A DNA stretch of 64,000 nt, from NCBI RefSeq assembly GCF_963506605.1, contig NC_083279.1, positions 16,368,001-16,432,000 on the forward strand, written 5' to 3'. Source of the stretch: Zootoca vivipara (taxonomy: Eukaryota). A program made the translations under genes and the position numbers. Below the pieces are notes generated by a model. It was not told where the DNA came from and did not search any database. It was given only the letters and a program-made list of their open reading frames with translations. How positions within the stretch are numbered: position 1 is the stretch's first letter; every line of letters starts with the position of its first letter. Below, piece by piece: positions 1 to 64,000 of this stretch.

Positions 1-868
1 TAGGATAGTGTAACCGGTTTCCCCAGGCTGGGCGCCAAGCAGAGGGGGCACTGCAGGGCACCACAGCTATGGCGTAGTCTACATGCAAAATGGAAGGTGA
101 GAGGTGAGGCCTCACACAGGGCATTGCTGAAATTTTAAAGACCAAAGCCTGCCCTCACTGTTGTCAGTGAGATTTTAGAATCTATTATAATTGATTAGAT
201 GGGGTAGGGGCGGGATGGAGAGAGAAAACAGGGAGAAGGTGCTGGGAAGGAATTTGAGGGCTAGCCAGAAAGCCACCAGTTGAGGCATAAAGCCTCATAT
301 TATTACCCTGGCATAGACTTTACAATAGCCAGGAACAGGGAGTTGGAAATGTCATTTTCTAATTTGACAGACTGGGTTGTCCTGCTTGAAGTGTCACTCT
401 GACATTGGGCAAGCTGAATTGTACAAAACCACTCAACACATTGCAGGAGAAGGCACAGCACTTTTTCAGAAAGTCCCTGGCAAGAAATTCAGACTTGTTT
501 TTCAAAAAATAAAGATGACAGTTTGGAGTGATTTCAGCTCAGATTCTTCTTAAATCCCCCCTAGCCAAAAACAAAAAAAACCCACCCACATTTGTTCACT
601 TTGAGGATCTAGATTCTAGAGACAGTACACTGAAACTCAAATAGTTTTTGCATGTAAATGCAAATAGCATGACTTGATTCCAGCTTATTGGAGAGTCCCA
701 TATGTCTGGTGCACTTGGAGGAGGGAGCAAGCAGGTCAGGTTGTGTTGACTGTGTGTAGGAATATAAGAAGGCATCAATATCTATTTCAGTCTGTGTTCT
801 TTGCATGCAACACTGTTTCTATTCCACCCCATTTTGGCTTCCCTCAAATTCCTGTGATGGAAATTTAC

Positions 869-1199
869 TAAATAAATAAATAAATTTATTATTTATACCC
901 CACCCATCTGGCTGGGTTTCCCCAGCCACTCTGGGCGGCTTTCAACAAAATATTAAAATACAATAGTCCGTCAAACATTAAAAGCTTCCCTAAACAGGGC
1001 TGCCTGCAGATGTCTTCTAAAAGTCTGGTAGTTGTTTTTCTCTTTGACACCTGGTGGGAGGGCATTCCACAGGGCGGGTACCACTACCGAGAAGGCCCTC
1101 TTCCAGGTTCCCTGTAACTTGGCTTCTCGCAGCGAGGGAACTGCCAGAAGGCCCTTGGCACTGGACCTCGGTGTTCGGGCAGAACGATGGGGGTGGAGA
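869..1199 (-). mobile_element. L2-clade LINE 3' fragment
   Basis: The minus-strand ORF carries RAFSVVVPALWNALP...YQTFRRHLQAALF (L2 ORF2 C-terminus) and an (AAAT)n tail; same family as 45139-45902 and 61185-61493. Confidence 0.85.
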
Positions 1200-1269
1200 A
1201 TAATTCCATTATTACACACCGTTCATTTAAATCCAAAGGCAATTCAATTCAATGCAAAGAGAAAAGAAA

Positions 1270-1445
1270 CATAGGATCATGGAATTGTAGAGTTGGAAAG
1301 GACCCCAAGGGTCATCTAGTCCAAACCCCTGCAATGCAGGAATCTCAGCTAAAGCATCCATGACAGATGACCATCCCACCTCTGCTTAAAAACCTCCAAA
1401 GGAGTAGAGTTCGCAACCTCCTGAGGGAAACCCACTGTTGAACAG
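1270..1445 (-). mobile_element. CR1 LINE 3' end fragment
   Basis: Reverse complement of the CR1 tail (ctagatgacccttggggtcctttccaactctacaattccatgat); matches 36210-36520. Confidence 0.8.
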
Positions 1446-2294
1446 CTTTTGCTCCTGCAGTGTAAGGTTACTAGGTTCATGGAGGTTATGAGAAAGATGT
1501 GTTTCTCCTAACATTCAATCCTCTTTGAGTTGGAGATAGGAACCTATTTCAGAAGGAAGGGGCCGTATCATTTTTCACTTGTCAGATGCTGCACAGGATT
1601 TCATCAAAAGCAAGAGAAAGTTTCACTTTCTTTTAGAACAGGAGAGCAATGGCATGGCTGACATATGGCTTGCAAACTACATGTAAGACCTAAGGCGTAT
1701 TAATACATACTACAAACAGGTTTTCTTAGAACCTGAGACTCTTGCCTGAATATTACAGACAAAATTGCAATAGATTTTAAAAGGAGACGGTGACTTAGAA
1801 AACAACTCATCATAGTTTTTCAACTCTCAAAATGAGTTGCCGAGTGAAGCCTCAAGAGCTTTCACTGTATGACCTAGATTTCTTTTTTTTTATTTTCCAA
1901 TAGCATCTTCAGAAGTTTATTGTATGAGAAATGAAATCTGTGCACTCTGTACAGATTGATCAAAGTGATGAGTAATTACGTTAACTGCAGGCAAGTGATT
2001 AGGGGAGGAGCTAGAGTCGACTCTATGGTATTTATTGTATGAAGGTACAGTCACACACCAGATTATGCAGTTTTGGGGTAGTATCGGAAGCCCATTTCAT
2101 CACTCAGCTACATCTGCTAAAATCTCCCAGATGCTGAACACAACGGTACAGATCAGGGTTGGGTACCTTATTTATCTGATGGCTCTATATCCCACCGCTC
2201 TTCACACCTGAACTTGGGGTGGATCACAGCGATTTAAGCCACAATACATGTGCTTGTTTTGTTTTGTTTTTTTAATGGAAATGATGCCTTAAAC

Positions 2295-2430
2295 CAGGCA
2301 CCCCCAAACTTCGGCCCTCCAGATGTTTTGGACTACAATTCCCATCTTCCCCGACCACTGGTCCTGTTAGCTAGGGATCATGGGAGTTGTAGGCCAAAAC
2401 ATCTGGAGGGCCGCAGTTTGGGGATGCCTG
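2295..2430. mobile_element. hAT-type MITE (136 bp)
   Basis: TIRs CAGGCA(C/T)CCCCAAACT...AGTTTGGGGATGCCTG; perfect 8-bp TSD CCTTAAAC (2287-2294 and 2431-2438). Confidence 0.9.
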
Positions 2431-2452
2431 CCTTAAACTTTCCTCTCCTCCC

Positions 2453-2454
<2 letters not shown>

Positions 2455-2490
<36 letters not shown>
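2455..2490. repeat. (GT)n microsatellite
   Basis: Direct reading. Confidence 0.95.
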
Positions 2491-2492
<2 letters not shown>

Positions 2493-3317
2493 CAGAGGGA
2501 TTGGCATTTGTTTAAAAAATCTGGATTACCTATGAGAACTCAAATGGAATGAAATTAAAAGCTTACTGAAATAAAAGGTTACTGACATGCCAGAGCTATA
2601 GAGGAACAGAACAGAGGGAAGCAGTTCGTTCCTATTTACAGATTGGAATGTTCTTCTCCTGTTGTTCAGAGCCAGAAAGCTACATATTATTTATTTAATT
2701 TTTTAAAAAATGATTTTGTCTGAAGATGTTGGTTCATTTTGACCCTTTTGCAAATGTTATTTACTCAGTGGCATAATAATCATTTGAGTATTTCTTTTCA
2801 ACAGGAGTCTTAGCTTGGCCAATAGTGGCACAATATAGCAGTTGTATAAATCTTTAATCTCTGTGTATACTTGTTTATGCTGGCTGCCTTCATTTATGAT
2901 ATGGAGAACGTTAGTGTAAGCTCTTGATTTGTGTGTCTACAGGAGTACTGCAGGCTATCACTTTGAATGCCTTTACTTCACACTGACTTTTTAATATATA
3001 GCACATGTTGCATCCTCCTACCTTTCAAATGAAATAGATGTGTCTGTGGTTTGTTTGTTTTTTAATCTACCAAATACTAAATCTACCTCCCCCAAACTAT
3101 TATTTAAAACTGCATTTCAGTGACACCCTTTTTTTGGTTGCTGTCTCTTACTATCAAGAGCAAAGATCAATATAAAAACTGTTTCAAGAGTCCTAGGAGC
3201 AGCTGAAAAAAATGTGGGCCATAAACCACAAAGGTAGCTTGGCTTTAAATTATGCAGCTCAATCCTATGTCAGTTTACTCAGAAGCAAGTCCTGCTGAGT
3301 TCAATGCGGCTTACTCA

Positions 3318-3496
3318 TTGGAACACAAGAAGCAAGCCAGACCAGTTTTCTATCGTGTTTGGCATTGTCCATTAAGTGACAGCAGTTCTCTAGGATTTTA
3401 CACAGTGTTCCCTTCCAGCCCTGCCTGGAGATACTAGGGCTTGAACCTGCGACCTTCTGCATGCAAAGCAGATGCTCCACCACTAAGCTACAGCCC
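3318..3496 (-). mobile_element. SINE with tRNA-Ala-like head (possibly Squam2-like; family name uncertain)
   Basis: Reverse complement gggctgtagcttagtggtggagcatctgctttgcatgcagaaggtcgcaggttcaagccc has A/B boxes; paralogues at 6211, 21717 and 39052. Confidence 0.7.
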
Positions 3497-5965
3497 AATG
3501 AGGTATGCACAAGATTGTGGCCTTTAGACTATTTGTGAACAAACCCATTTCTTACCAGAAGAATGTTAAGCATAGTATTTTAATTCACTGAAATTATAAA
3601 TGCTTGTTTGCATTACTATATGTTTACATTTGATTAGCAGGGAACTGAATTCTAGAGAGTTCTCTAGTGTTTATTGGGTAATGCTGCTCACATGGAAGGT
3701 ATCTAGTGAAGGAGAGACTCCATTTTATGTGAAGCAAGATGACTGTCTTTTAGAATCCACTGTGAACACTGCTAAGTTGAATAGAGTGTTGGAGTGCTTC
3801 TTCTCTGCTTGAAAGAAACCAAAGCTGAAGGAGAAGGTAAAATTAGAAATCTCTCATATGAGCTGCAAGGCGTGGCCTAATTGTGATGCAGAAGGCTGAG
3901 CTCTGAGCTCTGGAAAGAGAGGAAAATACATTTGTTTGGAAGTTAGAAGAAGAGACTATAAGCCCATGCTTAGAAAAGCATGTGACTGTAAATGTTATAT
4001 TTCAATTCATCTACAAGTTTCTGCAAGTAAAGTTTTTGAATGTTGAAGTCTGGACATTGCTTTAATATCCAAAGAAGGGTGTCATTTATATATATGATTT
4101 GAGCTTCCTAGCTGTGATTTTGCTATTCTTACTTCAACAAAGGAGAGAGGAAATAATTCAAGGTTTCCCATCCTTGTCCCATGAAGTTCCTTGTATAATA
4201 GTTTACAAGCACAAGAATCCACTCCCCTTTTCTCCACTGGCATATATTTTAATATGAATGCCTCATAAGCAAACAGTCAATGGGGAAGGAAGGAGGTTCC
4301 CCTGCACATTTCCTTCTTCCCTGCCCCCTTCAATTTTTGAGAAAACTTGCCTTTGATGGTAGATCATATTAAGAGCATTTTATGATTGACAAGTGATGTG
4401 CTACAACCTTTTGGATCAGCAGGCATTTCACACATGTCATGCAACATTATTTAACACTGCCTGTGTTTGTGGTAATGTTAACACCTGTGGTGTTAAGAGC
4501 TGTGATGGGATTTAGCATCCAAATAAATAAGAGATATTAATCATGCAATTGAAGCTTATGTTGTCATCAGGATTTGGCTTTGGCATTTGGAAATATGGGG
4601 TGAGGCAGATGAATTTTTTAAAGAAAAAATATATACATTTGAGGGGTGGCAGAAAAAGACAATAGCATACCAGGGCATATTAGGGTCCAGACCAGAAAGC
4701 TCTCCAGAATCCCACAACCTGGATGATTCCTTTATACTGTTGCCTCCTCCAAGGATCACTCACCTTTGGCCTGGAGGCCTTTTTCACTCCCTCAAGGAGG
4801 TGTTTCTGGTCACTGGTTTTGGTGGCAGCAACAAAAAAGAGAAGAATAAAGTAGGCACAAAGGATTAAGGCTCTCTGCCTAGCCCAAGGCCTGATATTGA
4901 TGCTAATTGTCCCATCCTGGCCATCAGATTTTATGAGCAAAGTGGTGTCAATTCTCCCTTGATTCAGGTGAGCCTCTGGCAAGGGCTGACTATACCATCC
5001 TCAGAATGCTGAGTAGTGGTGAATACAGGCTGAAAAATGGTTAGGCAGCCCTGTTATGTAGGCTGGTCAGGCAACAGAATGCTAGTAACCTCTCCTTTGA
5101 AAGTGAATTTTAAGCAATAAGCTCTTTAGTTCTGCTTTCTGTCAGCTCTCTGATGGCAGCTAGGTCACAGAAGGAAATTATAAATCTCTACAGGCTTGGG
5201 TTTGAGAGTTGAGGAAATACACAGTCTTAGCAACAGAAGCTTATTCTTGACACCACCCTTGTCATTCCGTTTGTACGAGAGCAGTTTAATAGCCTTAATT
5301 CACAGTTCAGCTTCTCCCACTTAAAAATATGCATTCATATGAAATTAATTTCCCACAAAAGGGATTGATTTCCATAACCTCAATAGAGTGATAATAAAAT
5401 CTAAATTGCACATTCCGATGCAAATCAGATTACCAAAAAGACAAAACTCTTCTACTTTTGAAAACTCAACAAGAATTACGACTAGTAAACAAACCCTTCG
5501 TCAAGCATGAAATTTCCCAATTCCTGTTGCACTGAGAACAGCATCTGCTTGCCTTATGGGGTCTGGGCCTATATTGAAATACATAACATATCTAATGATT
5601 AAAATGCATACACTGCACACACGAGTTTTCATACTTTTGTGTGAGTGTACACAAAAAGGATTTATATAGATAAATAGATTTCCTGCCACTTATTTCCTGT
5701 GAGTACCTAAACACATATTTTGTACCCATTGAAAATGTAAATCATGACAAGAATAGCTGCTCATCTAGCTATTCTTCATCAGATTGTTGAAATGCAGGTG
5801 ATTGAGAACATTAACCATTATTTATTCCAGTTTTGCCTCTGGTTATGCTATTTAAGCCTTATAACTTAAGGTTGCAGAATTTCTAAGTCTCTTAATATAC
5901 CGAGCAGGCAGAGAACTATCATTTGGTGGCAGAAAAAGTGGGCACAGATACTCTTCCTGCAATAA

Positions 5966-6210
5966 AGGGTAGTATTAGCCAGATACTCGACATTTACATC
6001 AGATTTTCCTGGACATATATGGAATACTGCAGCCAAAAGCAGTGTCCGGGCAAAAATCGGGCAAATGTCTAGGAAGCCCATGTTGGCAGTGCCGTTTTTG
6101 CCGTTTTCCCATAAAAATTGCTCAAAAACGGCATTTTCAAAAGTGATTTTTCCTAAAAAGCTCAGCAACTTTTTTGTCCAGGTTTCTACTGGTTGAAATA
6201 TGGCATCCCT
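5966..6210. mobile_element. Degenerate hAT-like non-autonomous DNA transposon
   Basis: Right end atatggcatccct resembles a hAT TIR; the body is similar to 61496-61691. Confidence 0.4.
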
Positions 6211-6368
6211 ACATAGGAATATAGGTAGGAAGCTGCCTTATACTGAGTTCAGGTTTGCCAACATGGACTGGCAGTAGCTCTCCAGAGTTTCAGAGAGTAG
6301 GCATTTTCCAGTCGTACCTAGAGATGCTGGGAATTAAATACAAAGCAGATGCTGTACTACTGAGCCCT
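6211..6368 (-). mobile_element. Degenerate tRNA-headed SINE (same family as 3318-3496)
   Basis: ataggaagctgccttatactgagt tail and cagatgctgtactactgagccc head on the minus strand. Confidence 0.6.
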
Positions 6369-6580
6369 TCCTCCAGGTACCCTGGGGTATACGTATATGG
6401 TATCCTAATGTTCCCTCTCTTTGGGTTGTTCTTCAGAATCCTCAGAGTCCCAGAGGGTCTCTTGCCATCAGAGGCAATCTGACAGGCCCCATACTAAAGA
6501 TGTATTTATTTGCTGCCTCCTACAAGGAAGACATGTGCTACTCATAGAGTCTTATCAAATCTTTTGCTAAGTCCTGGATG

Positions 6581-6937
6581 GAGGGACCCAGGTGGCGCTG
6601 TGGGTTAAACCACTGAGCCTAGGGCTTGCTGATCAGAAGGTCGGCGGTTCGAATCCCTGTGACGGGGTGAGCTCCCATTGCTTGGTCCCAGCTCCTGCCA
6701 ACCTAGCAGTTCGAAAGCACGTCAAAATGCAAGCAGATAAATAGGAACCGCTACAGCGGGAAGGTAAACAGCATTTCCATGTGCTGCTCTGGTTTGCCAG
6801 AAGCGGCTTTGTCATGCTGGCCACATGACCTGGAAGCGATACGCCGGCTCCCTTGGCCAATAATGCGAGATGAGCGCACAACCCCAGAGTCGGTCACGAC
6901 TGGACCTAATGGTCAGGGGTCCCTTTACCTTTACCTT
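6581..6937 (+). mobile_element. Full-length Sauria SINE (Squam1)
   Basis: 5' gggacccaggtggcgctgtgggttaaacc, B box ggttcgaatccc, BovB-like 3' part gagtcggtcacgact, (ACCTTT)n tail; 13-bp TSD TAAGTCCTGGATG (6568-6580 and 6938-6950). Confidence 0.93.
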
Positions 6938-7022
6938 TAAGTCCTGGATGACATAGACGCATCTCCCAATATATATTCCTGCCCTATTTTAAGCAGGAAG
7001 CTTCAGCTGTCATGGAAGCTTC

Positions 7023-7098
7023 AGCTGAGATTTCTGCATTGCAGTTGGACTAGATGTCCCTGGGGATCCCTTCCAGCTCTACAATTCTATGATTCTAT
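7023..7098 (+). mobile_element. CR1 3' tail fragment
   Basis: tgcattgcagttggactagatg...ccttccagctctacaattctatgattctat. Confidence 0.75.
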
Positions 7099-8240
7099 CT
7101 GTGGTGGGTCCCTACCAATATGAGTACATGTTAAGATTGCTGCCCATGTAACTCTTACTGATGGCCATGTTTCAACTGACATTTACGAAATGAAGTCATT
7201 ACCTGGGAGTTCCTCCACATAACAACAGTGCCTCTGAAGCAAAGCTAAAGAACCGCAGGTCCTCTTTATTAGAAACTGCACTTTTCTATATTGAACACAT
7301 TTTATAGGGATTACTAGAGAATCAATGCACGACTCAGCTCTCCAGCTGAAGGTAAGGGTGGATTCAGAAAATCATTTGCTTTCCCATCATACTGTGACTT
7401 TGGCAGATAGGTCCTCATGGTATTGGAATTCTTTTTTTAATCTTGTGAAAAGCATTGTGGCACTGGGACCCATCATGCAGTAGAACTGTCTGGAGAGAAG
7501 CAATTTCACGCAGTGCCTGTACAAAGGTCACATTAGAATATGAGAAAAAAGTAATCTGAATCCACCCCGATAGAACTAAGTTGAAGAGAACTCCTGAAAC
7601 TGCAGTGGTGGATAAGATCAAACCCCTGCTTGATTAATAAAGCAGCAATCCAGGTCATTTATTCTCCCTTTCTTCTCTTTTCCTTGTCTGCAGCTTGAAC
7701 TAATTAAAATTAAGGTCAGTGTTCTAACCAATACTAAATGTGAGCCACTTTCCGTAATATATGTTATATAAGGCTGTACGCCAAATTTGGCCAAATAGGG
7801 ACAATTTGTATCCCGAAGGAGCTACAAATGACTACATAACAGATCTAGATTTCCAGAATCAATTTACAGAGATTTTTACAGATCTGTGCCCCAAAGCAGT
7901 CTCCCAGAAAGCCAGGCAGAGTGTCTCCAGCACCATATTAGGAGACCACCAGGGTGGGGAGAGGAGGAGAGAGAATGTGGAGGGATGCTAACATGATCGC
8001 GCTCATCCAACACCATCCAATCACAGTGCTTGAGAGGAGGAGCTAGACTTCGCTTAATGAGAGTTGCAGGGATAGCATAGACCATGGGTAGGCAAACTAC
8101 CCCCGGGGGCTGAATTGCAATAAGTTGCAATTCAGCAACTTCTCTTTCCAGTCTATTTCTGAAATTCTTTTGTAATATGACAGCTACTTTGAGGTCTTGT
8201 ATAGAATATCCTGGGAGACTGAAGTGTTCTCCTACTGGAG

Positions 8241-8605
8241 AAACTTATTACCAAACTTAAAACCATGGAGAGACCTGGTCTGAATAGAGACATTGGATTC
8301 TTATCTCATTACACATGATAAAGCTATTTTTAGCCATCTCACCTCTTGCTTTTTCCTGTAAGACCAATTGCAGTCATTAACAGTCGTCAACAGGTTTACC
8401 ACACCTATCAGCCAATCACCCATTCCCACCACCCTTCTGAATAATACCCCTCCCCACCCTCTCACTATATACACTATATATAAGGTTCTGGTGACTTCTG
8501 GTTCAGTATATCTGAAGAAGTGTGCATGCACACGAAAGCTCATACCTATGACAAACTTAGTTGGTCTCTAAGCGGCTACTGGAAGGATTATTATTATTAT
8601 TATTT
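8241..8605 (+). mobile_element. Penelope-like retroelement 3' fragment (ORF C-terminus + pLTR with hammerhead motif)
   Basis: 8241-8318 translates to KLITKLKTMERPGLNRDIGFLSHYT*, a GLNRD..LSHY ending that I recognise from reptile PLE ORFs. It is followed by CCAAT/TATA-like motifs and CTGAAGA-A-GTGTGCATGCACAC-GAAA-GCTC-ATACC (8512-8546). Confidence 0.8.
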
Positions 8606-10474
8606 TGTTCCAACCACAGTGATATTATTAATATTAAATAATGCTTTTATTTTCCCCTCTATCATTCCTACTGCTGGAAATCTGCCCCCCAATAGGACAG
8701 TATCTTGTTTGTGGGTGGATCTTCTTTGGAAACAGCAAACTCGTGACAATCCTTGGAGCTACCCACCTGAAGCTGGGCCAGGTTAATTTATCTACAGTAA
8801 AGACCTCTATAGGAGCTACCATGTTCCCAAATCTGGAGGTGGGGAAGGGGTGGAGCTGGATGCTGTGCTGATTCTGCTGCCATCACATAATGGCAGTGAG
8901 TCAAATTTTGATCTCAGCACTGTGTCAGCCTGGGAGCTGACTGTCCCCTCACCTTTTGCCCTGGCTAGTGCAAGCAGGTTAGCTGTGGAATTGGAAGTGG
9001 CTCGATCGCTCCACCAGCCCCATCACTGAGGACCAGGGCTTGGACTGATGATTTAGAAATATGGCCCTTATTTCATGCTAGAAGGCAGAGAGAATAGATT
9101 TAAACTAGATTTCCACCAGCGCTTAATTCTTCAGCCTGGGCGCCACCACTTCTAAAGCCTTGTCCCACCTCCCTTAAAGGGCAAGATAGAGTTCCACCTT
9201 GCCCATAAAACCTCATACTATTGTCTAGATCAGAATGAGCTATGCACATTTCTTAAGTGAAAAACAAATCTTTTCCCAGACTGTACTCAGCTGCTTGCTT
9301 TGCCTCCAGCTGAACAGCCCAGGTAGAAAAGTGTTATGCAAGTTTTAAAAAGAAACCAGTGTTCTGTGGAAAAAGTACTAGATCTATGCCTGTCTGCAGT
9401 TCCTTGTCACATTACTGCACCTTTTAAATTGAGAAATCTCAATGTATTAATACTTATGTGAGAAAAGGGCAGCATGAATTTTTACCTACCACGTGCCCAC
9501 TAAGGGTGCTGTGCTGAAAATGCTTTGATCAATTTAATATTCTGTTCTATAACTTGTTGGCTGCCTCATTGCCCTTCTGGTTTCCAGCGTCAAATGTGTC
9601 AAGACAGGGAAAGGAATTTACTCAGCAAAAAGGTCAAATTAGTAAAAGTGCAGCACTATATTGTATATTGATCACAACTGCTAATTTTCGGTAGTCCAGA
9701 ATTGTTATAACAATGGCATTTTATGGAGCTACGGAAATTCATTCTGGCAGCAAAGTTAATTCTGAGTTTGGAAGGAAAGCAGTGCTCGTTCTTGGTCAAA
9801 TTTGATCACCTTCTTGAAGTTATTTTGAGCAGGTTCCTTTTATATATTAAGGATTCTTCCAAACTGGCTACCTGGCACCTGCATATAAAGGGTTGGATCC
9901 AGACTAAGAAAACTGAACTAGGCTTCCATTGAAATCAAAGGGAGTTAAGTCATGTCTAATGTGTCCTGTTGATTTCTATGGGATTCAGACATAATTCTGC
10001 CCAACTTAGGATGGATTTGATCACAACCTCTATTTCCAGTTCAGCCAGAGCTGAGAATAAGAATATATTTGCTAGAACAGACGAGGATCCACTTGTTCAT
10101 TGATCTCTATTGAGATATGTATAACACTGAATATCCCTCTTTGTTTCCAATATTTTGGTCAACCAGATGTCTCTGCGAGTTTGTATCTGGAGTATAAACA
10201 GAATGGTCAAACCTTTTATTAATATTTTCATCCCGAGGCTAGTACACTACACATCAGTATTGCATAACCTTTTGTGGACTCCTATCTACTTCATCAGATG
10301 CATAGTTTGTCCTGTTTAAACAGGTGTGTGTAGATATATTTAGGTGGGCTTCCTTTGATCATCATGGCTAAAAGCAAACTGCTGTTGATAGTCCTCCCCG
10401 AGGTTGGCTGTTTTTAAAGCCACCTAAACGAGGTCCCATGATTCCATAATGAAGGCAGTCAAATCCCTTTTCTG

Positions 10475-10566
10475 TCATGGATGCTTTACTTGAAATTCCT
10501 GCATTGCAGAGGGTTGGGCTAGATGACCACCAAGGTCCCTTCCAACTCTACAATTCTATGACTCTA
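10475..10566 (+). mobile_element. CR1 3' tail fragment
   Basis: cctgcattgcagagggttgggctagatgacc...ccttccaactctacaattctatga. Confidence 0.75.
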
Positions 10567-12776
10567 GGGAACCTCATGCTGTTTCCCTGGTCTCAGCATT
10601 GTAGCAAAGCCCACCAGCAAGACTGCTAGAGCAAAGTCAAATAGCTCAGGGATTTAGCTCAGGCAAATGATTCCTCCCCCCCCCCCGGCCTCTGTTTGTG
10701 TGGTGCATGTTTAAAGCCCTCTTGGCTCCCATCTCCCTTTCTGCCCCCTGCATTCAGGCTTCCCACTCACCCCACCCATTTTACACCTCTACAGTATAAG
10801 CTTTCCATAGGTTCCCAGAGCGTCTTTTGTGTAAACCTCTCTGGAAAAGTAAATATACCCTCCCACCCCCTTAAAAAAAAACACATACCAAGCCCCAAAC
10901 CCTTATCCAGACTCGAGAGCGCTGAAACGAAGTCAGATAAATTATGGCGAGCAAAGAAAACGACTCGACGGCCTTACCGCGGCGCCAGATTCTCTTCTCT
11001 TTATTTAAAGCTGCTTTAATGGTCTCATTTACATGCAGTGATCCCTCCTTTGCCTGGTTTTCTTTATTTTTTTGGGGGGGAGGAGGGGGAACGGCTTGTT
11101 TATTTGCAGGGGGTGGGGGAGGGGAACTCTTGCCAGTCTCCTTGTCATTCCCAATTTCATGTTTCCTCCCACATCGACTCTAGTTTGGAATGGTGTCAGG
11201 CAGTCCTATTGGAAAATGCATTCTGGTGAGCTAAAGGGTGGTGGGCGTCTGACTTGAAGTACCGCTCAGAAAGGCTCAGCTCGACAGGGAGGAAGGATTC
11301 TGATGGCTCCCTGAGCCTTTCCTCATCCACAGACCCTGCATCTCCCCACCCCATCTTTCGGATTCTCTGCATCTCCATCACCACCGCCACCGCACCGGTC
11401 CTGCCAGTTGGATGCAAAGTTCACCAATGGAGCCAACGCAATTATGGGACGGCAGATGCGCAAAACCCGGGAGAGGATCCAGCCGCGGACGGGAAGACAT
11501 GTTAGCACAGCAGCCCCGGGTCTCCTTTGGCGCAAAGCGATTCGGGAACTGGGATTCCTCTATGCACCATCAGAGATGCAACTGGTTATTTAATTGAGGA
11601 CATCATATATATATATTTAAAGAATTCTCCAGATTTATGCAAACACCCCTGGTTTGAACAAGCCCCGGAAACACTTTTAAAGTCTTTTAAAAATATATGT
11701 ATTTTCACACCAACACACAGGCAAGACGCTACTTCGGGCAGAATTCTATAAGGTAAGCAAGGTGATTTTTTATTTTTATTTTTAAAGTGCGAAAGGGGAC
11801 AGCAGCAACATCCATAGAAGTCAGTTGTGGGGTCGAAATCATTTTTCCCCTTTCCCTTCTAGACCAAAAGGGAAGAGGGTCCTAAGGTGCAGGAAGGAAG
11901 TCGGAATCTCTGTGAAATATTGCTCCACAGCAACAGCCCCTCCAAAAAAAAAGAAAAGGAAGAGGGTGACGGAGAAAGAAAGAAGGAGAGACGCCACAAA
12001 GATGCCAAATGCAGCGTGACAACCTCTCTGCTGCAGGGAGGGAGGAAGAAATGCATTGGAAAAATGGCGAGCAGCATAATTACCTCCGATCTCTAGTCGC
12101 TTGACACCCCGACACTAATTCGAGTCAAGCCACGCTGGGAGGATAGCGGAGGCTCTCTCTGGCTCTCCCCTGCCCTTTCCCAGAGAGAAAGAACATCGGA
12201 TCCAGGTGTGACGCCCGCCTGGCGGGGAGATGGAGAGCGAAACAGGAAATGTTCAACTTTCCAGTATTAAAAGGCAGACATGAAAGAATCCATTTAGAAA
12301 GGAGCCCTTAGAAGCGATTGACGGCTCGCACGCCAGAATTTCTTTGACGCTTGCCCTGGACCTGGATTGATTTTTCTTTCTTTCTCTTTCTTTCTTTCTA
12401 CATCTCTCCCCGCTCCTCTCTCCCCACCCCGTCTCTCTGCGCCCCCTCTTTCTTCAGCATTCCCTCAGCAGATGGATTTTTGCCACTGCGGCTCAGCAGA
12501 GGGTGTCAGATCTTTCCGAGTGCACCAGGCTGGAAAGAGCAGAACCTCTTAGCAACTCCTGCCTTATGTGCGTGAATGAGTGAGTAACTGTGCAGCTCGG
12601 AAGACGGGAGAGGGGGGGAGGAGAGAGCGCGAGCGCAGGGGAAGACAGGAGAAGCCGAAAGAGAGAGAGAGAGAGAACGCGGCAAGGGGGAGAAATGGAC
12701 AGACCAAAAACGCAGCGATTGCAGAATTTTTGCAGCGCCATTGGTTCGGCAGCCAGTCGTTAGGCTGGGGCGTGAT

Positions 12777-12805
12777 TTCAGCACCAAGGGGTACTGGACA
12801 GCACC
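12777..12805 (+). promoter_or_regulatory. Candidate non-canonical (expanded-spacer) RE1/NRSE REST site
   Basis: TTCAGCACC (12777-12785) + 10-nt spacer + GGACAGCACC (12796-12805). Both halves match the RE1 consensus TTCAGCACCnnGGACAGCGCC, the right half with one mismatch. Confidence 0.6.
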
Positions 12806-13468
12806 CAGAGAGGGGTCTCCTGGGCATCCAGCGGCTACGGCAGCAACAGCAGCAGGGATCCCAGAGGCCGGCTTTGCACGAGAGAAAAAAGCAAGGTCAG
12901 TCCGAAGCCAAGCCATGCACACGGGCCGCTCCTGCCGCTGCGCTCCCGGCTCCTCCGCGCTCCTCCTGCCTATGCAGCGGCTGCTGCTGCAAATTGCTAG
13001 CCAGATCGTTCCTTAACGCCGAGGCGGCCGGAGATCGACTTCGCTTTCTTCTTCTTTGGGGGCGGGGGCCCCCCTCTGAGGGTGGAGGTTATGAAGGGGG
13101 GTCTTCTACTTCCCCCCTTCTTGTGCCTCGCAGTACGTGCCTGGATAGTTTGTGGATATGATCGCTGACTGGAGTCCGGGCTGTTGCAGTGTTTTTGGGG
13201 GGAGAGAGGGCTAAGAGGAGACCAGGCAGCGCCCCCCCCCATCCTCCGATTCTCTCCCCTCCCCATTTCATTCCTCCCTACCCAGCACGATCTCTCTCGA
13301 TCTCTCTCTCTCTTTCTGTTTTTCTGGCTTTTGCCCCCTCCCCTCCCCTCCCCCTCTTTTTTTTCTTTTTTGGCATCGGTTCGGACACTCCATGCCTGGA
13401 AGGAACTTGACGGCGTGAGAGGGGAGAATTTCCGCCTTGCCGTTTCCTCTGTGTGCTCCAGCTCGGGG

Positions 13469-13486
13469 ATGACTCGCTCGGTTTAA
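13469..13486 (+). promoter_or_regulatory. Short uORF (MTRSV*) ending 2 nt before the SLITRK1 ATG
   Basis: gggATGACTCGCTCGGTTTAAaaATG read directly; G at -3. Confidence 0.6.
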
Positions 13487-13488
13487 AA

Positions 13489-15564
13489 ATGCTGCTTTGG
13501 ATTCTGCTGCTGGAGACGTCTCTTTGTTTCGCTGCCGGGAATGTTACAGGGGACGTTTGCAAAGAGAAGATCTGCTTGTGCACCGAGATCGAGGGCGACT
13601 TGCACGTCGACTGCGAGAAGAAAGGCTTCACCAGCCTGCAACGCTTCTCGGCCCCCACTTCCCAGTTCTACCATTTGTTCCTGCACGGCAATTCCCTCAC
13701 TCGCCTTTTCCCCAATGAGTTCGCTAACTTTTACAATGCAGTCAGCTTGCACATGGAAAACAACGGCTTGCACGAGATCGTGCCGGGGGCTTTCCTGGGG
13801 CTGCAGCTGGTGAAGCGGCTGCACATCAACAACAACAAGATCAAATCGTTTCGCAAGCAGACCTTCCTGGGCTTGGACGATCTGGAATACCTCCAGGCTG
13901 ATTTTAATTTATTGAGGGATATTGACCCGGGGGCCTTTCGGGACTTAAACAAGCTGGAGGTGCTGATTTTAAACGACAACCTCATCAGCGTTTTGCCTGC
14001 CAACGTGTTCCAGTACGTGCCCATCACCCACCTGGACCTGCGGGGCAACCGCCTGAAAACCTTGCCTTACGAGGACGTACTGGAGCAGATCCCGGGCATT
14101 GCTGAGATTCTGCTGGAGGATAACCCTTGGGACTGCACGTGCGACCTGCTCTCGTTGAAAGAATGGCTGGAGAACATCCCCAAGAACGCCCTGATCGGCC
14201 GGGTGATTTGTGAAGCCCCTACGAGGCTGCAGGGCAAGGATCTAAACGAGACCACGGAGCAGGAGCTGTGCAGGAAAAACCGAGTGGATTCCAGCCTGGC
14301 TGCTCCTCCCGCAGAAGAGGAGACGTGCGATCCCGGGCCCATCCCGACCCCCTTTAAGATCCATGGCAAGGAAGACCCTGCCACCCCGGGCTCTGCTCCT
14401 CACGGGGGTACAAAAATCCCGGTGAACTGGCAGATTAAGACTAGACCTACGGCTGCCGGCTCGACCATCAACGTGAAAGGCAAGTCCTCCAGCAGCACAC
14501 CTTGTCCTGCCACCTGCGTCTGCCACCAGATCCCAGGAGGATTCAAGGTGAATTGCAACGATGGCAACGTCAGCAGCCTGGTGGATTTGAAACCCAAGCC
14601 CTCCAGCGTGCACGAGCTCTTCTTGAGGGGCAACAAAATCCACACCATTCGAAAATCCCATTTTGTGGACTACCGCAAACTCAACCTGTTGGACTTGGGC
14701 AACAACAACATCGCCACCATGGAGAACAACACCTTCAAGAACCTTTTGGAGCTGGTGTGGCTCTACATGGACAATAACTATTTGGACACACTCTCTCGGG
14801 AGAAGTTCAATGGATTGCAGAACCTGGAATACCTAAACATGGAATTTAATGTCATCCAGCTCATCATGCCAGGGACATTTAATGCCATGCCCAAGCTGAG
14901 GGTTCTCATCTTGAATAACAACCTTCTGAGGTCCCTCCCTGTTGATGTCTTTGCTGGGGTCTCCCTCTCCAAACTCAGCATCCACAACAATTATTTCCCT
15001 TACCTGCCAGTGGCAGGGGTGCTGGACCAGCTCACCTCCATCACCCAAATAGACCTGCATGATAACCCATGGGACTGTAAGTGCCCCATTGTCCCTTTCA
15101 AACAGTGGGTGGAGATGTTGCGACCCAAGGTGATGATGAGTGACTTGAGATGTGAGACTCCAGAAGAATTCTTCAAGGAGGACTTTGAATCCCTCTCCAA
15201 TGAGGCCATTTGTCCTCAACTCAAGGTCTTGCCCACCTTGACTTCCTCCAATAAGAACAGCACTGGCTTGGCCGAGACTGGGACACATTCCAACTCCTAC
15301 CTGGAGACTAGCAGGGTCTCCATCTCAGTGCTGGTGCCTGGCCTTTTGCTGGTCTTCGTCACCTCTGCATTCACAGTGGTGGGCATGCTGGTCTTTATCT
15401 TAAGGAACCGGAAGCGCTCAAAGAGGAGGGATGCCAACTCCTCAGCCTCGGAGATCAACTCCTTACAGACAGTCTGTGACTCATCCTACTGGCATAATGG
15501 ACCCTACAATGCAGATGGAGCCCATCGAGTATATGACTGTGGCTCTCACTCCCTATCAGACTGA
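13489..15564 (+). CDS. SLITRK1: SLIT and NTRK-like protein 1 (single coding exon, 691 aa)
   Basis: The track ORF 13453..15564 starts at GTG; the first in-frame ATG (13489, context aaaaATGc) gives the signal peptide [17 protein letters not shown]. Two LRR clusters with Cys caps (CKEKICLC...NPWDCTCDL; CPATCVC...NPWDCKC), a TM helix [25 protein letters not shown] and a short tail ending [10 protein letters not shown]. The N-terminus and short tail are recognisable as SLITRK1 rather than SLITRK2-6. Confidence 0.97.
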
Positions 15565-18080
15565 AACACCAGACTGGGGAAATACAAAAACAAAACAAAA
15601 CAAAAAACCATTAAAATTTTAAATCATATTATGGGCAATCAGTTCAAGTTCAGCAGCTAGCAACCTCAACTTCCCTTCGGTGGCTCAAAGCTCCCTTTCC
15701 CTGATCTGTGCATTGCTGTCTCGTCCGCTGATGTGAATGGACCACAACATGGGATGGGACTTTGCCCACCTTAAAGCTACCTTCTGGTGAAAAAAACACC
15801 TACCCACTCACCAAACTGGGGAGAAATGGCGTGAGTGGAGGCCTGCTCCCCTCCCCCTTTGGCCAAGCCTTCAACTTGAGGCTGTGCTTGGTGTAAAAAT
15901 GTGCACTGCATAGTCAATGGCAAGGAAAGAAAGAAAGATAGAAAGATCCAGTCAAAGAGGATGGCTCGACTTAGGGGTTAAAGAGAGAGAGTAAATATGA
16001 ACACACTCTCCTGCAAGGTGACCTATGACCAGGTGGATCTATGGGCCCTGTGTGTGTATGTGTGTGCTGGGGAGACAAGGGCTCCCCCTGGCGCCCTCCC
16101 CATTGCAAGCAAAGCAAGAGTGTCCAGTTGCACGAAGGCATGAATGTATTGTAAATAAATGACTCTGATCTAAACAAACAGACAAACAAACCCAAGTTGC
16201 TGCATGGTTCGCATGGATACAAACCACCCAGGGACGCTTCAGCCCCCAATGGAAGCAGCGTCCAGTTCACCTCGTCCTCCCTCTTACCTGATAAGTTCCA
16301 TCATATCAAACTTTCTATATAAAAAAATACAGTATAATAAGAATAAAAAGTGCCATTTTGCCATTATTTTTGTGTGATTGCTAGGCAGTAGAGATCGTCC
16401 TTTTACTGTGAAACAAACAAGGAAAAATGTAAAGATTTTATTTAAGACATGTTTGCATGGCTATACTCTCATGGGTTTCAGGTTTTGCGTTTGGGGGTGT
16501 AGGAAAATGAATTACTTTGTTGGGTGGATTTTCTCTCTGTTTGGGGGAGGGAGGAGGGGGCCAGTTTGCTTCTGGTTATTTTTGAGTTTCCTTTGGAAAT
16601 TAACATCTCCAATAATGCCTTTCCATCTGAATGTAAAAAAAAAAAAATGCCCTCAGTATTTTCTCTGATGATTAAAAGTGTTAAACTATTTTTTAAAAAA
16701 CAAAGACATCCCAAGCAGTTAAGCATGTTCAATTAATGCCACTTGAGTGCTTAAGCTGCAAAGTTGAACGGGAGTAAGATTTTTTTTGTGTGGGCTCTTG
16801 TAAATCACACTCTTAAAAACTGGAGGGAGAAAAAAATCTAAGCTGATGAGAAAGCAAGCGAGACTTAATTAATTATATTCGAGGATTTTATAATGGCATA
16901 TTTTTTCAGTATTAAAGTGAAAATGTTTTCAAAGCTAGAGTCATTCCATTTTTTTAAAACTCCCCCCCTTATCACTTTCTGAACACAAGTGGGATTCCCA
17001 CCCTTTTCATTATTAAAAAAAAGTTGGGGTGGATAAATGAAAAAAAAGCCTCTTTGCTTTCACTCCAATGTGAAAGCTGCAGTGTGTTTCTCTCTGGTTC
17101 CAAACCATGTCAATTTCACTCAGCAATTCTTGCTGCCTCCCCCTTCCTCCCCCTGCCTTGAATGCAGCACTGAAAACCTTTATTAATACTGGGGATGCCT
17201 TTGGTGCCAATACTGCTGCTGTGGCTGCACACTGCAGATAGACTAGGGAGGTGGGTGGGAATTTGATTTAATTGACTCTGCCTTAGATCTCTCTCATTAA
17301 TACGATACGGTGACCAGACTTCATTGGGCAACAATTCTTTAAACCCGATGACTGGCAGGGTAGGATGCTGGTGGCAATTGGGCACCAGCATCTGTTAGGG
17401 ATGGAGATGAGGTGGGGGGGGCAGTTGAAGCCACCTCAAACTAATTGGTGGTGGAATTTCCTAACCCAAGCCCCTCTCCCTCCAGATCTGCACCTTCCAG
17501 ACTTGTAATAAATCTCTCTTCTTTCTGCCATTTGACTTCAACTCCATCTACTTTGATTTCCCTTGCACAGTAGGCTGGCCCTTAACTAGATAATACAAGC
17601 AGAGGCAGAAAGTCCCCTGCAAATCAATTGCAGCTTCCCAGCTGAAGTCCCAGTGGAGAAATGAAAGATTTCAGTCACGTTGCTCCTGGCTTTCTGCAGG
17701 CAGAGAATCCTTTTAAAGAGGAAAACACTGGAAGAGACTAAGCACAACTTCAGAAAGAACAGATGGGGATGCTGCGTTTAAAAGGGAAAGAGAGGGGAAG
17801 AGAGAAAACACAAATCATTAATAATGATATGTCCATTTTGTGCATAGGTGGTTTGGGGGCGGGGGAGGAAGGTGAGAAAGGCAGAGAGAGGCAAACAAGG
17901 TTCTCAAAGCTGAGTTTGAAAACAAACAAACAAACCTTAAGCTGAAGTGTAGGAAGACCTTTGCAGAGGTGGGAACTCAGTGATACACCTAGAGCATTTG
18001 GGAACTTCTTAAACTTTGTCTTGCTATTTCATATTGTTTGTATAACTTTTTGGTAATAAAAAAAATACCTGCTGCTTTGT
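15565..18080 (+). other. Putative SLITRK1 3' UTR, with likely distal polyA signal AATAAA at 18055-18060
   Basis: TE-free, AU-rich sequence after the stop codon; AATAAA at 16154, 16342, 17507 and 18055. Which signal is used is inferred, not shown. Confidence 0.5.
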
Positions 18081-20192
18081 ACAAACTATGGCTACTTAAA
18101 AAGACCCTTCACCATTTTTTTTTTTTTATTACTTGGGGACTGTGATCCAGAATATTCTGTGGGTGAGAGGGGTAAAAATAGTAATTAGTTTGCTCCAGTG
18201 AGTTGTTCCAAAAAAAAAAAAAAATCTTCTGCAAACACCCCTTCTTCACCCAATCCAGAGATCAATTACGCAGATTTTTTTTAAAAAAACATTGTATAAG
18301 AAAATATTTTATTAATGAAGAAATCATTTTCTTATTTTAAATATAGTTTCTATGGCTGTCTAGCAACCTTAGAGTTTTAGCAACCAAACCGATTATGAAT
18401 ATACAGCAGAGCTAGAAGTGGAGGTAAAAATAATAACACAGCTTATGGAGGGAGGTTCTTATAAGATCTAGTCCATACAATTTTATGAACTATAAAACTT
18501 AACAGGGTACCAATTGCTTTGCAATTTTACATGACAACAGCATTACATTGTATTTATCCCTTCCTCTTTTATGCCTAAAATGAAATGAAGTATCATAAGC
18601 ATGGGTTCATCTCTTCTAATTATATGTTATTTTTTTATATAAAAAACTTACAGGTTAATGTATTTTAATAATCCTGTAGCATATGCTATTTTCAGTAAAA
18701 GAAGTATGAACAGCACCAAGTTATTATATAGATTACCAATAGGAGAAAAATAGAGCTTTCTGTGGTTCAGAATCTGCTTGTTCTATAATTGACTTTTGAA
18801 GTTCTTACACTCTTTTTTAAGGGCACTTAGGTTAAAATCTAAGAACCAAAACTCATGGGTGGCTAACTTGCAAAATGCCATAATTTTTTTTTTCTCAAGA
18901 TGATTTTTCTTTTCTTTTGCCATATATGGTCAACACATCTGTGGTACGTGTATAAAATTATAATAGGAGGCAGATATATGGAATAATTCCAGCAAATGAG
19001 TAATGAAGGGAGATATTTCAATAGATCTCATTCACATCAATTATTCAATCCCACAAAATGTTTTATTCATCCTGATAAAGTATAACTTCCTCCATAATAT
19101 TTATGCAACTGGGAACATACGATATAAGTGCCACAACCTGATTAGTCATTTATGTATGCATACATGTTGCACAGCCTTCTGTGTTTCAAGTGTTAAGGGC
19201 CACCGTGAAGCTATAAATATTGTGTTTGCTACGTGAAGGATGCTGCTTCCAGTTGAATCAGTCTTCAATTCATCAAACTTAAAAGAGATTTCAGTAATAC
19301 CAGGTACAAAAGCAAGGAGGAAAAAGAGATTGCTTATTTACTTCCATAGCTTGAAACGGAGTATTTTCTGTGATACTGTGGAGCTAAGAATAGGCCATAA
19401 CTTCATCTGTTGCCATAGGAATGTATGCTTGAATGTATATGGGCATCTTACATGCGTATTTATTAGAAAGCTGAATGAGATTTATCCTGTGCAATGTTAC
19501 AATTTGAATTGACTAAGATATGAATTAGAGGTTCCTTTTTGAGAAGTGTGCTGCTGTCCAAGCTTATTTCAGTGCATATCCTACATTCTTACTTTAGTGT
19601 TGCATTCTGCTTATAGCAGCAACATGACGGATGGGTTCTATATATTTGGTTGTGGAACGAACAACAATATGATCGCACTGGAAACCGTTTGGCATGGGTG
19701 GTATTTGGAGCTTTATGATGAATGGATGGGGGAAAGGACGCAGTGTGGAAGTAAAATATTGTGAATACCGGTATGTTGTGTTTTAGGGATTGAAATAAAT
19801 AGCTAACTTGAAAAGAAAAATCAGCACTGGCCAAACTCTTCTCCCAAACAAGAAATAAATCATCTTGTTTTCTTTAAACCTTGGTCCAGATAGACTTCAT
19901 TAATGCCAAAATGCTTAATGAGAGCTCACCAAACTGAGCCTCGTTGGTTAAAATACTGGCCGGCTGTTGCCATTCCATCTGACTAGTCTCTTTGATGAAG
20001 AAGCACCCTTGTGCTTCATGTTAATTTTATCAGCTTTCAGGACACTCTTCATTTTCAAGCAGTTCCCCCGTAGTGGTTTTACCTAGCCTGAACTATTCTG
20101 TTACATGTCCATAGAAGGAGAGAGGCCCCCACATAGGTGGGGCTTGCAGGGCCAGCTGGAATACCAGTTTTACTTGTAAACTTGGCCTTACA

Positions 20193-20328
20193 GTGAGATG
20201 TGGAACCTGTGCACCTCTGTATGTTATTGGACTCCAGCTCCTACTAGCCCTAGAAGCAAGGCCATTGGTCAGGGGTGATGGGAGTTGTGGTGCAACAGCA
20301 TTTGGAGGGCTACAGATTCCCAATCTTT
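20193..20328. mobile_element. Old hAT-type MITE (relative of 2295-2430)
   Basis: Palindromic core ggactccagctcc...gatgggagttgtgg...ggagggctaca. Further diverged relatives at about 20925-21058, 23662-23805, 29565-29690, 35530-35621 and 50960-51060. Confidence 0.6.
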
Positions 20329-21716
20329 GCCTTGGAGAAGACCCAGGCTAAATTCCTGTGCACGGTATCACTTCAGGTTCAGTCTTCCTAAAAACATCAA
20401 AACATCTTCGGTATGTTTTTAATTTGTTTGGTAATCAGGCAAAGCAAGGATTTGCAAATCTGTTTCAATTTTTAATATGCGACTAAGAGTGCAGTCTTAA
20501 TGCACACATTGATGTTGTTGACTGGGGTGGTAGGATCATGCTTAGTTGCGTCTTCACCAGCCTACATCAGAAGAGAGATGTGGCACCAGTTGTAGGCTAT
20601 CCCCCACCCTAGTTCTCTCAACAGTGGCAGAAGTAACAAATCTGCAAAATGTGGCATTTTTGGTTGGGGTGTTGGCAGATTTGGATCCACATGATCCAAA
20701 ACCCTGTCTGTGTGGATTTTCCAAAGAACCTCGGATCTCTCATCTACAGGAGCTGGTGTACTGAAAAATGGGAAGAAACTTCCTTTACCTTCTGCCCTGA
20801 CCAGGGCAAGCTAGCAGGACCTGCATCACAGCAGTAGATCCACCACATCAGTCTCCCTGACCCTACTTCAGTAGCTTCCTCCACCCAGTTTCCCAGGGTG
20901 CTTCAGTAGTTACCTTCAAAGGCATGAGTAGTCAATATGGTGCCCACCAGATATTGTTGAATCATAACTCCCATCATCATGGACCATTGGTTGTGCTACT
21001 TGGGGCTGATGGGAATCGTAGTCCAACAACATTTGGAGGGTAACATGTTGGTTATCCAAGCTAGAATAGCTTTTCCCTCCCTTATCTCTTAGATTAATCT
21101 TTCTTCTGTCTGAGAGTCGGAATTGGGTTTAATGGAGTCAGTCTGATGATCAGGCTTTTCTTGTATTCCCTCTGCTCAGCATTAGAATTGGATCAGCTGA
21201 AATGGGGCATGTGGCCCACAATGTTATGCTGAGAAAGGATGAAGGAAGGTCAAGCTGCCACTTGCTACAGTTATTGTTTTATGTCTTGAGAATGCAAGTG
21301 TGTAAAAACAACAACAACAGCCAGACTTGAGATGGAATGATGATCCTCAGGCTTTTCTATGCCACCCCACCCCCGCAAGTATTTGCAACAAGCAATCGTG
21401 TTTGATTTTCTCACATTATTGCCAAAGCAGGGGCCACTATCATCAATGGATCTTATACTTTCTGCTCTGTCGGTGGAATCTCAGACATTATGCCTGTAGT
21501 AATCTTATTCTCAATGTGATCACTTACTGGGAAGCATGGATCAGCCAAAGGGCATCACATGGAGGCACAACTTGTGTGAAACAGTGCCTTCATATGTGGC
21601 CTATATAAGTAGCCATGCTGACCTATGTATATGATTTTGGGCACTATGGGTGCTCCATATGTAGACCTATTCCATATGGTGCCAATTGATGAACTGGTCA
21701 TATCCTATTTGGAGAA

Positions 21717-21908
21717 GGGCCACTGTTTAGTGGTAGAGCATCTGCTTTGTATGCAGAAAGTTCTAGGTTCAATCTTTGGCACCCCCGGGTAGGACTGGGA
21801 ATGTATGTTGCCTGAAACTCTGGAGAGCCATGTTGAGTCAAAGTAGGCATTACTGAGCTAGATGAACCAATGATCTGGGTTGGTCCAAAGTAGTTCCCTG
21901 TGTTTCTA
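21717..21908 (+). mobile_element. SINE with tRNA-Ala-like head
   Basis: tagtggtagagcatctgctttgtatgcagaaagttctaggttcaatc head; ctgagctagatgaaccaatgatctg tail. Confidence 0.7.
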
Positions 21909-22758
21909 TTGCTGGTTTATCTAACATTAAAATAAAAGGGACTTAAAACTTTGCTTACATTGGGCCGCTTCCAAATAACAGTTGTACTGGCCTAGGCAAG
22001 TTCAATGAGTCCCATTCGTGCAACTGGGCTGTTCTTCCCTCTCCACCCCCTGTGCCCTCTGTGCTCTCTCCAATCAGCTCTGTGGGCTTGGGAGAACCCC
22101 CCAGAACAGTGTATAGGGGTGGATAGGGGGAGATCCTTCCATCTGGCAAGCAGAACAATTGTAATAGTGCAACATTTAATTCCATCCTCTATGTCCAGGC
22201 ATATTCAAGATGGGTGGGAGGTTCTTCATCCATTTGTGTACCATTTATTTGAGCCTCAATATGTTTCTGGGCAGCTGTAAACCAGCTCAGTTCAAACTGC
22301 AACCTTCCATTTATGCTGTTTCCTCATGAAAAGAGTGGCTCCATCAGCAGTGTAAGCCTTGAATGAGTGGCACTTGTCCATGTTATGGGCATATCACAGT
22401 GGAGCAGAGCACTTATATATGCTGACAATTCTTTGCTCAAAGTTGGTCCCTTTGAGAGGCTAATACAGTGCTCTAGGCTAAACTGTGCTAGGTCTAGCAT
22501 CAACACTGATTCTAAATAACTCACTATTTCTCTTTTACCAAGTGGATAAAATAAAAGTGCCTGCGAGGGGGGAAATGTGCTAAAAAGGTGGTAGCATAGT
22601 AGACTTCTTATATAAGATATCCGCAATACCTTTCTTAGGGACAACCAAAATGTCACAAAATAATGGAAAGCTTTCATGTTCTCCAGAAGTCTTCATGAGG
22701 CAAAATGTTTTGCAAAGCAGAGAATGGGTAGAATAATAATAATTTAAAATAAATAAAT

Positions 22759-22972
22759 AAAACAATTCCTTCCAGTAGCACCTTAGAGACCAACTTAGTC
22801 TGTCATTGGTATGAGCTTTTGTTTGCATGCACACTTTGAAGGTATCTGAAGAAGTGTGCATGCCCATGAAAGCTCATACCAATGACAAACTTAGTTGGTC
22901 TCTAAGGTGCTACTGGAAGGAATTGTTTTCTTTTGTTTCGACTACGGCAGACCAACACGGCGACCTACCTGT
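22759..22972. mobile_element. Penelope-like pLTR fragments as an inverted (head-to-head) pair; hammerhead motif at 22841-22880 (+)
   Basis: 22759-22836 is the near-perfect reverse complement of 22852-22929; the + copy continues into a PLE-type tail (ggcagaccaacacggcgacctacctg). Confidence 0.85.
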
Positions 22973-23661
22973 AATTTAATACCACAGTCATTTACTAGGG
23001 AATAAGCTGTACTGAGCTAAATGGGACTTAGTTCTGGGCAGATGTGTACAGGATTGTGCTGCAAGATCCCATGGAGTTCAATTTCTCCTTTGCTTCTCCC
23101 AGTGTGCCCACTCTGCTCTCCCCATAGGAGCTATGGAGGGTCAGGGAAAACTGAAGAGCAGGTTTAGGCTGCTGTGCACACGCACTGTGTGAGAGAAGGG
23201 AGTGGTAGTTCTGTTGCACAGCCAAAATTCACTAGTGGAAGCAGTTCATTGGATTCTGCATTCATTCAGTCTCACTGAACTCAATAGGATGTGTATAGGT
23301 GTCTACTATCAAGCTGCCTTTGACATTTGACATATGGAGTGCTGGGATTCATGTCCCAATGTCCCTCTTAGCTTGATACTAAGCATTGGGTCTATCTGAG
23401 TTTTGAAGCATTTTGTTTATATACCAAAGTGGAAAACTTGGAGCATTGGTGTTCCACTTCTGACACACCATGGGCAGGGTCATTGCGGTTGTCTCGGAAC
23501 TGGATTTTAATCTGAGGAATCAGTGATGAATGCTGGACAAAATTATGGCTTGTGGGCTGAGTCTGACCATTATTTTTCTCCTGCCATAATACGCTATTAT
23601 GCACCAACAGCACACTGCTATGTGCAGCATCAATGTGTTGTAATAGGTAGAGTTGCCTAAG

Positions 23662-23805
23662 TCAGGAAGAGGAAACTTTTGGCCCTTCCAAATTTGTTGG
23701 ACTACAACTTCCATTATCGAAGGCCATTGGCCATGCTGGGTGGAGCTTGGGTTGATGGAAATGGGAGTCCAACCACATTTAAAGAGCCACAGCTTCCCCA
23801 TCTCT
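23662..23805. mobile_element. Old hAT-type MITE
   Basis: caggaagaggaaact...ggactacaacttcc...gggagtccaacc...agcttccccatctctg; degenerate flanks gcctaagt/acctaggg. Confidence 0.6.
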
Positions 23806-24964
23806 GACCTAGGGAGACCTGGTGTTCAAATTCAGGCTCATTGTTGAGGATCACTGCGTTCAGTTATTGCCTTTCAGCTGAAGCCAACTCACTGTGAGAA
23901 AGGGAGGGGTTACAAATAAGGTTAGTAAATGAACCTTCTGAATCCCAGCAAGGGGGGGGGGGGAAGCCACCAGAGATTTGATTTGCCCTAGATGAACTGT
24001 AGAAGGAGAAAGGATTCATTCTGAGTGTAATGTGAGAAAATGTGCTGCTTTGTAATATGTGAAATGGTCTCATAAGGCAGTTCCATAGATCTAAATCAGA
24101 GCCTGTTTTCATAAATGATGCTAAGGATGGATATTTTTGGTATGAGATGCATTACTTCTGAATGCTTTTAATGCAGCTGAGTGAGCAGAAGGGAGTCACT
24201 TGGAAATAATAAAAAGGAAATGTTCGTTCCAGCCACTTTAAGATTTTCAGTCAAATTATAAATTTGAAAAATGCACCCGGGTATGGGGGAGATTTTAGGC
24301 ATGATTGTGTCCATAGCCGCAGGACAAGGAAAGGCTTGATCTCACTTGTCTAAGAGTAAATTGGGAGTTTCAGAGTTCCCTGCTGGGCATGGAAGTCCAC
24401 AAAAATTAGCATTAGCTCCATAGACAGTCTTGTACCTAACTAGTGACCAAGAGCCCACCGACTAGCCCTCTCCAGACTTGTTGGATCAAAGTAGACCTAT
24501 ACACAGGGGGCTGGGGATAAACAGATTGTTGGATGCTTGTAGGTATAGCAGAGGAGGATTGGCAATGAGCATATGTGGCCTACAGGACCATCTAAGTGGG
24601 GAAGACATACCCACTATGTGGAGCTTCCTTGTATCCTGCCATCTATGGACTTGGTCTTGAAAAGGATTTCATGTAGATGCTTTGCTACGATTCTAAGTTA
24701 GGTACATATTTGGCTTCTCCAGAGGAATGGTGTCTAGTAACTGTGCTGAGAAAGATCTTTGTTTGGGCACTGAAGAATCACTGCTGGTGCCAGTTATCAT
24801 TCATTATCCTGCTCGGTGGACCAATGGTCTGAATAAATATACAAGGCAACTTCATATGCTCACTCACTGCATTGCACCAAGACGGTGAATTAGATTTCAT
24901 CCCGTGTATTGATTATTATCTTATTGCATAGCTTTGATTCAGCTCTTGTTTGAGGAACCCTCCT

Positions 24965-25838
24965 ACTTTGGTCCCTTACCTTTCCTGCCCCAACCTGGCC
25001 ACAGTGATCCATGCGACGGTCACCTCCAGGCTTGACTACTGCAACTCGCTCTATGCGGGGCTGCCCTTGAAACTGCCCCAGAAACTCCAGCGGGTGCAGA
25101 ATGCTGCAGCGAGGCTCCTCACGGGGTCCTTGCCATGGGACCATATTCACCCAGTGCTATTCCAGCTGCACTGGCTCCCAGGGGAGTATCAGGTCAAGTT
25201 TAAGGTGCTGGTTTTGACCTTTAAAGCCCTATGCAGCCTAGGACCCTCGTATTTATGGGACCACCTCTCCTGGTATGTCCCGCAGAGGACCCCCAAGGTC
25301 CATGATTAATAATAGTTTATGGGTCCTGGGCCCTAAAGAAGCCAGATTATCCTCCACCAGGGCCAGGGCTTTTTCAGTCATGGCTCTGACCTGGTGGAAT
25401 GCTCTGTCCCATGAGACTAGGGCCCTGCAGGACTTGATCTCCTTCTGCAGGGCTATTCCGCCTGGTCTTCAATTTGAATTAGCCTGATCCTCCATTCCCT
25501 TTTCCCTTTCCTTTTCTATGAAGAAACCCTTCTGGGACCCCACATTTAAACTCTTCCCTGGTCTCCTGCTGGCCCTAGCAGGACCAACTTAGCCAGTTAG
25601 CCCTGGTGATCACTTGATGTTTACTGAACTGGTCCCCCCCCCCAAAAAAAATGACCCTAAATTTTTGAATGTTATTGACATTGATGCTGCATTTATGTTG
25701 TATTTTATGCTGTTTTTAAGCTGTTTTTTAAAAGTCACATTTTAATCAATGTTTTATATTTGTTATTAGCCACCTGAGCCCAGTTCTTAAACTGGGAAGG
25801 GCGGGGTATAAATAAAAATTTATTATTATTTATTACTA
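24965..25838 (+). mobile_element. L2 LINE 3' fragment (ORF2 C-terminus + 3' UTR)
   Basis: HATVTSRLDYCNSLYAGLP...QNAAARLL...LHWLP and, in another frame, RAFSVMALTWWNAL; ends gggcggggtataaataaaaatttattattatt. Confidence 0.9.
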
Positions 25839-28151
25839 CTTTTTACAATTTAAAAAATGCTTCCATCACTGAGATGCAAAATCCAGAATCCATGTATGAA
25901 CAACTCATATACGAAAGCTGTAACTTCAGGCACATAATTTTGCTGCTTTCAGTAAGAATTTGGATTTGTGGAAATGTTGTGTCAACAGCAAGGAATTTGT
26001 GATGATAGGCAATAATGAAAAGGATTCGGTTTCCATTTCGACTCTATTAACGTTGTAGCACCTTGTCAGAATTGCAGAACAGACCTCTTATTACACATTG
26101 GCCAGCCATACAGAGGGGAAAGAGATGATATGCCAACATCTTCAACAGTCAGTTTCTGAAGATGTGAAAAGTGGGGGTGAAATTTGGAGGGGCTAAAGCA
26201 GAAAGTATTGGTAAGGGTCCTGATAATATTTAGTAGGAACGTAAGAGTCCTTCTGAATGGACCAATGCTGCATCTAGCCCAGTATCCCCCAGTGTCTAGC
26301 TAGAAATTGCTGGGATGCTCGCAAGCAGGACTCTTTCTCATTGCCCTTGGCATCTGGCTTTCAGGACCACCATTTCTTTTTCTTTCTTTAATTCAAGCAA
26401 ATTCTACTTAGAGTTAGGGATGGGCAAATTTGTGAATTCCAGTTTCTCTATCTATTTACCCATCCCCATTATACATTTTCTACATTTCCGTAACAGTTTG
26501 CAACTAAAGAAGAAGAAGTCTACATGAAAATTCACCATCATTTCAGTGCGAATTTCAACTGCTGTATGTGCCACAGAGAAGTGCAAATTTCAAAGGATGG
26601 TGGTGTTTCGATTCACATATTATTTAGTAGAATGTGAACTAGGCAGGTTCAATGACTGATGTGTGAGCTGAATCAAATTTCATCCCTTTCCTTATCAGCA
26701 GACCCATTCTAATTAATGGTCCCAAATTAATCATGTCCATTCATTTTAGTGGATTTGCTTTAGGACTAACATTGGATACAACTCGCTGCCACTTAACAGT
26801 GGCATAGTGGAGAGGGAAGACAAGGGGACAGGGATAGATCAATACATTTTGGCACCTGTGCCCCACTGCCACCCTTGTGCTGGGGGGGGGGGGGGAGGCA
26901 GCATGAATCCTTGCAAAGCCTTGTCACTTTGCAGGGGGTGGGCATACTCCTCAAGAGTTTTCTGAATGCTCCCCCCCTCGCCAAATTTAGGCGAGAGAGA
27001 GGTGTTCCCCAAGGCTTTGCTGGTGGTCTCTTTCCTTCCTAGGGGCAGGGGAGACCAGTAGCTATGTGTTCCTTCTTCAGTGGTGGCAAAAATGGTGAGG
27101 TGGGCACCTGTGGGGATGATAGGAGCTGTAGACCAAAAATCTGGAGAGGATTGCTTCCTGACTCAGAGACCACCTGTTAACGGTACTCCCTGACTAGGCA
27201 AAGGCAACATTTAATTACCAAGTAGCCAAGGAATTGCTGTTTTTTAAAAAAAGTTGTTGCTTTGAAAGTGATACTCGTTGAGTGAGATTCCAAAGCCTCT
27301 CCTATCTCAACTAACTCTTCTGAATAATAGTGAATGGACAGCCTTTTCTTACAGTTCTGAACAAACAGAGGAAGACTCTCAGTGAATACAGCTGTGGTGT
27401 TTGCATATCCCATTCAAATCAATCTCTAGAATTTACATGAATGGAATTGAAATCACATTTGTGCTTTACATTTGATTAAATCCCACAGGGAATTCCATAC
27501 TTCCCTTTTCATTATGTTCTATGAAGAGTGTTGATTTGCCATGAACAAAAATAATTCAAATTTCCATTCCAAATGGATCTCATTCCTTCACAAATAGCAA
27601 GTTTTAATTACTTTCCACAGTTTCTTGGTGGGGTTTTTTACGCTATGAGTCAACCACTTTGCTTGAATATCATTTTTGTCATCATGCAATTGTGCTTGTA
27701 GGTTTCTGTACTTTTATTAACATTCTCATGGAGTTATTCTCCCAAATGGTAAAATAGTTTCAGTTCATTAACTTCCCTCTGAGTTTGCCAACCAGCAGCA
27801 AGCAGAGTTTGCAAGCTTGAGCTGTATTGTATAATTTGCGGAACAAGCCATTTGTCAGTGATTGCATAAACCTGGAAAAAAAATAATCTCTGAACTACTA
27901 TGGTATATAAATTTTAGCAATTTCTCTGAATTGTTAAATGGACATGTAGAAAATAAATTACATTATGGAGATAGGTTTCTGGAAACTATGAAGCGGAGGG
28001 TGTCCTCTCCCCCACCAAGTTGAGAAAACTATTTAACAGAAGCATACATCATAATGTAAGACATTACCAATGAATGTGTGTGTAAGACATTTCAAACATG
28101 AGTTCACTAAATTTGTTCAACTTCAATACCATACTTATATCAATCATAGTA

Positions 28152-28394
28152 CAGTGGTACCTCTACTTACGAATGTTTCTACTTACGAATGTTTCTACTT
28201 ACGAATGGAGCTCCATCCGCCATATTGGGTGCGGTTTAGATAGGATTTTTTCTACTTACGAATTTTTAGATAGGGTTGCTTCTACTTATGAATTTTTTCT
28301 CCCAATGCATTCCTATGGGATTCGACTTACAGATTTTTTCAACTTACAAATGTGTGTTCGGAACACATTAAATTCGTAAGTAGAGGTACCACTG
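28152..28394. mobile_element. Tc1/mariner (Tigger/pogo-like) MITE
   Basis: TA|CAGTGGTACCTCTACTTACGAAT ... ATTCGTAAGTAGAGGTACCACTG|TA: perfect TIRs and TA TSD. Confidence 0.9.
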
Positions 28395-29028
28395 TAATTG
28401 TTATTAGTTTATTTTTTTTCCAAAAGACAGAAACATTTAAGTGTACAAAAATCTGGAGCAAATTAAGTGGGGAAAAGACCAAAAAGTGAAGATGATTGGC
28501 ATGGTACATAGAAAACTGCCATTTTCTGGGCTTCACATCTGGGCTATATACAGTAGCTCAGTATTGCCTCAGACAAGCAGGAGAAATAAAAATTCTTAGC
28601 CTAAGCTGTGATTCAGGATGAACAAATCTGTCAATTTTAGTTTCTCGTTCTTCCTCTCTTATCCTTCATCCAGTGTTGGGGGGGGGGTCATTTTTGGGGG
28701 GAGTCTGACAATGTCTGGAGAACAGCATGTTGGTGTCCCCCAGTGAGATTTACAATGCAGGGAGGGGGGATTTTAATGTAGATCCCAGATGATGTTAAAT
28801 GCCCCTGTGTTGTCAGATGAAGTATGCTTGACAGTATGCAAACCAGGGAAGACTTCAGTCTTTCAAAGTTCAGCAGCACCTTGTGTGAGCCCAAAATTTC
28901 ACAACATAGATTTGGTTATAGTATAATTTAATATTATGTTATCTTCTTGAATTTTTAACTCTTTCCCCACAATAATTTTTATATACCCAAATATATTTTT
29001 CAAACGTTTGCCAACACTGAACACTGTG

Positions 29029-29328
29029 CAGTGGTACCTCGACTTACGAACGACTCAACAACCGACGTATTTTTCGACTTACAAGTGGGGCAAATGGCCG
29101 CATGCTTACGAATGTCTCGATATCTGAAAGGAAACTGCGGCAGTTTCAGATAGGGTTTTTTCAACTTACGAATTTTTAGATGGGGTTGCTTCGACTTAAC
29201 GAATTTTTCCGTTTCCAATGCATTCTTATGGGAAATCGCATTTCCAATGGCGCTTTCCGACCTATGAATTTTTCGACCTAAGAAGGTGCCTTTGGAACGG
29301 ATTAAATTCGTAAGTTGAGGCACCACTG
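29029..29328. mobile_element. Tc1/mariner MITE (relative of 28152-28394)
   Basis: CAGTGGTACCTCGACTTACGAA ... TTCGTAAGTTGAGGCACCACTG|TA; internal similarity to the 28152 copy. Confidence 0.88.
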
Positions 29329-30717
29329 TATAAACATAGGCAATGTGGCAATATAGACCAATTTAAGCAAATACACCCAAAGCAGTACAATAGTATCTTG
29401 GGGATTAATAGGTTGATGCAAGTAGCTGGAGATTGATGGAATGAGCTGGGTGTTTTATCTTCGCCTCTGTGTTCCCTCATTCTGTTGTGCCTCCCGAGTT
29501 GAATTTTAGATTGTAAATGTATCAGGTGAGGGACTTGCTACCTTGTTGTTACACTGTAAAACTGGGGGAAGGTAACATGGTGTACTCCAGACGTTGTCAG
29601 GCTCCCGTCTGCCCCCACTCAGCATGACCCATGGCCAGGTATGATGGGAGTTGTAGTCTAGCAATAACTGGAGAGCGTCATGTTGGCTACTCATGTAGCA
29701 AAGCATCATAGGCAAGCATGGTGCATTGTTGTGGTTGTCAAGTTTATTGTAGGATGCCTTGTCTTTTAGGTTTAGCAGCTGCTCCTTCATTATATGCAGA
29801 CTTCAAAAATGCTAATATGTGCGGGTGGAGTTTTGAATACCAGTTGAAACAAAGCCCACTTTGATATAGTGAGTTACTGCTTGCTGATCTCCTGGCAAGT
29901 TGCACATGGTTTCAAGGTACCCAGGTAACCTGTTTGCAACATGCATCACCAGCTGGTGAGTGTCTGGGGAGAAATTACTCCCACATAGAGCTGTCATGAG
30001 GACACACTGCAGTTTAGCAAGCTAGAATTATCTGCTTCTACAACACTTTCCTTTGCTGTTTGAATGTGCACTTTCTCTCTTTCTCTTTAAAGTGAAAACT
30101 GATCCTATAAATTGGGGGTGTCAAATTATCAGCTGAACTGTGGAAGGAATCCTGCCACAGCTGGCAGGCACCTTGATGTTTCCTCGCCAATTGCTGTGGA
30201 TCAAGCTACCCTTTGTTATTGAGTCTAATACTGTTGTGGGCAATTATCACCCCATTCATTTGTATTTAATTACAGAATAACCCAAGTGTAATTGAGAGAA
30301 AAAATTAACCTGTCACTTCTTAACATCTCTGTAATGTATGTATTGGGGAAATGCTGAAATGAGTATTTGAAAGGTTTCAGCCACTATCTTGTATTCAAAA
30401 CAAGTTTAGCTTTGGGACAGGGAGGAATTAAGTCCTCAAAGTTTTCAAAAAAAAAAAAAGTGCTCAGGTTTACGGTGCTTCAGAGCAATGGAGGGAAATA
30501 AAGCATTTCCAGCCAGCAGACCACTGCACATCCAGTGTGGCCTCAGATTGGCCCATTTGAAATTGGGTTCAGATGGGAAGTCCTGCCCTGAGATTGCTCC
30601 AGTTGGGGAATTCCCAAATGTCCAGAAAACATGGGATGGCAGCGGAGGGCAAGGGGCAGAAACTAAAACCCACCTGGCAAGAGTGAGCATCCATTATCTG
30701 AACTCTTTGGATATATT

Positions 30718-30991
30718 TGTTGTTGTTTAGTCATTTAGTCATGTCCGACTCTTCGTGACCCCATGGACCAGAGCACGCCAGGCACTCCTGTCTTCCCTGC
30801 CTCCCACAGTTTGGTCAGACTCATGTTGGTAGCTTTGAGAACACTGTCCAACCACCTTGTCCTCTGTCATCCCCTTCTCCTTGTGTCCTCAATCTTTCCT
30901 AACATCGGGGGCTTTTCCAGGGAGTCTTCTCTTCTCATGAGGTGGCCAAAGTATTGGGGCCTCAGCTTCAGGATCTGTCCTTCCAGTGAGC
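30718..30991 (-). mobile_element. BovB (RTE) LINE 3' fragment
   Basis: (CAA)n tail and gggtcacgaagagtcggacatgact on the minus strand; more diverged than the adjacent copy. Confidence 0.9.
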
Positions 30992-30992
30992 A

Positions 30993-31358
30993 TGTTGTTG
31001 TTGTTTAGTCGTTTAGTCGTGTCCGACTCTTCGTGACCCCATGGACCAGAGCACGCCAGGCACTCCTGTCTTCCACTGCCTCCCGCAGTTTGGTCAAACT
31101 CATGTTCGTAGCTTCGAGAACACTGTCCAACCATCTCGTCCTCTGTCGTCCCCTTCTCCTAGTGCCCTCAATCTTTCCCAACATCAGGGTCTTTTCCAAG
31201 GATTCTTCTCTTCTCATGAGGTGGCCAAAGTATTGGAGCCTCAGCTTCACGACCTGTCCTTCCAGGGTGCACTCAGGGCTGATTTCCTTAAGAATTGATA
31301 GGTTTGATCTTCTTGCAGTCCATGGGATTCTCAAGAGTCTCCTCCAGCACCATAATTC
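30993..31358 (-). mobile_element. BovB (RTE) LINE 3' fragment
   Basis: ORF ELWCWRRLLRIPWTARRSNLSILKEISPE...GVTKSRTRLND is the BovB ORF C-terminus; (CAA)n tail. Confidence 0.93.
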
Positions 31359-32822
31359 AGCGCCGAGCATAGTCCCGGTCAATTGAGAATGGGTCACACA
31401 TTTGAGCTGATCCTTCCCATCCAGTCAAAAATGAATGAAGCACAAATGCTGATCTGGAAAGGATGATCCTTACACAACTGTGGATCACTGGGATGGATGT
31501 GTACTCATCTGCAAATAGTGCAGTGTGACTAAATAGTACAGCCTGTGGTAAAGATCTTTCTAACAGATCACAAGTCTGATTTTTATGCCTGCCTGCCACA
31601 TGACACTCAAGGTGGTTCATGTGCCATTAAATAAAATAAGAACAACACATTATATTACGTTTTTGAAATAAATACACTGTAAGCGTAACATAACAACCAT
31701 TACATGGAAGTATATAATCTATCTATCTGGATATATACATGGAGATATGGCGTATAATGTGAGTTATAAGGGCAGCCAAGTTGTTCCCCATACAACCCCC
31801 CCCCCCTAAGAATGATGGGACTTCAACAAGTCCCATCATTCCCAAGGAGACTTGCTGCAACTACTTTGCTTTTGATATATGCAATGGCAGGAGCTGCTCA
31901 GGCTGGCTAGCTGCTATTAGGTGACTTTCAGGGGCACCTGCTCCTGGGGGCTGAACTCTTTTGACCCCCTTATATTTTGAGGGTAGGAGCCACCCCCCGT
32001 GTCCAAAAAATTTGGAAGGTGAAACACAGAGCTGACCACAGTGTGTTGCAGCTTCAGTGGCAAACTCCTTCTCCTCCTCCTACCATGGAGGGGAAGGAGG
32101 GTCAAAGTAGCCTCCCGGTGGTGTTGGTGGCAAGAGGAGACAGAGGAAGAGCCACATCCTGATGTCACACATATGACGTTGTGATGTCATTATGTCACAC
32201 ATGTAACCTTGGCTGCCCAATTGCCCTCACAAGGTGGTGTCTCTGGTGGTTGTAATTACTTTTGAAAAACAACCAAGAGAAGAACACCCTCAAACCACCT
32301 CATTATAAGATATGTATGCTTACTAGGAAATGTGGCAACTTTCATATACTGGAGCAGACTGCTGATCTGATCTGCACATTTGTCTGGGTGGATTGGATCA
32401 GGCGATTCCCCTTCAGAAACTGAGTTCACCAGATTCCTTCCTCATCCCTAGATTTGCAAGTGATTCAAACTATGGGGAGCAGAGAAGTGAGAGATGGTAG
32501 CCTTTTCTGGTTTTGTTATTTACAGTGGAAACCTCAGCATGTCTACTCAAAACTAAGTTCCAAAATGGGTTTTGCTCCTGGCAGACAGGATAGGAGGAGT
32601 GGAGCCTAATTATCTCTAGAGCAAATTATGGATTTGCTCTAAATCAGTTGCTAAAGATGCCATGCTCCCCTGATATGCCCAGCATTCAAACACTGCTCTG
32701 TTTTCTGTCAGGTAAACCACTACTGGAGTGTGAAACCTCAATAGGCTCCAGATTCTTTCAGGCTCTGTCCATGACCAACCTCATGTCATCACTTTCCATC
32801 CACAAACCACCAAGCTCTCCCA

Positions 32823-34012
32823 CAGGGGCATACCCAGGATCAAAACTAGGGGGGGGGGCAAGCCATGGTCGTTCAGGGGCGGGGCCAAGGCACGGGGGGA
32901 GGGGCCACAAAGTGGGAATGTGGGCGGGGCTACAGGGCCAGCGGGCCCGACGACTCGGCGGCGGCGGCTGCTGCAGCCGCTAATTGAACACCCTAAACTC
33001 TCTCACACGAAATTCCCCTGCTCTGAAGCAGGGCCGTCTCTAGGCCCGGGTCCGGTGGCGTGGGGTGCCAGGCCACCAGGGGCGCCGCTGTGCCCACTGA
33101 GAGGCACGGCGGAGGCCGCCCCAAGCGCGCCTCTCAGCTGTTCATCAGCTTCAGGCTGCTTTCCGGAGGCGTGCGGGCCTGGGGCCGCCTCCGCCACGCG
33201 CAGGGGCATCGCAACAGGGGGAGGGCAGCACCCCCTGGCCCAGGGCCGCCCTCCAGGTGATAGCCGTGCAGTGAGCTGCGCCCACCGTGCCGGGAAACGG
33301 GGCAGGGTGGGGGCACCAGAGGGATCCGTCACACCACGGTGCCAGGGCGCCAGGTATGCTTAAGACGGCCCTGCTCTGAAAACACCGCTCCCATCCATTT
33401 ACGGTTAGCCACCCCCCTGAAAAACCCCTTTGGGCCCCGCTTTCCCTCCTCCAGGTCCCCCCGAAGCCTTGCCAGTTCCCACCCTATATATCTGGGATGG
33501 GGAAGGAGTTCAGAGGTCTGCTAGTCCTGGGGGGCCATCCCCCCGTGGCCTGAGAGGATACTGGAGACCCCCCTGCCAAGCTGAGACCCTCAAAGAAGAA
33601 GAAGCTGCCACCACTGCCTCCCCATCGCAACAGAGCAAAAGATGGGAAAGGTGGGGTGGCGCAGCGCAGCACAGCGCAGCCGAGCGAGCGAGCCCCCCTC
33701 CCAGCTGTGACCCTACAGCGGCGGCAGCGGCTCCCCCGCCCTCAACGCCCCTCTCTCGGCAGGGGCAGCAAGGGAGAGCGGTGGGGGGGGGCGCATTGCA
33801 AAGAAGGAAACAGCAGCCAATGCCCGGAGAGGGCAATGCACGCAGGGGGAGCGGAGAGCTGTGCCGCCCCCCAAGGCAGCTCCTTTCCTATTGCCGGGGG
33901 TGGCAATTAAGCAAAGGGTCTGCTGGTTTCTATTTAAGGTTTCCAGACTCAAAAGAGAGCAGGGCAATTAAAGGCACAGAAGTCCTGTCCTCTATTGAGT
34001 CTGGCAACCCTA
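32823..34012. mobile_element. GC-rich cluster of nested hAT-like non-autonomous elements
   Basis: TIR-like ends caggggcatacc (32823), gccacccccctg (33419) and tctggcaaccct (~34011); contains the well-defined element at 33029-33373. Confidence 0.55.
33029..33373. mobile_element. GC-rich hAT MITE
   Basis: TIRs CAGGGCCGTCT...AGACGGCCCTG; 8-bp TSD CTCTGAAG/CTCTGAAA; homologous to 58672-58842. Confidence 0.85.
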
Positions 34013-34491
34013 CTTCACCCTTGTCCCAACCAGATTCTGCAGTAGCCCTACATGTCATGAGTCTGTCATATGGCCCTTCTCAGAAGATCAGTAATTAAGG
34101 CAATCAAATGTCAACAGCTGTAGTTCTTTTTTCTGAGTCAGCCAAAATATCCTCGCCACCTCCCCCGGGCAGTTTAAAAAGGCAGGTTGGCAAAGTATGT
34201 GGGTTAAATAATGAATGAAATTAACATAGTTATTTGTTTTAATTATGCACTCATAACTGATGAGAAAACAAGGTCTTTTGTCTCGAAGCCCTTAAATATG
34301 TAAAAGCCTCAGCCTTCCTTAATCATCTCTTTCAGACTATTGAAATATTAATGCTATTACTCTAGAAAATCTTTTTGGGGTTGTTCTTGTTCCTCAGTAG
34401 GTATGTTAATTACTTTTTTAAAGTTCTAATGAAATAAAGAAAATCACTACATTTTGGGAATGGTCCATGAATGCCAAGTTTCTAGTATATG

Positions 34492-34492
<1 letters not shown>

Positions 34493-34543
<51 letters not shown>
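34493..34543. repeat. (TA)n microsatellite
   Basis: Direct reading; another (AT)n at 34962-35008. Confidence 0.95.
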
Positions 34544-34546
<3 letters not shown>

Positions 34547-34959
34547 CAAAAGTTTCATTTATACTTTTTTTAAAATAATAATAAAAAACCCAGTGACTTT
34601 AGTTGAAGGGATAAGGGGATTAGAGTAAATGGAAAATATGAACTTCTGAAACTAATTTCCAGACCTAGCTGGTGCAAAATCTAACTTCAGATGCCTTTAT
34701 ATACACCTTTCTGTTTCTCTCAAGGGGAGCAGTGGAATTCTGCCCATTCCCTTTCTTTTCAAAACTACCTGCTTATTAAATATCAGACCTTCTTTTGAGA
34801 TTCTAATTTAAAGCACTCCATGTCTCCAATTCTTACCCCATTGAAGTTTATGGAGAAAAAGCTATTGATTTGATGATCAAAGTACCCATTTGGTACTGTC
34901 TTTCTTGAGCCTCATAAATGTTCTGATGTGCATATGAAATGTCTTCAAGATCAGAATTT

Positions 34960-35010
<51 letters not shown>

Positions 35011-35645
35011 CTACATCCTGCTTGGTTACTGAATCATTCATTAACGGGCAATTTCAGCTGTCCCACAGGCTCTTTGAATCTTGTATAGACATTATTCCTT
35101 TTCAGAGCTAACTAGCATTGCATGTAAAATCAGGGTTTGTGCAAACCATAGTTTGCTCTAACCATCACTGCAAGCCTGCTTCTAACTGTATTTGCAAACT
35201 GTGATATAGTGGTAATTACAGATGGCAGAAAAGCTGGCACACACACAACACCAACTGTCTATGCTGACTCCGTAAAAAAAAAAAAGCCTGTTCCACTGTC
35301 TCTTTTATGCATGCATTTTTGTGTCTTTATATTACTGTTTTGCTTTTTTTTAAAAAAAAAAATGTTTCTAGCCACCTTTAGCACTCTGTTTTTAACACAA
35401 TGGGAGCAGAAAAGCAGGATAAAAATGATGCTAACTAAATAAACCACAATGAGATCCAAAATGGAAAGGAGTTGTCTACACAAGAGGAGGGAAGGGGAGG
35501 AGGGGGAGGAGGGCATAAGCCTGCTAAGTATAAACTCCCATCAGCCCAAAGCAAGGTGCCCAATGGTAAGGGATTATGTGCAGTTCACCAACATCTGGAG
35601 GGCCACAAGTTATCCACCCCTGTATTGAAGTGAAAGGTACAGTAT

Positions 35646-35899
35646 GAGAGCCAGTGTGTTGTAGTGGTTAAGAGCGGTTGGCTCATAATCTGGTGAACCG
35701 GGTTCGCATCTCCGCTCCTCCACATGCAGCTGCTGGGTGACCTTGGGCTAGTCACACTTCTCTGAAATCTCTCAGCCCCACTCACCTCACAGAGTGTTTG
35801 TTGTGGGGGAGGAAGGGAAAGGAGATTGTTAGCCAGTTTGAGACTCCTTAGGGTAGTGATAAAGCAGGATATCAAATCCAAACTCTTCTCTTCTCTTCT
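35646..35899 (+). mobile_element. Squam3-type tRNA-derived SINE
   Basis: gagagccagtgtgttgtagtggttaagagcgg head, CORE-like gctgggtgaccttgggctagtcac, CTT-rich tail. Confidence 0.8.
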
Positions 35900-36209
35900 A
35901 TGAATGGTATACTATATAGTATATAGTATATAAGGAACAGCTGGATGAGGACAATTGTTAAGAAAGCTCTGTTTGCTCAAAAGCACAGAACCCATGAGAT
36001 GTATAACAGTTCCTCTTCTGCAGACAAAATAATAGCTTCTGTATTGGTCAGCCTTTAGAGAAGAACAATAGATGATTCTTGGTTCCTTGAATGAAGGACT
36101 CAGTTGAAGGTGGATAATAAAAAAGGTCCTATTTTCAGGGTCACTGTGAAGTACTGAATCAAAGTCATGGAGAAGGCTTCAGAAAGAAATCATAACAGTG
36201 AAAAGAAAA

Positions 36210-36520
36210 ATCTCAAAGGCCTGTCACATGGAAGAGGGAACAAGCTTGTTTTCTCTTGCTCTGGAGACTGGACTCAAACCAATGGTTTCAAGTTACAAGA
36301 AAGGAGATTCTGACTAAACATACAGAAAACGTTTCTGACAGTAAGAGCTCTTCGACAGTGGAATGGTTTTCCTTGGGAGGCTGTGGACTCTCCTTCCTTG
36401 GAGGTTTGTAAGCATAGGTTGGATGGTTAACTGGCATGGATGCTTTAGCTGAGATTCATGCATTGCAGAGGGTTGGACTAGATGGCCCTTGGGGTCCCTT
36501 CCAACTCCACGATTCCATGA
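36210..36520 (+). mobile_element. CR1 LINE 3' fragment
   Basis: ORF2-end-like sequence (caatggtttcaagttacaagaaaggagattc...ctctccttccttggaggttt) plus the CR1 tail cccttccaactccacgattccatga. Confidence 0.88.
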
Positions 36521-37029
36521 AATAGTGGATTATCTGGCCCCAGTCTAATAATGGAAGACAATAATGCATTGCATAGCAACTGCTTTCCAAACACAAATTC
36601 TCCATAATACAAGCACAGAAGGCTCTTGCGTACGTGGCAGGGGAATCATTCATATCCAGCCTCTAGGACTGCACATATGGCAGTTTTGCAACATTCACAC
36701 ATTGCTAAACACATGGTCAGCTCTGTCACCCATTGACAATCATAGCCATCCATCTGCTAAGAGGAAAAGTTTTATCTCTGTTCATCAGCAAGTGGCACAG
36801 AGATATTCTACCCTGACAGTTCTGTAGCTTGGGGTGTCTGCATTCATAGGTTGTAGAGACTGAGGACTGAATACAGGTCCTAATGGAACACAGGTCTTCT
36901 GCCTAAGAAGACAGTCTGCTATCAAGGCTCCCCTCCACCTCCGTAAGATGGAGTGTGACGTTATATTTAAAGTTTCCATATCTATATGGAAATTTGTGTC
37001 TGCCCATTGAGTGCCTGTGGTAGTGGTAC

Positions 37030-37330
37030 TCAGGGTAGCTTACAACAATACTGTGAAATGAAATAAAACAAAGGCAGAGAGTGTAAATGAAATATGACCT
37101 TTACATCGCAGACAGCAGCCTGCTGGAATAAAAATAGTACAAGAGATCCAGATGGGACCGCCCACAGTTCACTGAGGAAGGTGTTCCAAAATACTGGTGC
37201 AGCCACTGAGAAGACCCTATCTCTTGCTGCTGTCGACCATGCCTCCATGCTAGATGGGACAGAGAAGAGTCTTGTGCTTCTGATCTTAGGGGAAGGGTAG
37301 AATGGTATAGGAAGAAGCAATCTTCCAGGT
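37030..37330 (-). mobile_element. Old L2 fragment
   Basis: Minus-strand translation DRVFSVAAPVFWNTF resembles the L2 motif RAFSVAAPxLWNxLP. Confidence 0.6.
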
Positions 37331-37451
37331 GTCCTGGGTTTGAATAGTAATCACACTAAGTTGTTCTTTGATATAAAAATTGTATTCTGACATCAGTACA
37401 CTTTTCATTCCTCTCCATCCCCATTTCATATTACTAGCTAATGCTGACGTA

Positions 37452-37453
<2 letters not shown>

Positions 37454-37491
<38 letters not shown>
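37454..37491. repeat. (GT)n microsatellite
   Basis: Direct reading; further (GT)n runs at 44035-44075 and 52560-52601. Confidence 0.95.
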
Positions 37492-37494
<3 letters not shown>

Positions 37495-37598
37495 TCCCAT
37501 AATAATATAAAGACACTGAGTATATGGTAAGGCACATTCCAGTGTAGGAGGAGAATGTGACATGGCAACATTCATATCAATGGTACCCCTGTGCTTAT

Positions 37599-37689
37599 CA
37601 TAGCTGCCAAGTTTTCCCTTTTCTCGCGAGGAAGCCTATTCAGCATAAGGGAAAATCCCTTTAAAAAAAGGGATAACTTGGCAGCTATG
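37599..37689. mobile_element. Very small hAT MITE (91 bp)
   Basis: 15-bp perfect TIR CATAGCTGCCAAGTT; perfect 8-bp TSD GTGCTTAT (37591-37598 and 37690-37697). Confidence 0.92.
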
Positions 37690-39051
37690 GTGCTTATTCA
37701 TATGTAGTTTGACCCTAAATGGGGTATCTGTTGGGGAATTTATGTCTTAGAAAGAAGGAACCCATTTCCATAAAGCAGTGGATTATGCCTGAGTTAAATT
37801 CCACTTCTACTTTACCGTGAAAATTTTCCATTTTATAGTATGCTAGAGAACTTTCTGGGGTTTAACCAGGCAACAGTTGTCTGGAAATAGGGGGAAAGAG
37901 AGAGTGAGAGGAGATATGCACCAGAAGGAGGCAGTGGAGATGAGGAAAAAATAAAATACTGTACTTCACAGGAACAAGGAGAGGGTTATTCTGGCTGCCT
38001 TGCAGAATAAAATCTTTCTAAATTAGCACTGTTTAGTTGAAATGTTCTCCAACACTTATATCATGATTATATGCATTTAGTGGGAAGTCAAAACAAAAGG
38101 CTGGGCTGATATTTCACTGAGCACTGACCATACGCTGGGAGGAAAGGGGGAAAAAAAGAAAATGTGCCAAAGAATGGCATAGGCCAGGAGAAATTTCTGT
38201 GGATTTCAGGATATGAGGGTTGGCTTACCGTATTTATAGATGTGGTGGCCAAGGGCAGAGTTTTCTCTTTTCTTTTTATGCATTTTAAAAAGAAAAGCAT
38301 TTTGAGGCATGATCATGATCAGTGGCTGGTGAGTCTTTCAACCTCTCTGAAATCTTCTGACTTCTTTCTAGCCCACTCACCAGTAAAAGAACATGTTATT
38401 TCTCTGTTTTGACTAGGGGAAGGGGACGGGGAAGATGGAAATGGAAATTTATCCCAGTAGTAATCCCCCACCTCCGCCTCATGAAAGCAAATGATGTTTT
38501 GGTTTTGTGACTGTAGTATATATCTCTGTGTATAGATATGTATTCAATGGATGTAAACAGCTTATTCCTGCTTCAACAACAACAAGAAGAAATGTCCAAA
38601 CAGGGTTGTATCTCAGGTTTGCTGTTCAGAGACCTTATGAATTTGAGTGACTGAATGTATTGATTCCTCCTGTCAGTTACAAAGAAGCGGATTCCACTAG
38701 AATGAGAATCATAGTCCTCCGTGTTTCAAAACACAGTTGAAATATGTCCTAAAATGTGTCCCAAATCTTATCCCTATGCTGGCAGCATTCAGGATGTAGC
38801 AAACAGAACAAGCTAAGCCATTTCATACTGAGTCCTATTTTAAGATGTATATTGCAGAGTGAAAGATAGATCATAATTTGGAATGTAGCAATTCCCAGAA
38901 CGCCAAGGAAAGCCTTGGCCAGTTCATACAGCTGGTGCCCTCAATGGTATGTTCCTAGATCATGGCCAACCTGGGGTTGTGCAGAACTATTATTTCTGTC
39001 TCTGTGTGTGTTACACACAGCTTCCACAGGTGTATGCAATTTTTATGTGAT

Positions 39052-39240
39052 AGGCCATACCTTGGTTGCAGGCCACCTGCTTTGCATGCAGAAGGTCCTA
39101 GATTTAATACTTGACATCTCCAGGTGGATCTAGGAGAGACCTCTGTCTGGAATCCTGAAGAGCCACTGCCAGTCTTCACAGACTATACAGAGCTAGATGG
39201 ATCAATGGTTTGACAAAGTGCAGGAGAGCTTCTTGCATTC
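39052..39240 (+). mobile_element. SINE with tRNA-Ala-like head (degenerate)
   Basis: ctgctttgcatgcagaaggtcc...gagccactgccagtc...gagctagatggatcaatgg. Confidence 0.65.
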
Positions 39241-39441
39241 TTAAACACAGTATATCTCAGGATGTAGAGGTAATGAAATCACAGCAGACACATATCTACA
39301 TTCATTTGAAGGCATAGGTCCATACATCCCTATTTCCATCTGATTCCAAATGCCTGCAAACCTGCCTTCCCCTCTCCTACTCTCCATCATCTTGGGAATC
39401 ATGATCTAGGGGCATTCTATTGTGGTTGTCTAAAGCTATTT

Positions 39442-40236
39442 CGTGTCTCAGATATGCAGATGACACAACCTTGATGGCAGAAAGCGAAGAGGAATTAAAG
39501 AACCTTTTAATGAGGGTGAAAGAGGAGAGCGCAAAATATGATCTGAAGCTCATCATCAAAAAAACCAAGATCATGGCCACTGGTCCCATCACCTCCTGGC
39601 AAATAGAAGGGGAAGAAATGGAGGCAGTGAGAGATTTTACTTTCTTGGGCTCCTTGATCACTGCAGATGGTGACAGCAGTCACAAAATTAAAAGACGCCT
39701 GCTTCTTGGGAGAAAAGCAATGACAAACCTAGACAGCATCTTAAAAAGCAGAGACATCACCTTGCCTACAAAGGTCCGTATAGTTAAAGCTATGGTTTTC
39801 CCAGTAGTGATGTATGGAAGTGAGAGCTGGACCATAAAGAAGGCTGATCGCCGAAGAATTGATGCTTTTGAATTATGGTGGTGGAGGAGACTCTTGAGAG
39901 TCCCATGGACTGCTAGAAGATCAAACCTATCCATTCTTAAGGAAATCAGCCCTGAGTGCTCCCTGGAAGGACAGATCGTGAAGCTGAGGCTCCAATACTT
40001 TGGCCACCTCATGAGAAGAGAAGACTCCCTGGAAAAGACCCTGATGTTGGGAAAGATTGAGGGCACAAGGAGAAGGGGACGACAGAGGACAAGGTGGTTG
40101 GACAGTGTTCTCGAAGCTACGAACATGAGTTTGACCAAACTGCGGGAGGCAGTGCAAGACAGGAGTGCCTGGCATGCTATGGTCCATGGGGTCACGAAGA
40201 GTCGGACACGACTAAACGACTAAACAACAACAACAA
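39442..40236 (+). mobile_element. 5'-truncated BovB (RTE) LINE with uninterrupted RT C-terminal frame
   Basis: ORF 39420..40223 has LRYADDTTLMAESEEELK...GVTKSRTRLND; (CAA)n tail; 10-bp TSD AAAGCTATTT (39432-39441 and 40237-40246). Confidence 0.95.
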
Positions 40237-41615
40237 AAAGCTATTTGAAAACATATTTGCGGGCTTAGGTTTTTCCTTTCTTTATTAGTTCCCTTTATTC
40301 TTCTAGTGCCACTAGCACAGCCTCTACTTCTAGCATGATCCGTCAGAAAGTCAAACCTGACTCTGTGAGTCTGATGCACCAGAGCTGAGCGAATGCAGAC
40401 GCCATCTTTTTCTGAACTCCAGAACTTCGTTAGCAAGTAATGCACTGCTTGACTGAGCAAACCTCCAGCTGATTTCAATGACACTTTTGTTTGATTAAAG
40501 ACTTCAGATTTCATCTCTGAGGAGGAGGGATGAATGGAGAACTCCTTCAAAGGGAAGATGTGCTTCGGTGCCAGAGGCCAGCTGGGTATGTTTATAGAGA
40601 GGGAAGGAGGTTGTAGAACGTTGGTTGCCTAGAGCGGGGGAAGAATTCAGGGGAAGGGAAGCCCAGAGGGTCTCTCAAGTGGCAGGTTTCTGTTTGGCTC
40701 CACCTGGAAATGCTCCAATATTAGCCAACAATTCATCTTCCCCAGCTAATTGCATTTAGATGGTGTTGAGAATCATGTTTTCCTGCTTCAACCTGCAGTG
40801 GGTACAAAAATCCTATCTTGCATGTGCTATGCATATGCACATGTTAGTAGAATGCATTTAGAAAGGGAGAATAGGCTCTCTCAGTTTAAGCAGTGGTAAA
40901 CTAACGAGCATGACGAGTGACACTGGCCACATTCACACAGCATGGCAAAACCATAGTTAATAGTTTACCATTTAAGTGGCAATCTTGGCCATTTTGTTCC
41001 CAGGTTGACAAGCTCCACCTGCCCCTCCCTTCCCTGTCTACAGCATGTGCGGGAACTGCCTTCTTGACCCACTATTGGTCTCATCTGCTCAATCTGCTGG
41101 AGTCTTTCTTCACATGCAGGAGAAGTCCCTGACTCACCAAGGGCTTGAGAGCCGTCAGCTACCCTCACCTGTTTTAGCTGGCCAGTCAAAGCTATTCCCG
41201 GGGTATGGCCACTGTTACATCGCATATGATGAGCGGGCCGCTTATAAATCTCTTGTCAATAGCAGATGGTGGTGTGAGGTGGAGGCACTTGTCTGACCTG
41301 GCAGGTGAGTCACTGCTCCTTACCAGGAGGGGGAGAGGAGAGGCGACAGGGAGGCATGGTGCAAAAGCACCCGCAGAGTGCTTCCTTATCCAGGTAAGCA
41401 GCAGTGACCCACCTGCCAGGAGGTCATGTCTCTGCTCCAACTCATGATTTGCTACTGTCTTCTGTGTAGATCAGGAAGAGACTCACTTGATTTAAGAAAT
41501 CAGCCACGTGTGCCTAGTCTATGAAGATTTGCTACTGGTGGTCATACAAACCGACACCCATGCTCATTTTGGCAGTAAGCTTTGCTGTAAATGTGACTTT
41601 CTGAGAATTCCACTA

Positions 41616-41935
41616 CAGTGGAACCTCGGTTTATGAATTTTCGGATTACGGACGCCGCGGACCCATCTGGAACGGATTAATTCACTTTCCATTACTTTCA
41701 ATGGGAAAGTTTGCTTCAGTTTATGGACGCTTCAGTTTATCAACAGACTTCCGGAACCAATTACACCCATGCTTCGGGTTAAGTACGCTTCGGGTTGAGT
41801 ACTCCGTGGACCCGTCTAGAACAGATTAATCCACTTTCCATTATTTCAATGGGAAAGTTTGCTTCAGTTTATGAACGCTTCAGTTTATGAACAGACTTCT
41901 GGAACCAATTGTGTTCATAAACCGAAGTACCACTG
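41616..41935. mobile_element. Tc1/mariner MITE with internal duplication
   Basis: TA|CAGTGGAACCTCGGTTTATGAA...TTCATAAACCGAAGTACCACTG|TA; about 41655-41762 is repeated at about 41804-41910. Confidence 0.88.
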
Positions 41936-42466
41936 TACTATTGCTTTTGCTGTTGCCATGAAATGTGCTTCCATGAGGGACAAATGAGCCCAGAATTCCT
42001 CCTTTTGCCCTGCACCTGTGCACCCCTGTTTCTACCTTATCCTCCTCCATAAACCCAACATTGAATAACTAATTCATGCGCTTTATATTTCTAAGCACAT
42101 ACACATAGTCTTTATAAAATAACTACTTTTTTAATGTCAAGGATTTTAAATGGTACATTGCTTGGAAAATGCATAGGCTACAAGGTCGTGAACCTGCGCT
42201 AAGGAGAAAAGAAAGACTGTGACTGAAATAGAAATGTGTCTTGCAGACAGGAGAGGGATATTATCGTGGCTGTTTTCCAAATGTGAGTCACTGAGGCAAG
42301 AAGGGATTAGGCCACAACGTATTTCTGTTATTTCTGTACAGGTGTCTTTTGACATTCTGCAACATGTTGCATTTGCATCTCATCCATCTGGGATGAGACG
42401 TGCTGCATTGAGAGACAAGCTCAGGATTTAGACGTTGAGCTGAAGAGTACTTTCCCTTCCCTTTTA

Positions 42467-42791
42467 TAAAGGTAAAGGGACCCCTGACCGTTAGCTCCAG
42501 TTGCAGACAACTCTGGGGTTGTCATGCTTTATTGACCAAGGGGGCTGGCGTACAGCTCCGGGTCATGTGACCAGCATGACTAATCTGCTTCTGCAAACCA
42601 CAGCAGTGCACGGAAACGCCATTTACCTTCCCGCCTATTTATCTACCTGCACTTTGACATGCTTTTGAACTGCTAAATAAAAAAATTCCTTCAGTAGCAC
42701 CTTAAAGACCAACTAAGTTTATATTTTGGTATGAGCTTTCGTGTGCATGCACACTTCTTCAGATACCCAATTTTGAACTGCTAGTTAGCAG
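42467..42791 (-). mobile_element. Partial Sauria SINE interrupted by a hammerhead-containing insert
   Basis: taaaggtaaagggacccctgacc is the reverse complement of the Sauria tail; the body is homologous to 6581-6937. Confidence 0.85.
42676..42770 (-). mobile_element. Minimal Penelope-derived insertion consisting largely of a hammerhead ribozyme (42728-42767)
   Basis: Reverse complement GGTAT-CTGAAGA-A-GTGTGCATGCACAC-GAAA-GC-TC-ATACC; 13-bp TSD TTTTGAACTGCTA (42663-42675 and 42771-42783). Confidence 0.85.
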
Positions 42792-44032
42792 TACCTTGAC
42801 AGAGAAGACTGAAAACTGGTCACTTGGTTGCAGTCTTCCCCACTAGGGCAAGACGTACTGCATTGTAATTTGAATCATTGTTTCTAAAGGTACACCTTTC
42901 AATCAAATTAGCATATGCAAATCCATACCCTCTCTTGTGTCCTTTTTGTGTCCTTTTTTTATCCAGTTAACAGCACTGTTCACTAAGAGGGGAAAAGGTA
43001 GGCAAGTGAGGCTAATACACCTCCTTTTGGTGCTCACTGGTTTAGAGAGGGCAAGTCAACAGGCAGCAACAGCAAGGAAAAGTCCAGGGTCTATGGTGGT
43101 CAGCAATGGGGCAAGGCAGGAGCCTGATGAAGCCAAAACCTGACACTAGCCAAGTAAAAAGATCAGCCACGCATGGGGAGTGGAGCAAAAAGGGAGATGA
43201 GGATCAATTTGGCAGTGCCAGAATGAAATGCAGTGTTATAAACTGGAAATGTTATATTTGGGACCAGGGGCTGATCTTCCCTTATCATGCTGAATGGATG
43301 CTTCATTTAAATGCTTTGTAAACCTCACTGTATTTACTTGGAAGAAAAGCTCTATTCATTCCTACATGCATGCCCTTCACAGACTCTGTCCGCACTTGAT
43401 TGCTGTATATGTGTCCTGGGTTCACCTGCAACCCAAACCCAAGATTCACCAAGATGAGTGGACTTTTAAATAGGTGGATCTCTGGTTGAGCCAGCTAAGA
43501 CTGGGTTCAGTCAGGGCTATGCTATGCAGGCTGAAGGCCTTCATTCCAGCTCATGCCAGCATAAGTCCTCTGACTCATCTTAGGCTGGAATAAGTCCCCC
43601 ACAAAGATATGAGGCAGGAGGAGACCTACCCCATTCCAAACTTCATTCAGCTTGGTCACATGACCTAGTAGCCCAGCAGGAGTTACAGTGGTAAAAAGGG
43701 TGGTTTTATTTTAAGGGCTTATTTCCCCTCTGCTAGGCTCAGGCCAACTTAGTTAGCAGTAGCTCCACTCCTGAAACGAGTTTGGAATCGGGGATAGCTA
43801 CACCACCATAATCCACCCCAGTATAAGTTACACTGGCTTCCTATCATTTGGATCCGCCCAGGGGCTCCTTGGATGATTTCAGAATTCTGCTTAACCACTT
43901 CCTGCCACTGGCAATGCCTGGCTGCCCATAGGCCCACCAGATGTAGTTGACTGGGTGTCTCGTTTGCACACTGATTTCCAGGTTTTATGTTGTATATGGA
44001 ATGTGCTGCTCTATATGACAGACATTGAACTT

Positions 44033-44078
<46 letters not shown>

Positions 44079-45138
44079 GCAGATGGGATGCCCACACAAG
44101 TACATTGGTTGGAACTAGATACTGGACAGGTGGACAGGTGGACACGCATGGCCCTGCTCCACTGCCAAGTGTTACCTTGTAAGTTTGTACCATCCCATAA
44201 TGACCGCCACTCTCTGTGATTCCTTGCATAACACCATGGAGAGAACTGTCACATCCCATACTGAATTTTGCAGTGGAATCAGTTTCACACATCCAGTTGC
44301 CAGTCATTACACATAGCGAATTACTGTAGTGAAATCAAGCGATGATCATGCATATGTGAAACAGCCATCTGTTCCATTGGTTTCAGTAGAAAGCACTTCC
44401 AAGTAATTGTGCTGAAGATTGCAGTCTTGATGGCCTAATAAAACTTTAAGCCCTTTAGAACTGACCTGTAGAGCTTTCCAGAGCATTGCAATGACCCAGA
44501 TAAACAAGTTCTCATTATTCAACACACAGACCCTTGCATTTCTTACTGTAGTTTGACCTGAAGCAACGATTGGCCTCCAAGATGCAAATGTTGCAAATCT
44601 CAGTCAGATCTAACCACATGGGAGTGCATTCAGAAGATGTCTAGCATGCAGAAATAACAGGGAAATACTATCTTGGGGTGCTTTACTAGGCTCAGATATT
44701 ACTGTGGGAATTGAGACATTGCAGTGGAATCCTGAGCTTATTTATTCAGAAGTAAATCATACTGGAGTCAATGGTGCTTGCAAAACTGTGTGCATTAGTC
44801 AAAACTCATGCAAAAATGTGTATATCTGCATGGAAATGCTTCCACCACTGCAAAAGGAGGAGGAGTCAATCATTGACGGGCATGGCAGAGACATCTAGCT
44901 AAACCTCATTGGGGCGCACCCACCTCATTGTGAAACAAGCAAGCATACCTTCAGAGTAACACACAGTTACTAATAAATTAATTGATAGCTGCTAAAATAT
45001 AGGTAGAATCATATAGACTGTGATCCCATCTACATGAGAGTGGCTCAATGGCATCTGATGCACAGCACTTATTTAAATATGAACTTATTTTATAGGGAAT
45101 TGCACTGGATCATATACAAATAAATTAAGTAAGAAATT

Positions 45139-45183
<45 letters not shown>

Positions 45184-45902
45184 TATTTATACCCCTGCCC
45201 ATCTGGCCGGGTCTCCCCAGCCACTCTGGGCGGCTTCCAACAGAAAAATAAAACACAATAATCTATTAAACATTAAAAGCCTCCCTGAACAGGGCTGCCT
45301 TCAGATGTCTTCTAAAAGTCTGGTAGTTGTTTTCCTTTTTGACATCTGTTGGGAGGGCGTTCCACAGGGCAGGCACCACCCACTGAGAAGGCCCTCTGCC
45401 TAGTTCCCTGCAACTTGGCTTCTCACAACGAGGGAACTGCCAGAAGGCCCTCGGTGCTGGACCTCAGTGTCCAGGCAGAATGATGGAGGTGGAGATGCTC
45501 CTTCAGGTAATCTGGACTGAGGCCATTTAGGGCTTTAAAGGTCAGCACCAACACTTTGAATTGTGCTCGGAAACGTACTGGGAGCCAATGTAGATCTTTC
45601 AAGACCAGTGTTATGTGGTCTCGGCGGCCGCTCCCAGTCACCAGTCTAGCTGCTGCATTCTGGATTAGTTGTAGTTTCCGAGTCACCTTCAAAGGTAGCC
45701 CCAAGTAGAGCGCATTGCAGTAGTCCAAGCGGGAGATAACTAGAGCATGCACCACTCTGGCTAGACAGTCTGCAGGCAGGTAGGGTCTGAGCCTGCGTAC
45801 CAGATGGAGCTGATAGACAGCTGCCCTAGACACAGAATTGACCTGCGCCTCCATGGACAGCTGTGAGTCCAAAATGACTCCCAGGCTGCGCACCTGGTCT
45901 TT
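45139..45902 (-). mobile_element. L2 LINE 3' fragment
   Basis: ORF 45423..45977 has VRSLGVILDSQLSM...SRLDYCNALYLGLP...QNAAARLV...LHWLPV; (AAT)n tail. Confidence 0.93.
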
Positions 45903-46393
45903 CATGCACTTAATGCAGTGGAACAATACTGTAGTGGTAGCAAAAGCAGCAGCAAATAAATAAATAACTTCAGTCAAAAGGCTATGTTGGCCCGTTGCAA
46001 CTTAACCAAGATGCAAGTCTTGCTAACTCTAAATGTGGCTCACTTTCTAGTATGTGCATTTAGAATGCCAACTGTAAGCAGGCAACTGAGCTTCCTGGGG
46101 CAAAGTGTCCCAAAATTAAGCCCTTTCTCTGTTTCCCATCAGCCAAGCCTCTGCCATAGCTGAGATGTAGTGCTTAACTTAACCACACTTACCTTTTGCC
46201 CCATTCTTTCTAGGGACAGGGCTGTGCTTAAAAGCTTCATATCCAAGTGTGGGGTTTCCCTGCAAAAACCCGCCTGGAGCAAATGCCAAATTGGATTGAG
46301 CTTTAAAGGGTGTGTTTTCAAGCTCTGGAGGAGAAAAGGAAGGCTGTGTGGACATGGAGCACAGATCATGCCTGGAAAAAGCAAACAAGAACT

Positions 46394-46520
46394 AGCCTAG
46401 CTCAGATGGTAGAGCATGAGACTCATAATCTCAGGGTTGTGGGTTTGAGCCCCACATTGGACAGAGGGTTGCACTAGATGATCCTTGCGGTCCCTTCTAG
46501 CTCTACAGTTCTATGATTCT
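46394..46520 (+). mobile_element. tRNA-Lys-derived SINE with CR1 tail
   Basis: ctagctcagatggtagagcatgagactcataatctcagggttgtgggtttgagccccac resembles tRNA-Lys(CTT), fused to the CR1 tail ctagatgatcc...ctctacagttctatgattct. Confidence 0.8.
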
Positions 46521-46549
46521 GTGTGATGTAAGGGTATGTGTGTCAGAAT

Positions 46550-46880
46550 ACAGGGCACAGGTAGGTTGATATGGACAAGGTGGTCCCTAAAATACCCTGG
46601 GCCTAAACCATTTAGAGCTTTAAAGGTAGTCACCAACATTCTGCTTAGAAACAAACTGGTGCCAGTGTGATCATTGAATGACAGGTGTCATATGGCCCTC
46701 CATGTGAACACCAACCACCACCCATCCTTGCATTCTGGGGACAATTGAAGTTTCCAAAGATTTTTCAAGATAACTCCATATTGAGCATTTTGCAATAATT
46801 CAATCTAGATGGAACTAAGGCATCTGTCACTGTGGCAAGGCCTGTCATTGTCAGAAACAGGTGAAGTTGGTGCAGAGCAA
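46550..46880 (-). mobile_element. Old L2 fragment
   Basis: ccatttagagctttaaaggtagtcaccaaca...tgcattctg matches the reverse complement of the L2 KVLVLTFKAL/QNAAAR region. Confidence 0.55.
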
Positions 46881-48870
46881 CCTCAGCAGAGCTAAGGGAC
46901 TCATGAGTACAGACAGGTATAAAGCTGTGTCCAGAAACACCTTGAATAAGACTTTTTATCTAATCTGTGCAGGTGGCCAGACTATCCTCAGATTATAAAA
47001 CGACTCAATTTTGGGATATTGCCCTTCAAAAATAGGAATGAAAACTTCACCAAATACCAAGTGCAGATATTATCAAGTGCTTGGATCCATGCTTCAGCAA
47101 CATAAAAGGGCAAGCACAATATGGTGAGGTAGACTTAAGCTTGAGTTTCAGGATACAGGATACATCATGAACCCTTACATCATTGCTGGAGACTATGGTG
47201 TTTGAAGGTCTATCTTATTCCATCTTATCTTAGCACTTTTATGGTTTATGGGATGCAATGTCTCTTCAACTCATTATTAATAGCCTAGCAGAGGTTGAAT
47301 ACCAGCATCCCATCTTAAGAGGCTGGTGGATCACAGTGGTTCTTGTCTATACAGCTCTATACAGCTGGCAAGTAAATTACATTTTCAGCAATTCAGAAAA
47401 AGAAGTATGGATTTTATCGCACTGTTTTCAGACTGTCAATTAGCCCTGCTTCATCAAACGCATGCTAGATGGAAACATATTTTATCATTATAATTGTGAA
47501 TTAGAAAAGATGTTAGTAACATATAATTAGGAACACTCTAGGAATGCCATTTATGATGGTATGTTAGTAGCTACTTTAGCCTGGTGTTTGATGGCTTTGT
47601 TGTTGCTTGCTTCGTGGTACTTGCTGTTTAAGGGACAGAAGAAAAACAACCCCCATTCCAGGTGCAGCCAGCTACAGACACATTTTAAGTCCCACTGCTT
47701 TTGAGGGGAGAGTAAATCAAGTATGTGCTCAAACTGAACACATTGAATCAGTGTGACTCAAAAATGCTCCTTTGACAAGACTGTATGTCCCAATATTTTA
47801 TCATTTGAAGTTGCATTTCAAAAGGGCTATGAACACTGAGTAGCCTCACAAACCCATATACAAGCTCAAGATTGCAATAATGGGTTAAAACACACCTTGT
47901 TTTGTGGGAATGTTCAGGAATGTGGATGAGGAGATATAGTTTAATATATCCTATCCCAGCTTGTGTTAACAAGCTCCAAACTTAGCAGAGTTTTCATTCC
48001 CCTTTAATGCACAGCAAAAACGGTTGCTCAGGCTTGCTGAAGCCTATAGAATAATATATATGTTTCCTGGATTTTCCCCTTTAAGCCTCTTAAAAGAAAA
48101 TACACGACACAATGCTCTTTAAAAGTATGAAAATAGTTTACTTACAGACTTCCTGAGACACAGCACAACTCAAGAGGCAGACTAGCTTAGATAAAAGTAT
48201 TTACATGCTGAATCTGCTCCATAGGGGAAAGCAGATTCATTGTTCTCTTGGCTGGAGAGATCTCTTCCTTAGATGTTGCTTGCTTGAAGTCCAAATCGAA
48301 AGAGAGTGAAATGGCCGCTGGCCAGTGACTTTACCTGGCCAGGTAACGCCCACTTCAGTTACAAACAGAGGAAATCCCTCCCAGATCAGTGGCAGGAAGT
48401 TTTGCTGCTGACCTGGTCAGGTGTCCCTCCATGTGGTCACTCTAGGAACTGTTGTGACTTGACTGCACCTAGCTTTACATCCCACGTGTTTTGTACTGGA
48501 TTGTGAGCTCCGTGGGAGAAGACCACAATCCTACTCACATTGAGACAAGCACGAATGGTGCACACACTTCTTTCACTTCTTTCTGGAAGAAGAGAGCCAT
48601 TCGGGACCTTAAGCATGCACAGAACAGCCGCAACACCAAAGGAGATAGTATGTATTGCCAAGAATATCCCTTAAGCATAAATTACACAAGATTTCAAGCT
48701 GACAGATATGACAGCATTGGTGGATAATTCTTGTCTCCCACTCCTACCCCATAGGCACTTCAAGCTTTCCGATCACTCTTTCTTAAAAAAAGAAAGGAGA
48801 ATGGGGCTTCGAGCAGCTGCTTCCTGCTTGTGCGTTGCAGGGCCGTACAGTTTTGCAGTCTTTACAGACA

Positions 48871-49047
48871 NNNNNNNNNNNNNNNNNNNNNNNNNNNNNN
48901 NNNNNNNNNNNNNNNNNNNNNNNNNNNNNNNNNNNNNNNNNNNNNNNNNNNNNNNNNNNNNNNNNNNNNNNNNNNNNNNNNNNNNNNNNNNNNNNNNNNN
49001 NNNNNNNNNNNNNNNNNNNNNNNNNNNNNNNNNNNNNNNNNNNNNNN
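48871..49047. other. Assembly gap (177 N)
   Basis: Run of n. Confidence 0.99.
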
Positions 49048-49219
49048 AGTCTGGAGACATAGGCTAAGCAGGTGAATGGAATGGTCCTGCCCAGAACATT
49101 TAGGGGTCTAGGCTAGTCCCACTAGTTCACAGACCACAAACCAATGATATTTTTTATTATTATTTTGGACAGTAGGCCAGTTCTTACATACACTTACACC
49201 TAACAACCAATAGGCAATA

Positions 49220-49461
49220 CAGTGGTACCTTAGTTCTTGAACTTAATCTGTTCTGGAAGTCTGTTTGACTCCCAAAACTGTTCAAAAACCAAGGCGTGGC
49301 TTCCAATTGGCTGCAGGAGCTTCCTGCACTCAAGTGGAAGCCGCATCGGATGTTCGGCTTCCGAAAAATGTTTCCAAGCTGGAACACTCACTTCAGGGTC
49401 TGCAGCATCTGGGAGCAGATTTGTTCGGCAACTAAGCCATTTGGGAACCAAGGTATCACTG
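49220..49461. mobile_element. Tc1/mariner MITE
   Basis: TA|CAGTGGTACCTTAGTTC ... GAACCAAGGTATCACTG. Confidence 0.8.
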
Positions 49462-51207
49462 TTTCAGAGTTTAAGGACAGATTCTATCCAGACAAAACAC
49501 TTGGGGTACAAATCAGGGGTAGTGATTGGTTTAGCCTAGGAAAAGTTCTGCGGGTCAGATGCAGAATCTTGGAGGGCCTCATTTGGCTGCTGGACTTGAG
49601 ACTCCCTCGTCCCCCTGATGTACATGGACTTGAGTTCCTTGAAGCCCCGGGCTCCTTTGGGAAGAAGGGTGGGTTACACAATTAGTAAACAAGCAATGAA
49701 ATAAAAATGGGATACATTATTATTCATGGGCATTTTTGTGCTTCCACCATCACACCTGTTATGCTTCAGCTCCCAGTCTGCCAATTCAATCCTGTTTAAT
49801 TTATCAGTAAAGGTTATCACAGGGAAGTTTTCCTCCCAATCAACAAGATACTGTTTGCACAGAGAGTGCAAACAACTCTATGAGATAATTCGCTCATGCA
49901 TATTCATCGCTTGATGACTGCAGCATCAAATGTTTGTGACTTGCATGTGTGAATGAGCCACCACAGATCGATCTTCGGAGTCAGTTCGCGCATTCAGCTG
50001 CACGACATCAAGCATTAAATAATTAGGTAATGAGAAATCAAGTGGTATACCTGCATGTGGGAAACTCCCTTATAATGCGATAATTGTAACCAACATGTGA
50101 TTTACATGTGTGATGTTTTATGTGGGGTGGGTGGAATAACAGGTGCTGGAATCCTATGCACACCTACCTGGAAGTGAGCCCCATTGAATTCAGTAAATAT
50201 TACTTCTGTGTAAATATGCATGTCAAAAAGCAGTTTGGCTGCTATTCTGAGCCATACCTAAGATTGATTAATTTCAGTGAGAGAAATGTGCAGTCTAACT
50301 CCTGGGTATATTTCCTCACAAGTGAAGCTGTGAACACACTCTGCATTTGGGACGTTAGTCACAATCTGTATCGTTCCTGTTAACTATCCTTAATTTCTTG
50401 TGAAAGGCTTCGTTTTGATGTGGTTTCCCCAATCTCGACCTGAATTGGGAAAAAGAATGACCTAACTGCATTTTAAGCCAATAATCTGTACACAGCCTAT
50501 GTCTGACAGCTTGGCTTGCCACCAACAAGGTGTGCAAAGGTTTGCAGCCTTCTGCACATTCAGGCTTCTCTCACTGAAATCAATGACATTTAAATACGTT
50601 TCTCTCTCGATTGGCTCATGCCCAGAATTCTGAAATCTGTAAAGGCTTCTACGAATGAGAATAAATAGGGGGAAAGGAGCTTCCTCCATCGCTACCTTTA
50701 GGTGACCTAGAAATGTAGCAATTTTCTTCTCGTTTGTTGCAGATGATGGTTAGAATGTAGGCATATCTTCTCCCTTCTCGTCATTATCTATAAGAAACAG
50801 TTATTTCTATATGAAATAAAAACAGACAGCTCCCTGTCCTGGAGGCTCACAGTCTAAAATGGGGAAAGTGAATGGAGAGACAAAGGGACACGGAAACAAA
50901 AACAAGATGCCATAAACATGAATATAAGTCCCTAATCAAATCCCCTCATTTATTCTCGGTCTGCCTTCTCCATCCAGGTGCCCTCCAGATGTTTCAACTG
51001 CAGCTCCCGTAAATCCAAAGCCTGCACAGTAAAAAACATCTGGAGAACACCAGGCTGGGGGCAGCTGACCGAGGTCTTTCTCTGTATTGAAAATTCACAA
51101 TTCATATCCTCAGATGTCTTACAAAGATGCAGCCAGAAGGGCTTAGCTGAAGTTAGCAAAGGAGAGCTTGTATCTCCCTTCAAAAAAGGTATGGGGGAAA
51201 GTTTAAG

Positions 51208-51310
51208 AGCATAAGAAAGAACCTGCTGGATCAGGCCAATGGCCCAGCTGGTCCAGCATCCTGTTCTCACAGTGGCCAACCAAATGCCTGTGGGAATTCC
51301 AGAAGCAGTC
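51208..51310 (-). mobile_element. Old CR1-type 3' tail fragment
   Basis: cataagaaagaacctgctggatcaggccaatggccca...ccagcatcctgttctcacagtggccaacca; a weaker relative at about 26240-26330. Confidence 0.6.
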
Positions 51311-52474
51311 CCATATTTCTCTAACAAAATGTCTCCACAGAACTAAATAAAAAAGCTGAGAACTGTCAGAAGGTGAATTTTAATAGACCAACCTGATTAT
51401 GTTACACAACTGCACCACCAAATCATTTGTGGCAAGTATGCAAAACATAGGAATGATAATTTGCCAGGTGCTGAAGAGAAACACAAAGCTGGAGATTTGT
51501 CAGGGTTTGAATACACGAAAATTATTCAGGAAAAATATTCAAGGGCATCATTCCTAAAGGATTGTTTTTCTCCATCGCTATTATTCTTTTGTAATAACAT
51601 TGTTTTCCTGCCTTCAGATTTCTCGCAGTCAGCCAATTCTTACAGTTCCGTGAAGGTGGAACAAGTTTGTTTCAGAAGTGGAGGAGGTGTCACAGACCAA
51701 TGTTTGTTTGATAAGCTCCAATTGCCTGCCTTGGCAAATGAGTATGAGTTGTGATGGACCCCTTCAACTAGGCCTGGATTAAAGCAGCAAAAGGTGAATC
51801 TATTACACAGGTGAATAGGATGTTCCATGCCAATAGATCAATAGGTGTCTGCCATAGTTATTGATTTTGTATTGTTTTTTAAATTAACCTACTGCTATTT
51901 TTAGCCATTTTTGAACTGTTTTTGTTTTATTTCGCACATTCCCTTCAGACATATGTGGAAGATGATTCACCGCCACCATCGTCAACAACAACACCCAATC
52001 AAGGGAAAGCGGCCAGCCAATGCAATCTCTATTCCCTTTTAAAAGAGGTGATATTGGGGACCTTCAAATGGGCAAGAACTCACATGGAACACCCAGTTTA
52101 TGAATAACATAATCTACACAATGGAAAATATGAGCATCTATACCCATAGAAATACTGGCAGCGCTCCCAGCTCATCAGAAGCGACACCTAGCTCTTGATT
52201 ATCAGTCACCTAGTGAAAAAAGGACAGGAAAGATAAGATAACAATATCTGTCCAACTCTACCCACTGTTGGATAAAACTAGGGAAGAGCTAGTTTTGCTC
52301 GACAAGTATTTTGCTTGACAACTTTTAACAACAACAACAACAAACAACAACAACAACAACGTATTAAAAAGTAATAATAGTATGGCAACATAGGGTGCTT
52401 CAAGAGTACTGCTTCTTTTGTTCAGCTCAAAAAAGGAGTCTGGGTAGGAGCACGTTTCTGGTAGGTGACCTAGA

Positions 52475-52537
52475 AGTGGTACACCGGAAGTGGTTTCTTG
52501 CTGAAGCCTGACAAGAAACCACTTCCGGTGTACCACT
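52475..52537. repeat. Perfect 26-bp inverted repeat with an 11-nt loop
   Basis: AGTGGTACACCGGAAGTGGTTTCTTG (52475-52500) / CAAGAAACCACTTCCGGTGTACCACT (52512-52537). Confidence 0.95.
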
Positions 52538-52557
52538 AAGCAGCCACCAGCTCTGAG

Positions 52558-52603
<46 letters not shown>

Positions 52604-53831
52604 ATAAGGCCTTCCTGTCCAACTCTTCCTTCTCTGTTGACATCACACACTCACCTGGTATACAGTGTGATATTAGCTGCACATCATAGTTAGGGCCAAG
52701 TAGAATTCTTTTGTCCTCTTATGCAGTTGGCTATCAGAGGAGAAAAAATCATCTACCTCATACAATAGAGTTGGGTAGCAGCTGTTAGTGGTGGGAGCTA
52801 AATAATTAGTGATTCCACAGACTTGTGCACAGAACTGGGAGGCCCGTGGTGCAAGGTATGGGTCACTTTTGAGGTTAACCTGTGACACTCATTCAATCAA
52901 TCAATCAATCACTGTTTATTACAGCTAACCATCAGCATATTAAACCAGAATTTCTGCATAATTCTCTACGTAAGCTATAAAAAACAATTTATACTGCATT
53001 TAACAATCAATATACTAATTGAATGTTCTTACAACACGTGTCCAGGGGAATAAAATGCCATAAAAGTTTAAAAGAACAAGAGATTTAACTAAGAACTGTA
53101 TTGTCAAATATCTGGGAAGTCAAATATCTGTCAAATATCTGGGAACTCATTTGGATTTGTGACGCTCCAAGGTGGCGTGAGTCAGGAAGACCTACCTCCT
53201 CACCTGAAGGGGTGTGACAGAGGGAAAGAGGTGGAATTTCTGTTACCTTTTTACCCCTGCTGAATAGGCTCACCCATTCACATCAGGTTTAGGATCCTGT
53301 TAGAGGATTTAATGTTCCCCGCAGATGGTCTCCTTTCCCTTATGCAGTTCAGAATTTCTCAAGCTGCAGTTAATAAAGTGGCCCTAGTTAAATCCAAAAG
53401 TTATGTGTTGCCTCTTTATTTCCAGTCTCACAATGAAATGTCACTATTTTCAGGTGGGATTCGATCACATATTGGCAGATTCAGGCTGTGTAATTAAAGC
53501 TGATTTGACTGTCTCAAATGTGTTTGCCCCCCCAAACGAGAAAATGATCAGAGAAAGCAGTTGAAAGTGCGGGGCAGCGTCTGCTTGCTGCAAGGCAAAC
53601 TAGCCTGCCTCCAAATGGATGGATAGACCCAGCCAGCCACCTCTACTTGGAGTGCCCAAGAAGCAGCTGACATTGTCTAACCTCCCCCTGAACTTTGTGG
53701 AAACAAATCAGGATGAGTGCTCAATAAATAGGTCATCTGGAATTGATTTTAGTTAATCTAATCTAGTCTTGTCTAAAATGTTTTATATCATCATCACCAC
53801 CATTTATTGTACCCCACCCATCCAACAAAAT

Positions 53832-53978
53832 ATAGAATCAAAGAATCATAGAGTTGGAAGGGACCCCAAGGGACGTTTAGGTCAACCTCCTGAAATGCAG
53901 GAATCCTTTGCCCAACAAGGGGCTTGAACCAATGAACCTGAGACTAAGAGCCTCATCCTCTACCAGCTGAGCTATCCC
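53832..53978 (-). mobile_element. tRNA-Lys-derived SINE with CR1 tail
   Basis: Reverse complement gatagctcagctggtagaggatgaggctcttagtctcaggttc head plus CR1 tail. Confidence 0.75.
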
Positions 53979-54637
53979 AACTCCTGGGAGAAGCTAACAA
54001 AGGAACACACCAAAGCACCAAATATTAAAACATCAAATGCACAAACATCCCAGTGTTGTCTAGTGTGTTGTATCCTACATCATCCAATGAAAAAAGATTC
54101 AGGGTACAAATGTGTTCGATCAGAGGCAAATTGTTAAAATACTTGTACACTCTCTCTCTCTCCCTATAAATAAGGTAAAGTTAGCATTGAACTGCGTAGG
54201 AAATATATACCATAAATCCAGGTAACAATGAAGTTTGGATAACTAAAGAGTTTTATTGCAAATAATCTGGAATTTATAATTTATCATCAGACTCTTGATA
54301 CTTTGACATCTGCCCTTATCTGCTAGCTCTTTTAGCATTTGTCACGCTCCTCTGTAAATGTAGGCATATTAGACTGATGTCAAAATGGGTGACCTATTTC
54401 ACAGTTAATCGTGAGCTGACATCCTACAAACTGACACTCCAGGTGGCATTTAGGTATACTGTACACCTACCAGTTTGCAATAATTGACTTCTGATGTGAG
54501 AATCCTCATTAGTCATATGCATGTGTTTGTATATGGCACATACAGAAAGGTATTGCTGGAACCTGCAAATGATAATCTGGCTTGCTCAGGAACACATACA
54601 ATGGTCCATTTTTGATGTTGGATTGGTTGGTAACAAC

Positions 54638-54775
54638 CAGTGCTATTTTTCTAGAAAAAAGGGGTGCCAGAACTTATCACAAACACCTTCCTCATTCTCT
54701 TGGAATGGCAATGACACCCACCTGAGAGGAGCCGGAACTGAGTTCCAGTGAGTTCCAGCTGGAAAAAAAGCCCTG
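54638..54775. mobile_element. hAT MITE
   Basis: TIRs CAGTGCTATTTTTC / GAAAAAAAGCCCTG; degenerate 8-bp TSD GTAACAAC/ACAACAAC. Confidence 0.75.
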
Positions 54776-55378
54776 ACAACAACATCAGAGTAAAGACTGA
54801 AGACATTGTAGATATATTGAACTAAGCAGGGCCTGCTCCATAATATCCCCTGGGCCGCTTCCTTGACTGGTGGGCTTACATGATCACGGTGAGAACACTC
54901 CAAGTAGAGGCGGTTGGTTGGGTCTAGCCTCCCTTTTCATTCTTCTCAATGTTCCAGAGAGAAGCTAGATCAGATACATTGCCTTCACGGGCCATAATGA
55001 AGATACCTGACCCACCAATTCCTCAACTGTATCTAGAACAGCTCATAACCTAACCCTATACCTGTGGGAATAATAAGCAGGATGAAAACAGCGGCTGAAG
55101 CTTCCAATGGTTGCTCACCTTGGCTTAAAGGCTTCATATGCATCTATGTCTTTCATCGCTGGCCCACATAGAATTGGAACCAAGGGGATCACTGGCCACT
55201 CCATCCTATTCCTGCTGGCCAGCATTCAAGCCAAATAAGTCTCCCAGCCCCAAAGGATCCACCCCTTGCTGCTTGGTAGGCTGGACCCATGTACATGATA
55301 GGGACCAGCCAAAGATGCTCCCAAGGAGATTCAGTCTAGCTAAGTGGCAGCAGGGCAGGAAGATATTGGCCCCTGAGG

Positions 55379-56612
55379 GAGGTTCCAGTTTCCGCCTGCA
55401 GGAATGGCGGACCTGTTTTCCATCTCTCTGACCTTCGTGAGGAATTTGGCGGTTGCTAGGGGAGTAAATGGCAACCCCCTACCCTCTCCGGGGGTTACGG
55501 AGAGGGGCCGCTGGCCCGCGATGCCCCCAGACCCACTCCGACTGTTTTTGGAGTGGGGGGAGCTTGGGCTGAGCACTTACGAGGGCCAGGACTCCCGGAC
55601 GCTAATCTGCATGGCGGGGATTTCCATGGTTAAAGAAGATAATTAGGCTTAAATCTATGGACATACTTCAGAAGGAGGGGAAGAAGCGCTGTTTACTGCT
55701 GAGAAATTTATGCTGCTGAGGGAGAGGAGTCAAAGACTGTACTGCATCTGGAAGAAGGATTGATGGGGACGGAGCGATAAGGGAAGTGAGTTTTTATTTT
55801 TTCTTCATATATGTTGCCTCGTACCTTCCCGGACGCGATGTCCTGGCTTGTTTGGAGTGAAAGAGAAGCAAAAGACTGTGTGAGTTGAACTTTATAACTG
55901 TTGTTACTGAGCATATTTTTTAAAGATGTGGAGTTGCCGATGAGAAAAGCCCCCCCCCCCTAGTCGGACGGAAGGAGTTCTGGACGCGTTCGGAGGATTT
56001 ATGAGCTGTGACGCACTTTAAATTGGAGCAGCGACCTGAAGCTAAGTTCAGCTATAGGGCAAGGAGATCCATTAATTTACCAAGAGTTTATGGTTTGATG
56101 TTTGGGTCTCCTGCCTGGAAAAGCTGTAAATTCTATAAAGATCGTAAATCTTCATGGCTATGAGAGAAAACGAAAGTGATTTGAGCTTTTTAAGATGGCG
56201 CTGCTTCGAGCTGCTTCGACGCAACAGGGAGCTCCACTAAGAAGATTTATGGGGAGGCTGGACTGATTAACTCACACAGGAGAAAGAACATCTGTGAAAC
56301 TTTGTTTGATATTTATCTCAGCAGCTGGGAAACAATCGGATGAAAGTGGAAACATCTATGTGACTGTAAGGGGAAGATCTGGATTATTATGAACTTGGAG
56401 GACGATTTGAACTTTAGAAAAAAGACGGCAGTGGACGGTTGCGAGGAATTCCCAATTTCTTGAAGCATGGGAACCCAAATAAAAAATTCTTTAGATGATT
56501 TGGCATAACATTCGGTTTGATTGATATATATATGTGTATAATTTGAAATATTGAATGTGATATAATTGGTTTTAATTGGAAAATTAATAAAAAATATTTT
56601 TTTTTAAAAAAA
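55379..56612 (+). mobile_element. Non-autonomous, non-coding L1-type retroposon (~1.23 kb)
   Basis: 22-bp TSD AGGAAGATATTGGCCCCTGAGG (55357-55378 and 56613-56634); GC/CpG-rich 5' end gaggttccagtttccgcctgcaggaatggcggac; 3' AATAAA plus A tail; no long ORF. Confidence 0.8.
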
Positions 56613-57668
56613 AGGAAGATATTGGCCCCTGAGGAACAGCTGAAGGAACAATACCATGGGGAATTTAATGTGTGGCTAGATCCAGAGTGAAAGGAAGCAG
56701 CTGCTTAATATGCAAAGTGATGATGCCATTACAGGAGCTACAGCTTTATTATTATTATTTTCTGATGATCACAAGCATTCTGGGAAGTAACTGGAAGTTA
56801 CTTTGAAGCTAATGTAGCTAGCGATAGGGGTGTCTTGGGTTTTTAATCCATTCATGCCTACTTCACTGTTTTGTTGCATGCTTTCCACCCACCCAAAATG
56901 CTTTCATTCCCACTGTGGTTTTTTTGAACTCATTCCTAAGCAACGAAGCAGCATTGGATAGTTAGTTCTAGTTAACTTTAATAAGAATTGGGTGCTCAAG
57001 TGCCTCAGGCAGCATTTACAAGCCTCCCACTTTCTATCTACGTCTGACATCTGACGAACCGTAATACGAGAGCACACACACAAATCTGCCTCGCTGCTGG
57101 TAACAATTTCCTCGGCATTTATCACTTTAATATTCAAGTTCAACAACCTGGCAAGTCTAGGGTTGCGCTGTTAGAAAGATGCACTCATCTGGAAAAGTAG
57201 TGCACAGCCCCGAATGAATACAATACAATGTTGTCAGTCACCTCTTTGGAGGGAACAAGGAGAGGGGAGGAGAGGAGTGAATTTAGATCTCCCTTCCTAA
57301 CAGATGATTAAAAGTGCTGGATACAATGTGTCCAGGATCAGGAATTTTAGCACCGAAAGATGTACAATCAGTACCACAGACCCTCCAAGTGTCCCTATTT
57401 TCCAGGGACAGTCCCGTATTTACAGAAGCCATTCTGGTTTCTGTCATTCCAGAATGTCCCCCCTTTTCCTTAGGATGTTCCTATTTTCATCAGAAAAATG
57501 TTGGAGGGTATGGTAGATGTCCCAATTTTCATTGGAGGGTATGGAGTTATGCGACCCCCAATTCAAGGAGATAAGTAACTATACCACCTTTAGAAGAAAT
57601 CTGAAGGCAGCCCTGTATAGGGAAGTTTTTTAATGTTTTATGTTTTATTCTGTTTTATATATGTTGGA

Positions 57669-58008
57669 GTGGGATGCGGGTGGTGCTGTGGGTTAAACCT
57701 AGGGCTTGCCGATCAGAAGGTCAGCGGTTCGAATCCCCGCAACAGGGTGAGCTTCTGTTGCTCGGTCCTTGCTCCTGCCAACCTAGCAGTTCGAAAGCAC
57801 ATAAAAGTGCAAGCAGATAAATAGGTACTGCTACAGTTGAAAGGTAAATGGCATTTCCGTGTGCTGCTCTGGTTCGCCAAAAGTGGCTTTGTCATGCGGG
57901 CCACATGACCTGGAAGCTGTATGCCAGCTCCCTCAACCAATAACGCGAGATGAGCGCCGCAACCCCAGTCGGTCACGACTGGACCTAATGGTCAGGGGTC
58001 CCTTTACC
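57669..58008 (+). mobile_element. Sauria SINE
   Basis: Homologous to 6581-6937; 15-bp TSD TTTATATATGTTGGA, with the right copy split by a MITE. Confidence 0.9.
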
Positions 58009-58016
58009 TTTATATA

Positions 58017-58265
58017 CAGTGGTACCTCGACTTACGAAGGCGATCCGTTCCACGGTGCTCTTCATAAGTCGAAACCTTCAGATGCCGAAGCGTCCATTTT
58101 GCACATGCGTGAAGCGCGATTTTGTGCTTCTGCGTATGCGCTGACTGCGCGCGCTGCTTCTGCACAGGCGCAGAACATGCGCATGGCGTAAAGACTTCCG
58201 GGTTTCCTGACTTCGGAAGTCGAAACCTTCGGAAGTCGAGGCATTCAGATATTGAGGTACCACTG
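58017..58265. mobile_element. Tc1/mariner MITE
   Basis: TA|CAGTGGTACCTCGA ... TTGAGGTACCACTG|TA. Confidence 0.88.
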
Positions 58266-58384
58266 TATGTTGGAAGCTGTCTAGAGTGGCAGGGGCAACC
58301 GATTATTATGGAATAGGACATCTCTATTTTCATCAGAGAAATGTTGGAGGATATGGTACCGTTCTGTCTGTCTGTTTCTTAGGC

Positions 58385-58878
58385 CACATTTACACCATAT
58401 TTGAAGCACTGTGATAACACTTTAAACAGTTGTGGCTTCCCCCAAATAATTCTGGGAACTGTAGTTTGTTAAGGGTGCAGAGAGTTGTTAGGAGATCTTT
58501 ATTCCCTTCAGAAACCTACCATTGCCAGAGTTTCCTGTGAAGAGGGGTTGACTGCTAAACCATTCTGAGAATTGTAGCTCTGTCAGGTGACTAGACGGTC
58601 TTCTAACAACTCTCAGCACCCTTAACAAACCACAGCTGCCAGAATTCTTGGGGGGAAACCACAACTGTGATCAGGGCCAGCCCTACGGCCAGGCTGGGTG
58701 GTGCAGGGCATCCGGGCAGCCGCCCGCCAGAGGGGCGCTGCACAGCTGCACCCACCCGCCCGCTGCAGAAACGGGGCAGGGGCGCCGGAGGGATCCATCG
58801 CACCCCGGCGCCAGGGCGCCAAATATACTTAAGACGGCCCTGGCTGTGATATCACAGTGCTTCAAATATATGGTGTGA
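58385..58878. mobile_element. Long-TIR palindromic MITE interrupted by a hAT MITE
   Basis: acaccatatttgaagcactgtgata...ctgtagtttgttaagggtgcagagagttgttag is mirrored by ctaacaactctcagcacccttaacaaaccacag...atcacagtgcttcaaatatatggtgt. Confidence 0.75.
58672..58842. mobile_element. GC-rich hAT MITE (shorter relative of 33029-33373)
   Basis: CAGGGCC...AAGACGGCCCTG; TSD ACTGTGAT/GCTGTGAT. Confidence 0.85.
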
Positions 58879-59422
58879 TTTTGGTTTGAATTATTTTGGT
58901 TTCAGAGTTTCCATTGTGCCAGTGTATTAAGATCAAAAGCAGTTTTGCAAGGAAGGAAAATAACCATTTTGAATCTGAGTGGTTGATATTTTCTAGGATA
59001 TTCAGCTACCGTATGTCCTCTTTGGTTGGTATTTGTCATTAGAAACTCATTTCTTTTTTAAAAAAAACTTCATTGATATCATTCAACACAAATTAATTCA
59101 TGCCAACATCCGGTGCCTGGGAAAGATATTGGGGTCACTGATCCAAGTTCTGCTGTTCATATACTGTAGAGCAACTAGAGCTATGTGCATAGAGTCATTT
59201 TCAAGGTGCAGCAATGCACCTAAGGGAAGAGTTGAGAGAGGGAAGTCATCTTCCTACTCTTATCCCTGCCAAACAAACAAAAAAAGCTGATAGGCACAGC
59301 TATTGCTTTTTGAGAAAAGCTGTCATGTGGATCAGGAAGAGGGACAACTCACACAATTTGCACACATCATTCCTAATCTGGTTAAGAATACATGTGCAAA
59401 AGATTTCTGCAAAGCCAGACTT

Positions 59423-59786
59423 AGGGTGGTGCTGTGTCAAAACCACTGAGCCCCTTGGGCTTGCCAATCAGAAGGTTGGCAGTTTGAATCCCCACGATGG
59501 GGTGAGTGCCTGTTACTCTGTCCCAGCTCCTGCCAACCTAGCAGAGTGAAACCATGCCTGTGCAAGTAGATAAATAGGTACCACTGCGGTGGTGTTTCCG
59601 TGTGCTCTGGCTTCCGTCACGGTGTTCCATTGCGGCAGAAGCAGTTTAGTCATGCTGGTCACATGACCCAGAAAGCTGTCTGTGGACAAACGCTGGATCC
59701 TTCAGCCTGAAAGCGAGTTGAGCGCCGCAACCCCATAGTCGCCTTTGACTGGACTTAACCATCCAGGGTTCCTTAGCCACCTTTTT
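59423..59786 (+). mobile_element. Sauria SINE (older or different subfamily)
   Basis: gggtggtgctgtgtcaaaaccactgagcc...gcaagtagataaataggtacc...gactggacttaaccatccaggg. Confidence 0.85.
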
Positions 59787-60643
59787 AGGGTGGCTAACAC
59801 CCTTCTAAATGCCTCCCCCAAAGCAGCAGGCAATGTGGACCCAGCTTAACCTCAATACAACAATGTATGCCTCTAGATGGCACTGGTGCCAACTACAGGG
59901 AGCCCTGGGGGTTGTGGGTGACTTCCGAGGCTCCCAGGTGCTGCTGGGCACCCGTAGTCTGGGGCCCAAGTCAGCATCCCTACTAGATGGTGATGTGTAC
60001 CTGATATATGTACTTGCAGCTGATTCGAGTGTGTCTGCTCAATGTGCCAACTGTGTTGACATCCACTGAATTAGTGGAAGTTTGTCTCCCCACACAGATC
60101 TCTAGTTAAGGTGCCACCTTCCGCTGCTCTTTTTTGGACAGGGAAACTTCCACTTAATGTGCTCATGTTCCAGGAGTGTTTTTTTGTTTAGCTAGAGCTT
60201 CATTATTTCTGACTTGCATCCGTGCATCTGTGAATACTTGTCCGCCTCATTTATTTTCAGAGAGTTCAGCATTTTGAAAGTAATCAATATTGCCATTATT
60301 AGCAAGTCCCTGTGAAGTCCACACAGATCTGAATGGAAATTCACAACACCACCTTGAAACCTCAGAAAGGAGAAGAGCTCCTGGGTCTTCCCTGTAGCCG
60401 TGATGAAGAAGGAATCCCCAAAATGCATGAAACAATCATGATCTATGTAAGCCAAATCTGAGCATGTTCATGCCAATTCCTCAAATTCATCCAATATAAA
60501 ATATCAGGCAATCAATACTGTAGGTTAATAAACTAGATTTGGCCTCTTGCCAGCAAGCCCAACCCTCCAGCTCTTGACTGAGCTGTTGTTGTGTCTTGTG
60601 ATATCACAGGATATTCACAACACATCCAAGAAGGGTTAGCTGC

Positions 60644-60664
60644 TTGTTGTTGTTGTTGTTGTTG

Positions 60665-60702
<38 letters not shown>

Positions 60703-60920
60703 AACATTTGCATACCACCCTATACCCACAGGTCTCGGGGTGATGCATAACATGAAATCACAATATAAAAATACAAAATAGTAAAAACAAGAACAACCCA
60801 ATAATTCCCTCGCTCCCCAACACATTTTTAAAAGGGCAATTGATGTCAATTAGTCCCAGGCCTGGTTAAAGAGGAACATTTTTGCCTGGTGCCTAAAGGT
60901 GCCAGCCAAACCAACCTGGG
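60644..60920 (-). mobile_element. Compound (TTG)n(CTG)n microsatellite tail plus old LINE (L2-like) 3' fragment
   Basis: (TTG)n 60644-60673, (CTG)n 60674-60700, followed by a tataccc...gcctggttaaagagg LINE-like tail. Confidence 0.5.
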
Positions 60921-61184
60921 GGTTAGCTATATAAACTTACAGATAGTGCAGCTTCCACATGCCACTGGTAGTTGGATCAGGGACAAATGTGAGCAGGACA
61001 TTGCAGGCATGCCAGAGTCAGAGATTTGTACACAGACACCCCAACTCTCCATCAGGCAACTCTCCATCAGTTCAACAACACTTTCAATGCAGTCAGTAGC
61101 ATTTGAGCAGGGCAACTGAGGGACGTGTTTCTGGCAAATGGGTGTGGCATGAGAAAGAGACACAAGGGCCAGTTAGAAATGATG

Positions 61185-61228
<44 letters not shown>

Positions 61229-61493
61229 TCATCTGGCTGGGTTACCCCAGCCACTCTAGGCAGCTTCCAACGTATATAAAAACACAGGGCTGCCTTCAGA
61301 TGTCCTCTAAAGGTTATATAGTTGACTTCTGATGGGAGGGAGTTCCATAGGGTGGGCACCACTACCGAGAAGGCCCCCTGCTTGATTCCCTGTATCTTCA
61401 CTTCTCACAGCGAGGGAACTGTCAGAAGGGCCCCAGTGCTGGATATTAGTGTCTGGGCTGAACTATGGGGGTGGAGATGCTCCTTCAGGTATA
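61185..61493 (-). mobile_element. L2 LINE 3' fragment
   Basis: GAFSVVVPTLWNSLP...TFRGHLKAAL; (AAT)n tail. Confidence 0.85.
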
Positions 61494-61897
61494 CAGGAAT
61501 GCCGGGGAAATCACTGAAATGCCTGGGAAAATCTGGAAGCATGGCAGCCCATCTCGGAGGTGTAGATTTGGGTGAATTTCCTTAAAAATAGCTCAAAAAC
61601 TCATTTTTTTTAACTTTTTGCAAATAAAGCTCAACAACTAAAAACCCACATTTGTGTCTGGATTTTAACTTTTCGAAATATTTCAACCCTACTGGAGGGC
61701 CACATTTGGTCCACTGGGCATGAGGATTCTCACCCTTGGTGTAAGAGAAGGCCAGTGAGAAAGTTTTCGACACACTGAGGTGATGCTATCACAACCTGCC
61801 TTGGGTGTTTGATATTGGGAAGAGTTAAGTAAGTGAGGTCAGGAAGGCCAAGGAAATACCGTGTGGGTGGGTCTGAATTTCACACACAGCTGTTAAA

Positions 61898-62005
61898 TTC
61901 TGTTTCAGTGTATCTGAAGAAGTGTGTATGCACATGAAAGCTCATACCTATGACAAACTTAGTTGGTTTCTAAGGTGCTACTGGAATGATTTTTGTTTTT
62001 GTTTT
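61898..62005 (+). mobile_element. Penelope-like pLTR fragment with hammerhead motif (61910-61947)
   Basis: GTAT-CTGAAGA-A-GTGTGTATGCACAT-GAAA-GC-TC-ATAC followed by ctatgacaaacttagttggtttctaaggtgctactggaa. Confidence 0.8.
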
Positions 62006-62918
62006 AAGTAATTGAAGTTAGTAATAGAAGGGAATTGCAAATAAATAAATGAATGAAATGAAATGAAATGAAAGTATGTAGTAGTTCTATCCTTATTGTG
62101 CCCAAAGAGCCCCTCTCTCCCTTCCTCCCAAATAAAGTGTTCCTCCTGAGGGAAGGGAAGGGAAGATGAAAACTGGCCAGAGGCAGGCTCTAGCTGTCAG
62201 ACAGGAGCTGAGAGCGATTTCATGCATCTGTGCAATCCATGGAAATTTGAATTTTACAGTTCAGTACTCTGCGCAAGAGATAACAGGGAAAATGTTTTGG
62301 ATTGGGAAAATGGAGAGAGAGAGAGAAATTCATTAGAAAATGTAGCTGTCCCTTTCTGTATTATTATCTTCTCTCTTTCTTATATTATGGGTATGTCTTA
62401 TTTTCGGAGAAACAGGTTACTGGTGGAAATCCTGACAAGGTAGTGAATAAATATTTTTTTCTCTTATTCTCCAAGTTTAATCCCAAATCCTGCCATTCGA
62501 TATTGCTGTAGCAACCACAAAACCTCCTCTGTAGTATAACATAAGAACAATGAAGGGTCCACTTCCTCTTTGTAACCCATCCTGCCAATTACTGGCGTAA
62601 GCTACACCCAGGTATTGGTCAGCTCATAAGAGGATTCCCCTAGCACACGGTAAGGCTCGGACCCTTCATAAGCCAATACAGGACAATGAAAACACATGGT
62701 GACTTGGCTGTTTCAAGACACTCCATCGACCTCTTCTGAATTTGGGACTAAAAGGTGAAAGGAAAGTATGGGTGTATCAACAGTAAGTTATATCCACAGT
62801 TTGTTTCATTGCACATGATTGCTGATCACACGGCATGTGAGTTAGGGCATCAAACATACCTGGAATTGAGAAACATATTTTAAAAACTCTGTGAAAATGC
62901 CTTTTTTAAAAAAAAATG

Positions 62919-62919
<1 letters not shown>

Positions 62920-62968
<49 letters not shown>
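62920..62968. repeat. (TA)n microsatellite
   Basis: Direct reading. Confidence 0.95.
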
Positions 62969-62970
<2 letters not shown>

Positions 62971-63205
62971 AATTTGCTATTAGCTCACCATCGCCATCTA
63001 GTGTCACATTTGTACAATGCACTTAAAACCCACTTAAAATGTTTTATTTGCAGATGTATAGTTGAGTCCTTAGCTTCCTGTTCCCCAGGTTTCTGTAGCT
63101 TGGGCCAACATGAGGTAACTTTGTAACATTTACCTTAAACCAGGATTTTTATTTGATCAATGAGTTATTAGTTGCTTTACTCAGCTAGTTTGCTAGCTTA
63201 TAGCC

Positions 63206-63341
63206 CAGGCATCCCCAAACTGCGGTCCTCCAGATGTTTTGGACTACAATTCCCATCATCCCCGACCACTGGTCCTGTTAGCTAGGGATCATGGGAGTTG
63301 TAGGCCAAAACATCCGGAAGGCCGCAGTTTGGGGATGCCTG
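63206..63341. mobile_element. hAT MITE (near-identical to 2295-2430)
   Basis: CAGGCATCCCCAAACTGCGG...CCGCAGTTTGGGGATGCCTG; degenerate TSD TTATAGCC/CTGTAGCC. Confidence 0.9.
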
Positions 63342-64000
63342 CTGTAGCCCATCTTTAGGAAAGCTAGAAACATTGTGGGAGAAAATCTCGTTGGGGGTTC
63401 AGTATGAAGGTTCACACCAAATTCCTCATTAGTCCCACTTTATTCAGTAATACATTACTGGACCGAGTCCAAGAGAGTCTGTGAGAGAATATACATTAGC
63501 ACACACCTCATGAAGACAATACAAAGCATCTTGGCTGTTTATTCTCCAACCATCACCCTTCTGCCATCTTCTGCCACCTGAGTATCTCACCACTTCTTCA
63601 TACAACCACAATCCTTGAAAACCCTTATTCACCCCAAGTTTTTTGCTCTAGGTGCAGAGCCCTCCCTCCACCTTACCTGGTATTCAACGTTAGGTTCCTC
63701 CTAAACTGCTTCTTATCAGTTTTGCGGTCAGGCCACACTCCTCTGTAATGACACTGTCCTTACTGATAATGGGTTTTGCTCAATTTCTACCTCATCTCCA
63801 AAGGGTATGTAGTCAAAGGGCTTAGTCGGGGGGCAGATCTTCCAAAGGTTATGTCATTTGAAACATTATGGGTAAACAACACACACTTTATGAACTGGCT
63901 TACTTCCGTAATTATTTCTGCCTCCTATCTGTTCATGAAATACAGTGATTTGAGCAGGTCAGGTTGCTAGAGAAAATTTCAGTATTTTCAACGGCAGCAC

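Follow-up and report, generated by a model that had tools for sequence, protein, structure and literature searches.

The window, i.e., the whole stretch of 64,000 nucleotides from Zootoca vivipara that was analyzed, contains a 95-bp insert in a SINE copy, and a hammerhead motif is present on the minus strand of the insert. The features of the locus and three older copies of the same family elsewhere in the window are as follows.

42462..42791, plus strand: host SINE copy, interrupted near its shortened 3' end (BLAST)
42663..42675, plus strand: target-site duplication, left copy
42676..42766, minus strand: element-derived stub of 91 nt; it begins at the putative RNA start S (42766) and ends at the first of the two pLTR 3' end sites, the tail-less one
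42728..42766, minus strand: minimal type I hammerhead (sequence, descriptor scan, and features from part of PMC4209133)
42767..42770, minus strand: four junction bases absent from the parent; the G at 42767 is a candidate cap copy
42771..42783, plus strand: target-site duplication, right copy
about 8251..8600, plus strand: older, longer family copy with ORF end, TATA box, hammerhead, and tail-less end (bounds approximate)
about 22760..22975, plus strand: older pair of inverted family copies; the forward arm begins at S, is preceded by a G, and is tailed (bounds approximate)
about 61890..61995, plus strand: older short family copy extending beyond S by a few bases on the upstream side (bounds approximate)

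The initial annotation had described a perfect 13-bp direct repeat on both sides of the insert. It was indeed found at 42663-42675 and 42771-42783, and the match could not be extended further. One base at the 3' junction can be assigned to the target or to the element, and thus the duplication is 12-13 bp long. Duplications in the family are mostly 8-15 bp long with a mode of 12-13 bp (34 solo arms, i.e., arms without an inverted partner in reach). The stretch 42676-42770 had been regarded as one mobile unit of 95 bp; an insert of this length is present, but only 91 nt (42676-42766) are derived from the element, and the last four bases (42767-42770) belong to the junction. The parent carries a T at the position equivalent to 42767.

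BLAST revealed that the host is a high-copy repeat, which we take to be of the Sauria SINE / Squam1 type. There were 48 matches in the window and the fetched loci, mostly with 70-81% identity across about 230 nt, and the insert was absent from all displayed matches. As proposed, the insertion is later than the SINE, because the insert interrupts the SINE copy inside the duplication. The notion that the insert splits the SINE holds for the SINE context, but not for the position. The agreement with intact relatives ends about 8 nt past the right duplication, while the relatives continue for tens of bases, and therefore the insert was placed at the end of a previously shortened SINE copy. A 7-bp inverted repeat (42777-42792) lies at the point where the SINE match breaks off; it is made up of the right duplication together with the bases that follow.

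The hammerhead motif and its parent element

From 42767 to 42728 the minus strand reads GGTAT, CTGAAGA, A, GTGTG(CATG)CACAC, GAAA, GC, TC, and ATACC, so that the layout given in the initial annotation (core, stem II, GAAA, AGCT, UC) is as described. The motif comprises a 4-bp stem I, CUGAAGA, an extra A, stem II (GUGUG/CACAC), GAAA, and the palindromic AGCU, and the predicted cut lies between 42733 and 42732, 34 nt below S. The core elements CUGANGA, GAAA, and UH are present together with helices I and II, in agreement with a PLE-type (Penelope-like element) minimal hammerhead. The extra A after A9 was also verified; it is a described trait of PLE hammerheads, and the base between 9 and 10.1, the G10.1-C11.1 pair, and the palindromic 15.2-16.2 from the feature list in PMC4209133 are all present. 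In contrast, the 5-bp stem I (GGTAT/ATACC) is not a feature of the element: stem I of the parent copies has 4 bp, and the fifth pair is not in the parent because the junction base supplies it.

A minimal-hammerhead descriptor had three matches in the window, all of this PLE family, and none in each of 20 shuffles. The proposed search with Rfam hammerhead models gave no hammerhead family at E<=10 (cmscan over 41500-44000), and the folding of the 95-mer was no better than that of shuffles (z 0.00). In the predicted dimer, pairing through the 14-nt palindrome of stem II is preferred to the stem III form. A 2017 paper reportedly dealt with the cleavage of PLE hammerheads as dimers. In the fetched loci, the descriptor scan revealed core variants with A, C, T, or G at position 7 and C, T, or A at position 17. 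Hammerheads tolerate changes at these two positions, and the variation is no test of selection because the descriptor fixes the other core positions.

Minimal hammerheads in the pLTRs of metazoan PLEs were described by Cervera and de la Pena 2014 (PMC4209133), and a turtle and snakes are named there among the reptiles that have them. According to the sections of this paper used here, PLE hammerheads are mostly single scattered motifs, "probably related to truncated PLEs", and close opposite-strand pairs also occur. Like the stub family, the metazoan PLE hammerheads have the same core, the base between 9 and 10.1, G10.1-C11.1, the palindromic 15.2-16.2, and a helix I of 4-5 bp. Helix II has 5 bp in the Zootoca family, in contrast to 7-8 bp in the Schistosoma families. 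The single motifs of Zootoca start at one particular base, which is preceded by a G and lies four bases before the core, whereas the same sections map no motif ends.

The family is large. A 36-mer from the 3' half of the unit occurs 16,992 times in the genome as an exact match, and a 42-mer that marks the subfamily 4,820 times (controls 0 in both cases). At least 40 copies of the unit have 99-100% identity (40 scored out of 290 candidates), and many copies continue upstream, through the pLTR into an ORF. The stub is identical to three long copies at 91/91 (L164), 90/91 (L170), and 89/91 (L140) positions; the proposed PLE derivation of the insert was thus borne out by the match of its 91 nt to the pLTR of long copies of a young PLE. 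Another copy, L062, has an unbroken ORF of 902 aa flanked by two pLTRs, and the hammerhead lies within the pLTR in L062, L140, and L232. The L062 protein has the Pfam domains RVT_1 (4.5e-12) and, downstream, GIY-YIG (5.9e-5), and the linker ahead of GIY-YIG, C-X4-C-X2-C, fits CX2-5CxxC, a mark of the Neptune clade that is also found in Nematis (PMC8557442, in part). Judged from its sequence, the parent is an endonuclease-positive PLE with an intact RT and GIY-YIG ORF in the genome, and the linker motif would make it Neptune-type. The family also has further traits of endonuclease-positive PLEs, i.e., an optional tail of 30-40 nt, inverted 5' copies, partial tandems, and target duplications.

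According to the parts of PMC3846280 and PMC8557442 used, Neptune elements resemble the family in having a single ORF with RT followed by GIY-YIG, a CX2-5CxxC linker, a pLTR with TATA and Inr-like motifs, and an inverted 5' copy; the tail is often at one end, and the duplications are 8-10 bp long. In contrast to this anatomy, the one-tail rule is nearly strict in Zootoca (50/54 pairs, see below), and a pLTR is much longer than the stub.

5' ends of family copies and the additional G

S was defined as the G of GUAUCUGAAGA, four bases ahead of the hammerhead core C3. The sampling patterns were taken from the 3' half of the unit, and thus the inclusion of a copy was independent of its 5' end. The first 100 places for each of two patterns on contig C1 yielded the loci L031-L180, and 184 arms were kept after the removal of identical contexts, a sample drawn from the initial 4 and 19 Mb of a single contig. 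Among the 70 solo arms, about 10 of which are in fact short inverted or tandem arms, 28 begin in a 16-nt interval around S. Upstream of this interval, 7 arms begin within the adjacent 37 nt, 5 within the 210 nt that follow, and 24 still further up; 6 begin further down, and none of the 70 begins at the predicted cut. Starts around S were more frequent in the subfamily of the stub (19/30, versus 8/36).

The base in front of S was analyzed genome-wide and compared with two further places at which the parent also carries a T. A base other than T was found 3,764 times before S, 1,184 times before S+2, and 653 times before S+4, while T was retained before S in 10,478 copies (with a pattern three bases shorter). 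In a hand tally of the first 100 matches listed for each place, a G was in front in 69 cases at S, 21 at S+2, and 12 at S+4, and the excess at S was highly significant in Fisher tests (9e-12 versus S+2 and 6e-17 versus S+4). The other 31 of the 100 junctions listed at S have no G, and some junction Gs can be attributed to the target or to the fold-back arm. Of 18 G loci that were read, 17 proved to be real junctions whose flanks differ, and the remaining locus is a long copy in which the base has changed; a subfamily with a native G was therefore rejected as the source of the excess. As 14 of the 30 loci read at S belong to older subfamilies, the G rule extends beyond a single burst. No 5' sequence is shared among the short copies beyond one G. 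In the long copies, a TATA motif begins 30-31 nt above S in 143/146 matches of three promoter types, with overlapping loci counted; TATA and Inr-like motifs have been noted in pLTRs (PMC3846280, in part).

The initial annotation had named continuously distributed 5' ends as the sign of ordinary 5' truncation. Instead, the ends peak at one base under the TATA box. Nevertheless, truncation after priming in the 3' pLTR could create a peak if the 5' edge of the hammerhead fold were a hotspot of pausing or repair. The folded RNA could pause the enzyme, some ends fall inside the hammerhead, and 82 of the 184 arms extend above S, with ends scattered over up to 2.9 kb. A hairpin is expected to halt the enzyme on entry from the 3' side, but the peak is at the far edge of the hairpin, opposite to the expected stop. 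We regard this reading as unlikely; it also leaves unexplained the S-specific G, the fixed distance to the TATA box, and the stops near the ORF start that are described below.

The RNA end at S might also be real but the result of processing, i.e., of a ribozyme cut, splicing, or a nuclease, and not of transcription initiation. A pyrimidine tract and an AG are present just above S in some subfamilies, and an intron of D. virilis has its end at helix I (PMC4209133, in part). However, the AG ends two bases above S, one promoter type lacks it although the tail haplotype of this type still yields starts at S that are led by a G (L207, L208), and no shared upstream exon was seen. A splice acceptor above S was rejected, because it does not fit the register and is not present in all promoter types. 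As for the ribozyme, 345 mismatches were counted directly ahead of the cut site and 160 two bases upstream, about a twofold difference (two young subfamilies only), but the predicted cut is 34 nt below S, 345 is far under the count at S, and about 10 of the 20 cut-site loci read are single-base changes within an intact ribozyme. Because the 345 mismatches include such changes, cut RNA leaves at most a small trace. The ribozyme cut was thus rejected as the 5' boundary, since no 5' ends pile up there. Altogether, we hold processing to be very improbable. The stub spans the predicted cut site, and thus its template would have been uncut RNA.

About 6% of each of three RNA-seq runs was read. The unit is deeply covered in all three, by reads that do not tell the copies apart, and 76-88% of the mapped reads continue into unrelated flanks, so that host read-through dominates the RNA signal. 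In these portions of the runs, neither S nor the cut was listed with an accumulation of molecule starts or ends; loose ends in two runs and in the contigs of the third run pile up at S. We infer the RNA start, the copying of the cap, and ribozyme cleavage.

3' ends, tails, and copies at the ORF start

Two fixed 3' ends were found among the copies. They are either tail-less (about S+90, as the stub in the window) or tailed (about S+128), and the tailed end is located about 36-40 nt beyond the tail-less one, immediately before the ATG. Among the inverted pairs in L031-L180, exactly one arm is tailed in 50/54, 25 on each side (p 4e-11 versus one half). This fits the priming of both target strands at different sites. 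In addition, a hairpin is predicted from S+51 to S+110 (L232, L164), in which the stretch after the hammerhead pairs with the first half of the tail; it would put site 1 near the loop and is a candidate recognition structure.

The initial annotation had offered a discrete, retrozyme-like mini-element as one explanation, i.e., a self-propagating, non-autonomous ribozyme unit (retrozyme-like or SINE-like) mobilized by the PLE protein. In line with such a unit, short copies that are nearly identical number in the thousands, have a sharply defined 5' boundary, and are flanked by target duplications. The dependence of the short-copy share on the subfamily (19/30 versus 8/36) and the existence of true tandem arrays of the family elsewhere (L063, L278) also agree with it. 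The tail haplotypes argue against it: the four haplotypes are distributed 21/20, 3/11, 2/9, and 2/3 between arms that start at S and long arms, and all four are thus common to both classes. A haplotype private to short copies was looked for among them, and none was found. Furthermore, the junction bases vary between copies, and the unit has no TATA box.

Non-LTR retrozymes are similar to the stub in having a type I hammerhead, in being non-coding and PLE-related, and in having longer target duplications (PMC7229834; bioRxiv 10.64898/2026.07.22.740005; both in part). They are arranged in tandem, with a unit length of a few hundred bp, and circular RNA is made from them, in contrast to the single, promoterless 91 nt described here. 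Whereas retrozymes have at least two tandem units of about 150-450 bp (PMC7229834, in part), there is a single unit in one duplication at this locus, and the ends are not set by the ribozyme, as the stub spans the cut and no large peak occurs there. Taking these points together, the mini-element appears very unlikely, and this part of the initial annotation was abandoned.

In all, 274 copies span the tail into the ORF start. From the first 100 ORF-start matches listed, 70 loci were read, and 15 rows of tandem arrays were left out. Thirty-eight short non-tandem copies end at most 150 nt past the ORF start, and because they stop there they must have copied the front of the RNA. Only 1/38 extends above S-7, in contrast to 82/184 of the ordinary arms (p 8e-8), and the 37/38 that stop at or below it are the stops that truncation does not explain. 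Thirteen of the 38 begin around S and the remainder further down, and a G was in front in 4/4 copies with an exact start at S. One copy of this kind with an exact S start and a G in front, L280 (G000:C4:16330291), is located about 38 kb ahead of the window. Copies that continue in the ORF have the promoter side in 20/25 cases, most of which are of one near-identical type, and thus long copies mostly arise by another route. For these a second route is needed, i.e., a longer-than-unit or circular template, or a template jump. When the test was repeated without de-duplication, the short class was unchanged and the long class increased from 13 to 25.

A model for the formation of the stub

The insert is probably a promoterless PLE stub of 91 nt, the synthesis of which started at an internal tail site and ended when the enzyme ran off the capped 5' terminus of the RNA, with the ribozyme as a passenger. 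According to this model, Pol II would initiate at S, 30-31 nt under the TATA box, and the RNA would start with hammerhead stem I. The element protein would introduce two nicks into the target 12-13 bp apart, and priming would occur at site 1 (about S+90, tail-less, as for the window stub) or at site 2 (about S+128, tailed). With these front sites in use, the cap would be reached after 90-130 nt, and a C placed opposite the cap would become the extra G. Repair would then join the cDNA end, often with the addition of a few bases (three at the window insert). A stub without a TATA box would be sterile and not move further, and the passenger hammerhead would cut only together with a second copy or with protein. 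An RT that adds a C at any template end would yield an identical G. Many stubs, perhaps the present one among them, may derive from promoter-bearing partial copies instead of ORF-bearing RNA.

Several steps have counterparts in known systems. The minus-strand strong-stop DNA of LTR elements is likewise a short cDNA; its synthesis begins at an internal priming site and stops at the cap. An extra G is known from full-length L1 insertions. In contrast to LTR strong-stop DNA, the stub cDNA would be primed by the chromosome and kept as an insertion, and neither a tRNA primer nor an integrase would be involved. The extra G has been attributed to cap copying for L1 and for AMV RT (PMC4038843, in part). 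For PAc, an anole PLE of the Poseidon type from Anolis carolinensis, in vitro work demonstrated that priming occurs internally, at two sites on either side of the tail (Frangieh et al. 2024, PMC11167929, in part). PAc shares with the proposed route the two internal RT start sites around a tail of 30-40 nt and the cutting and extension of both target strands; the main PAc template is uncut RNA, and no reads end at the hammerhead cut. The PAc ribozyme cleaves only with protein. PAc belongs to another clade, its ORF starts inside the hammerhead, and its RT sites are 111-118 nt into the ORF, whereas both RT sites of the Zootoca family are before the ATG. Run-off at the RNA 5' end and an extra G are not discussed for PAc in the portion of the main text of PMC11167929 used, and a search by term in three text supplements gave no match.

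Earlier publications already cover the minimal hammerhead with its additional base, the scattered occurrence of single motifs, the tails, the inverted copies, and priming at internal sites, and the locus in the window is one ordinary stub among thousands. A signature of cap-ended PLE stubs was not found in literature listings and abstracts. If the model is true, the thousands of scattered single hammerheads in animals would mostly be front-end copies of capped PLE RNA, and neither mini-elements nor ribozyme products. The genome would then reveal the RNA start of a PLE to the base, and uncut capped RNA would be a template in vivo. The population signal at S is a testable clue to the copying mechanism of PLEs, which are the closest mobile relatives of telomerase.

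A wider version of the model, which we put forward only tentatively and with some doubt, is that PLE retrotransposition in general starts at the front of the RNA. It would begin with a chromosome-primed strong-stop cDNA from either of the two tail sites to the cap, and stubs would be events that ended there. Long and longer-than-unit copies would arise only by a jump of the cDNA to the 3' pLTR or via an RNA circle closed by the hammerheads, and the promoter would thereby be restored. Both target strands may prime on one RNA, at different sites.

Several tandem copies of the family were observed. The array L278 (G000:C3:91908500-91912300) has at least nine units of 293 bp, apparently within one 10-bp target duplication, and each unit contains the TATA box, S, hammerhead, tail, and a piece of the ORF start. 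L063 (G000:C1:2775500-2781500) consists of four 598-bp tandem units in which the ORF start is joined to the ORF end, pLTR, hammerhead, and tail, and a 263-bp pair, L219/L220, resembles it. Both arrays fit the retrozyme class better than the window stub; L278 is a far better retrozyme candidate and hints at a circular template. Lastly, ORF starts are repeated at a distance of 3,030 bp at G000:C1:78419590/78422620, C2:27479970/27483000, and C2:103031182/103034212, and these are longer-than-unit copies of a young subfamily.
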